Shown here one piece after another: positions 1 to 64,000 of a stretch of DNA of 64,000 bases. Source of the stretch: Isurus oxyrinchus (taxonomy: Eukaryota); contig JANJGN010000152.1 in assembly GCA_026770705.1 (NCBI GenBank), forward strand, positions 682,001 through 746,000, written 5' to 3'. The first letter of the stretch is position 1. The number at the start of each line of letters is the position of its first letter. The position numbers and the translations under genes are program-made. The notes beneath the pieces are model-generated. The model was not told where the DNA came from, made no database searches, and saw only the letters and a list, made by a program, of their open reading frames with translations.

Positions 1-87
1 TACAAGTTAATTAATTTCACAACTTCGCGTGTAATCCGTGCTCATCAAACCAGAATATCTCCACATTCATTCGTGGTGAGTGGACTA

Positions 88-325
88 GGTGTCTTTGATG
101 GTAGAGTGTAGAGGGAGATTCACCCTGCAGCTCATCCCTGTTCTATCTGTCCTGTAATTGTTTTTAGGACAGTGCAGAGGTAGATTTTATTCTGTATTTA
201 ACCCATGCGGTACTGACTCTGGATAAGAGTGTTTGAGCAGTGCAGAATGAGATTTATTTTGTATCATAACCGTGGAGCACCTGTCCTGTCAGTGTTTTAT
301 AGGATAGTGTGGAGGGAGAATTTCT
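88..325 (+). repeat. Degenerate ~65-bp tandem satellite (cagtgtagagggagctttactctgtatctaacccgtgctgtacctgtcctgggagtgttt-type)
   Basis: 3-4 diverged units; same unit recurs at ~24905-25270 (-) and ~58150-58385 (+). Confidence 0.7.
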
Positions 326-787
326 CGGTGAGTAACTAATGATGACCCTGAGTGACATGCTTGGCTGGTGAACAGCACGTACACACGCATACACACACAT
401 ACACACACAAACAGAGAAATAACAAATACCCATCTCCCGTAATTGATGGACCTATTCAACTTTGTGTCCACCTTTGATGCTTAATGAATTGGTCAGGCTG
501 ATTTTTTTTAACCAAATTGCAACCTAACCTTATAATGGTGGAAACATTAAGGAGAATGCAAATGAGCATATATTGTCTTAATTAATTGGGCACATAAGAG
601 AACTGAGACAAATAATCTCACAACTGATGTAAACGAGCAACGGCAGCGAATAGAAAAGAATACGTAGAGAAGTTATAATAACAGTATAATCAAAGTAATA
701 ACATTCATTACAGTCTCACGTAATAACAGTTCAGCAAATTCATGCAGCAATATTCGTGTCGAAATTCAGAGTCATTGTTTTCCGCAG

Positions 788-1045
788 GTTGGCGCTCCAG
801 CATTTCACCTTTGGTGAAAACGTGCCGAAGCACCCGTTTACTGGTGCCAGGGAGATAACAGGAAACATCATTGTTCCGTGACACTTCACTTCATACAATG
901 GTATATTCAGGCCAAGAGCTCGTACATAATTTGCAGTTGGGGTGAATCTTTTAACAATCTCCGAGAAGGAAGCGGGATTAGTCCCTTATTGTGAGCGCCG
1001 AACGTTGCACTATTTAGAGACAAATGTGGTGGTGTGAAAGTCTAC
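788..1045 (+). pseudogene. Highly decayed TCR V-like relic
   Basis: Acceptor tttccgcag, fragments IIVP*HFTS, QWYIQ and LTISEKEAGLVPYCER in shifting frames; no intact RSS. Confidence 0.3.
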
Positions 1046-1074
1046 TAATTCACGCTGGCGTTGTGCCCTACCAA

Positions 1075-1077
<3 letters not shown>

Positions 1078-1141
<64 letters not shown>

Positions 1142-1146
1142 TGTGT
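1078..1146 (+). repeat. (TG)n microsatellite
   Basis: Nearly pure TG run; an interrupted copy lies at ~1760-1808. Confidence 0.95.
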
Positions 1147-1467
1147 AAAAGTAAACAACGTACGCATGTGTTGCATTATGCATGATTGCATAATTCGTAT
1201 GTAGAGTAGAAGTGTGTAGAAAGCACGTAACAAAGGAGGGTTAGACAATGAGCTCTTGGAATCATTGCATTTCATGGTCCAATGGCACCTGGTAGTCCGA
1301 CGAAAAAGACCAGCAATTCCTTCATCCAGATTGGTTCCTCAAATAATTCATAAACAGATGTTGAGATATGATGATCATTTTGTGACAGAATGGAATTTTT
1401 GCTATTGGCCACAAATTGAAATTTTCCAGAAACTATCTGGATTCCGCAATATCTTTATTCCCGATAG

Positions 1468-1725
1468 GCTCAGATTGGCAAAACTTCCTGACAAATAATT
1501 GTACATTCCCACCTCTCCCTGTGTAAATAATATTTCTACCCTATAATATCGACTATATTTGAAAACAAGTATGAACTTGCCGCTTTCTGAGATCCTCAGG
1601 ATGTAATAAGTGGTGGAGAAGCTGGGTGAATCTTTTAACAATCTCCGAGAAGGAAGCGGGATTAGTCCCTTATTGTGAGCGCCGTAAATTGCACTATTAG
1701 AGACAAATGTGGTGTGCAAAAGTCT
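1468..1725 (+). pseudogene. Highly decayed TCR V-like relic
   Basis: NCTF...TL*YR with C-to-(W) spacing like a V domain; 3' end LTISEKEAGLVPYCER shared with the relic at ~940-1045. Confidence 0.3.
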
Positions 1726-2381
1726 ACTAATTCATGTTGGTGTTCTGGCCTACCAATTCTGTGTGTGTGTCTGTGTGTGTGTCTGTATTTGTGTGTATGT
1801 GCGTGTGTAAAAGTAAACCATGTACACATGTGTTGCATTATGCATGTTTGCATAATTCGTATGTAGAGTAGAAGTGTGTAGAAAGCACAAAACACATCAT
1901 TCTGAATGTTTACAAATGCATGTTGCTGGTAATATCGCATTAGACCCTGCCTTATTTCATAGATTGCAAGGAAATACCATTGCTTACGTCACACAAGACC
2001 TGTTTTCATTTATTATTGTAATTGAGCTTGTCTCTGTTTACGTTATGCAAGTCCCTGCATCAGTTTTCAGTGAAGTAGAGAATGTCCACTTTTACATTAG
2101 CTTAGTTTCTATCTCTGTTATTGAATTAATAGATCTTGGGCCTATTAGATTAAACCAGATCACTTTTTATGAGATTAGATCTTATTCTGTGATTAGGTGA
2201 GGGCACATTTTGGCTCTGTTCATGTTACATTTGACAATTGTTTAACTCTTATCAGATTAGGCTGTCCCATGTCTCTGTTTATGATATACTGGGCCATGTC
2301 ATTGTCATTCTGTGTTTCAGACCACCCGCACCCATCAACACTCTATCGCCAAACAAATCAATATATGACTATGGGACTTTA

Positions 2382-2945
2382 AACAAGAGTGGGCCGTTCA
2401 GCCCACAGAACCTGATCCACCATTCCATACATTCATGGCTGATCTGTTTGTGGTCCTATTCCATATTCCCGTCTGGCCCCTAACTCCCTTGGCTATCAAA
2501 AATCTGCCTAACTTATGGTATTAGCACAACATAACTCACCCTTGAATATATTTAATGACCAGCCTCCACTGCTTTCTAAGAAAGAGAATTCCACATACAA
2601 ACAACCCTCTGAGAGAAGAATAAATCTCCTCATCTGCCCCTTAAAGGTAGGTCCCTTAATCCTAAACTCTGTCCCCTAGTTCTGGTCACTCCCGGAAGTG
2701 GAAACATGCTCCCGGTATCTACCTTGTCAAGACACAGCACCAGCCTACCCGTATTATCCCCCCTACCTCTCTCTCTCTCTCCCCCCACCGCCCCCCGCCC
2801 CCCCCCCCCCCCACCCCACCACCCACCTCCCACCCACCTCAGGCTCCTACATATTTCGCTAAGTTCATCTTTTATTATTTTAAATTCCACTGGCTATTGA
2901 TCCAAATTATTCAAGATTTCTTCATAAGATAAGCTCCTCATCCCA
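2382..2945 (-). mobile_element. CR1-type LINE 3' fragment
   Basis: Same 3' end as the CR1 copies at 6.7 and 12.9 kb; remnants of ORF2 C-terminus (LDKVDTGSMFPLPGVTRTRGQSL). Confidence 0.75.
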
Positions 2946-3357
2946 AACAACGATGAACTGATCGATGGTTTTCATTGATAAGCATGATATTAGGGACCTC
3001 CAGCTGCACAAATTTGATTTAGCGTTTCTTGAAAAGCACTTTATTCACCGAGAGAGATGGTTCGTATGGCCGGAGGTCGTGAATATTGCTGTTTGCAACC
3101 ATAAAGCAAAGGAGCAGATCAGTTGCCGGTCTATGAAAGAGCAAGCCAGTTAGTTATTGTTACTTGTTCTTAATCAAATGTCACCCTAGAATTTACTAAA
3201 TTAACTTTTGAAACTTGTTATTGAATGTGCGTCCAGCTCCTTTTCATGAAGCAGAAGCCAGATCACAATTCAGTGCTCAAAAATCCCACTTCCCATCCCA
3301 TCAAATACTTTGTTTTAAGTGTTAAGAATAACGTTAGTGGAACTTGTGTCTGTGAAG

Positions 3358-3953
3358 NNNNNNNNNNNNNNNNNNNNNNNNNNNNNNNNNNNNNNNNNNN
3401 NNNNNNNNNNNNNNNNNNNNNNNNNNNNNNNNNNNNNNNNNNNNNNNNNNNNNNNNNNNNNNNNNNNNNNNNNNNNNNNNNNNNNNNNNNNNNNNNNNNN
3501 NNNNNNNNNNNNNNNNNNNNNNNNNNNNNNNNNNNNNNNNNNNNNNNNNNNNNNNNNNNNNNNNNNNNNNNNNNNNNNNNNNNNNNNNNNNNNNNNNNNN
3601 NNNNNNNNNNNNNNNNNNNNNNNNNNNNNNNNNNNNNNNNNNNNNNNNNNNNNNNNNNNNNNNNNNNNNNNNNNNNNNNNNNNNNNNNNNNNNNNNNNNN
3701 NNNNNNNNNNNNNNNNNNNNNNNNNNNNNNNNNNNNNNNNNNNNNNNNNNNNNNNNNNNNNNNNNNNNNNNNNNNNNNNNNNNNNNNNNNNNNNNNNNNN
3801 NNNNNNNNNNNNNNNNNNNNNNNNNNNNNNNNNNNNNNNNNNNNNNNNNNNNNNNNNNNNNNNNNNNNNNNNNNNNNNNNNNNNNNNNNNNNNNNNNNNN
3901 NNNNNNNNNNNNNNNNNNNNNNNNNNNNNNNNNNNNNNNNNNNNNNNNNNNNN
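3358..3953. other. Assembly gap (596 N)
   Basis: Run of n. Confidence 1.
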
Positions 3954-4437
3954 GATAGATAAAGAAAAATGGAAAAAAAACGACCTCAGGATTTCCTGGT
4001 GCTTTCCTGCCAATCAAGTGTTTCCCCCCGTGTCATGTGGGAAACACGTCAGCAAATGCAAGATTCCACAAATATAATTGGAGAAATAATCAGATCGCTG
4101 TTTTCAATGCTGTTAAATGAGGGACAATTATTGTAGGAACCTGGGGAAAGCTCTTCCTGCTCCTTTTTGAAATTGCGACCATGGGATATTCACATTCCAC
4201 ATGAGAGGGCAGATACTCTCAGTGGTTTAGTGTCTCAAACAGGCAGGCAGCAAGTGCGATAGTTCAGTGTTCATTCAGGGCCAAAGGGACACTGTCAGCA
4301 CTGTAGTATGAGGGTAACATCTCTCAAGCGCTACAGCCCAGGTCTTTCTGGTTCTGGAGAAAGAGAGAGAGAGAGAGAGCGAAGGAGAGAGAGAGAGAGA
4401 GAGCTGCTACATAGTGAACCATGATGATGAAAGAGAA

Positions 4438-6315
4438 TTAACGAGAGAACGTTATACCATGTTTAAAACAACCAGTGACGGTGGTGAAGGGGCACATCAG
4501 CAGCTTCTTCAGCTCCTCCCGGAACCTTTTCTGGGCCACTGCATAGATGAAGACGTTGTTGCAGGAACTGACTAACTGGAGCATGTTGGGTGTCTCCTGG
4601 AGGATGTATCGCGGGTCATTGAAATTCAGGCTGGTCAGGTAGCCCTCGCCTGTAATCAGATGTAGAGGAAATGTCCAACAAAGGTGACCCACAGGAGGAG
4701 GAAGCTGAGGGAGATGGCGAAAAGCAGGACAATGGACCGCTTGCGGTTAGCCATCTCCTGGTCTCCGTCACCTTCGGCGCCCCGGAGCCTCCTGCGGGCT
4801 CTGCTGGCCGCTAAGATGTGCCTTATGGTCAGGGCATTGAGCAGCAGAATGAGGACGAACGGGAGGAAAGGAGTTAAGATGTGGTCCAGCCAGTCGTAGA
4901 CCTGCCAGGCGGGCAAAGTGTAATAGGTAGGCTTAACTGCACAGAACCAGGGCACCCCATCCTGGATGTACAAAGGCTGGTAGGTAAAGTAATGAGGGAT
5001 GTTCCTCAAGCAGCTTAGGGCACTGACCAGCCCTATAACCAGCAACGCAGTTTTCTCAGTGCAGTATCTGGTCTTCAGACTCTGACAGCAGATGGCCACG
5101 AAACGGTCGATGGTGAAGGCGACCGTCAGCCAGACTGAGCCATCCCGGGTGGCAAAGACCAGCACGGCACTAAGTGCGCATGCGGGAGTGGTGGACAGGA
5201 CACTGTCCTGAAAGTAGATCCGGCCGATCCGATTGAGGATGACGGCGGTGATGATGACCAGGAAATCGCTCACTGCTATCGCCACCAGGTAGTAGGTGAT
5301 GCAACAGGACAGTCCGCATCGCCCTCGGGATAGGATTACAATCCCCAAAAAGTTCGCTGTGAGAGATAAAAAGAGGGGTCAAACGGACTGGAAACCTTGA
5401 TTCTATTTATCTCTCTACAGATGCTGCTAGACCTGCTGAGTTTTTCCAGAGTCTCCTGATTTAATTTCAGATTTCCACCATCCACAGTGTTCTGCTTTTA
5501 TCTGAATGAGCAAAAAATGTTGACCTTGTCATGGACACCTGCATCCCGCTAATGATTAAAAATATAATTTACCAAAATTCACAAGGCCTAAAATATCCAT
5601 AACAAATTAAAAATCTTGAATCTCCACTCACCTTTTTCAAACATTTCCATAATTAATTCCTAAGACCTTAATTCCTAATAAGAACGGTCCAGTGGGAACT
5701 CATTATTCCGTAACTTTTACATTATTCTAGAGATCGCATTGTATATTTGTGTTATCATTAAAAGTATTTTATATTACAATTTATCTAATATATATGATAA
5801 CACTGTAATTATTCACTTTCTAATATACTGATAAAATCAGAGAATGCAGGAATGCAGGTCAGTACATTCAGATACTCGATGATCCCGCACAACACTCAAA
5901 ACGCTGGATTGCATTTGACTGGATTGGAATATAACGCAATGTTCAACTATATAACAGGTTAATGTCCAGGCAAAGCCAAGCTCTGCAACTCATATCTCAG
6001 CATTCTAATAAAAGGCATTTCTCTAAATGTGCAGCATAATAAATTGAATAATATTTTGTAATGCCCCACAATGCTAGCACAAATAGCGCAGCATAATCAA
6101 CCATAACACTGTATAATATCATCCAGAGCACCTATATACGTTGGAGCTCGGTTTCAGATCCTATCATTCAGACCCTGAAAGTTAAGAGACCAAACTTCTG
6201 GAGATTTACATCAAGACAAACATTTTTTCGGGATCCATCGCTTACCAGGAGCACCAATAAGAGCGAGAATCGGATAGAAAATAGCGAAGAAGAGGCCTTT
6301 CGCTGGGCCGTGCAT
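4438..6315 (-). pseudogene. Class A GPCR of the expanded elasmobranch GPR139/GPR142-like family; exon 1 6246-6315, exon 2 4438-5356; 1-nt frameshift near 4656 (pseudogene or sequencing error)
   Basis: Exon 1 MHGPAKGLFFAIFYPILALIGAP|gtaag; acceptor tctcacag|; joined frame ANFLGIVILSRGRCGLS...LVAIAVSDFL...AFTIDRFVAICC...TPFLPFVLILLLNALT...; TM7/helix 8 (MLQLVSSCNNVFIYAVAQKRFREEL) is in another frame after FLYI-TGA. Confidence 0.88.
5380..5505. mobile_element. Penelope-like element terminal fragment in the GPCR intron
   Basis: ctctctacagatgctgctagacctgctgagtttttccag motif; reverse-complement copy at ~27265-27340. Confidence 0.55.
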
Positions 6316-6708
6316 CGTCTCTCAGAAACTCAAGGAATTACCGCAGCTGTGCAAAAAAGCATCCCTCCTTTATTCTAAATGAGAGTCTCCAGAGGGACAG
6401 TTAAGAACAATCTACACCTCAGTCACAGATCAGTGAACAAACAGATTGACTCACGGGTTCTTCCAATCGTTGCCACGTGTCCCATTATATCGTGCTTTTC
6501 TGTGTCAGGTTAGTTCGTGTATTTTTTACGTTTTTAAATGCTTTAACGTTCCCTAAATATTTTAAGAGATATACAGCTGAAATGGTCGAAATCACTGTTA
6601 ACGTTTAACAACACCTTTTCTCCCACTCTCACACACAGCCATCACAAAATAGGATTTCAAAGGAATAAGAATTGATTAAATAAGAAATAAGAATTAATTA
6701 AATAAGAA

Positions 6709-7800
6709 ATAGGAACAGCAGTAGACCACTCGGCCCCTCGAACCTGCTCCGATATTCAATAAGATCATGGCTGATCTTCTCGTGTTTTGATTTCCACATT
6801 CCCATCTTACCCCCGTAACCGTTGATCCCCTTGCCTGACAAAAATCTATCTGCCTCTGCTTAAAAAATATTCGGCTACCCCGCCTCCACTGCCTTCCAAT
6901 GCAGAGTTCCAAGGTCGTACAACCCTCTGAGAGAAGAAAATTCTCCTCATCTCTGTCCTAAAAGGGCGAACACTAATTTTGAAGTAGTGCCCGCTAGTTC
7001 TGGACTCATCCACAAGAGGAAACGTTTTTTCGATGTCTACATTGTCAAGGCTGTTCAGGATCTTGAATACTTTAATCAAGTCACCCCTCACTCTTCTAAA
7101 CTCCTGTGGCAATAAGTCCAGTTTGTCCAACCTTTCCTCACAAGCCAACCCACTCATTCCAGGTATCAATCTAGAAAATCTCCTTTCAACCGCCTCTCAT
7201 GCATTTACATCCTCCCTTAAATAAGAAGACTAAAACAGCACACAGTATTCGAGGTGCGGCCTCACCAATGCCCTGTATAACTGAAACATAACTTCCTTAC
7301 TTTTATGTTGAATCCCTCTCGTAATAAAGAATAACATTCCATTAGCCTTCTTTAGTACTTGCTCTACCTGCAAATTAACTTTTTGTGACTCGTGTACTCG
7401 AACACCTAGATCCCTCCACCCATCAGGATTTTGCAGTCATTCTCCATTTAAGTGATACTCTGTTTTTTTGTTCTCCCTGCCAAAGTAAACAACTTCACGT
7501 TTTCTCACATTAAATTCAATTTGCCAGGTCTTTTCCCACTCACTCAATCTATCTATATCCATCTGCAACCTCCTCATGTCCACATCGCAACATACTTTCC
7601 TACCTATCTTTGTGTCACCTGCAAATTTAACTAGCATGTCTTCAAGCACATCGTCTAAGTCATTGATGTAAATCGTATAAAAATAAGGCTCCATACAGAA
7701 CCCTGTGGGACTCTTCTCGTCACATCCTGGCAATCCGAAAAAGAGCCATTTATGCACACTTTCTGCTGTCCGCCAGCCAGCCTGATAACTGAAGCTAACA
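6709..7800 (-). mobile_element. CR1 LINE, 5'-truncated, RT C-terminus and 3' UTR
   Basis: VPQGSV, YINDLDD..VKFAGDTKIG, IPGMSGLACEERLDKLDL, GDLIKVFKIL, FFSQRVVRPWN; stops and frameshifts. Confidence 0.9.
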
Positions 7801-8278
7801 CGATCATATCCCCCTTTGACTTAACAAGCATTGGAAGTAAACCGTTGTTTTGGGTCACATAGAGCAAGAAAATAGCATTCCGACTAACATGGTGGATTGT
7901 TTTGTTTTACGTTTTACTGAAAATAGCTGCCATTCTGAGTTTTCCGTTTTATTTTCCCAGAGAACACTGAGTCGTCAAACATCATGATTTGGAGGATATG
8001 TGTAAACAAAACATGGAGGAGAAAGTCGAGTGTAGGTTAATGAACCTCGTTGAACTTAGGGGCAAGCTGCTCTGTGCTCAGTCTTCCATTGCTCGCTCAG
8101 GGAAAAATAGTTGTTTCGGGTCTCTGCTCAAATGCTTTTTGCGGATTGTTGCAAATCATATCAGCTGCTTTGCAGGCACAGCGCGCCATTGTCCAGGCAT
8201 GAGATCCAGTCAAATAATTAACATCATCAAAGTGATTCTAGAAGTTGAGATAGTTTCAGGAATTCACACACAGACTCA

Positions 8279-8620
8279 GAGAATCACAGACTCACAGAAT
8301 CACAGAGTACAGAAGAGGCCCTTCGGCCCATCGAGTCTGCACCGACACGTGAGAAACACCTGACCTATCTACCTAATCCCATTTACCAGCACGTGGCCCA
8401 TAAGCTTGAATGTTATGACGTGCCAAGTGCTCACCCAGGTACTTTTTAAAAGATGTGAGACAACCCGCCTCCACCACCTTCTCAGGCAACGCATTCCAGA
8501 CCGTCACCACCCTGAGTAAAAGAGTTTTTCCTCACATCCCCCCTAAACCTCCTGCCCCTCACCTTGAACTCATGTCCCCTCGTGACTGACCCTTCAACTA
8601 AGGGGAACAGTTGCTCCCTA
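8279..8620 (-). mobile_element. CR1 LINE 3' fragment with (cacagaat)n tail
   Basis: 8-bp tail repeats followed by typical CR1 3' UTR and ORF2 end. Confidence 0.75.
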
Positions 8621-9091
8621 TTACAATGTTCAATATGTTACATATACCAACAATGGCAGCGAGAAAATCCAGTCTGCCCGACACACCTTAAAGAGTTAAT
8701 GGATTAATTCGCAGGGCAGTCGTTGTTGAAATATAGAAACGCGGTAGCTAATATATACACCATAAGCTCCCACAAAAAAAACAACCTGATAAAGCTGTTT
8801 TAGTGATGTCGGTTGAAACATTAGAATAGGTCCAGGAAACTTGGGAGAAATCCGCTATCATTTTCCAAAATAGAGGTCTGGGATTTTTTTATCTAAGAAA
8901 GTCGTGGGACCGTCGGTTTAACCCGAGAATCAGCCTGGATGATGGACTGAACTCTCTGGAGTGAAAAATGAATTCATACCCTTATAATTCAGATGCAGCA
9001 GTCAGGCCCACTGAGCAGCGGATAGCACTGACAGAGCAGGGCATGTTCCTTTGACCTGGAGAGAACGCCTGTGCCAGTTCTATATCAGTGT

Positions 9092-9590
9092 GGTTTTTGT
9101 ACAGCGGCAGATGAGTTTGAAATAATTCTGACCCCAACCAGCAGAAAGATAGAGCTGTGCCCTCTATTTCCGCTCGAGCGGTCGATGAAGAAAACTTCTT
9201 TTCTGAATTAGTCTGCTTGGCTTCGATCTTCCGTTGACAATATCAGCGTCCATTTTTCTGTCGTTTTCCCGATGCAAAATAAAACTGGGAGCCGTTGTAT
9301 GCTGTCTGTATTAACACAGATTGGGGTCAACGAGGTTTGTTGTGTCTATAATCTACAGTCTATAATCACACCATCTCCTTCAGACACGTAGATTGCTGTC
9401 TGAGATTGTGATCCCGCATCTGCCCGAATCTCCTCTGAAATAAAAATGAACCGAGGGCTAACTATAACTTTAACTGTGTTAGAATGTCTAATAACACCAC
9501 ATAAGTGTAAACAGATACCAGGCATGGCCGTACCTACCGAACACCAATCAGAATATAACGGGATGACGGTACGACTTGAGATCTATTATG
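9092..9590 (-). pseudogene. TCR alpha/delta V pseudogene (same family as 21764 and 59845)
   Basis: Acceptor tttcag|, EIRADAGSQSQTAIYVSEGDGVIIDCRL*, decayed 3' end; perfect nonamer at 9092-9100 with degenerate heptamer 23 bp away; leader remnant with gtagg donor near 9537. Confidence 0.75.
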
Positions 9591-10519
9591 ATGCAACAAC
9601 AGCCCCTTGGAAGAGCAGTTTTATTTGCTGTTGTAATCTGTTAAATAACCGTGGAAAAACGGGTTGGCATATATGTAGAGCAGGAGATGAGGAAGCAATT
9701 CTGCTGTTATCAAAATGTAACAAATCAATTATCTGGGTTTGAACAGGAGAACTGTCTGGTCCTCCTGCCGCATCTGACGGCATTACTCAGAATATAATTC
9801 ATATAGGAGGAGGAGAGACCCGGGTTGTGTACAGCACCGCGCTGGGCGGGCTTTGTGTTTGAAAATTCGCCCCGCCATCACTGCCTCGACGTCGTGCTCA
9901 TAAAAGTAATATTTTTGTGATGTAAGGCAACTCATCATATTCCAAAAGCAGGAAGAGAATTAATGAATGAGAGTGCACGAGGGAAAGTGGAGGAGAGGAG
10001 AGAAAAAACTGGAATAGAGAAAGAACAAAAACCAAAGATTTCAAATATACAGTAAAACTGAACGAAAAACTGACAAAAGCAAGAAAGATAACGCCTGGTA
10101 TTTGTCATTCTGTACCCGCTGTTTCTCGCATTGCCTTGCATCTTTTCTGGTGATGTGGAAAGCGCTATGAAGGCCCGTATTTAACACACGTTTCTACTTC
10201 CCACCAGGGAACAACTTTCTTGAACCACAGCAGCTCCTCTGCTGAAGTTGAACACACAATGCTGTCAGCTAGGATTTACAAAATTAAGAGCCAGGATCGA
10301 TGAAGGACCGGCGATATATATAAGTTGGAATGATGTTTGACTTGGAGGGGAAAGTGGATGTGATGGTTCTTACCATGTTCCCGTTGCCCTTCCAAGTGAT
10401 TGAGATCATGGGTTTGGGGGGTACTTACCACTGATGCACAGTAGCAGCAGTCTGTACCATCTACAAGGTGCACTGCAGAAACTCTCCGAGGGTACACGAC
10501 ATTACCTTCCAAATCCACG

Positions 10520-10770
10520 ATCGCTACCGCCTAGAAGGACAAGGGCAGACAGATAGACCGTAACACCACCACCTGGAAGTTCCCCTCCAAGTCACTCACC
10601 ATCCGAACTTGGAAATATATCCACTAGTCCTTCAATTACTGGGTCAAAATCCTGGCACTCCTTTCCTTACAGCACTGTGGGCGTACCTACACCACATGGA
10701 CTGCAGCGGTTAAAGAAGGCAGCTCCCCCCACCTTCTAAAAGGCAACTTGGGATGGGCAATGATTGCTTC
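10520..10770 (+). mobile_element. CR1-like LINE 3' end
   Basis: Matches the tail of the RT-containing element at 16205-17345. Confidence 0.65.
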
Positions 10771-11884
10771 CCCAGAAAGCGTAGCCCATAAATTAATAAA
10801 ATAAAGGCTTTGTGTGCTGCTGCAGTGCATCCTATGGGCTTCACACCCCACAGCTGCGATTGGGAATCAGGATTCAACCTCTGATGTGCTGCTGTAGCCA
10901 CGGGTGCTCAGGATGTTCTTGGGGAACTGACTGTAGGTCATACCATGGAAGGTCAAATGGAGGTGGCCGTGCGTCTAATCAATGTAAGCTTACGTGACTG
11001 TATTTTCATAGATTATTGATAGTTCGGGTCATTCGATTCGTCAAGCAAATGGATATCTTAGCTTGGAACTATATCTATACTCTCTATGTAGCTCTTTCTC
11101 CATTTATATAATATGATTCACGGTTTCTGTTATTGCTGCACTGATGAAACACCTGTTTAAATTACAGAAGAGCCCGTAATTTAGTTTATTCTAGCATTGC
11201 ATCTATTTCACGTGATATTACACCAGAACCCCGCCGCAGTTATTACTGCTGCAGAATCAGAGCTGAGTTTGTCTCAATTTGTCCCCTCGAAATTTGACCA
11301 TGGTGGAATTCAAGCCCACAAGCCTTGAATGCCTTACCCATGCATAGAATAGAGTGACAACCAATTGCCCTATGCAGCTACATTTGATTTTGTAATGCTA
11401 TTATAATATAGTATTTCATAATACCGTGCATTGTATTATAATATAATAATTTATATTACATTTGGCCATGTGCCAGATGTTGCTGCATAAATGCATGCCG
11501 TTGTTTATGTTACATCAGACGTTGTCTCCTGGTTTTTACTATATTGGGCCCTGGCTCCGTTTATATTTCATTACGCCATGGCTCTGATTCTATCACATGA
11601 ACGTCTGTCTGGTGTAATGAAAACACCTGTAAACGGGGAGTGTCGCTTGACACAATAGTCTCCGTGTTGCAACCGTGCACTGAAAGTATCTGCAAAATTT
11701 CGATGCACTCTTTGTTCGTTCCAGACGTTTACAATGCGCCATAAGAGGGGCGCAAGTGAGCCTCCGCCACAAGAAACTGAGCTGCAGCTGTTCATCCCGC
11801 TCCACCGGCGGAAATGGTTTTGTTCCTTTCTTCGCTGCCAGTCTCTTGCTCAGTAACCGCACACCTTCTCACGGAAAACTTCTC

Positions 11885-12120
11885 GGAATTCATAACAGTA
11901 ATATTGGCACTTCCGTACTTAATTCTTGTTCATCTCTAGTCTCTCGTGGTTTGCGTTGAAAAACTTCACTGAGTGAAATTCACTGGCAAATTCTGAATCA
12001 TTTTAGATAAACTCCGGGGCTTGTAGTAGAGGGTGTTCGTCAGCAGGTGGTGAGAGTGATCTTACTGACATTGAAAACTGAAACCAATTTTGTCGAGGAC
12101 AGGTCATTCTGTGCGCTGTC
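11885..12120 (-). pseudogene. Decayed V-like relic
   Basis: Fragments QAPEFI*, DSEFAS and QYYC at V-like spacing; no RSS. Confidence 0.3.
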
Positions 12121-12933
12121 GGCGAAAGTAATAGTATTGGTACAGAGATTGGAATTACACAAATTATTGCTTAGACTAATTGTAAACGAGCATATATCGC
12201 TGGAACTTATCTGAAGGGAAAACAGGTATTAAATTTATTCGAAACCACACTTTCAGAAGCATACAATAGTTTTGGAGCGGGCCCAGAAGATATTTATTCA
12301 AATTGAACCAGAGATGAGATACTTCGGGTATCTAAAGAGATTAGAGAAACAGGATTTCTTCCTTAGGGCAGGGAATCTTAGAGGGGGATTATACCAGAGG
12401 TTTCTAAATTTCTGAAAGGTTGTTTCACAGAATTGTTAGTGAGATGCTAATTCCACTGGCAGGAGGATCGGTAGCCAATGTTCAGACAATTCGTAGAGGA
12501 ATAAAGGGGAAAAGTCACATTTTTTTATGCAGCGAATTGTTGTGAGCTGGGCTTTATTTCCTTTAGGGGAATGGAACTATATTCAGTTGGGACTTTAAAA
12601 AGGAAACTGTACAGATGCTTGCAAGTGGAAGAGGTGCAGGGGTTTGGAGAAAGAGAAGGAGAGTACATCTAATTATAAGAATTTTTTTCCAGGGAACGGG
12701 CACACTTTTGATGGGGTGGGTGGACTCCATCTTTCCTTTCGGCTTGATGAGCCCATAAATTGAAATTGGATGATTTAAGGTTAGCAATTGTATTCTTCAG
12801 GCTGCTTTATGTGATATTAGCATAGGGATGCTTAACAGAAACTGTGTCAGCGAATGAAATGGTATATTTGTAAATATAAGATATGACCTCAAGCCTTTCA
12901 GCTCTTTAGTAGCGAAAATGACTTACATTGAAA

Positions 12934-15220
12934 CATAGAAACTAGGAGCAGGAGTAGGCCATTCGGCCCTTCGAGCCTGCTCCATCATTCAATATGATCA
13001 TGGCTGATCATCGAACTCAATAGCCTGCTCCAGCTTTCTCCCCACATCATTTGAGGCCTTTCACCCCAAAAGCTATATCTAACTCCTTATTGAGAACATA
13101 CAATGTTTTGGCCTCAACTACTGTCTTTGGTAGCAAATTTCACACGCTCACTACTCTCTGGGTGAAGAAATTTCTCCTCATATCAGTCCTAAATGGTCTA
13201 CCCCGTATCCACAGACTGTGACCCCTGGTTGTAGACTCCTCCACCATCGGGAACATCCTTCCTGCATCTACCCTGTTTAGTCCTGTTAGAATTCTATATG
13301 TTTCTATGAGATCCCCCCCCCCCCCCACCAATTCTTCTGAACTTCAGCGAATGTAATCCTAACCGACTCAATCTCTCCTCATATGTCAGTCCCGACATCC
13401 CAGGAATCAGTCTGAGTAAACATCGCCGTACTCCATCTATAGCAAGAATACCCTTCGTCAGAATGGAGACCAAAACTGCAGACAATATTCCAAAGGTGGT
13501 CTCACCAAGGCCCTGTATAATTGCAGCAAGGCACCCTGCTCCTGTACTCGAATCCTGTCGCTATGAAGGCCAACTTACCATTTGCCTTCTTTACCGCCTG
13601 GTGTACCTGCATGCTTACTTTCAACGACTGATGCACGAGGACATCCAGGTCTCGTTACACATTCCCCTTCCAATGTATAGCCATTCCGATAATAACCTGC
13701 CTTATTGTTTTTGCTACCAAAGTGGATAACATCACATTTTTGCACATTATATTGCATCTGCCATGCATTTGCCTATTCACTCAACTTTTCCAAATCTTAC
13801 TGAAGCATCTCTGCATCCTCCGCAAAGCTCACCCTCCCACCCAACTTTGTGTCATCGACAAATTTGGAGATATTACATTTAGCTCCTTCATCTAAATCAT
13901 TAATATATACCAATCGCTGCGGTACCCCACGAATCACTGCTGCCATTTGGAAAAAGGACCATTTATTCCAACTCTTTGTTTCCTGTCTGCCAAACAGTTT
14001 TCTATCTATCTCAAAACACTACTCCCAGTCCCATGTGCTTTAATTTTAAACGCTAATCCCTTATGTGGGACTTTGTCGAAGCCTTCTGAAAATCCAAATC
14101 CACTGGGCCCCCCTCATCAACTCTACTCGTTAAATTCTCGAAAACTTCCAGTAGATTTGTCAAGCAGGATTTCCCATTTGTAAATCCATGCTGACTCTGT
14201 CCGAATCTGTCACTGTTTTCCAAGTGCTCAGCTATTAAATTTTTCTAATAGACTTTTGAATTTTCCCCATTACGGACGTCAGGCTGGCTGGTTTATAATT
14301 CCTGCTTTTCTCTCAACTTGCCTTTTGGAATGGCAGGGTTACATTAACTAACCTCCAACCTGCAGGAACTGGTCCAGAGTATATAGAATCTCGGAAGATG
14401 ACCACCAATGCATCCATAATATTTGGGCCACTTTCTTAAGCACTCTGGGATATAGATTATCAGGGCCTGGGGGTTTATCGGCCTTCAATCCCATCAATTT
14501 CCACAACACCAACTCCCTACTAATACTGATTTCTTTCAGTTCCTCGCTTTCACTAAACCATGTGTTCCACAACATTCCTTGTTATTTTTGTCCTCCATTT
14601 TGAAGGCAAAGTATGTACTTAGTTGGTCGGCCATTTGTTTGTTCCCCATTATAAATTTCCCTGTTTCTTTCTATAAGGGGCCTACATTTGCCTTCACCAA
14701 TCTTTTTCTCTTCACATACCTACAGCAACTTTTACAGTCAGTTTTTATGTTCCCCGCAAGCTTACTTTCTGGCTCTATTTTCCCCTTCTTAATCAATTGC
14801 TTGGTCCTCCTTTGCTGAATTCTAGAGTGCTTCCAAACCTCAAGCCTGTTGTTTTTTCTGGCCAATATGTATGACTCTTCCTTGGATCTAACCTAAACTC
14901 TAAGTTCCCCTGTAAGCCATGGTTTGACCACCTTTCATATTTTACTTATGCGCCAGACAGGAATAAACAATTGTTTCAGTTCATCCATGCGCTGTTTGAA
15001 CGTTTGCCAATGCCTATCCACCTTTGTCCCTTTAAGTATTGTTTCTCAATCCATCATAGCCAACTCGCACCTCAAACCATCATAGTTTCCTTTATTAAGA
15101 TTCAGGGCCCTAGTCTCTGAATCAACTACGTCACTCTCCATCTTGATGAAGAATTCTATCATATTATGGTCGCTCATCCCCAAGGAGCCTCGCACAAGTA
15201 GATTGCCAATTATTCCTTTC
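12934..15220 (-). mobile_element. CR1 LINE, ~2.3 kb degenerate ORF2 plus 3' UTR
   Basis: KLAGNIKTDCKSCCRYVKRKR, LKADKPPGPDNLYPRVLK, MQYNVQKCDVIHFGSKN, IPGMSGLTYEERLSRLGLHSL, FFTQRVV. Confidence 0.92.
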
Positions 15221-16204
15221 TGATTGTGCTGATTTGAGAGTCATCTCATTGTGGATTCCACCTCAAATTCAGAACCTGAGCATAACTACCAGAATTCTAA
15301 TCGGGTTATTGAAAAGGTGCTATCTTTTTGGAGAGATCATGAACCTTGGCTGTTCTGGTAGGACTTAAAGCTCGCATTGTCCTACACAATATATTTGTCA
15401 ATATCCCCCTCTTGACCTTAAATAACCAAAGATACATTGCTGGGTTCCTCTGTCGTTGATGTTTCTGTGCATGAAGCTCATCTTCAAGTAATGCACTTAA
15501 AACCCATTTTACCTCCTGTGGAACGTGATGGGGTGGTCGGTCAGTGTCTGTTGACCTGCTAATACGATAATCAATGACTTGCACAGCATTTGTACATTAA
15601 TTACAATGTCAAATTTTCAACTAGTGCTGAAAATAAAAATGTGCTGTAGAAATAATGAGGCAGTGCTGTAGTGGCGCATTTGAAATCTGTAGACACGTAC
15701 TGGCAGCCGAACGGAGCTACTGCTCATAGTGCACAAGGACCTATCTCTGTCATTACTGTACAAGAGCATGTCATTGTCCTTAGTCCGCTCGAACGTATCT
15801 CAGTTGCACTGTACCAAATCATATTTTTGTTTATATTACACCAGACACTGGAACACGAATGATTGCACTCAGCCACGTTTCTCTATTAATGTAAAAATAA
15901 TGAGACAGTTCTACATAAAAATATACGATATAGGAATATATTAGGCAATCAACCATTCGAGTCCTCACCACCAAGCAGTAAATTTATGGTTCATGTTCTG
16001 CCTCAGTTCCACGTTACAGGAATATCCCCATATTCCTTAATTCTTTTTATCACCAGAAACCTCACAGTTCAATGGGGACAGAAACTTCAGTCCCAAATTG
16101 TCAACCCTGTATGCTGAGATTGTGAGCCTTGGTACTAGATTCCCCGGTGAAGCCGAAATCCTCGCAGCTCCTTAAAAATTATATGTGAGATCCCGTCTCA
16201 TTAT

Positions 16205-17345
16205 TATCAGAGGATAGTTGAAAGCGACTGCCCTTGACATGAAGGCAGCATTTGACTGAGTGTGGCGTCAAGGGGCCCTGGCAAAACTGGAGTCAATGGG
16301 TATTTGGAAGAAAGCTCTCCGCTGGTTGGAGTCATGCACAGCACAAAAGAAGATCGTTGTGGCTGTTAAAAGCCAATCATCTCATTTCTGGTACATCACT
16401 GCAGGAGTTCCTCAGGGTCGTGCCCTCAGCCCCACCATCTTCAGCTGCTTCATCAATGACCTTACTTAGATGAGAGGGTTAGAAGTGATGAGGTCCACTG
16501 ATGATTGCACAATATTCAGCACCATTCACGACTCCTCAGGTACTGAGGCAGTCCATGTCCAAATGCAGCAAGACCTAGCCAATGTCCAGACTTGGGCTGA
16601 TAAGTGGTAAGTAACATTGACGCCACACAGGTACCAGGCAATGAACATCTCCAACAAGAAAGAATCTGACCATTGCCTCTTGACGTGCAAAGGCATTGCC
16701 ATCTCAGAATCCCCACATATCAACATCCTGGGTGTTATCATTGACCAGAAACTGAACTGGACTAGCCACATGAATACTATGCCTGCAAGAGCAGGCCAGA
16801 AGCTAGGAGTCTTACGTCAAGTAATTCACCCCCTGACTCACTAAAGCCTGTCCACTATCCACAAGGCACAAGTCACGGGTGTTTTGGAATAATCTCCATT
16901 TGTTTGAATGAGCACCGCAATCAAGAAGCTTGATGCAGCCCCTGATCAAACAACCCACTTGTTTGACACCCCATCAACGAACATTCACTCCCTCCACCAC
17001 CGACGCACATCAACAAGCTGCACTGCAGGAATTCACCAAGGCTCCTTAGACAGCAACTTCCAAACTCAGGACCACGACTAGCAAGAAGGGCAACACAGCA
17101 GACACATAGGATTGCCACCATTAGGAATCATCCCATCCAAGACACCCAGCATTCTAACTTGGGAAAATATCACCAGTCTTTCACTGTCGCTGGGTCAAAA
17201 TCCTGGAACCCCATCTGTAATTGTACTCTGGGTGCACCTGCACCACAGGGACTTCAGCGATTCTGCAAGGCAGCTCACGAACCCCTTCTCAAGGGCAATT
17301 ATGATGGGCAAAAAATGCTGGCCCAGTCAACGAAGCCCACATCCT
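16205..17345 (+). mobile_element. CR1-like LINE, RT domain to 3' tail
   Basis: ALDMKAAFD*VWRQGALAKL, GVPQGRALSPTIFSCFINDL, INILGVIIDQKLNWTSH; degenerate. Confidence 0.9.
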
Positions 17346-17939
17346 TTAAAAAAAATTTAAAAGTTCAGTGAAATGTGTGCAAAGCCGACTTAACCTCTCA
17401 TCATGAAACAAGCACCTCATCCCAGGAATTAATGTGGTCAACCTTTGTCACATCCTCTCTAAGGCAAATACATCCTTCCTTAGGTTTGAAGACCAAAACT
17501 GTACACTGTACCCGAGGTAATCTCACCAAGGCCTTATACAATTGCTGTAAGACTTCTAAACTCTTATACTCTAATCCATTTCAAAAATGGCTAAGATACC
17601 ATTTGATTTCCTAACCGCATACTGTGCCACAATTTTAACTTTCCGTGATCTATAGCTAATGCCCTGTCCCCCCGTCCCCTCAGCACCACTACCAAGTGCA
17701 GAATTTCACGCTTCGTCCGTCTTCTGTGCTGCTTCCACACTTTTAACCGGTTTGTATTCCTTTACAGAATCTTAGAGTCCTCCTGAGAGCTATCATTTCC
17801 ATTAACATTGTGGCATCGGCGAACTAGGGTCATTGCATTCAGCGTCCACCCGATGGCAGTAGGACCATTCCTTCATTTGTATTTCAGCAGGCTATGTTAA
17901 AAATGTATTAGACGATGCCACTGTTTTTAAAGGGTGTCC

Positions 17940-19620
17940 TCTCTCAGTTTTTAATTCACTAGACCATGCCTCTGATCATTTTAAACCAGATCATATTTCT
18001 GTTTATATTAGACTAAGTGGTATTTTACTACAGCATGAGAATCGCCCCCTGCTCGTATCACACTAGGTCCTGCTTTATTTAATACTGCACAAGGCTATAG
18101 TTCTGTTAACTTGCATCCTGTCTTTGTTGTAAACTGTGAAGTGTCCATTTGCAAATTATTCCAGGCCTTATCTCAGTTTTCATTATACTAGATTCTCTCT
18201 CTGTCCATATTACCACAGACATTTATCTGATTTCATATCACACTATATCATGTTTTGACATAATATCCCAGAACACCATGCCATTGTTCTATCTCCTACA
18301 GACTCGGTCTCAGTGCAGTTCCGTTGTTGCTGCACGAGATCACATGTTATTCTATGTTGGACTTGTCTCTTGCGTCTTTGCACCCGTGTCTATCTTAGCT
18401 CTTTCTACTCTTTAACATGTGTCAGGCCATCTCTTAATTGTTACTCCACTCGACCATGTATCTGTTTGCTTTCGGGCGGAACCAGCATCAGTTTATTGTT
18501 GCCGTCCAACACATCCCTTCTGACATTACAGTCGGCCAGGTCTTAGACATTAATGAATTAAATTATGCTTCAGCTATATTACACTGGGGGATGATTCAGT
18601 TAATCGTGCAGTCGGCTATGTCTCGGTTAAAATGCCAGTAGACCCTGTTCCTGTTTATATTAAGCAATAGCATGACACTTCGTATGTTTCTCTGGGTATT
18701 CGTCATTATTGGATTGGATAAAGTCACTGTTCACAATAATTGAGGACCTGCCTCTAGACTCTGTCCTTGTTCATATTACACAAGCTTCCAGCCACGTTTA
18801 TATTGCAGTAGACGCTGTTCTACATATTACATTACATTGTTGAACTGTTTAAGTTACACTAATCCTATCTCAGTTATTGGTGTAAGAATATGATCTCTGT
18901 TCGTATTACACAAAATTGGGCCATAGATATTAATGCACTAGAATGTGTGTTTCAACTTATAAAAGATTCAGCCTTGCCTGTTTTTACGACAGTAGAGCAT
19001 CTCGCTATTTGTATTATGCTGGACTGTGCTTAAGCAATTATTGCATTAGATGACCTTTCTTTGTTAGCACTGAACTATGTGAGTCGTTCTCTTATGCATA
19101 GCGCTTTTTCTATGCTCTGCTTCAAACGATGTGGTTGCTTATATTGCGCAAGACCCTATCTCAGTTTTCACAGCACAAGCCAATGCCATTGTTTACATTA
19201 AAATAGACGTGTATCCTTTAACATTGTTTTCGGCGGTAGACCATTTCTATCTTTATTTTACACTAGACCTTGTATCAGTGAGTACTGCACTGAAGACAGT
19301 GTTTCTTTCTGTTAGACCAGGGTCGGTCAGTGTTTGAACTTCACCACTGGTTGTGCAGTTATATCAGCACTAAATCGTGTCTTCGTTTAATTTACACTAG
19401 ATGCTTTTTCAGTTTTCACTCCGGTATACCATGCTTATCTCACAAAGCACTGAGTTAGCACTTACTTAGAATATGTCTCTGTTTAAAATATTTGAAACAT
19501 TGCTTTCACTTATATTACACAATGTCTGCCTCTGTTATTGCAGTACGACACTAAACATTTATTTATAATACTCCTGATTATGTGTCTATTTATATTACAG
19601 TGGGTTTTGTGGCACCTAGT
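17940..19620 (+). repeat. Highly degenerate ~27-bp minisatellite (consensus about tattacactagaccctgtctctgttta)
   Basis: Recurrent tattacac/ctagacc/tctctgttta motifs with ~27-bp phasing; related blocks at ~1930-2350 and ~15730-15900. Confidence 0.7.
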
Positions 19621-19911
19621 GTTCCACTAGTATGACGTAAGCATGCACACTAGTGATCTTTGCTGTCCCAACCGGACTGGCGCTAACTGCGTTTGTTTCT
19701 TGCTTACGTTTATCACCTGGTAATTTCTGCTGTTTGTAACTGAGCAACTTTCCGGATGTCATTGAGGTGATCGTGTGCCAAGGAAGCAAACCTTGATTAA
19801 GCACGTGCTCGGCAAGACTTTAACATTAGAGTCAGGAATATTTTGCCAGGACTTTAGAGCTGACGCCTGTTGAGCTGTTCCAGATCTCCTTTGTAATAGG
19901 TATACTGGGAG

Positions 19912-20437
19912 ATGTGAGCCCTGTTTTGATGTGACTTATCATTCTTCCCCTTTTAATCTGTAAGTATTAAAATGATTTCCTTTCTCTGGTGTAAATTATC
20001 CAAACGCCCCTTATAATAGTTATACCGCAATTTTGGACTGGAATGCTCGTAATCACTAAGTGTGTTAACAACTGTTTTCTATATTATTTTACAGGTAAAA
20101 CCCGAGGGAGTTCGGTAGTGCAGAGATAACATGAGTTGAAGTTACATGAGGAAGATAATCCGCAATTGAACTGTGATTACAACTCCAGTTCTGATGGATC
20201 CAGGTTGCTACTGGTACCGGCTGCACCCGAACCAGGCATCCCTTTTTCTGTTGTACCATGATAAAACCAGGCGCAGGGATGCCGAGTTTGCGAACAGAAA
20301 ATTCGATGCTCGTCATTTCCGTCATTATCAAGTTTTTCGTTTGCCAATTTCTATAGCGGAGCCTAAAGACAGCGCCATCTATTTCTGCGGATTGAGGATC
20401 ACAGTGTGACAAAGCCGCTCTACTCCGTACAAAAACA
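19912..20437 (+). pseudogene. TCR alpha/delta V pseudogene with intact RSS
   Basis: Damaged leader with gtaagt donor at 19960; V exon from 20095: SSVVQR*...QLNCDYN, frameshift, CYWYRLHPNQ...DSAIYFCGLR; RSS cacagtg (20400)-22-acaaaaaca. Confidence 0.9.
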
Positions 20438-21763
20438 TCGTTATACCAGAGAAAAGCTGGAGAGAGAAGGAAAGGCATCTGCCACGGAGCGACTCTTCAA
20501 AAAAAAAATTTCTCATTGAGAAAATGATGAAAAACACATTTTTCATGTTCTAACACAATGGTGTCAAGGAGTACGGATATCATTTAGCTCGAGTGAATCG
20601 AGAAACCTGTTTTTCCCATGGAACAGAGAAACTAAGGGGAATTTTAATTGAGGTGACCAAAGCTATGAAAATTTTCTTATAAAGTACATGAGGGGAAATC
20701 ATTTCTTCTGGCAGGATGGTCGATAATCAGATGGTATCGATTTAAGTTAATCATTCTGGGGAGGGCGGGGATAAAGGGTGGGTGTGAGGATTTATGAGTT
20801 GTTTCAAGGCGAGTTATTGTGATCTTGAAAGCCTTCCTGAAAGAATGATGGTAGCAGGTACAATATTAAGCAATTGGATAAATGTTTCAAAATGAAACAT
20901 GCAGGTATACGGAAAAAGAAAATAGCCTGGGGTTTATTGGATAACTCCTGCAGGCTTCAAGCTTAACCACATGACCTCTTTATGTGCTGTGTTATCAATA
21001 AATCCTACAAACCACAGTCAATTCTCATTCCGGTGTAAGCTGTACTGTGGAGCACTTTCACCATACACACTCTGGCGGTTGGAGGAGAAGGCTCATCATA
21101 ACATTCTTATGTGAAGTGAGGGATGGGCAATAAATGCCGATCTTGCCACCATCGCCCATAACTGGGCAATGGCTAGAACAACACTGGGAAAAGCAGCTGT
21201 ACCCTTATGACAATCATCGTGTGATTTCTTCCTCAGTGTCTCTTATTCACCCTTCCCTTCATTATTTGTGTCTCTTCCGTCTTTTTCAGTCCTGTTATTC
21301 CCTCTCCTAGTTCCTCTGGTTCGCTATGTCCCTCCTGCAACATGAAGAATGTACAATTGTTCTTTAAATGACCTCATTATTTTCTCTTCTGACCAAGAAG
21401 TCTGAGGAGGGGAGGGAGGGGCGAATTGCCAAACACAAACCCCATCCAGAATAGTTCCCCCCAGCCGCCAAACGTTGTCCCCTCCTCCTTCCACCTACTG
21501 AGTGATATTCTGAGTGATGCCATTAGACGGCGTAGGAGGAAGTAGAGAAATTATATTTGGCCAGTCAGCACTCGTGTCAAAATGCGGTTACCGAGTCAAC
21601 TCATTCGCTACTTCTTATTGGAAAAGAATTACAAAAGGTACTTCCACCAGCCCCCGCTCCCTACTCCCCTTCCGTTAAAGCTCTCTGCAGAACTGTTTCG
21701 TAATGTAACAGATTGCAATAGTAAATATATCTGCTATTCGAAGAGATTGTTGCTGAGGATATA

Positions 21764-21991
21764 ATGAGGCTTATGCCGCATCCTCATCTGATTTTATTGT
21801 GGCTGATGTTCGGATAGAAGCAGTAAAAAAGATGCAGATTTTACCAAAGAGAAATTCGAGGCAGGTCAGACTAACGAAGGAAGGTCATTTCCTCTTACAA
21901 TCACTCGAGCAGAAATCCAGGAGACCGCCGTATATTTCTGTGCGCTGAGGAACACACTGGTTTAAAACTCATCTGTGGCTATACAAAAACC
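21764..21991 (+). pseudogene. TCR V pseudogene with intron and 5' half of the V exon deleted
   Basis: Leader MRLMPHPHLILLWLMFG fused to DRSSKKDADFTKEKFEAGQTNEGRSFPLTITRAEIQETAVYFCALR; RSS cacactg (21953)-23-acaaaaacc. Confidence 0.9.
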
Positions 21992-22049
21992 CCAGTGATG
22001 TAAAACTGCCAGTTCAAAGAAACCCGGCCTTTTTGGGAAAGTGCTATCC

Positions 22050-22500
22050 ACGACTCAGTTTAACTGTTCCATCTCACAACTGTAATGTAAGTGTTCAGGC
22101 CCCACTCTAGAAGTGTGAGCACTTAACTCAGGCTGACACTTCTACTGCCAGTATGAAGGGAGCGCTGCAATGTCCGTGGTGCCATTTTTCGGATGAGCTA
22201 TTAAATGGAAACTCCGCCTCTCACGCACCCACCACCAACCCCCCCCCCCCCCCCCCCCAACCCCCTATCAACTCCCTCCCCGAGGAGGACCTTAAAAACC
22301 CTGCCGCTTGTTGCACAAAAGAACTGGTCAGTTCTCCCGTGCATTTAAACCTCAAACGATATCAATGAAACAAATGATCACATGGCTCTTTGTAGGAGCT
22401 TGCTGTGCATAACTTGACTATTTCCTACATTGCCATAGTGACTGCAATTCTAATTTACTTAATTTCTACTGTGGGCAGTCTGGATGGACTGGGTCGTCCT
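22050..22500 (+). mobile_element. DeuSINE/SacSINE1-like SINE, degenerate
   Basis: gttcaggccccactctaga...ggctgacact...gggagcgctgcaatgtc...tttcggatgag body, shared with the copy at 39640. Confidence 0.6.
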
Positions 22501-23058
22501 TTGCTTTCTGTAATTTTTGATGGAAATAGTAAATTAATTATAGCAACTTGTGGGCCAGTCCACAACTTTTTCTGTTTTTCATCCAACACTAATAAAAATG
22601 GTGTCAGTAACTCGACCTGGCCTCATGACCGGCCCTTGCGGCGTTGCGTAAGCAAATGGGATATTCTGTGCACCAATCCACGAACAGTTATTGAGCGCAA
22701 CCCCTCAAAAGGCTCGCTACTCCCACACTAAGAACATTGGACTGTATCGAAAGCAGATCCCCTTCCCCTTTCCGATAATTTGTCTCATTAATCTGCTCTA
22801 CTCCACCTTCCCTTTACCTATATCTGAGACAACAGGGTTTTGATGACCTAGTTTAATTTTTGAGCGGGAAAACAAAAACCGCAGGATGGCAGTTATACCA
22901 ATCAGAAAAAAGTCCACGGTGAAATATACACGTTCAAGCGAATTCCTCCGGCGGTTTGTAAACTTGAGCAAATATTTCTACCTGTTAGGAAATGGGGAAC
23001 ATGGCAGCATTAATCTCAATATTTTCAGTTATGCTCATTTTTAAACCATATTTGTGCT

Positions 23059-23602
23059 AGCTCCGTGTGAGATTTGGAGAGATTTTGCAAAGCAGGTAGA
23101 ACAGAATAAAATAGACAGGTCAATATTCCTAGAAATATTGCTTCACGTCATAAAGTAATCACAATGTAATACAAGGCAGTCAAAATCTGTAAGTGACCGA
23201 CACCGGCAAGTCAACGCCTTCCTAAGTGACCTGAGTAACAAAGAGTTCTTAGGCTTCCCTAATTGATCTGCTGCTTTATTCAATAGTTTTCATTATTTTT
23301 CATCACCATTGTTGGACCCTGGCACTGTAGTCAATTTCACGGCGATGCGAGTACGTAATTTCTGCTTTATTTTAGCAGTTACGTGAGATGGTGGGGTAGC
23401 GGCAATGTCACTGGTCCCTGTAAGGCCTTAGATCACTTAGGAACGCGTTGACTCGTCTGTGTCGGTCACTTACAGATGTTGACTGCCTTGTATTACATTG
23501 TAATTACTTTATGATGTGATACAATATTTCCTGGATTTTATCCTCCCTATTTTATTCTGTTCTCCCCGCTTTACAAAACTTCTCCAACTCTCACACGGTG
23601 CT
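23059..23602. repeat. Inverted repeat, ~176-bp arms (23059-23235 and 23427-23602)
   Basis: e.g. acaatgtaatacaaggcagtcaaaatctgtaagtgaccgacac vs gtgtcggtcacttacagatgttgactgccttgtattacattgt. Confidence 0.9.
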
Positions 23603-23936
23603 GATGTGGAGACTGGGTTCAATCTTCCCCCCACCCCCACCACCCGCCCCCCACCCCCCCGCACCCCCCCCCCCCCCCCCCACCCTCCCCTCCGGCCCCC
23701 CACAGCAAGTGGTGGAATTGAATCTGTTCAATTAATTAATAAAAGCAATCTCGAATTGAAAACAGATTAGTCTCAATGGCGATCATCTGTTGCCATGACA
23801 AAAACAAAACCTCTGGTTCTCTAATGTCCTTTAGGGAAGGGAACCTGCAGTCCTTACTTGGTCTGGCCTGCATGTGACTCCACAGCCCCAGCCATGTAGT
23901 TGAGCCTTAACTGCCCTCCAGAATGGCCTAGCAAGG
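23385..23936 (+). mobile_element. LF-SINE-like tRNA-derived SINE interrupted by the right arm of the inverted repeat
   Basis: Head gtggggtagcggcaatgtcactgg; body ctggttctctaatgtcctttagggaagggaacctgcagtccttacttggtctggcctgcatgtgactcc; related copies at ~35275-35640 (+) and ~42230-42600 (-). Confidence 0.6.
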
Positions 23937-24904
23937 TAATTTGTGTTGGGAAGCAGCTTCTGGCTGTATTCATATATTTCCTGATATATTTGGTGTCTTT
24001 GCTGCCCTCTTAAAGCAGCATTTAAAAGTGTCGTGTGATTAAATCAAATCTCGCTGGCACTTCTACTAAATTATCGGTCACTCTTCTCTCTCATATTGAT
24101 TACAAATTCCCCATTGCACAGGATTTTGCTGCCAGTTAGTGGACATTTTCTCTTCATTGACAACTCGGAATTAGTGCCAAATATGAATCGCAAAAATTAC
24201 AGTTGCTGAGAAACGGTGTTAATATCTACTTGGACAAAACATATTCATGGAATCGAATGAAGTTAGACAGAGAGAAACAGACAAAGTAAACCGAATGATA
24301 AATTTCACAAGATGCATATAATTTGTTATAACACTCCTGAGCAAAATAAGGAGCCAAAATTGCATTATAACGGAACACGGCAGGCAACAAGGTGAAAAAA
24401 GAATCAACTTATTTTCGAATTCATTTTATTTTCAATTTCCAAGCTATCTGAGGCAATGTTTTTAAACTTAACTAAAAGCGAAACATATTAGAGGAAACGA
24501 AGTGATGCACGGTAACATTGAAACTGATACAGTCGGTGCAAACACGAGCAGAAAACTTTCCGTTAAGATTCAGTTAGCAGTTTGTTTTCAAATGCCAGGG
24601 CGCATAAAAGAGCAAAAACTAAAGATTTCGACAGAAAAATAGCTCCGGTGAACTTCTTTGGCTGGACTGAAAAGGATTATTTCAGACAAAACAGAAAACA
24701 AAACAATTTTTTTGCAAAAAATATCTTGTGTTTCTGAAGATCCAACCAAAGAGTACTGGAAAAAAAACAGTCGGTTTAACGACAAAACCAACTCATTTTA
24801 GAACAATAATATAATTTTTAAAGTTGTATATGAACATTTAATGATTCCGATCTCACTCTTTCTCTCTCTGCACGTCCTTTCTCTATTTCATTCACTCTCG
24901 AAGT

Positions 24905-25270
24905 AAAGCTCCCTCTGCGCTGTCAAAAAAATCCCAGGACAGGTACAGCACAGGGTTAGATACAGAGTGAAGCTCCATCTATACTGTCCCCATCAAACGC
25001 TCTCAGAATAGGTACAGCACGGGGTTAGATCCACAGTAAAGCTCCCTCTATAATGTGCCTGTCAATCACTCCCAGATTTGACGCAACTGTTAGATACAGA
25101 GCAATGTTCTCTCCATCCTGCCCCTGTAAAACACTCCAATTTTGATGCAACTTTGTTAGATACAGGGTAAATCTCCCTCTATACTTTCCCTGTAAAACAC
25201 TCCCAGATTTGATGTAACTCTGTCAGATATAGAGTAAAGCCTTCTTTATAATTTCCCATAAACACTTCTA
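24905..25270 (-). repeat. ~65-bp tandem satellite
   Basis: 5-6 units of gttagatacagagtaaagctccctctacactgtcccc...aaacactcccag. Confidence 0.85.
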
Positions 25271-26232
25271 GGGCAGAAATATAGGTTATAATAAAGGACA
25301 TTCTCAAAGTTATAATGGGCTTTAAACTTTTGACTATTTAATTTCCAATTTAAATTATGTTTATTTAGAATGAAAGAACTTGCATTTTTCTAGCACGTTA
25401 CTCGCTCTTATGATGTACCAAAATGCTTTGCACCATTCTATCTACTGGAATGCTTTTGAAGTTAAAATGTTGCAATACAGGGGAACGAACCAGAAAATAA
25501 TACTTAGAACAGGATCCAACAAAGAGAAATGTGAAATTAAACATTTAACCTGATATTAGATATGATTAAGGCTAAATATTGGAACAATACGCCAGGGACA
25601 ATCCCCATGTTCTTCCAAAAGTAATGCAATTAGAAATGTTATGCCATGAGATAGTTCAGGAAAGGACTCGGTTTCAATTCACATCCAAAAAGTGATATGT
25701 CCGAAATTGCAGCTCTTCCTCAAATGTTAGGCAGGATTTTGTGCTGAAATTTGTGAACTGGGGCGTGTTCATTCGGTTTGATGAAGGTGACAACTCTACT
25801 AATGCAAAGCATAGCGAGCACACCCTTTCCCCAGTCTATAGCTCAACAGATTAGAGGACTGTCATTGTTCATTAGGCTAAATATAATTCATAAAATGTAA
25901 CAGGTTGATACCGACATTCAGTTGGAGTTGGGGAGACGGGACAAAAAGGAGATTGTTATTTCAGGTGCCATTTTTCGTTATTTGCTAGTGTCACAATGTT
26001 TTCTCTTCCTGTCCCATATCTCAGAATATTACATAAACACTGCGGTGCAGGACGAGACCAAACGCTGCATATTTACTGCTATTACCCCTTTGTTAAGATT
26101 AAATCGGCATCTTCAGGTGCTCGTAAGAGTAACTGCAAACGGAAGTTGTTGGCGGGATTGCAGCTGGCAGTGTTTCCGCCAGTTCTGCCTCTCTAATTTC
26201 AGTTTGATAACAGGGAGGAACATCTAACCACT

Positions 26233-26246
26233 GCGCCCTCTGGTGG
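26233..26246 (-). promoter_or_regulatory. CTCF-binding motif CCACCAGAGGGCGC
   Basis: Exact fit to CCASYAGRKGGCRS; retained in the paralogous arm at 57096. Confidence 0.7.
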
Positions 26247-26770
26247 GAAATCTAAGAATATTACACCTTTAGAACAATGAGCCGAATGCAAGTTTATCCA
26301 TGGGACAATTTCCAGCAACGACTTTTTCAGGGACGTACTTCAAAAAATTCAACTGTGTAACTATCAAGTAAATATGAGTGAAGTTAAAGGAAAGGGCATT
26401 TTACTTTATATAAGCTTTTTTCAATAATTATTTTATCTGATCTTTACCTCTATGCTTCACACTCGTTAATTTTTACTTGTTTCCTCTTATCGTTCGATTG
26501 TTTCCTAATTTTCTGTCCTCTTCACCAATGGTTAAACACAGTTTTGCTTTCTGTTTTTCTCCCACTCATTCTGGATTGTGCGATAAGTTTTTTCTTTTTC
26601 TCTCCAACTCTGTGTCCAATTCTCTTCATTTCTGACTATCTTTAAGTATTTCAATTCTAGATTTTATTTTTTGTTTTGTTTTCATAGCCCCTACCCTGGG
26701 ATCTTTGTAAAAGCACCACTCAAAAGGCCGATGATCGAATAACAGTGGTGTGGTTCGCCCACTTGGTCCA

Positions 26771-27090
26771 GGTTTCTGTAGCAGCTCTTCATTGAACTGT
26801 GAGACTGTGGCGCAGAGATAGGCAGCAGCGTCTGTAACCCGAGCGACTCCCAGTCACGGCACGGAGTTTGTTGCCTCCCTCGGTTGAAGCAGTGATCATC
26901 TCATGTTGGTCAGTTCCTCTTGTGGCCATCAATAGATGCTGGGCGCGTGGAGAGAGGGGTTGGTCGGTGGTAGGGGGGCGTGGGGTGGGCTGAGGGAGGG
27001 GGCTGATTCGGAATCCGTCTGCACCAACGCACGATGTCAAATGCAATGGTGATGGAGAACTTCATGGATATGATTCCCGCTTCTGCTGGA
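26771..27090 (-). pseudogene. TCR V pseudogene
   Basis: DIVRWCRRIPNQPP...ARVTDAAAYLCA; RSS cacagtc (26803-26809)-23-acagaaacc (26771-26779); frameshifts and a C-rich insert. Confidence 0.7.
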
Positions 27091-27261
27091 AAACAGCAGA
27101 AGCACTCTGTAAATCCGAAGTATTATCAGACCACATGAAATGCCGGTTGAGAAAATTGTCCGGAGGGTCAGGTTAAAACCAGGGGATGGATATTATCATC
27201 TGAAGAACTCACAACGAGCAACTCAGAGGCGCATTCCTGTCGAACTAACGACAGAAACTGA

Positions 27262-27570
27262 GTCAAAAACAAAAATACCTGAAAAAACTCAGCAGGTCTT
27301 GCAGCATCTGCGGAGAGGAGCACAGTTAATGTTTCGAGTCCGATTGACTCCTCAACTGAACTAAGTAAAAATAGAAGAGAGGTGAAATATAAGCTGGTTT
27401 AAGGGGGTGGGGGGGGCAGGCAAGTAGAGCTGGATAAACGGCCAGTGATAAGTGGAGATAACCAAAAGATGTCACAGACAGAAAGACAAAGAGGTGTTGA
27501 AGGTGATGATATTATCTAAGGAATGTGCTAATTAAGGGTTGAAAGCAGGTCAAGCAAGTTAAAGATAAGG
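27262..27570. mobile_element. Penelope-like element fragment
   Basis: aaaactcagcaggtcttgcagcatctgcggagagg...gtttcgagtcc; absent from the paralogous arm near 56020. Confidence 0.55.
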
Positions 27571-28123
27571 TTTCACACTGACACAGCTCACGCTGTCTCC
27601 GAGCTCACACCGGACGGTCCACATTCAAAATTTCTCAGTGATTCACGCTGCTCTCTGCTGGTGCACACTGACAATTGCGTGGGTGCAATAATTCACGTAA
27701 ATTCCCGCCAAGCTGCAGTTCTCAAGGTAGTTACAAATTCGAACTGCTGTTGCCTTCTTCCTCGTATCGCTCTCCTATCCATAAAGGCCCTAATCTCGCC
27801 TTCAACTAAGCATCAAAGGATTCCAGGGTATTTTCCTCCCGCATTCTGGCTGAAAGTTTGTTCCACACTGTGATGCATCTCATTGTGACAACAAATATAT
27901 CCTGATATTAGTCTAAATATTTTACCGTTTGAACCCATGTGCGTGGATGCATTTTCTTTTTTTTTTCAAATAGATACAACCTACCAAGAGTTATATAAAC
28001 ATTGAAAAAAATAATGTTTCTGTTTCTGAATTTGTTCTTTTCGTCAATTTTCTTCAGTAAAATTTCTGAACACTGTTGTGAGACCAGAATGCAACCCGAC
28101 CCCGAAATCAACACTGTCTCACA

Positions 28124-28137
28124 CTGCCCTCTAGTGG
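28124..28137 (-). promoter_or_regulatory. CTCF-binding motif CCACTAGAGGGCAG
   Basis: Consensus match; paralog at 55169. Confidence 0.7.
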
Positions 28138-28374
28138 CGTTGACATGGAACTGCAAGGTGCAACTTTACAGAATTATTCGCCTTCCGGGCTCAAAATAAC
28201 ATTCAACAATTTCCGATTCTAAACTCTCCTTCGATTCTTTTTCTTTCATAAGTTTTATTCATTTATTTATTTATTGACCGTATCTGGTGGCTGCGTATCT
28301 GCTTTTCATAAGTTACCCTCCTCCAGGCCAAGACTCCCGTGTTTTTGATCTTTCCTTGTTTACTACAAATTTCT

Positions 28375-28666
28375 GATATCTGAGCCATGGAGATATTGTC
28401 GCTCAGGCACTATTCGTAAGGCTTAAGACAGAAACAGACGCGGCAGCTGGTACCAACAACAAGCTGAAACACAGCCAATGCTTAGTTTATGTAATGCTTC
28501 AAAGGTTTTGAAAAATAAAGCAGATTTTGCTAAAATGCATTGGTCTGCAAATGTCGGCAGCTTGACAAAATTCATTTGCCATCACTGGGCTGTATCTAAC
28601 TGCAATTTATTCCTGCGCCCTGAGGGTCACCGTGTTGGAAACAAGTTAAACCCTCATACAGGTACA
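28375..28666 (+). pseudogene. TCR V pseudogene
   Basis: SHGDIVAQ...SWYQQQAETQPM...NKADFAK...AITGLYLTAIYSCALR; RSS caccgtg (28628)-23-acaggtaca; deletions and frameshifts. Confidence 0.75.
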
Positions 28667-28875
28667 CCCGGCAGTTTGTGGATGTGAAACTCCACTTCAA
28701 GAATTCAGTTACAAGGCGACTGGATGCGAAGACCATCACAACATAATCATTTAGAAAAATTATCATGTTCCGATGTTCAATGGTGATATCAATTATGTCT
28801 GCCTTTCAGCAGAGCACATGACCCTGAGCCAACTGCTATCTCTGAAACTGCTTTGTAAAAGTTTATACGCTCTTG

Positions 28876-28889
28876 TCACCAGAGGGCGG
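28876..28889 (+). promoter_or_regulatory. CTCF-like motif TCACCAGAGGGCGG
   Basis: Near consensus; paralog at 54413. Confidence 0.55.
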
Positions 28890-29644
28890 CTGAGAGAATG
28901 ATTATGCAAAAAAGTAAGTCAGTCAGCATCCGTGGATACATAAACAATACGCGTCTTGCAGAACTTTATCAGTTCTCGTACTGGGATGATTGACACGGAC
29001 TAATTGACAGAAACACGAGCGCAGTAGGGTGCATCATTAGTCGTTGATTTGGTTATCCGAGCGGGTGACAGGTGGAGGACATTTTTCCATGCTTTACTGG
29101 TATTGAAAGTCGCTAGCCGGACCAGCATTTCCTCCCCACCCCTCTTGAGAAGTCTATGGTGAGCTTTCTTCTTGAACCGCTGCAGTCCATGTGGTGTAGG
29201 TACATCCACAGTGCTGTTAGGGAGGGAGTTCCAGCATTTCGATCCAGCGACAGTGAAGGGGCGGCCGTTATAGTTTTCAGTTATACTTGTGTGGGGCTTG
29301 GAGGGGGACTTGCAGCCGGCGGTGCCTGCCGCCCTTGTCCTTCTCGGAGGAAGGGTTTGCGTGTTTGGGATTTTTTGTTTTTGATGGTCGCTTGACGAGT
29401 TTATTTAATCACCTAAGTCTAAATGCAGACGTGAATTTCCAACTGAAGCCTGTTAACTAGGGCTAACGGTGTTTTCATAGTCATAGAGCAGCTCTTTCCT
29501 TCTCTCTCCGTCTTACCGATTGAACTTGTTAAGGGGTGAACATTGAGTTTAATCCCTGTCCAATTCCCTGTTGTGAGATGAATACATTCACTTCCTTCCT
29601 TTCTCCCGACGCTGGTGATATGAATTAGAGATCAAAGGAGCTGC

Positions 29645-29740
29645 GACCTGATTGGTTGAATTAAACACAAAGAAGCTTTCAGCTGATTGGTGACCCAGTC
29701 AGCAATGAACCAATCAGCAGAGGCCGGGATGTAACGCCAC
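29645..29740 (+). promoter_or_regulatory. Putative V promoter with three CCAAT boxes
   Basis: ctgATTGG 29651, ctgATTGG 29686, CCAATcag 29710, about 100-165 bp upstream of the leader ATG at 29816. Confidence 0.5.
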
Positions 29741-29815
29741 TTCTTACCAACCCTTGACTAAAACAATTTCACTTCACCCTATTCTGGTTAGATCCGCCGC
29801 GAGCTCTCTGCAAAC

Positions 29816-30727
29816 ATGTCTCCTGTTGCTTTGTATTTATTCCTCACAGCAGCAGCTCTTTTCACCGGTAGGTTCATAAATTGTACAATTCTGCGAGTCA
29901 CATCTTTACCATTCCCTACATTCAATCGGACAGTTCGATTAACAGGTGGTAAAAATATGTTGATCTCAAATGAGAAAATCATCTGGATCCACTTTTTCGC
30001 TGCACGGTAGTAGGAAAGCTACCCGAATGAATGAGGCTGGAAGAGTTAAAGTGAGGCTACGGGCCCCGCCGGTGTCGGAGACGGACTTTGACAAATACCA
30101 AAGCTTTAAACTCACCGAGAGTTTTCACTTTCCCTTCAAATTACAGGAAACGAAGCTGAGGACCTGATTTCGATAGAAGGAACCGAATGTTCATTGAAGG
30201 AAGTTTTATTTATTCGGTCCAAGCACCTTCCGATTACAGCCACTGAGTGGTGGGGTATATATTTGTGTTTAGCTCCTCCGATTCATTTCTCAGGTTATTG
30301 TCCAGGGTGATGATCCTATTAAAGCGCATGAACAAAGTGAAATGATATCGTTTAATTTAATGTTACTCTTGGCTCTTACAGGACATTGTCGAGGAGATTC
30401 CGTTTCACAGGCACCGCCTGCAATCACAGTGAGTGAAGGAGACAACGTTCGGTTGTTCTGTAATTATACAGCTACATACAGCAACGATCTCAACTTATTC
30501 TGATATCGTCAGCATCCCAGCGGATCCATGGAGTATCTGTTGCTGAGGACGAGATACACCGAGAACAAAGAGAGATTTCCTGGGGACCGTTTTTCAGCGG
30601 AGCTCAACGATTCGATCGGCACCGTCCCGCTTAAAGTGTCTGAAACAGAACTGGCAGACTCCGCGGTGTATTACTGCGCACTGAGACTCACAGAGACTCG
30701 GGGCTGGGCTGAAACTGTACAAAAACT
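29816..30727 (+). pseudogene. TCR alpha/delta V segment with a single nonsense codon (conserved FR2 Trp, TGA at 30501)
   Basis: Leader 29816-29867 MSPVALYLFLTAAALFT|gtaggt; V exon 30382-30688 GDSVSQAPPAITVSEGDNVRLFCNYTATYSNDLNLF*YRQHPSGSMEYLL...DSAVYYCALR; RSS cacagag-23-acaaaaact. Confidence 0.95.
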
Positions 30728-31915
30728 GTCAGAGAGTCTCTCAATATCACAGAGCATGACGCAACCATTGTGATCAGGAGTGAGTCTGAACAGGTTCCCG
30801 CATATGCGATACCTTTTACTAATAATTCTAATCCACTGAATATATCATAAATATACAAATGTGGGAATTTGAGAAAATGAAAAATAGAGTATTCATGTAG
30901 CGCGTATCGTGACACCCCAAATTGTTTTTCCGTCATTCTTATAAAGTAATGTAGAAAACTCAGCAGCTAATTTGCACCCGGAATGATCCTTTAAATAGTA
31001 ATCGTTTAATTACCCGTCTGTTCCAGAGATCTTTATGGGTGTATAGATGTTAACCAAGCCTGTTCTTCTTTGAAAAAGTGGCGTTGCGATTTATCAACCC
31101 ACATGTGAGGGCAAATGACGATCACGAGTTGACACCTCATCAGAAAGGTCCACTCTTCCCATAGGATTGCACTCGGGTGCCCGCATTGATCCTGGGGACT
31201 CAAGTGGACTGGAATCCAGAATCCTCTGGCTCTGCGGCGAGAGGGATAACAAATCAGGCTGGTCTGACAAATAATGTCTGCATATTGGCAGTTGAAGTAT
31301 AAAGTCTAGGACATCCGTACCTTTTTGATAATGAATAAATAATGTATATATATATAAGCAGGTAGATGAGCGCAAAGCTTTTATGCAGCTCATCAGACTG
31401 ATGGCTGACAGGTAAATGGGAAGGCGCGTCGCCGCTCCCCGTGAGGGGAGGGTCAGTTTCTTTCAGAGTTACTCACCGCGGCACCGCCCCCCCCCCCCCC
31501 CCCCCCCCCAACCAATCCCTCCTCCTCCGTAGCATCTAAAAAGAGCAAAGAATCACTGATAACCGGGAAACATGGGAGGAAAACACGATGAGAGTCTGGA
31601 GCTTTGTAGAATTTTGAACGATGACAGGTAGCCGGCACTAATTACACAGGAAGGAGATGAACTTCAGTTGTTGGATGCGGGTTGCAAGCTGAGGTTGTTT
31701 ATTCTGCATCGAAGAATGGGTAAAACTCTTAAGATCCAGAGGGAAGTGTGCAACAAACTGAACCGTGAATGACACAACAATATTGATAAAAATAGAAAAA
31801 CATTTGAAAGTATTGCCTCTATGTTTGAATCTTTCTTTAATGCCTTTCTTCAACAAAGTTACTGATTGCTGTTCTCGGCGGGAAACTGAACCCTACACAC
31901 TGAAACCATCCTCCA

Positions 31916-31929
31916 CTGCCATCTGGTGC
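31916..31929 (-). promoter_or_regulatory. CTCF-like motif GCACCAGATGGCAG
   Basis: One mismatch to consensus. Confidence 0.5.
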
Positions 31930-32867
31930 CGGTTATTTGTAACAACCAATTAGAACTCCTGCGTTCCTTTATTTGGCAAGATAATTCAGACTTGTGCCCT
32001 CGTCCGTTCGAAGCGATCCTGCCTCGCAGCCCTATTAAGACTCAACTTTGGCCTTAAACAATTCAGTGGTTTATCCGTCCGCCACTCTAACCAGAAACTT
32101 ATTCCACACTCACCATATCGTATGTGAGAATAACGTTCTCGATACCTGCGGATAATTTCATTTTCTCCTTTGAAATTCTGCCCTCCAGTTCTAACTCACC
32201 GGTTCAATTTAAAGTGATATTGCAGGATGTGTTTCTTTATTGCAGGAACTGCCTCATACTCCTCCATTTGTAATGGTAGTGAGGCGCAGAGTACATTCCG
32301 AATTATCATTCACATATTCGCCATCTGCAGGTCACAGAGGCAGGATTTGTTCTTCTTGGAATGGATTCTTTCAAAGAAAGGAGGAAGGGATCATTGTGAC
32401 AGAAAGTGAGGACAAACCGAAAATCCCTCACACATGGATGTTACATGTGGCAACACTACTATTTGAAGCCCAGCCCGCAAATTTCACTTGCTGCTCTCGC
32501 CCTGACCTGGCTGGCTTGCTTTACTGGAGGGATTGCTGCCTCTGCTCTGTATTTGACATCGGTTGTTACAGCCGTGCAGAGGGACGTGAGCTTGCTTTTC
32601 CCCCCCGCAAGAGAGATTTTCCCGGCTGCAGAGTTCCAGAACCATCTCCTATGGATTGTGTAATGAGTAATCAGTTTCCTCCTGGCAACAATACATTCTT
32701 TCCCTGATTTCTATAATCCTGTTGGTTTTTACTGTCAAACTCAGGCTGCTGGCGATGGCTGTGGATCAAAAACACTCCATATCTTCGTTCGTTTTAAATA
32801 TGAATTGAGTTTGCATTTTAAACTCCCGCATGATTGATCTTTCCTGTTTGAACATTTTTTTTAACAG

Positions 32868-33162
32868 ATCAGCTACTGTCGTCAGGGATTAAGACAGGAG
32901 AAGTGATGGCATGAAAATGCGATGTTAGTTGGAGCGGCGGCTTACATTTATTCGGGTACCGGCATCACACTGACAGACATGCCGAATTTATTCTGATAAA
33001 ATGCCGAGATGTTCTGAAGTAAAATCGATCTTGTAAAAAAAAACACTTTATCTAAGTTGAACAGCTTCACTAAATTCATAACTTTAACGATCTCGGAGCT
33101 GCAGCTGGCCGACAATGCAGCTTGGCACTAATGGAAACGAGTTCAATCCTCGTACAGAAACC
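32868..33162 (+). pseudogene. TCR V pseudogene (family of 28375/54632/62305)
   Basis: KCDVSWSGGLHLFGYRHHTDRHAEFIL...FITLTISELQLADNA; YYC and heptamer deleted; nonamer acagaaacc at 33154 with a family-like spacer. Confidence 0.65.
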
Positions 33163-33369
33163 CCCAGCCCTCTGTAGTACAGAGACACAGCAGGCAAAAA
33201 TCGGAAGTTGCGGCGGGAAAATCGAAGACCGGTGTAAAATAAATACTTCATAAGACTAAGGTTTCCTTATTTCAATTACTTTATTATCCGAGCTGCTGTT
33301 CAAACTGAGCACATTACCCTGAGCCGCCATTTCCTCTAAATTTTCATCAAAAATATTTAAATGTACATT

Positions 33370-33383
33370 CCACCAGAGGGCAG
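33370..33383 (+). promoter_or_regulatory. CTCF-binding motif CCACCAGAGGGCAG
   Basis: Consensus match about 210 bp downstream of the V relic, the same position as the 28876 site relative to its V. Confidence 0.7.
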
Positions 33384-34298
33384 TAGGCGACTAGGTTTGA
33401 TCTTTTGCGTGTCAGAGATAGTTGCAGATTGAAAACATTGTTCTTTATTAATGTTTATTAAATGACTAAGAGACATGCAATAAAATTCAGCCATTAACTT
33501 CAAATGGAAGTCTGAAAACTCTGTCCTCATGGTTAAGCAATTTATTGTGAAAATGGTTGTTGTTAACGTCAATATGTTCTAAATAATTGGAATGACCAGT
33601 TCACCCCTGCACCATTGAACTCATCGACCGTGGAACCTCTACCATACTAGATCGACCTGACAGTGACTCCCATTTTAATGCATATGGAAATGGTCTTTGT
33701 TGGAAATATTCTCTTTGTGTCGAATCCCTCCGGACACCGTGGCATTTACATTCCCCTTTATAGCGGCTGTGGGAAGCTCCAGTTGCCATTGAGCAATTCT
33801 TTTATTGAAAGACATCTGCACTGATGACGGTACAAGTTTAAATATTTCCCTTAATAGACCCACCTAACAGGTTCACCCTATGAAACTGCAGACATTACCA
33901 GCCGCAGCTTCCATTTGTTGCTCTCGGACTGAGCTGGCTTGCTTTCCCTGTACTATTGGACAGACTGATGCCGCTGTCCAAGCTTGACATTGGTTAGTTC
34001 AACTGCAGATGGCAGGGGGGTGGGGGGGGGGGCGGGGAGGAGGGTAGAGGTGGGGGTGTTGATGGGGTAGGGGGATCTGGGGATCTGTATTTCCGCTCCG
34101 AAATGAAGTTTCCAAAACTGCAGTGTTAAAAGCCTCAGGGATCATCATACTGAACAGTGTTGCTCCACTGCGCATTGTATCGCCGCTCAGGAAGCCTCAT
34201 CAGCACCTTGGCAAGTGCAGTTAGGGATGGACAACAGATGCAGGCCTTGTCAGTGACGCCCATGTCCAACGAAATAGTAAAATACTTTATTTTTGCAG

Positions 34299-34620
34299 TA
34301 AAATTCCATTCCCCATGTGTCTGCTATAACCAAGATGGCCTTTTCCAAACGTAACGTCTGAGGGCAAACGTGTCTTGCCCTACGTGAATTGGCGTAGCCA
34401 ACAACAAGGCCAGCCTCCACAATACATCATTCATCTTATCTGGGGGGGATGTCGGCAGGAACCTACACGTCACTCATTGATCTATTCCGTTCTATGTTAA
34501 CGAAATTACCAACAATACTGAACTGAAGGTCAGCCACACCCTGACCTGTCACACTGTCCTGGATTTCTATTCCATGGAGGACAAACTGATGCAGTGATAT
34601 CACGTATCCTGGAGAGAGAC
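34299..34620 (+). pseudogene. Decayed TCR V relic
   Basis: PYVNWRSQQQGQPPQYIIHL...NNTELKVSHTL; CTCF-like TCACCAGAAGGCGC just downstream at 34646. Confidence 0.5.
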
Positions 34621-36419
34621 CCAGACAGAAAGACCCAATTAGTGTTCACCAGAAGGCGCTCTCACACCAATAAACGGAAACAGTAACACTGCCTCCACTG
34701 AGGATCACAGGGATTTCCTTCAAATTGCAACGCAGCAGAGATATGAGGCCCACTCCTGAAATTATATTAAATTGTAATTATAAATTGCGTTTATAATCGA
34801 TCAAAGCTAGTCAGAAAAAGTTTAAATGCTAGCAGTTATATTAAAATCTCAGAGAGCATTGCAAAAACAAGAGTACATCTCCATCCTCTGTACTTGGCAC
34901 AGGAGTTAACAATGAAAATCGTTTATGACTCTCTGTAATTTCCTGTCCTATTAAATTAAAATCTGATGGTATTCCAAATCTCGATTGCGCTCTCCGTAAA
35001 CAATATCCTGATATCAGCCCTAGATTACCTTTCAGCAACTTGAAACTGTGTCCACTTGATTATTTTTCCTGCGGCTTAATAAGCTAGTGTATGAATTATT
35101 TTCACTTCATTTAATTTGCAATAGGTTTCTGAAATATCATCACTTACACCACCTGTTCCAGATCAACACCACTGAAAACATATGTTTTAGTTTTCTCCTT
35201 AACTCCCATCCCTGAAACTGAAGAGTCGGACTCAATTTCCTTCTCGACAATGCCTCCTAAGAATCTCCGTTGGAGACGGTGGAGGAGCAATAATGTCACT
35301 GGGCTGATAAGCTGAAAGCCTAGATTTATGGTCTAGTGGCACGGCTTCAAATGACAGCCAGTAGAATTTATTTGCCAATGACAATAAATTTGGAATTAAA
35401 AGCTAGGCTCAGTAATGATAATGATTAATTTATCATTTTCTCATAAATAAAATCATCTGGTTCACCCGTTCTTACGCGGTTTGGCTTACTTGTGCCTCCA
35501 GAGGCACAACAATGCTGTTGACAGTTAACTGTTCCCTGAAATGACCTAGCAAGCCATTCAGTTCAACGGCAAATAGAAATGTGCAAAAAGTGCTGGCCTT
35601 GTCAGTGACGCCCACATCCCGTGAACGAATATGTATAAAAAAATATTCTAACTGGCGAATCATTACAATCTGTACAACGCGAGGTTTCTGCCGACTGCTT
35701 GAGTTATTCAGCAACATGTTGAACCCATTCCATTCCTTCTGGCATATCGGTTCAAAAACCAAACTGAGCCACCCTCTGGGAATTCCAGTCTTAACTCGCT
35801 TGCTTCGTCACCTGCCTCCTTCTCTTCAAACAATCTGCCTAACATGACCTTGCTCCCGTTGATTTTTCCTTTCAGATTCACTCCTGTCTCCCAGTCGATG
35901 TCCAATCGTCATCTATCGTGGATAAATTTCACAGGATTGATACCTAAGCTTCCTGAAAATATTCAGCCTCAGAGCAGGGATCTGTAAACATTCAACTTAT
36001 AAACTGAACAAAAGTGAAGACAATTCAAATACTAAATCAAATGGTCATAAACTACACCTGGAAATATATGTTCTCTTGGTCAAGAGGCTACAACTAACTG
36101 AGAAGGTGCAGAAGAGAGTAAATTTCTCCATCCAGTTTTCATACACATGTAAAAAAAATCCCTCATTACTTTTTGGGAAGCAATATCATTTCTGTTCCAT
36201 AATCTTTCTATGCCGGAATTTATCTTGTTGATATATACCGAATATTAATCGCCAAGCTTTTCTTATTCCGATCCTGTAGCATGCGCAATGCAACTGGTAA
36301 GAGGCGGAGTCTTTAGATCTGCTTTTATGCTTGCACATGCTGAGGTCTCCAAAAAAACATCACCAGTTAAGAAAAGAACCGTAACCTGTCATCGCCGGCC
36401 AACAATAAGAGAAACAGCC

Positions 36420-36838
36420 ATGGGTGTAACTCACGCATTCTTGCTGTTACCATTCTGTGAGTATTATATATCTCATTCCAATCACTGGGATTACACAACT
36501 GCCTGAATATAAAGATTCAGAAATTATACCCAAGGATTCTTCGTGTTTGTAACAGGATTCTCTAGCTGCCTGCATATTGCCAGTGGAAGTGAATTCAGTC
36601 ACGATTCAGCCTGGGTTCAGCGCATGCTCCAATAGGTGCTCATACAATCCACTGGTTGTCTGAGCTCCTGGTATATACCCATAGCGGCTTCCAGGGAGAG
36701 CACCACCAAAGCCGTTTTAAAATTCACAGCATCCAAATCTCAGCGTACGTGACGCCGACCAGGATGAGTGAATAGTGGTGTTTATCACTCTGCCATGGCC
36801 ACAATGTGTGAGAACAGCCCCGAGTTCATACTGTATCC
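36420..36838 (+). pseudogene. TCR V pseudogene
   Basis: Leader MGVTHAFLLLPF|gtgagt (36420-36456), acceptor aacag| at 36555, SVTIQPG..CSY, NLSVRDA..SGVYHSAM; RSS cacaatg (36800)-23-actgtatcc. Confidence 0.6.
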
Positions 36839-37674
36839 CCTCCTTGAGAAAAGCCTCGGAAAGTTGGGTGACAATCAAACAGCCGTTCCAAAAACAAAAC
36901 GTGGAAGAAAGCAGCGAAGAAAGAGGTTCACACAATGATTTTGCAACCAGTGAACGACTTTCGAATTGCAGTCAGTATTGCAATGAAATCAGAAAAGTGT
37001 CACCAGAGAATTAAATACTTCATTCATATTGATGGATTTTCAACATTCGAAACCTTCTTTGAAACCCTGTTCGGTAAACGACAGGAGGAATGTGTCCACT
37101 GTCTGATATATTGCAATGGAAAATATATGATACGTTATTTCCTTCTAAGTCACGACTTCCTTTATACTGGTTGCTCAGAGTGTATTTCCCCGCCTTGGTC
37201 AATTGAAGAAATCTTGGAGACAAAAGTTCCTCTTTGACTTTGTAACAGCAACAACGGAAGCAGAGCAGCCTAAATTGCCACTTTGATTATTACTGTTATC
37301 TGAAGGATGATTTGAAATACAAAACAAATCAGACACCTTTGGACATAGTAACCAGAATGCTCTGGTCCTGCTCTGTTTATCATCTCCTTACCTAATTGTA
37401 TTAACCAGAGGAAATCGCTCTTGATTTCAACGGAGGTTGAAGAAAGGCGTTTAAAGTAATCGAGTTACATTAATTTGTTAACTGTTTAAAAACATACATT
37501 CACCATCAGTTCAAACCAGCTCTTCTTTGCTTTTATGCATTGCTTTCTTTCTCTCGTTTAGTTTGCTCATTTTTTCTTTTCCTTTCATCCTGTTTCGTTC
37601 CCTTCTGTTCCTGCCTTTCTCACTCAATTTCTTGCTGTCTTTAGCTTTCAGTGGTTTATAAAATTGCAGTGTGC

Positions 37675-37743
37675 ATATATATATATATATATATAGAATA
37701 TGTATATATTGTATGTATATTTCATATTATATATATATATATA
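37675..37743. repeat. (TA)n-rich microsatellite
   Basis: Interrupted TA run. Confidence 0.85.
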
Positions 37744-37940
37744 ACTGTAATATGTTTTCAGAATGTGGGGCTATGTAACTCAGTTCATGCTTTTTTGTCG
37801 GAGGGTCCATGTGGTCTCTGATCTAGAGGCAGAGAAAAGGAACCAGTGTGTGTCTTTCAGAAAGACGGCGTTGCAACGATGCGCTGCAAAATGTTATGAT
37901 GATATCTCGCACATTACGTGATGAACTTGGTCCGTGAGCA

Positions 37941-38471
37941 ATGTATTCTGCGTCTTCATATGAGCTATTGATGATTTGCAATTTTCCCGACCGACTGGAG
38001 CCCAACCCTTTGCTTTTCCAGTCCAAAGAAAATGGTAAAAGCTTTAGCAAGGATGTTATTCATGTTTCTCCAGGGCGGGGAGAAGGAGGGTGGCGGGGAG
38101 GGGCGGGGGGCCGGGGTAGGGTTGTGGGGGTGGTGTGGAGAGAATGGGAAGGGTGGTGGATGTGGGGGGGGTGGAATCTTGCGGATGAAGTGCTGCTGTC
38201 GCCGGTTTCCAAAACAGTCGAGCCGGGAGATCCGGCGCAGTTTTATTGTAGCTACACCAGCTCGGAGATATCCGCCTTCCACTGGTCCAGGGTGAGTCCG
38301 AATGGACGGCTGGAGTGGGTCATGAGCAGCACAGAAAACGAAAAAGGTGTGGTTGGGCAATTGGAAATTGAACTTTAAATCGTCGAGAAGACAGGCTATT
38401 TCGCTTTCAGAAGGACGAAGATGTCCAAGTGTCATTGTGATAGCAATAGCAACCCCACTGTTACAAAACCT
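37941..38471 (+). pseudogene. TCR V pseudogene
   Basis: ADEVLLSPVSKTVEPGDPAQFYCSYTSSEISAFHWSRVSPNGRLEWVM; G-rich insert 38073-38172; FR3 end lost; RSS cattgtg (38433)-23-acaaaacct. Confidence 0.8.
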
Positions 38472-39639
38472 GCCCTCGGGAGAGACACATTCTGCTTCAC
38501 AAAGATCAGCCATGACATTATTTTTAACAATACAAGTGCCCTTTGTGTGAGACAATGAGGATTTACACATATCATTGCCCCCTACAGCATATTGGTAAAA
38601 TTGTATTGAAGAAACATGTTATTCCGCCCATGAGTTTCTGCCGATGTTTATGCTCCACACGAACCTTTTCCCACACGACCTGATCTAATACCATCAGCGC
38701 ATTATTTTTCACTTCACCCTAGGTTTTTATTTAGCTTCTATTTAAATACATTTACACTTATAGCTTCAGCCAACCCGGGTGTATCGAGGTCCCATTCCAA
38801 CCAGTCACTAGTTTAATAAATTTATGCTTAATCCTTTGGTGGAATTTATGGGTGAAGATTGACGTTTATGGTCTCTGGCTTTGGACTCCCACGGGCAGAA
38901 AACTTGTTCCAACATTATCGAAATCTTTCAAGACTTTAAAGAACTCTCTTGTGTCACCGTTCAGCACAGCTTTTTATAGAAAAGAGCCCAGTCTGTTCAA
39001 CCTTTCCTGATAGTTACAGCCCGTCAGTTATGTTGTCATCCTTGTATTTTCTTTACATGTTAACCTGTGAACGCGCCATATCGATGTTGATCCAAACAAA
39101 AGCAACACCTGTGAGACATTTGAAGGCCAGTTAGAAAGTTGTCCTGTTGTTATTGAGCGTGCCTCTTTCTGGACAATATGTAAGTGCTGTTACAATCTGT
39201 ACTACAGCTGACCACTGCTTATGGCCGCGAATGTGTTTTGTTCAATTAATTCACAAGTTGTAGGCGTCGTTGGTAAGACCAATATTTATTGTTGGTCTCT
39301 AATTTCTCTTCCGACAACTGAATGGCTGATAGGGCATTTCAGAGGGCAGTCAGTAGAGAACTATTTCCCTGTACACACATAAACACAAGACTGGATATGG
39401 CTCGTAAATTTATTTAACTGAAGGGTGGTTGGTTTTAGCAACTAACCAGTGGTTTCATGGGATTCACTAACAATCATGATGGTCTTTTTTTCACGTTCAG
39501 ATGCATATGCTTAACTTAACTTATGTTTCCAGGGTGGTGACATTTCATCCGATGCTTCTGGAACATTCGCCCAGGCACCTAAATGCCTAGTTCAGTAGCA
39601 TAAGCACTATGTGACAGTGGCGGTGTTGTTATTGTTCAA

Positions 39640-40060
39640 CGACGTGGTTCAGTGGTAATATTCACGTCACTGAGTCAGGTGATCTTGGGTTCAAGGCCCA
39701 TTCCCCAATATTGAGCTCAAAATTTCGAGCCCAATACCGAGGGAGTGTTGAACTGTCGGAAGTGTCGTACTCAAACAACGTCAAATTCGAATGTCTGCCC
39801 ACTCAGGCGGACTTAAAATATCAGTTGCACTATTTCTAAGAAGAACAGGTCAAATCTTGCTGGTATCCTGTCTAATGTTTATCTCTCGTGCAACATTACT
39901 AAAGAAAACATCATCTGGTCATTATCACATTTCTCCTTGTAGGATGTGGTTGTGGGTAATTGGTTCTGTGTTTCCTACATCAATGTCTACATTTCAGTGG
40001 CTGTACGGATGTTTGGCACGTGATGAGTTTGTATACATTGCGATATAAATGTAAATCTGC
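39640..40060 (+). mobile_element. DeuSINE/SacSINE1-like SINE, near full length
   Basis: tRNA-like head (gtggttcagtggtaata...gggttcaaggccc), Deu-like core, tail gatataaatgtaaat. Confidence 0.65.
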
Positions 40061-40877
40061 AGTTTCTAATTGTTATTATTTCACATGTTATCATCCTCGT
40101 CAAAGGCTCCTTGGTGCATTAGCACACTTGCTCCTTTCCATTCCTCCCTCCTCACTGTGGTTGGGCAGTAGTTCGAAATTCTCTCTTGTTTCTGTTCAAA
40201 GCCCGTTTTTATCGGGAACTTGAAACTCTTCCAGGTGCAGCAAAGCATCGAGCCCAGCCCAGATAGAGAATCTCAAATCGCCATGAGTATAGCAACAGCA
40301 CCCCTGCACTGTCAGGTGGATAACCATAAGGGCATTAGAATAATTACATTTACAGTCTTGGTAACGATGTTTAAAACTGGTCCCCATATTTCTTTCTCCA
40401 CACCGAGGCGATTAATCCACTTCCTATAAATACGTTGGTCCTGATTCTACAAAAGAGGAAGAAACATCCCAACGCTAATGCATCAAGTCACTCGGAAGCC
40501 AGAATCCCACCATGCAATCTCTGCGCCCTGATTTAACTACCTCCTTCCTCTCCGTGGGCAAAGTAGTGTCGCTAAAGCCACTTTGTGGTCGTTTTTCTTC
40601 CTGTAGGATTCAGAACAGCATATTCTGTCTGCGCTCCTACTAGATGAAAGAGAAATGGTGGTTGACAGAATTATCTAGACAATCCACCACTCAGCTATTA
40701 GTTTTCAAACAGCGGAAACATTAGGGCTGTATGCAGATTGCCTTATAGAAATTTTCAAAGTCGATGGGGCATTCGAACTTGAGGGAAGAAAGGGTCACAG
40801 GATTTCGGACCATCCGTTATTTTTCCTTCTGAACACAAAGAGGGTTATGGTGTGACGAAGGGATTGATAAGTAATGT

Positions 40878-41235
40878 GGGATGGATGGGCGGATGGATGG
40901 GTGGTCGGATGCACACATGGGCCGAAGAATGGACAGAAGAATGGATAGATGGATGGATGGATGGATGCACAGAGGAATGGATAGATGGATGGATGGATAG
41001 ATGGATGGACGGAGGAATGGATGGCTCGATGGATCGATGGATGATGGGTGCATGTATAGACGGACGGACTGATGGACAGATGGATGGATGTTTGGATGGG
41101 TGGATACATGGATGGATGGATAGATGTATGGACGGATAAATGGATGTACCAAGGGATGGGGGGGACGGGTGGATGAATGGACAGATGGATGAACGGACGA
41201 ATGGACGGGGGGATGGTCTGATGCATGAATGGATG
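40878..41235. repeat. Degenerate (GGAT)n tetranucleotide repeat
   Basis: Long atggatggatgg tract; source of spurious ORFs. Confidence 0.9.
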
Positions 41236-43029
41236 TCTGCACCCCTAGATGTAACCAGAATCATGTCCGTAGTTCTTCTCCTACTCTTCAGCCCATCGGC
41301 CAAAAGGCAATTCAATACCCCAAGGGAGTCAAACCAAATATTGGCGCTGGATTTCTTCTTTGGGACAGTGCACTATGATTAAACTAAAAATCTGGCATGG
41401 TTTGAATTTTGCTTGGTATTGCTCTCACTATGAGCTGCAGGAAAAAACAATTTTATCCCTGACATTTTTCTTCACTCCCAGGTGAATTCTGACGTTTGAC
41501 CGACTGAAGTATGGAGCGTGCTGATTTGTGGCCTGTAACCGCAATGAATAGAAGATTACTATAGTGGCCATTCTACTAAACTATTAAATCAGTGGCCTTG
41601 TGCGTATATTTCAGGGACATACAAACAAACGAATCAGGAGCAGAAACAGGCTATTCGGCCCCTCTACCTTTTTCGCTATTCAATAAGATCATGGCTGATC
41701 TGATTGTGGCCTCAATTCCACATTCCCACCTGCCTCTGATAACATTTGACTCCCATGGTGCAGAACCCGTTTTTGGGCTGGATCAAATGGAAGAATCTGT
41801 CTCCTTAACACCAGTCTGTAGATCTCCAGGGCATCAAACGGATATCCCAATGCAGTTCCCCAATTTTATATCTCACCAACATCGGGAACTTTTGGTTCCA
41901 TGTGAATTTCCCATTCATCACGTTTTATCTTGCACTGAATGGAATGCAAATTTTGCAGCTTATTGGTACATATCTAACCATTGTATATCACTAAAACCTT
42001 ATCATGCTCATTTAGAGCTGCACATAATGACAGAAACTTGGAATTTGTCCATTGTTCATTTACAGGCAGGTAGCTACTTGTGTGTTCAGCTGTATGTTTG
42101 TTCCATTGGTATACGGCTCGGTACAATGCCTGACTCTCAAGTTAACAGTGGTTTCAAAATACCTTCCAGATTTCCGGATTTAGGGTTGGCACTCCAGTCC
42201 CTCCTACGCCCAGGTCCTTTTTATTTATTCATTCAAAGGATTTAGGCGACGTTGGAGCACCAGCATTTATTGTCTATCACTAATTGCCTTTCAGAGGGGG
42301 TAGCGAGCTGCCACTTACCGGTTGAGTGGTTTTCTGGGTTATTTACGAAGGCAGTTAATGTTCAACCACATTGTTGTGGATCTGGAATCATATCTCGGCC
42401 AGCATCGATTTCCTTCCCTGAAGGACGGTAGTGAACTGGGTAGAGTTTATTGCGATGATCTGGTAGTTAGCTGATCGCTATTTCTGGTAAGACAACTTTA
42501 TTCCAGAGTTATAGTAATTACCTCCATTGAAATTAATTAGTAAAATTCATGTCGTTGGCTCAGGCCTCTGGATCATTAAACCAGTGATGTCAGCATGAGC
42601 TTCCGTTCGCAGAACATAACCTGGTTCCCATGAAAGGTCTATGTTAAATTGTAAATTCGTTTGCTCAGCCTCAAAGATGTTTCTGCAAACACGTCGGATC
42701 TCGGTTATCTACCGGGATTTTTGTCATGTATGAAACAACACAACAGCATTTCCTTCCTCACTCAACCAGCTCTGGCCAGAGAAAAATGCTTCAGAACACA
42801 GGGCAGCGAAACCATTAGAACAAAGCAGCGGCACCTCAACAGGAGACGCTCCAAGAAGTAAATATTCACCTGGTTTTCTCATGAAAGCAATAAAGAACTG
42901 AAACATAACGACTTATGTTAACTTACTCGGTAAGTATAATGATTGACTTTGTAATTTTAAAAAAATGACACCAGTGATTCTTTAGATCAGATCTCCACAT
43001 TGATTTTTAGACTGCATTTAGTTCATAAC

Positions 43030-43940
43030 TTCACAGAACCATATAACCATCGGGAAGTTACAGCGCACTAGGAGGCCATTCGGCTCATCTTATCCATGCC
43101 AGCCCGAGGACACCTAGGTACTCGTTCTAATCCCACCTTCCTGCACCGGGCTAATAGCCCTGCAGTTTACAGCACTTAAGCTGCAGATCCAGGTATTTTT
43201 TAAAAGAGTTTAAAGTTTCTGCCTCTGCCACCAACTTGGGCAGCTAATTCCAGACAGTCACTACCCTCTGCGTAATAAAGTTCTTCCTTATGTACCCCCT
43301 AAACCTTCTGCCACTTATCTTGAATCTATGTCCTCTGGTTCTGGAATTCTCCATCAAGGGAAACAATTTTATACTGTTCACTCTATCTATTCCCCTCATA
43401 ATTTTGTACACCTCAATCAAGTCACCTCTCAGCCTTCTTTATTCTAAGTAAAATAACCCCAACATATCCAATCTCTCCTCGTAGCTACTCTTTCCTAACC
43501 CTGGCAACATTCTTGTAAACCTCCTCTGCACTCTTTCTAGAGTTATTACGCCCTTCCTGTAATGTAGCGACCAGAACTGCACGCAATACTCCAGTTGTGG
43601 CCTCGCCAGTGTTTTATACAATTCCAACATTATATCCTTACTTTTATATTCTATACCTCTGCCAGTGAAGGAGAGCCTGCCAAATGCCTTCTTTACAACC
43701 TTGTCTACTTGAACTGCTGCCTTCAGGGACCTGTGAACTTGCACGCCAAGATCTCTCGTTCCACCTACCCTTCTTATTATATTCCCATTCATGTCGTAAT
43801 CCCTTTAACCCTTTGACCTCTCTAAATGTATGCCCTCACACTTCTTTCTGTTAAAATCCATCTGTTATTTTACCGCCCACTCCACCAACCCATCTATATC
43901 GTTTTGGAGATTATGGTTATCCTCCACACTATCCATTAGA
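43030..43940 (-). mobile_element. CR1 LINE 3' fragment
   Basis: RDLGVQVHRSLK...LYKTLARPQLEYCVQFWS...LERVQRRFTRMLPGL..SYEERL. Confidence 0.92.
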
Positions 43941-44731
43941 CCCCTCTAACCTGCTTCGTCATTCAATAAGATCATGGCTAACCTGATCATGGCCACAGCT
44001 CCACATTCCCACCTACACCCGATATCCTTTTACTTCCATGGGGCAGGAACCGTTTTTAGGCTGGATCGAATGATCTAACAGTTTTCCACTTGGTCTAATT
44101 TCTACTTCTCTGATGTCAATGGGACAGAGGACTGTATCGAGTGTAAAACTGATAGCCAGCTTGCTTAACAGCTCAAGGCTAATTTCACCCCTCAACCATT
44201 TCAGGCAGGTGAATCTTAACTTCAGGCGGAAATATGAAATGGCTGATAATGAACCTGCAGCTCATTCACATCTCTCCAGAATTGTAAATCACCTGAAAAC
44301 AATGGAGCCATAATTCAAGGCAGATATAACACTGGCTATTGCAATTTTTAGACTAACACAAAATGAAAATCTACCCAAAGTTGGTATCGTTGGAAATGTA
44401 TTGTCAGGATCTTCACTTGTATAAGAATAGCCTTGAACTATTGGTTTCGAAAAGGTTACCAGAATATTACTTTTTAGAAATCAATCTAGCGACCTGAGCA
44501 GCCTCGGCATTGTGTAAAGGAATAGATGCAGTGTTTTGGGTGTTTCAGAGACTTAATTCTTGAGTTTAAAACAAAGAAATATTAAAACGATGGAAAGTTT
44601 GTATACTTCTGATCAAATGAGTTTAAAGAAATGCCTGAAGATGACTATATCACTCTCCTTAATTTTCATTGACAAAACCAGCTTCATAAAACAATGATTT
44701 GTCCAATTGATGGTTCAGCCCAAAGACTTAC

Positions 44732-44801
44732 CTGGAACTCCAATAGCAGCAAGAATTGGGTAGTAAGTGGCATAAACTACATCAGAAACGCGGCCGTGCA
44801 T
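44732..44801 (-). CDS. Isolated first coding exon of a GPR139-like GPCR (orphan or alternative exon 1)
   Basis: ATG...MHGRVSDVVYATYYPILAAIGVP G|gtaagt; 70 nt, phase 1, same length as and homologous to the exon at 6246-6315; TATA-like tataaata about 80 bp upstream. Confidence 0.8.
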
Positions 44802-45281
44802 TTTCTATGAGAAGAGATGTTCTCTGCCGGTGACAGTTGATGACAGAGATTCTCTGTGATAAGCTCAAAAAGACCCTTATTTATACTGTTGGAATTCTAC
44901 AGACAATTAGCTTCCATAATTATTTACAGTTACCCGAACAAATAGATTTAGCAATTATTGTCCATGTTATTTTTGGGAGGTGGTAGAATGTTGGGAGACA
45001 CTTGGGAGACGATTATCGAGTCTTGGTACTTCATGCAGCCCAGTGCAGTTTTGAATGTAACTTGTTAGTGCTTGCGCAGACCTAAAGTACGTTTAGTCAT
45101 GTGGAACGATCATTTATGGGAGACACTGAAAGAAACATTGATAGCCATTAGGCCGAAGCCAACATAGCTCAGTGACATGAGAGCAGGTAAGAATCAGAAT
45201 GACAGTGAGAGTCAAATGCTGCCGAATGTACTGACATGATAGAAGTTAGACTCACACACAACACATAAGGTCCCCAGAAAT

Positions 45282-45410
45282 TGCAACTTATACCCACACA
45301 ATGCAAGTTATATCCACACAATGCAAGTTATGCCAGCAGTAGCCAATGAGTATCCACACAACACAAAGTGTAATCTCACAATAACAACGTGCATTTACAC
45401 ACGTTTAACA
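45282..45410 (+). repeat. ~20-bp degenerate tandem repeat (tatccacacaatgcaagtta)
   Basis: About 6 diverging units. Confidence 0.6.
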
Positions 45411-46179
45411 TGTATTATAAAATTTTAAAATATGTCAAATGTTACAAAGCGCCTCACACGGGGACAATAAAACAAAATTGGGATTAAGTCACATAAGGAA
45501 ATATTAGGATATTTTTGTACCAGTCCTAGGCTCCTTGATTATGATGCTAGGCTTTTTCTCTGTGAATGTTTTAATGGGTCCCCATTATTTTCCACTTCCT
45601 CTTTGGTATTAAACTAGGCTCTGTCTCTGTTAGCATTCACCAGGCCCTAATTATTGTTGTATTCTCAAGTCCATATGCTGTGCTTTAAGAGGATACAGCG
45701 ATAAACAAGATCCAGATTGTGTTTATTACAGCAACATTGCATTGAACTGATGGCATCTACTCCTCGAAAACTACTGTTTCTACATTACGTGTTGACTGTA
45801 CGAAATCGTTTTTAGTTATTAAAAATAAACAATTGATATTCAACCACTGAATCAATGCATTAAAAAATGTCACTTTCTTCCGATCCATATTTCAACCACT
45901 AATCATCCCTCCTAAATACTAAAACTTAGCCAAACAGCTCGAGCGGTGCAGAACCCCTTTAAGAACTGCGGTTTTACCCCTCTTCCAAGTTCGGGGTCAA
46001 AAGTTACACAATTGACCATCTGGGTGTTTTATTGCTGGGCGGAGCCTGAATGTGACCTCCTGACCCCGCATCAATGGGAGAAAGAGCCAATCACCGTGCT
46101 GTTATCCTGCTGACAATATTTTGCCCTGAGCCATTGAAAACAGGAGGCCAGGTTTCTGTGACACACAGTCGGCCCTGTA

Positions 46180-46180
46180 T

Positions 46181-46240
<60 letters not shown>

Positions 46241-46241
46241 G
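46180..46241 (+). repeat. (TG)n microsatellite
   Basis: TG run. Confidence 0.95.
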
Positions 46242-46529
46242 ATGCAGCAGGCTGTGCATATCCGACGTGTATGCGGGTAAAAAGGCTCTATTTATACGAA
46301 AAGTGACTTCAATATTAACATTCAGTCATAATGGACAAAAGTGGTGGTTTGTACAGCCGCGAATGTACGGACAATTCTCGCAGAATGCCGCCTGCACTCC
46401 CTGTGCCACAGAGAGGGAGCTTTCCCAGCTGCATTGAATTATTGGAGCCGCTGCCTTCCACGGCCCATTCAGCGAGGAAGGGAATAGAAAACTAACCTCC
46501 TGTTCTTCTTCTCTACCCTTCCACCCATA

Positions 46530-46880
46530 GAAACTGTTGATTTTGATCCACTCTACCCAGGCCCACATGATTTTAAGCACCTCTATCAGATCTATCCTGA
46601 ACTTTCCATTCTCCATGGAGATCAAGCCCAATTTCCCCAATCTATCCAATTAACTGAAGTTCTGCATCCCTGGGATGATTCTGGTAAACTTATCTGCGCC
46701 TTTTCTAAACCATTCACATCCCTCCTAAAGTGCGATGCTTGGAAGTGGACACAATGTTCCAGTTAAGGGGGAACCAGTGCTTTCCAAGGGAACAGTAGTA
46801 TTCCCTTGCTTTTAGACTCTATGCCTCTGTTATGATGTTGATAATCTCGGATGTTTTAGCACCACTTTCTCAGGCTGTCA
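46530..46880 (-). mobile_element. CR1 LINE fragment
   Basis: DRLGKLGLISMENGKFRIDLIEVLKIM. Confidence 0.7.
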
Positions 46881-47202
46881 GGCTTCAACCATTTATGCCC
46901 AAAAAGTGCATATGGCTTGTTGAAGAATGGATAATTGAATGAATTATTTTGGCGGGAGTACTGTAGGCGGCTCGAAGTATAAAAATATTAAAGGCTCTGC
47001 AGAGCCATAAAGAACGTGCGAACTTGATGTGTTTAACGATTTTATTCTGTGACACAAAATTGTAAGGTGAATTGAAAATACTTTCGTAGAGTGATTGCCT
47101 CCCCCTACCCCCTTCTGTGTGTGTGTGCATTTGCGTGTGTGTGTCTGTGTGTGTGTGTATACGTGTGTGTGTATGCTCCTTTCAACTTAAACCCGAAAAT
47201 GG

Positions 47203-47427
47203 ACAATTATTTTAACTCTTTCTGTGCTTTGTATCACTGTGTCTGTAATCCCACCATGTTCAGGTTTTTGTATAGCTCTCTCAGGGCTCTGTGTCACTGT
47301 GTGTCTGTAATTCCAACATGTTCATGTTTTTTGTACAGCTCTTTCCGTGCTCTGCATCACTGAGTATCTCTAATCCCCACTATGTTGAGGTTTTTGTACA
47401 GCTCCCTCCGTGTTCTATATCACTGTG
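47203..47427 (-). other. Tandem array of four 23-spacer RSS units (60-63 bp period) downstream of the supporting V
   Basis: Heptamers at 47421 (cacagtg), 47358 (ctcagtg), 47295 (cacagtg), 47235 (cacagtg); nonamers exactly 23 bp away at 47389 (acaaaaacc), 47326 (acaaaaaac), 47263 (acaaaaacc); fourth nonamer decayed. Confidence 0.93.
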
Positions 47428-47727
47428 CTGTGCACCGACTCAGTTCACAGTAATAAACAGCGGAGTCGCTTAGTTGTAGTTTGGAGATCGTTAACCAGCT
47501 GATTTTCTCGTTAGAATCGATAGAAGCAAAAATTCTCCCCCCGGCAGCGTTTTCTTTATTCTCCTCTCCTGAAGTGCATCTCTGAAGAAGATATTCAGGA
47601 GCCTGTCCTGGGGACTGACGGTACCAGTGTACTGTGCAGAACCCTGAATATTCACAGTTTAAAGTAACGGCGTCACCGACAGCAGATGTTTGTAGAGGCA
47701 AAATCCAGGAAATTATGGAACTGGAAT
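47428..47727 (-). CDS. Leaderless NAR-TCR supporting TCR-delta V segment, ORF intact
   Basis: Acceptor ttctacag|; (D)SSSIISWILPLQTSAVGDAVTLNCEYSGFCTVHWYRQSPGQAPEYLL...DSAVYYCELSR; extra CDR1 Cys; perfect 23-RSS; no leader seen between it and the NAR J; phase matches the J donor. Confidence 0.92.
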
Positions 47728-49204
47728 CTGTAGAATAAGAAAATGAACACTATCTTTTTGTTCAGCCACTGTTTATCCAGGAGAATCTGTCAATCGCGCG
47801 AATAGCTCTGTTTTTTGCAGTAATTTAATTTGCTGGAAGCCTATTTGAACCATGTTCACTGTTATGAAAATATGACTAAATGGGGGATGAGGTGATGTTT
47901 TATTTTACGTCGCGAGTTCTTCCGATCAGGACTGCACTGCCTGAATTGGTGTAGGGGATAGATTCAGTAGTGACTTTCAAACGGATAATGGGTCTGTATT
48001 GGAAATGCAAATAAAAATATAGAGCTCTAGAGTAAATTCATGGGCGGTGGGAACATTTGTATTGCACTTTTAAAGGGTCAGCGCCAACACAATTGGCCGA
48101 ATATCATCCTTCCGTGCTGGATAATTCTATGAATTATATTACATTCCTGTTTCTATTTTCCTTGGTGAGAAACAAACACGAGGGAGTATTTTATGTTCAG
48201 GGAGGCAACCAGTTTCCAAAAAAACCATGTTTGTCAGAGAGGGACACAGCTGTGTGGCATCACTGCGCATAGCAAAATCCAACATAAACTGATGGGGTTC
48301 ATCAGCACTGATTGGGCCAAATCAAGAGTGAGCATCTCTCGTGGTGAAAGGTCAATCACTTACTGCGGTTTATAACTGCTCAGGAATTTCTATCTGCCTT
48401 TTGCTCTATTTCATTATGCTCTGTCAATAGGGTCCTATTTTCTCCAGTTCAGCTTAATATCAAATAGGTGCAATTAATTTCATTTTATTTCTTTAATTTC
48501 ACATTCCCTTTATTTCACATTTATTATATGCTGTTGCCTTTTTTGCAACCGTGGGAACTTGTCCCAATCTCTCTCAGTTGTCGGCTGGGTTTAGTTTATT
48601 CAGTTTCCGCAGTGGTTTTACTGTTACTCACTGGGAACTGCCTCTTCCGGCTCTCTGACAATTTCAATTCTTTCCGCAAGTTAACTGATTGTCTGCCGGG
48701 TTCACTGGATGGAGTTTTCTCTCAATTTTACATTATCGAGAAAGAAGAATGAGGAAGAGGAATGGGCCATTCAGCCTGTGTATATAATCAATTCCCGCTT
48801 GACCCTACCAGAAATCTAATTGACCATTTACATCCAGCTCCCTGTGTTGGTCTGTTCCATTCTCCCTCCTCTATTTTCAAGTGTGCCAATAAATATATCA
48901 ATACTACCTCCAACCTCTCCCTGCGGCAGCAAGTTCCACATTCTGACCTGCCTTTATTTAAATTCATTTGTCTTAAATGTTTGAACTGTTCTGTTAGCTA
49001 CTGTCATGTGTTGACAGCTGTTACTTTAGACTCAACTTGTCCAGGTTAAACCCGTTCAATATTGAAAGATTTATATGGATTCTCCTTGTGGTTCTGTATT
49101 CCAGAAAAAAGAGACCCAGCCTGTTCAATCTTCCCAGAGAGATGTGGATTGTTGATGATTGTTTCTTCCCTCAGGAGTGTAAGAAACCAAAGCAGAGAAT
49201 CCAA

Positions 49205-49750
49205 TCAATAGAAGCAGGAGCCACCATATCACCTTTCAAACCTGCTCAGCCATTCAGTAATATCCTGGCTGATTTACAACCGCAACGTCACATTCCCGCA
49301 CTCTCCCCATATCCCTGATCTCTTTAGTGTCCGAAAACCTATCGAATGTTGTCTAGAATGCATACAGATTATGAACACCCACCGCTCTCTGAGTTACAGA
49401 ATGCCACAGATTAACAACAGTGGTTCTATTGAAGATTTATTTTCCTTCTCAGTTCTAATCGATGACTCTTTATTCTGAAGCTGTGACCCCGAGTTATATA
49501 CTCCTCAGTCTGGGGAGACACTGACCCAGAATCTGCCCTATCAAGTCCCTTCAGAATATTATATGTTTTCATGAGATCACCTCTCATTCTTCTAAACTCT
49601 AAGAAATATAGGCCGAGACGACTAAATCTCATCCCATTGGGCAATCCCTTCATCTCACGAATCAGTCTGATGAATCTTTGTTGCACTCATTCCAATGACG
49701 ATTGATCTCCCTTCTGTAAGGGGACCAAAACTTTACACAGCATTCCGGAC
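49205..49750 (-). mobile_element. CR1 LINE 3' fragment in the J-to-supporting-V intron
   Basis: QQRFIRLIREMKGL...LEFRRMRGDLMKTYNILKGLDR. Confidence 0.85.
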
Positions 49751-50664
49751 TGGAGTCTATTTCAGTCCTTCCCTCCATAAACCTCACCTACCACCGAGTC
49801 GGAAATTACTTTGAAAATCGCCCAGAAATCGTCCAATCGTTCTCTCCCTTTCGATTATTTTTTTCTTGCTGGTTCTAAATGAGCATTCTCCTTGTTTATA
49901 ATTGTTTCCTTATGTCCCTTTTCTCCTTTATAAGATTAATACATCATCCTCACCTTCTCACTGCACTGTGCTGTTTCAATTCACAGGAATCAGAGATACA
50001 GATAAATTACAGCAATCCCATATCTCAAACATCTACATTCAATATAGAGAAGTGTCTGCATTTCCAAACTTTCACATTTCATTTTGAGGACGGAAAAGGA
50101 GGAAAGTGATTGGTTCTATAAAGGCAATTGAAAGAAATGGCACAGACAATGTCACTAATTTTCGTGACTGATTGTCCAAATATAGAATTCAACCTGGACC
50201 CACATCAGGATCTCATATATCTGAGGCCCCTTGTGTCACTCTCCCGTTTTTCTTCCGGGTCAGGTCTGGAACGAGCCGCTGCAGGTATCCGAACTGGCCG
50301 CAGTTGTATTGAGTTTATTAACCCGGTACCTCATTCACATTGTGCGGCTCAGACAGCAATCTGCTGCCCAGGAGAGAGCTCTGGGACCTCGCTCCAGGGC
50401 TCTAAGGGACAGATAGATCTGCCTCGGTCACAGTTAACACCGGGTGTGTAGTCCCGAGTGTTGACAATCTGCGCTCATTAAAAGCGATTCAGAGTGTGAG
50501 AGTCCGTGGTGTGGATGGTGTCCCCGATGTGCCCGTTGAACTAATAATGGTCCAGATTCCGTCAACTCTAACATCTCCCCCAAACACCACTGATATCAAT
50601 AATAAACTGACGGTGAACATTACCCGAGACAGGCTGTAACCCGGCGGAGTATGGAGTCACTTAC

Positions 50665-50750
50665 CGGCTGTAACAGTCAACACTGTCCCGGATCCATCCA
50701 CATAATATTTCCACAGTGACTCCGCTCTCAGTGTCCCCGGTACAACAACC
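50665..50750 (-). CDS. NAR-TCR J segment (coding 50665-50711) with 23-RSS
   Basis: KYYVDGSGTVLTVTA|gtaagt; heptamer cacagtg 50712-50718, 23-bp spacer, nonamer acaacaacc 50742-50750. Confidence 0.93.
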
Positions 50751-51056
50751 ACCGACACCTTAACCTGCCGGGAAATCATCATCAGACAGTAGAAACTGCC
50801 CAATTATTCAACTGATTTAAATAAATAAACAATTTTCAAAGTCTCTGTCGGTTCAAACTCTTCTTTTTAAGGCACTGAGCTCAGAGTAAATGGTCCGGGA
50901 ACGAGATAATACCTTCACAAAAACCGAGCAGAACAACAAAGAACGATAACTGAATAATGGAAATTACAATGAATTGTAATCAGATTCCAGAGATAATAAC
51001 ATCAACCTGACACTTCACTATCCGGGCGCGGAGAATTTATATTGTGATTGGGCAGA

Positions 51057-51131
51057 GGTATTTGTTAAGGTCTCTCCCACTGTGATTCCAGGTACCCCAT
51101 CCACATAGTGTTACAAGTCAGTATAAAATCC
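51057..51131 (-). other. NAR-TCR D segment (51085-51103) flanked by 12-RSS on both sides
   Basis: D = tggatggggtacctggaat, open in all three frames (WMGYLE/GWGTWN/DGVPG); J-side cacagtg-12-acaaatacc; V-side catagtg-12-ataaaatcc (heptamer position 3 mutated). Confidence 0.88.
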
Positions 51132-51428
51132 CTCAGGTACTTGCGAAGATTTGGGGACATCATAAACAGCGGGGGCAGCGGTTCCCGGTTCCAGCTGTTA
51201 GACCAGGATCACATCTGGCGTTAGGGGTTTCTAACTGGGATCAATCATTCCCAATCCCCATTCACTGACACCAATCCCGGGAAAGACATCACCATCCACA
51301 CACACTCAAGATGTTAACGGCAATAATCCAGTCTCATTATAAAATAGACGGTGTGACGCGGAACTGTGGGGGTTTAACTGCAGATTAACTCCGCTCTTTC
51401 ATTTGTTTCTGTGATAATCTACAGTGAG

Positions 51429-51945
51429 AGTTTTTGTATCGCGGGAAGCTGAGACCCATCACTGTGTATCTGTAATACCGGTACTAAGCTTTACAGTAAT
51501 AGGTGGCGGTGTCTTCAACTCTCAATTCCTGAATTTCCAGCGAAAATGTCTTTTGTGCTTTATTCACCGACACAACAAATCTCCCCCCACTGGAGATCCG
51601 CTCCCGCTCTGTCCCGGTCTGGGTTTGTCTGAAGAAATATCCCGTTTGGAAATAATCCCGCGAAGCACCGGAGAAAACACAGGTGATGGTGAGAGACTGA
51701 CACTCCTTCCTGGTCACCGCTGCAGGGGTCTGTGTCACTGACTGACTGAAAAAGCCTGGAAATTAAACAGAGAGACTTTAATGGACCATCAGAGAACCAC
51801 AGTGCGGGGTTAAACCCCAGACAGTGTCTGTAGTTGGGATGGACTCGAGCAGCTTTATATTAAATCCACACAATGTCGGTTTGTTTGATCGCTACTCACG
51901 GGGTAAACAGATACACAGCGTGAAAACAAGAAGGACATCGTTCTT
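51429..51945 (-). pseudogene. NAR-TCR V segment (IgNAR-like); leader 51900-51945, V exon 51467-51755, 22-RSS 51429-51466; apparently inactivated
   Basis: FFSQSVTQTPAAVTRKECQSLTITCVFSGASRDYFQTGYFFRQTQTGTERERISSGGRFVVSVNKAQKTFSLEIQELRVEDTATYYCKA*: CDR2-deleted NAR fold with FR1 Cys; leader (K)NDVLLVFTLCICLP|gtgagt has AAG where ATG is expected; RSS cacagtg-22-acaaaaact. Confidence 0.92.
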
Positions 51946-51962
51946 CTGCCTGGAGCTGAGGG

Positions 51963-52072
51963 TTTATATGACGGGGAGCTGGAGACTGCAGTCCTGGACT
52001 GCACTGGGAGACCGGGCCTCAGAGCTAGACTGAAATACTTTAGGGGGATCGAAGTTGATTTGCATGGGGCGG
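51963..52072 (-). promoter_or_regulatory. NAR-TCR V promoter: TATAAA (51963-51968), octamer ATGCAAAT (52058-52065), GC box (52066-52072)
   Basis: Motifs read directly upstream of the leader exon in Ig VH-promoter order and orientation. Confidence 0.6.
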
Positions 52073-52924
52073 TACCGCTGAGATCATTGATGGGCCGGAC
52101 GGTTCCCAGGTCGCTGGCTAAGTGTTGTGTGAATAAGAGACAGGTTTATAAAAGGAGGCTGCAATTTGCCGACTCCACATTTGGATTGTGATCCGGATGT
52201 GAAAGCCCCTCCCACAATACTCTGGTGTACAGGAGTGGGGAAGAGGAGCTTTTCTTTCTGCCAGTTGTGCTGCCGCCTTCATTTCCCCACTGGAATGAAC
52301 TGGAAGGTCGGTGTATGTGTTTGTTTTGGGTGGTGTTTGTTAAAGGTAAAATGTGGGCACAGGGCACCAGGTGAATCCCCGCGTACCGCTCTTATTCTAA
52401 TATTCTGGACATTGTTTAGCATCGCCCTGAATGGGCTGGTGGGGCATCAGTTAGACGTCTGACCTGAAGGCCGGCGCCTCAGGTCTGGCATCTTCCATGG
52501 CCCAGCGACTGGGGTTCAGGTTACAATATGATGAGGTGCAGTTACATTACTAATATCCTGGCAGACGTACACAACATACACCAAGGCTAAGTAGCAGCTG
52601 GTTAGCTCCGCTGGCTAGGTGGCTAGTGTCTGGTTTGGAATAATGCCAATAACATGGTTTCTGTCCGCGTTCTGGCTGAGGTTGACTTGGGTCCTTTCTG
52701 CTCCTGCGAGTGGAAGGCAATTAAAAACCACGACAAACAAAGCTGCCAAGAAAACAGCTCAATGCGAAGTAATTGCAGAAAATCGTCCAAGGACCTGCCC
52801 AGGCGCAGAGCACACGTGAATGAATGCAAACTCTCCCTGTCATTTAACCAAATGCTTCCTGCACCAGCCCTGCGGTGCGTTATACGTATTTCAGTCATGT
52901 TTGATTTCCAGTTTGGGAATACAC

Positions 52925-54177
52925 AAAGACAAGTCAGAATGAGGAACCTGCTGTGGCAGGGAATAGTTGGAAATAGCATTGATGTATTTATTGGAACACT
53001 TGAAAATACAGGACGGAGAACGGAACAGACCAACATAGGGAGCTGGATGGAAATAATCAGTTAGATTTCGGGCGGGGTCAAATTGTAATGGATTATATCC
53101 ACAGGCCGAATGGCCCATTCTTCTTTTTCATTATTCTTCCTCTGTAATGTAAAATTGAGAGAAAACTCCGCCCAGAGATCCCGGGAAATAATCAGTCAAT
53201 GTGCGGAAAGAATCGAAATTGTCAGAGAGCCGAAAGAGGCAGTTCCCAGTGAGTAACAGTAAAACCACTGCGGAAACTGAACAGACTGAAACCAACCGAC
53301 AGCTGAGAGAGTTTGGGGCAAGCTCCCACGATTGGAAGAACCGCAAACAGCAGAACGTAAATGTGAAATAAAGGAAACATGAAATAATATAAATAAAATG
53401 AAATTCATTGTGAATATTCCAAATGAACTGAACTGCAGAAAATTGGAGCCTATTGGTAGAACATAGAGAAATAGAGAAAAGGACAGATAGAAGCTCCCGG
53501 ACAGTTTAAAACCGCAGTAAATGATTGACATTTGACCACTGATGTTAACTCTCGGTTTGGCAAAATCGGTGCTAATGATGCCCATTTTTGTTGGATCTTG
53601 CAATGCGCAGATGTGTTCCTCTGCGACAAACATGTTTTTTTAAAAAACTGATTGCCTCACTGATCATAAGATGTTGCATCTGGTTTGTCTCTCAACAGGG
53701 AAAATAGAAACGGGAATGTAGTATAATTCATAGAATTATCCAGCATGCAAGTTTGATATTCGACCCATCGTGTAGGTGCTGCATCTTTAAAAGTATAATT
53801 CAATTAATCCCACTACCCAAGAATTTTCTCCATATCCAGCGCAGATCCATTATCAGTTTGAAAGGTTCAATGGAATCTATTCCAATCAGGCAGTGAAGCC
53901 CTGATTGGAAGATTTCGCTGTGGAAAAGAAAATATCACCTCATTCCTGACTTGATCTCAATTTAATAACCGTGAATACGTTTCGCACCGGCTTCAAACAA
54001 AGAAAATTACTGCACAAACAGAGCTATTCACGCGATTGGCAAATTCCCCCGGACAAACACTGGCTAAACGAAAAGATATATATTTTTTTTATCCTCCAGA
54101 TTCCAATTCCCTGGTGTCCTGGAATCCCCCTGTACAAACCCCTGCTGCCGGTGACACAGTTGCTTTAAACTGTGAAT
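52925..54177 (+). repeat. Inverted duplicate of ~47655-48955 (supporting-V intron and 5' exon)
   Basis: Collinear reverse-complement similarity, e.g. parallel pseudo-ORFs 48468/53131 and 48762/52891. Confidence 0.9.
54100..54177 (+). pseudogene. 5' fragment of a second leaderless supporting V-delta
   Basis: tcctccag|(D)SNSLVSWNPPVQTPAAGDTVALNCE*, truncated at the breakpoint. Confidence 0.8.
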
Positions 54178-54412
54178 AGGGATGGGCAGGTAATACTGGT
54201 TCGGCCAGCAACGTTCAATATCACGAAAGCATGGAAAAAGCCGTCCTCAATCTGTAGCCCGTTCGGACAGTCAAACCAACGAGTGTTGCTACTGCACTTG
54301 GGTCTCTGTCAATTATCTCAGTTCGAGTACTGACAAAGTTCTGTTAGAAGGGCATTTTTTTATCTCTCCGCAGTTGCTGCCTGACTTCACTTTTTATATA
54401 ACCCAGCCCCTA

Positions 54413-54426
54413 CTGCCTTCTGGTGG
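54413..54426 (-). promoter_or_regulatory. CTCF-like motif CCACCAGAAGGCAG
   Basis: Paralog of 28876. Confidence 0.55.
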
Positions 54427-54631
54427 CGAGCGTGTGTAAATATTTTCAAACGAGGTTCAGTGAAATTGGGTGACTCAGAGTCATGTGCTCTGCTGAAAAG
54501 CCAACATAGCTGATATCAGTATTGAACATAGGAACAAGCTAGATTTTCTAAATAGTTATGTTGTGATGGTCTTCACATCCGGTCGCCTCGTAATTGAGTT
54601 TTTGAAGTGGATTTTCAAATCTACACACCGG

Positions 54632-54960
54632 TGTACCGGTATGAGTGTTTAACTTGTTTCCAACCCAGTGAGTCTCAGGGAGCAGGAGTAAACTGTAGCG
54701 TCAGTTAGATACAGTCCAGTGATGATTAAAGTGATGAATTTTGTCACGCTTCTGATATGTGCATTTTAGCAAAATCCGCTTTATTTTACAGAACCGTTCG
54801 GGTAGCATATAAAACTACGCATTGGCTGTGTTTCAGCATATTGCTGGTACCATTTGCCTTCCCATGTTGCATCATTGGTACATTTTAAGCTCACTTCTTC
54901 TACTTTTGTCTTAACTCTTGCGGAAAGTGGCTGAATAACAGAATCTTCATGGCTCAGATC
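54632..54960 (-). pseudogene. TCR V pseudogene (paralog of 28375)
   Basis: SHEDSVIQPLSARVKTKVEEVSLKCTNDATWEGKWYQQYAETQPM...FITLIITGLYLTDATVYSCSLR; RSS cactggg-23-accggtaca. Confidence 0.8.
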
Positions 54961-55168
54961 TCAAAAATATGTTCCAATAGGAAAGATCAAAGGCAGTCTC
55001 TTGGTCTGGAGGAGGTTTATTGTGAAAATCAGATGCACCACCACTGTCCAAAAACTTCTTTAAAAAACAACTGGGGAAGAATTTAGAATCGGAAATTGTT
55101 GAACGTAATCTTGAGCCCGGAGGGCTAACAAATTCTGTGAAGACTTACCTTGTAGTTCCATGTCACCA

Positions 55169-55182
55169 CCACCAGAGGGCAG
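55169..55182 (+). promoter_or_regulatory. CTCF-binding motif CCACCAGAGGGCAG
   Basis: Consensus; paralog of 28124. Confidence 0.7.
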
Positions 55183-55678
55183 TGGAGGACTGTGTTGGGT
55201 TCTGAGTCGGGGCGAGTTCCAGACTCACAACAGTGTTCAGAAACTTTACTGAAGAAAATTGACTAAAAAAATGCAAAAATATAAACGTTACTTTCTGCCA
55301 ATGTTTCTTTTATTCTTGGTGTGTTGTAAATATGGAAAGAAAAGGTCACATTGCAATCCATGTGGGGAAGCACACGGGCTCAAACTATAAAATGAGATGT
55401 TTGGACATTCCTGTTGTCACAATGAGATTGAACACAGTGTGGAATAAAGGCTCAGCCAGAATGCGGGAGGAAAATACTCGAGAATCCTTGGATGCTTAGT
55501 TGAAGATGAGATTTAGGAGATCTATACTAGTAAGGAGGCAATATCTGTTCTAATTTGTAACTAACTTGAGGGCTGCAGATTGGCGGGAATTCCCGTGAAT
55601 GATTGAACCATGCAATTGTCAGTATGCACCACCATACATCAGCGTGATTCAATGAGAAATATTGAAAGTGGGCCATCT

Positions 55679-56019
55679 AGTGTGAACTCAGGGACAGTGT
55701 GAGCTGGTGTCAGTGTGAAACACTGAGTCTGGGCGGCTTGGTGTGAGCTCAGAGGCAGCATGAATTGTGTCAGTGTGAAACAGAGTATGGGCAGCCTGGT
55801 GTGAGCTGAGAGGCAGCGTGAGCTGTGTCAGTGTGAAACACTGATTATGGGCAGCCTGGTGTGAGCCCAGAGGCAGCGTGAGCTGTGTCAGTGTGAAACA
55901 CTGAGTATGGGCAGCCTGGCGTGAGCTAAGAGGCAGCGTGAGCTGTGTAAGTGTGAAACACTGAGTATGGGCAGCCTGGTGTGAGCTCAGAGGCAGCGTG
56001 AGCTGTGTCAGTGCGAAAC
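55679..56019 (+). repeat. 60-bp minisatellite, ~5.7 copies
   Basis: gtgagctcagaggcagcgtgagctgtgtcagtgtgaaacactgagtatgggcagcctggt repeated. Confidence 0.95.
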
Positions 56020-56229
56020 TTCTAGTGGGTAAGCTCCATGACTCATTTTCTTTCATTAGGTCGATAGGAAGGCGCCTCTGAGTGGCTCCTTGTTAAGTTT
56101 TCAAAATAAAATGTCCATCTCCTGATTTTAACCTGACCCCCTGGAGAATTGCTTCAGCCTGTATTGCATGTGTTGTGATGAAGCTTCGGATTTGCCGAGT
56201 ATTTCTGCTGTTTTCAACTCTGATCAGCA

Positions 56230-56590
56230 CGAAGGTGATCGGTGAAGATGAGGTGATGCAGCTCCATCAGCGGATGGTTGTTAGTGAAATGGGAATCATA
56301 TCATATCATCATAATTGCGTCTGACATCGTGCGTTGGCGCAGACAGCTCCGGAATCTGTCCATCGCCCACCGCCTTCCACCTCCCCCCCAGCCCAACCCC
56401 CGCCACCCCGTCAGCATCTGGTGATGGCCACAAGAAGGACTGATCAACACGAGATGATCACTGCTTCAATCGAGGGGGGCAACAAACGCTTTCCCATGAC
56501 TGAGGGACGCTCAGGTTATAGACACTGCCACTGATCTGTGCTCCATAAGGTGACAGCCTAACGATCAAATGTTGAGCTCGTACAGAAACC
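56230..56590 (+). pseudogene. TCR V pseudogene (paralog of 26771)
   Basis: DIVRWRRQLRN...AQVIDTATDLC; nonamer acagaaacc at ~56582. Confidence 0.6.
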
Positions 56591-57095
56591 TAGACCGAGT
56601 GTGTGAGCAGTTCTGCTGTGTTTCAGGGATCGGTCTTTCGAGTGGCGCTTTTAGAAAGATCCGAGGGCAGGATTAATGAGATGAGAACGTAAAATAAAAT
56701 CAAGAAGTGTAAGTTTGAACAGAGTTAGAAATGAAGAGAGTTGGAAACACAGAGAAAAAAAGGAAAAGTTAGCACACAAGCCAGAATGAATAAGAGGAAA
56801 CCAGAAAGCGAAAAAGGGAAGAGGACAAAAAGTTAGGAAACAATGCAATCATAAGTGGAAGAAAGCAAACATTAACGAGTGCGATGCATCAATGTAAAGA
56901 TCAGATAATGTCATCATTGAGGAGAAACTTAAATAAGGTGAAATGCCCGTTCCTTTAATATTTCTCATATTTCCTCCGTTGTTACACAGTTGAATTTTTT
57001 GAAGTCCGTTTCAGAAAGTGTGGTTGCTTGAAATTGTCCCATGGATAAATTAGCATTCTGCTCATTGTTCAAACTGTGTAAAATTCTTAGATTTC

Positions 57096-57109
57096 CTACT
57101 AGAGGGCGC
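57096..57109 (+). promoter_or_regulatory. CTCF-like motif CTACTAGAGGGCGC
   Basis: Paralog of 26233. Confidence 0.6.
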
Positions 57110-58149
57110 AGTGGTTACAAGCCGCCCCTGTTATCAATCGGAAATTGTAGAGACAGAACTGGCAGAAACATTGTTAGTTGCAATCCGACGAACAGCTTCC
57201 CTTTGTAATTGCTCTGAGCGCCACCTGAAGAGACCTTTTAACCTTAACAAAAGGGTAATAACATTAACTATGCAGCCTTTGCTTATACTGTCTACTTGAA
57301 TATGGAACAGGAGGAGAAATCATCGAGACACTTGCAAGTAACGGAATATGTCACCTGAAAGAACAACATTCTTCGTATCCTTCCTGAATGTGGCTATGTT
57401 CTTTGATCTCCCAACGAATTGTGGATCATGTGAATGATTTGCTTATTTATGTTTCAGAAATGTGTGAGGATATGCCTGGGAATTGATTTGTTGATTTGAG
57501 GCTGAGATAAGGCAACAAACCGCGGATGCATTCATATGTTTCTCACAGCATAAATCTATTACATTTTCTGAATTAATATTTAGCCTAATGACTAATAACA
57601 GATCCCTAATCTGTTGAGCTCCAGGCTGGAGAAACTGTGTGCTCGCCATGTTTTCCAATAGTAGAATTTTCACTTTCATTACTGATTAACATCATTACAG
57701 ATTTTAGCACAAAATACAGTCTAACATTATAGGAAGAGCTGCAGTTTCGGGCATATCATTTCTTGCATATGAATTTAAAGCGAGTCTTTGCCTGTCCTTT
57801 CCGATGGCATAACATTTCCAACATGGGAATTATCCTTGTTCCAATAGTTAGCCCGTAATCATATCAAATATCAGAATAACTGTTTATTATCACATTTATC
57901 TTTGTTGGATCCCACTGTCAGCATCATTTTCTGGTCCGTTTCCTTGTATTGCAGTACAACTTCTCAAGTATTCCATTGGATATAATGGTGCAACGTACTT
58001 TAGGACACCATGAGATCGCAAAAGGAGCTAGAAAAATGCAATTTACTTCCTTATTTCTAAAAAAACACAATTTAATTTGGAAACTAAATATTCAAAAGGT
58101 TTAAAAGTTCATTACCATTTTAAGAATGCACTGAAATATATTCCATGGT

Positions 58150-58385
58150 TCATCTGTCCCAGAAGTGTTTGATGGGAAGTTGTAAAGCAGGATTTACTCT
58201 GGCTCTAACAGAGTTGCATCAAATCTGGGAGTGTTTTACAGGGACAGTGTAGAAAGAACTTTATTCGGTATCTATCCTGTGCTGTACCTGTCCTGGGAGT
58301 GTTTTATAGGGGCAGAATAGAGGGAGATTGACTCTGGAACTAACCCGTGCTGTGCCTGCCCTCGGCATCTCCTTGACAATGTAAA
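58150..58385 (+). repeat. ~65-bp tandem satellite
   Basis: Paralog of 24905-25270. Confidence 0.8.
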
Positions 58386-59844
58386 GTGAAATTTACTTGG
58401 AGAGAGAATGAAGTAGAGAAAGGACAGAGAAGAGAGAGAGGGAGAGAGATAGAGAAAGAATAGAAAAATTAAGTATTCATACACGACATTTACAATTCCA
58501 ATATTGTTCCAAAATAAGTCGGTTTTGTAGTTAACCCGGGTTTCTTTGTTCTTTTTTCAAAACTGGACAGCCAGACATTCAGAAACATAAATCTTCGCAA
58601 AAACGTATTTTCTTTTCTGTTTTCCTAAAATAATCTTTTTCGGTGCAGCCAAAATGTTTTGAGGCCCTCGCACTTATTTTTCTGTGGAAACTTTTTGTTT
58701 TTGATCTTTACTGCGCCCTGGCATTTGAAACCCAGCTGTGAATTGAATCTTAACAGGAAAGATTTCTGCTCATGTTTGCATCCATTGTTCCACTTTCAAG
58801 GTTACCGCGCATCACTTCATTTCCTGTAATATGGTTAGATTCAGTTACGTTTAAAGAACATCGTAGCATATAGCTTGGGGTTTGAAAATGAAATGATTTA
58901 AAAAGTAACGTGATATTTTTCAAATATGTTGCCTGCTGGGTTTCATCAGCTTATTGTGCTTGCTTCTCGCTGCTTATTTTCATTCGATTCCATCGGTATG
59001 TACTATCCATGCAGATATTAGCACACTATCTCAGCAACTGTAATTTATGACAAATCATATGTGGCTCTAACTCGGTTTGTCAGTGATGAGGAATGTCCAC
59101 TAAATGCGGACAACATGCTGCGCTATGGGGGAATTTTGGTATGAACATGAGTGACTGATGATTCAGTGAAAGCGTCAGCGAGATTTAATTTAATCACACC
59201 GCACTTCTAAACGCTTCATTAAGAAGACAGCAAAAGCTGTAAAAGTATCAGGAAATGTATGCATGCACTCCGATAAACTGAACTTAGTCTTATTATTCTT
59301 CCATGCGAATATGATGTGTGCAGGTCCACAATTTGCACACATCGTTCCCTACGAACAATTACAGAAAGCAAAGGGCTGCTGAGCTCAACCAGCCTGTCCC
59401 GCAGCAAGAATGAAGTAAATATGAATTGCAGTCACTATTGTAATGTAGTAAATAGTCAAAATGCGCACAGCAAGCACCCACAAAGAACAATGTGATCATC
59501 TGTTTCAGTGATGCCGTTTGAGGCTTAAATTTATGGAAGAGCTGCCCCGCTCTTTTACACAATAAATGACCCTCCTCGGAATGGATCCTCCTCGTTAAAT
59601 TGAGCCTCCATTTAGCAGCTCATCTGAAAAATCGGACCACGGACACTGCAGTGCTCCCGTCATATTGGCGGTAGAAGTGTCAGCATTGGGTAATGTGCTC
59701 GGGTGTCTGGAGTGGGGCTTGAACACACAAATTTATGACTAGAGGAAATAGGGTGGTGAGATTACACTGAGAACAATTACACTGAGCCGCAAATAGCACT
59801 TACCCACGGGGGCGGGTTTCCTTGAGCTGGCAGTTCATCACTGG

Positions 59845-60332
59845 GGTTTTTGTACAGCGAAAGATGTGTTTTAAACCAACTGCTCAGCACGCAGAAATAT
59901 ACGGCGATGACCTGGATTTCCGCTTGAGTGATCGTTAAAGGAAACTCCTTTCCTTCGTCAGTCTGGCCGGCCTCGAATTTCCCTTTGGCAAAATCTGCAT
60001 CGCTTTTATTAGTTATATCTCGATTCAAAATGAAAGGAGGAGCCTGGTTCGTGTGCTGTTTGTACGAGTACAGATCTGGATTACCATGACTTGTTGTGTA
60101 GCTACAGTCTATTTTCATACTACCTCCTTCAGTAATATTCAGTGTGGTATGAGGTTAGGACACAGAATCTGCCTGAATCACATCTGAAATTAAACGTAAG
60201 GAAAAGCTGAATGCAATACTGATTTGAAAAGTCTATTAACATTGCATTACTGCAAACGGATAAAATGATATGGCTGCACCTACCAAACACCAGCGACAAT
60301 ATAACCAGATGACGATGCGGCATGAGCCTCAT
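59845..60332 (-). pseudogene. TCR alpha/delta V pseudogene
   Basis: Leader 60284-60332 MRLMPHRHLVILSLVF|gtaggt; V exon from 60183 DSVS*PHTTLNITEGGSMKIDCSYTTSHGNPDLYSYKQ...AVYFCVLS; conserved Trp changed to Ser; heptamer lost, perfect nonamer 59845-59853. Confidence 0.92.
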
Positions 60333-61385
60333 TATATCCTCAGTAACAATCTCTTCGAATAGCAGATATGTTTATTGTTGCAATCTGTTAAATTAAGAAA
60401 CTGCTGTAAGGAAAGCTATAACGGAAGTGGTGGGGGATGGGAGTGGATGGTGGGTTGGTGGGGAAGGGGAAGTACCTCTTGTAATTCATTTCCAATAAAA
60501 AGTAGCGAATGCCTTAACTGGTTAACAGCATTTCAACACGAGTGCTGACTCGTCAAATATAGTTTTCCCAATTCCTCCTACACCGTCTGATCTCATCACT
60601 CAGAATATCACTCAGTAGGTGAAAGGAGGAGGAGACAAGGTTTAGAGGTTGGGGGGGGGAACTGACCTGGATAGGGTTTGTGTTTGGAAATTCGCCCCTC
60701 TGCCCCTTCCTCAGCCCCAATGGGGGAGACAGGCAGGGCTGCCGGGGGATGTCCTATAAATCCCATTAGAGAGGGTCTTTCATCAGAGATACTGACAGTC
60801 ACAGCAGTTACTGTCGGACTGAGTGGGTAGTTGTTCAGTGCAGTCTTTGCTACGTGGCAAGCTTCATTGTCTGATTGTGTCCCAGGGAACTGAGAGATAT
60901 CCTGAGTGTTTACTTATGCCTTTGTCTGATGATTCTTAAAGAACACTAGTATAATTATACAGTAAAATCCGTCCTTAAACTGGCGTGTCTCCAACGTAGG
61001 CATATTTTCTCTCGTCCCAAATTGTAACCAAATAGTTGTCTAAAAGAATGGGCATGTGATTGTCCTTCAGGTGATATTTCCCCCTCCTCTCTTGTGTCTC
61101 CCAGCAGAAAGTTAACCAAATTCGAAACACAAACAGAAAATGCAAACAGAAACAGAGTGGAGGTTCCAGTCTGTGACCTTTCAGCAGAAACCAGCAGCTC
61201 CTCAGACTGAGTTCAGCTGAAATGTGACGGACATGAAACCTTATTTTTGATTCGCTATGTGCCGATGCTTCTCGATCCGATGAGGATGGCCATAATTCCT
61301 TGTTTTTATACTGTGAACTGCGACTGCCTTCGAGCGGCGACTCGCTGTAAACGTTTCCAAAGCAAGCAGAGAGAAAGCGGGTTAT

Positions 61386-62075
61386 TATTTTTTGGAAAAA
61401 TATACTTTATTCCTAAATGCTAATAAGCGAACATTACAAAACTTTTCAAAATGGCCATCACTAAAAGTGCCATCTTATTCCAGTTTTCCACACAGATCGT
61501 AAGGTGCTTCAATACAATCAATGAACATTGTAGACATTTCAATGTGGCCATTACAGACAGTCAGACAGTGCAATGGCATTGGAGTTATCAACATACATCA
61601 TGTTGCACTTTGAGTTGCTTCAATACAATAATGATACATGTTGCTTTCACTGCATACATTCATTGTGAGCCGTGCAGCCTAAGCAGTCTATTCCTTTTCC
61701 CCAATTGCGCACTTGCGGCGTCTGTCCCAAACGTTAGTGCATCCCTTACTGGACTTTGGAATGTGCCAGCCTGCAACATTCAGTCAGGGACAACTCTTTG
61801 CACTGGAAGACCAGCAGGTTTCAGGCAGACCAAAGAGCGGCTTTCACCGAGTTGATGATCCCCCGGCTGCAGTTGATGTTTGTCTCGGAGTGTGTCCCTG
61901 GGAAGAGCCCGTGGAGCACAGAGTCCTGTGTCACAGCATTGCTCGAAATGAACCTCGACAAAAATCACTGCACCTCTCTCCAGGCCTTCTTAGCAAACGT
62001 GCGTTCCACAAGGAGGTGAACAACCGTCTCCTCCTCGCCAGTCACCTCGAGGGCAGCGTGCAGATGGAATGAGAC
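61386..62075 (-). mobile_element. Tx1/L1-clade non-LTR retrotransposon 3' end
   Basis: ARCPRG..GEEETVVHLLVERTFAKKAW...VLHGLFPGTHSETNINC..IINSVKAALWSA*NLLVFQ (zinc-knuckle C-terminus); aataaa plus A-rich tail near 61390-61410. Confidence 0.8.
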
Positions 62076-62304
62076 TCATGGAGTGTTGGAAGTATCTGAC
62101 AGAGAGGGCCTTTTTCATCACCAGCCAAGCTACATCTTGCTGCTTGTTGGAAAGTTCTGGCGATGGGGCTTTGTTGGTCGCTGTTCAAAGACAAGACGGG
62201 GCTGGTAATTGAAATTGAACTTAAGAAGACGGCATGGTTTTCACAGCTAAGCACTGTTGCAATTGATGTGAACTGATAGAGCACGTACTCTACAAGGCGA
62301 GGGC

Positions 62305-62790
62305 AGTTTCATGACGGGGATGTTGCTGAGAGTCTCAGTGAGCACTTTCAATCTGTAATGTCGGTCAACTGCACACTCGGGATGGGCGAAGTGAACAATT
62401 TCTCGAAGCTGTTGAGGTCTGCAGAAAAACATTTTCCCCTCAAAATCTGTTTTCTCTTCATAACCGCCAGTAAATTTCAACATGGTAAACTTGGGTTGGG
62501 TTTCGGTTTGTGGCCGATACCAATGGAAACAATACCTGTTGACATAAACATTATTATGGGTACAAGCTGAAGCTACACCCGCTTCTTCCGTGTTAATCCT
62601 TGAAGGCAGGGGCAGTATGAGCGAATCTCCATGACCCCGATCCCGAAATCAAGCTCAGAACGAGTAGATCAGATGCGCACGTGTTAAAAAAGTACATCAG
62701 ATTCAAAACACATTGGGAAGGAGGGTGAGTAGGCAATGAGTTAGACGCACCACCATCAGCACCCGATTACAAACCATAATATCCACATTA
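62305..62790 (-). pseudogene. TCR V pseudogene
   Basis: GHGDSLILPLPSRINTEEAGVASACTHNNVYVNRYCFHWYRPQTETQPKF...EEKTDFEGK, frameshift, FSADLNSFEKLFT..VQLTD; decayed leader MWILWFVIG at 62788. Confidence 0.7.
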
Positions 62791-64000
62791 CTTCAGTCAG
62801 TGGGAGAGTAGATTTCTATTCGGCAGCAAAACATAGTGAGAAGTGAAATAATAATGAAGACCGGCGTTGCACAGTTCTGCAGAATAATTCCTGACTCTGG
62901 AATTCTCCAGGATGTCCTCGTTCGGTGAAGTGATGCATTTACCCGTCCCACTGGACTGCTCATCCAGACGATGCCAAAAAGGAACACCGGCAGAAATATT
63001 CCTGATATCAGAGCAGGCAATGCGGGACAGGCAGAGGGAACAAACAACAGAAGCTATTGCTGGGCCAAGACGAGTCAGATTTAATACATGTACAATTTGT
63101 AATGATTTCTTGCGACATGCTTGGCTGATATCAAAGCATTCGGATGCTGATTCATTTGAAAGGTCCAGACCCAGGGGACAGACCCTAGTCGTTGTGTCCT
63201 GCAACAGTCAGCTGAGCAAAATGCGAAGTGGTAGAATAGTGAGATTGCTGCTGTTGAGCGTAATACAGAGAACTAATACTCTGAAGATCAAAGCGAACTA
63301 AGGTCATGGGAGTATCACATTGTTGTAAAACCGCACCTGGTTCACTACTGCTTCAGAAAAGGATATCAGTCACTTTTACGTGGTCCGGCCCACATGTGAC
63401 TGCAAATTGACAATGATGAGATTGTTTCTTTACCGCACCCGGAAATTTCCTCGCACACCACTCATTTGAATCAAGGCTGTACAGAAGCATAGGACCGTGT
63501 GTGTATCCACAGCACAGACAAGGAGACTTACTATCACCGTCTCAATGACATTTCGCAATGCGAGTTTAGTCTTGGCCATGCCGGCTGTGTTCACTTCTGA
63601 AGAACGAATTAAAAATTGTTTCAATCACCATCACATCCCAGTGCCTCAATGCAGTCGTATCAGGCAGTGTCTGTGATAACATAGCCTAGAACATTATTCT
63701 AAATGGAAGTTTTGAAATAAAACTGGAGCACATTGATAAAACATATAAGAGCTCAAAATGCAATATCGAGATATCTTTCACACACACAGGGAATAATGAA
63801 CATGTTGTAATTATGGTCAGTGAGAGTGAGGGAGGAGTATCATCTGGGCATGTGTAAGGGAACTCTTGAGGAAGAAGAGAGAGGGAGCCCCGGAGAATTG
63901 AGTTAAAACATTTAACACTGACATGTAATAGATTTCACCATTTCAAAAAGAGAAGCAGTCCTTCATTTCCCCTATTCTTCTTGGCAAGGAGAATAACCTT

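Follow-up and report, generated by a model that had tools for sequence, protein, structure and literature searches.

A likely NAR-TCR pseudogene in Isurus oxyrinchus and sister cassettes with germline-joined exons as predicted spacer domains

NAR-TCR was reportedly described by Criscitiello et al. in 2006 as the doubly rearranging TCR-delta of cartilaginous fish. In the established model, RAG would join V, D and J within a working cassette, first 22/12 and then 12/23; the supporting V would be united with D-delta and J-delta by a second rearrangement, and splicing would yield leader-VDJ-Vdelta-DJ-Cdelta; the FR1 cysteine of the top domain would then bond the CDR1 cysteine of the supporting domain. 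The chain is characterized, in the passages that treat it, by two V domains, each assembled by its own rearrangement (PMC1845163, PMC3457774, PMC5931798, PMC6795676, PMC12227049), and the NAR-TCR V displays a cysteine in the a-b loop and is devoid of the tryptophan of WYRK (PMC1845163).

Germline-joined segments are described in other receptors. Marsupial TCR-mu harbours V-mu-j, an invariant germline-joined V located beneath a rearranging antibody-like V; as far as the accounts go, V-mu-j is itself the membrane-proximal V, its next exon belongs to the constant region and it is thought to have been retrotransposed (PMC3457774, PMC7615758). The TCR-delta locus of the newt Pleurodeles waltl contains a germline-joined leaderless V-J that is highly expressed, encodes a single conventional V domain and appears to use its neighbour's leader, with no stack or NAR-type domain in what PMC12698447 sets out. 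Shark immunoglobulin loci comprise the CDR2-less V of IgNAR, whose cluster has three D segments, and germline-joined clusters; the joining is attributed to germ-cell RAG activity, and the joined clusters make whole antibodies and serve neonates, as PMC4279169 relates in part.

Layout and family of the window cassette

The window analysed here is a stretch of 64,000 nt from Isurus oxyrinchus (GCA_026770705.1, contig JANJGN010000152.1, hereafter C152, positions 682,001-746,000, forward strand). On its minus strand the sequence reads, in order, as a leader, a VNAR-like V, one D, a J and a leaderless supporting V-delta (Table 1). The window is also rich in broken V segments.

Table 1. Coordinates of the cassette features within the window
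Feature	Position	Strand	Basis
TATAAA box, 5' of leader; putative promoter	51963..51968	-	sequence
Leader exon, 39 nt, frameshifted, GTGAGT donor intact	51900..51938	-	comparison with sister copies
NAR-type V exon, without CDR2, FR1 Cys in KECQ, canonical Trp absent	51467..51755	-	
V RSS, 22-bp spacer, CACAGTG-22-ACAAAAACT	51429..51466	-	
D segment with 12/12 RSS (D proper 51103-51085)	51057..51131	-	3' RSS of family type
J, KYYVDGSGTVLTVTA, DGSGT, phase-1 GTAAGT donor	50711-50665	-	sequence
J 23-RSS	50750-50712	-	sequence
Supporting V-delta exon, leaderless, open, CDR1 Cys present, phase-1 acceptor	47428..47727	-	
Supporting V RSS, consensus 23-RSS	47389..47427	-	sequence
Three more RSS-like repeats, ~62-bp period, at 47364, 47301 (consensus) and 47241 (degenerate)	47203..47364	-	

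The original prediction had announced a complete doubly rearranging cassette. Its layout is borne out: the V with its 22-RSS, the D flanked by 12/12 signals and the J with 23-RSS, DGSGT motif and phase-1 donor were all located, as was the leaderless supporting V, 2.9 kb further on, beyond an intron of 2937 nt. Completeness does not hold, as the leader is frameshifted, the V is interrupted by a TAG and the 5' heptamer of the D reads CATAGTG; these three lesions and the three RSS-like repeats behind the supporting V had been overlooked. In translation the V exon reads KECQ and GYFFRQ, and its CDR1 is SGASRDYFQTGY; the CDR1 of the supporting V falls two residues short of the length seen in most copies. 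The spacers (V 22, D 12/12, J 23) are 12/23-compatible, the D 5' heptamer being without CAC. Within 47200-52100 there are five near-consensus RSS, where 300 shuffles gave 0, and at least two RSS-like repeats follow 21 of the 30 supporting Vs. An octamer, ATGCAAAT (52065-52058), was rejected as a part of the cassette, being found in only 5/40 copies.

Several observations place the cassette in the NAR-TCR family. It shares with NAR-TCR the leader-V-D-J order, an IgNAR-related V without CDR2, the a-b loop cysteine, the missing canonical tryptophan and a supporting V-delta with no leader, a CDR1 cysteine and its own RSS, so that both marker cysteines are present. The V aligns, at E 3e-21 and with one gap, to the VNAR 7spp_C, groups in a tree with the V domains of IgNAR and NAR-TCR (support 100/99) and shows 73-89% identity with the NAR V in six shark gene models (P0002, P0007, P0020, P0026, P0039 and P0044), four of which run V-J-supporting V-C-delta without further V domains. 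The assignment to the NAR-TCR family made by the original prediction holds. A typical leader and an open V frame are lacking, and three lesions set the window copy apart from described NAR-TCR. Matches to C-delta occur on contigs C26 (29.90 Mb) and C242 only, both of which carry sister cassettes, and none on C152; linkage to C-delta is therefore shown for the C26 and C242 sister cassettes only. The expectation that annotation usually misses such cassettes holds only in part, as there are RefSeq models in many sharks, albeit under uninformative names.

That the locus instead represents a cluster of IgNAR antibody genes or a TRAV/TRDV pair of ordinary type is extremely improbable. Among solved structures the V is matched best by VNARs, and it is 52% identical to an IgNAR-type V. 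Against this stand the FR1 cysteine and the absent tryptophan, as in NAR-TCR, and the single D of the cassette as opposed to the three that PMC4279169 gives for the IgNAR cluster. The original prediction had itself named three observations that would speak against it, and the analysis yielded none of them. IgNAR-type constant domains (tblastn with the constant part of P0178) gave no match in the window or in 83 loci; the tree does not group the V with TCR V domains such as TRAV or TRDV; and the interval between J and supporting V yielded 0 candidates for a leader-like exon with a GT(A/G)AG donor.

Lesions of the window copy

The leader lacks 4 nt just past the ATG in comparison with sister copies, a deletion unique among 40 leaders, 38 of which are in frame and open; the ATG of the resulting 39-nt exon is out of frame with the phase-1 V acceptor. 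Same-sample DNA (three runs) neither confirms nor refutes the deletion: contigs of the sister form, without deletion, end at 51935/51936, and the deleted form is unbridged among the contigs listed. The in-frame TAG lies at 51486-51484, after YYCKA and 20 nt 5' of the heptamer, at a codon that is CAG in 29 of the 40 copies, TAG in 6 and another sense codon in 5. The CAC of the D 5' heptamer is intact in 34/40 copies and replaced by CAT in the six that carry the TAG. Recombination is all but abolished when the first three bases of the heptamer are mutated, according to the relevant part of PMC212687. The D cannot be bypassed, since V and J both possess 23-type spacers; a 22-bp spacer was called in the V RSS of 39/40 copies. 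At position 6 the family's normal D 3' nonamer does not follow the mammalian rule, and the mammalian RSS rules may thus not be absolute here.

The six copies, that of the window included, form a subfamily with 96.8-97.8% identity over 7.2 kb, which duplicated after the V stop and the D-signal change had arisen. As TAG and CAT occur together, in six copies of which three occupy distinct places on C26, a single sequencing error does not account for them. A complete, functional cassette whose lesions are assembly errors or are lost by junctional trimming is very unlikely, although the splice sites are intact, as are the V RSS, the J and the supporting V, the leader deletion occurs in one copy of 40 and the stop sits near the end of the V: five other copies share both TAG and CAT, at least 18 nt would have to be trimmed to remove the stop and the V has no route past the D. 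The leader frameshift, V stop and broken D signal, as read from the sequence, make the window copy a likely pseudogene of the NAR-TCR family, and a transcript with the VLTVTA-DSSSIISW junction, which the original prediction had proposed to seek, is consequently not expected to yield protein from this copy. As to the window, the result is a correction only, namely that its copy of a known family is broken; any novelty rests on the sister cassettes. Taken as a whole, a NAR-TCR pseudogene in the window together with sister stacks of predicted spacer domains is very probably the best explanation.

Sister cassettes and selection on their joined exons

Eleven sister cassettes, one of them on the window's own contig, differ from described NAR-TCR in that one or three germline-joined NAR-VDJ exons are interposed between J and supporting V. 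The upstream cassette is V-D-J in nine and reads as VD-J in two. Nineteen of the 25 full-length joined exons are open, and all 19 are preceded by an open, leader-bearing V yet to rearrange and followed by an open supporting V, whereas 4 of the 6 broken ones follow a frameshifted V. Three open joined exons occur in a row in 4 cassettes. It may be that the unplaced contigs are alternative haplotypes of C26; on C26 alone, 7 cassettes accommodate 11 open joined exons. Besides the full-length exons there are three 5'-truncated copies and one partial copy.

The joined exons retain a leader intron, and the next element is a further V. Their own leaders are clearly dead in 16 of the 19 open exons, through lesions of at least three kinds (a stop as the fourth codon, an ATG changed to AAG, loss of the donor); the other 3 leaders are open though atypical. 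Phase-1 splice sites are kept in all open joined exons and resemble those of working VDJ exons. An extra cysteine occupies one CDR3 position in 24/25, the remaining exon being frameshifted, and a cysteine at the germline CDR3 end is found in only 2 of 40 rearranging Vs. A tree of the V alone requires two label changes between joined and rearranging V; the junctions of the two groups align, and a single origin is compatible with that tree. The same junctions and cysteine recur in the white-shark gene models P0005, P0011 and P0012.

Eleven joined exons sharing the leader stop are under purifying selection of moderate strength (omega 0.55-0.60): omega is estimated at 0.55, with twice the log-likelihood gain over omega 1 equal to 6.85. 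For the joined exons, a dN of 0.118 compares with a dS of 0.227 and a leader-intron divergence of 0.215, and pN/pS in CDR3 is 1.34. One of 2000 neutral simulations left all 11 exons that share the leader stop intact; three 5'-truncated copies bearing this stop did not enter the simulation. Retention of the CDR3 cysteine alone occurred in 661 of 2000 neutral runs and is not significant. A rival proposal sees the joined exons as by-products in decay, left by one germline RAG event, amplified in tandem and skipped in splicing. Against it stand omega below 1, the values of dN, dS and intron divergence, the single intact run among 2000 neutral ones, the frames open in white-shark models and the splice sites of working type. 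Such decay is unlikely, even though 6 of the 25 exons are broken besides the three 5'-truncated copies and the partial one, the window is full of broken V segments and many copies are near-identical.

Predicted stacked chains and their comparison

The preferred reading, held to be slightly more probable than its negation, is that splicing would include the joined exons as invariant spacer domains, the extra CDR3 cysteine of each bonding the FR1 cysteine of the domain above, to give TCR-delta chains of three or five V domains. In its boldest form, about as likely as not, some sharks would build receptors with a telescoping stalk: a rearranged NAR V would stand on one or three disulfide-locked joined domains, themselves on the rearranged V-delta.

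Alternatively, the joined exons might borrow the upstream leader and skip the unrearranged V, producing a fixed, innate-like NAR-TCR with two Vs, a possible but rather doubtful arrangement. It accounts equally for open frames and dead leaders, it has precedents in the newt V-J and in the clusters serving neonates, and the white-shark models P0011 and P0012 show leader, joined exon and supporting V, P0011 joining the leader straight to the joined exon. However, borrowing leaves the CDR3 cysteine unpaired, there being no CDR1 cysteine to partner it, and the four runs of three open joined exons unexplained; it also has no need of an open upstream V, yet this is open above 19/19 open exons and frameshifted above 4 of the 6 broken ones. 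The stacking and borrowing modes can coexist.

Over one stacked cassette, runs X14 and X5 cover introns as DNA does, and no splice joint is listed for X21 and X24, two putative RNA runs. Three short candidate proteins were considered for the J-to-NAR-V splice, none of which spans it. The literature searched, available in part and exclusive of the main specialist papers, contains no description of joined or stacked NAR-TCR exons, and NAR-TCR terms had no match in the supplement of PMC3964593.

The genomic order of the sister cassettes fits that of V-mu-j, its counterpart in protein being presumed, and the shark exons are unlike V-mu-j in keeping their leader intron, being of NAR type and lying stacked above a further rearranging V-delta. 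The newt V-J has neither stack nor NAR-type domain; IgNAR differs by its constant exons, which have no match here, and its number of D segments; and joined immunoglobulin clusters are not described as internal exons. If the stacked reading is true, the range of TCR shapes exceeds the three extracellular domains of NAR-TCR and TCR-mu, and germline RAG joining has been co-opted for structural spacer exons within a TCR locus, in parallel with the origin of supporting Vs through leader loss. The longer reach of the unpaired antigen-binding domain would bear on what NAR-TCR and TCR-mu bind, a question that PMC7615758, in the part concerned, regards as open. In the horn shark, the gene model P0010 predicts a repetition of NAR domains bearing a J, a cysteine in CDR3 and an additional one in CDR1, which hints that the stacked design may have arisen twice.

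The window cassette and its family

The best solved-structure matches of the first V of the window cassette are VNAR domains. This V carries a cysteine in the a-b loop and lacks the canonical tryptophan, and the second V, which is leaderless, carries a CDR1 cysteine: in the excerpted text of PMC1845163 all of these are features of NAR-TCR. A tree of 17 rows places the first V among IgNAR and NAR-type V domains (support 100/99), not among TRAV/TRDV, and the second V among supporting Vs (81/89). Both domains occur in the same order in shark gene models, some of which include C-delta, and the closest named proteins are those of lamniform sharks. With the constant domains of an IgNAR-type protein as query, no match was found in the window or in 83 fetched loci. 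C-delta matches in the genome lie only on contigs C26 and C242, so a direct tie of the window contig to C-delta is not possible. The C-delta-like exons at C242:617 kb (L082) and C26:29.902 Mb (L083) differ at many residues and are either two genes or highly divergent alleles.

The cassette layout derives from a reading of 46500–53000 (minus strand) and an RSS scan, in which near-consensus RSS within 47200–52100 numbered five, against zero in 300 shuffles. The element order originally predicted, leader-V-D-J and a later V with a 23-RSS, was recovered; the intron between J and second V spans 2937 nt, and a leader-like exon was looked for between the two and none was found. Tandem RSS repeats with a ~62-bp period lie behind the supporting V (47427–47203), and two to six copies are present in 21 of 30 fetched supporting Vs. 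Adjoining the cassette on its upstream side (54099–54176, plus strand, with 52920–54180) is the relic of a supporting V, truncated and in inverted orientation, that retains the intron upstream of it. The other neighbours are conventional V relics in both orientations, mostly visibly broken by stops, frameshifts or truncation.

Features of the window and locations of stacked sister cassettes
Feature	Location	Strand	Basis
Leader exon	51938-51900	-	sequence reading
NAR V with 22-bp RSS	51755-51467	-	sequence reading + RSS scan
D with 12-bp signal each side	51103-51085	-	sequence reading + RSS scan
J, 23-bp RSS ahead, phase-1 donor	50711-50665	-	sequence reading + RSS scan
Second (supporting) V, phase-1 acceptor, consensus 23-RSS	47727-47428	-	sequence reading + RSS scan
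Conventional TCR alpha/delta-type V relic	20209-20400	+	
Same	21800-21953	+	
Same	28448-28573	+	
Same	30399-30689	+	
Same	54957-54676	-	
Same	60181-59885	-	
Same	62633-62259	-	
Cassette(s) with one or three leaderless joined NAR-VDJ exons	C26:37.89-37.92 Mb		
Same	C26:38.75-38.77 Mb		
Same	C210:438-460 kb		
Same (further ones exist)	C151:1067-1089 kb		

State of the window copy

An own-genome search with the NAR V gave 168 candidates; 40 of these were scored, all 40 matched NAR V, and the 39 outside the window were fetched. Counts out of 40 refer to these copies, the window's included. In the assembly, four bases behind the ATG are missing from the window leader, which puts it out of frame; leaders are open in 38/40 copies, and this deletion occurs in no other. 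The codon following YYCKA is TAG in 6/40 copies and CAG in 29/40, and the same six TAG copies have lost the CAC of the D 5' heptamer, which 34/40 keep. These six share 96.8–97.8% identity over ~7.2 kb; three are on C26. Such heptamer changes essentially abolish recombination according to the excerpted text of PMC212687, with the caveat that the usual D 3' nonamer of the NAR-TCR family here likewise deviates from the mammalian rule. To be rescued, the window copy would need an 18-nt trim as well as a functional D signal. Judged by its sequence, the window copy is likely a pseudogene of a known system: the original prediction was right in naming the family, as the VNAR matches, the Cys/Trp features and the tree attest, but overstated the state of the copy in calling complete a cassette with a leader frameshift, a TAG and a D heptamer without CAC. 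What is new here rests on the stacked architecture of its sister cassettes.

Sister cassettes with germline-joined exons

A second NAR V, fused in frame to a J, follows the first J in 7 of the 39 fetched loci. A search with one such joined exon (40 of 213 candidates scored, further loci fetched) extended the inventory to at least 25 full-length exons, along with three truncated at the 5' end and a single partial V; all 15 pattern matches fall on joined exons already known. The leader intron is kept in every joined exon, hence joining occurred at the DNA level, with no retrotransposition, and the aligned junctions of two joined-exon groups suggest one joining event.

Nineteen of the 25 are open, 336–348 nt long and phase 1 at both ends, and all 19 have an open, leader-bearing V yet to rearrange upstream and an open supporting V downstream. 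Five V-D-J cassettes hold one open joined exon and four hold three; in two further cassettes the first segment is read as V-D already joined. C26 by itself harbours 11 open joined exons in seven cassettes, of which the unplaced contigs may be duplicates, and the window's contig carries one stacked cassette (C152:554–565 kb; loci L026, L046). The exons' own leaders are dead in 16/19, through a stop at codon 4 (11), ATG to AAG (4) or donor loss (1); the remaining three are open, but with Asp in the core. Four of the six broken joined exons lie behind a frameshifted V, one is followed by a supporting V that contains a stop, and the sixth has no partner within the 29 kb fetched. In four dead cassettes (C140:1305 kb, C210:747 kb, C26:33.158 Mb, C26:36.381 Mb) the V is frameshifted, a deletion runs from the V end into D and the joined exon has a stop; three contain a poly-G run.

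In the predicted white-shark RefSeq model P0005 a supporting V is preceded by two joined exons, and the predicted white-shark models P0005, P0011 and P0012 have the same joined-exon junctions and cysteines as the Isurus cassettes. Introns flanking a joined exon are covered by contigs from two other organisms. The horn-shark model P0010 (Heterodontus francisci) comprises J, a partial NAR V-J, a full NAR V-J and a supporting V; its repeats are J-bearing NAR domains with identical CDR3 and an extra CDR1 Cys. It is possibly an independent stack, or else an artefact of modelling or assembly. Literature searches turned up no account of NAR-TCR exons being joined or stacked in the excerpted texts compared (PMC12227049, PMC1845163, PMC3964593, PMC6795676, PMC7615758, PMC12698447, PMC3457774, PMC5931798, PMC4279169, PMC212687); an earlier mention in Criscitiello 2006/2010, Ott 2021 or supplements is possible.

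At C26:30036268, 30013658 and 29987221 (L052–L056) a NAR V is directly followed by a degenerate D-type 3' signal, with a J ~400 nt further on. These are read as partly joined VD-J, and the basking-shark model P0002 shares this V end.

Selection on joined exons and a predicted stacked receptor

Ten representative open joined exons give a dN of 0.118, a dS of 0.227 and a leader-intron divergence of 0.215, and rearranging Vs a dN/dS of 0.85; all are pairwise means, not independent. Omega is 0.55 for the 11 exons sharing the leader stop (log-likelihood -946.87 vs -950.30 at omega 1) and 0.60 for all 19 open ones. In a neutral simulation of the 11 exons on the flank tree (length 0.46, 2000 runs), all 11 stayed stop-free with intact splice dinucleotides in 1/2000 runs, all four Cys were kept in 20/2000 and the CDR3 Cys alone in 661/2000, with the three truncated copies excluded; the exons had been identified through their similarity to an intact exon, and the alignments of the flanks may overstate divergence.

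The stacked cassettes display in the DNA their order, open frames, splice phases, dead leaders and cysteines; inclusion of the joined exons in a receptor chain is a prediction from these features. Upon rearrangement of the upstream V-D-J, its J donor would face the downstream joined exon, which has an acceptor and a donor like a normal VDJ exon, so that inclusion would be the default and would yield a chain with three or five V domains. The main rival is that the joined exon borrows the upstream leader to give a fixed two-V receptor, leader borrowing having a newt precedent (excerpted text of PMC12698447). The cysteines bear on a stack formed by inclusion. A V domain has CDR3 at its top and the a-b loop at its base. 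Each joined exon retains the FR1 Cys and 24/25 have one extra Cys at a fixed CDR3 position; among rearranging Vs a Cys is found in the germline CDR3 end in 2/40 and in CDR1 in none of 40. For NAR-TCR, a bond between the FR1 Cys of one domain and the CDR1 Cys of the domain beneath it has been proposed (excerpted text of PMC1845163). Together, the FR1 Cys and the extra CDR3 Cys of the joined exons would leave all cysteines of a stack paired.

Proteins P0068, P0071 and P0093 are tandem-V-domain membrane proteins in which a J-like GxGT strand ends each V.
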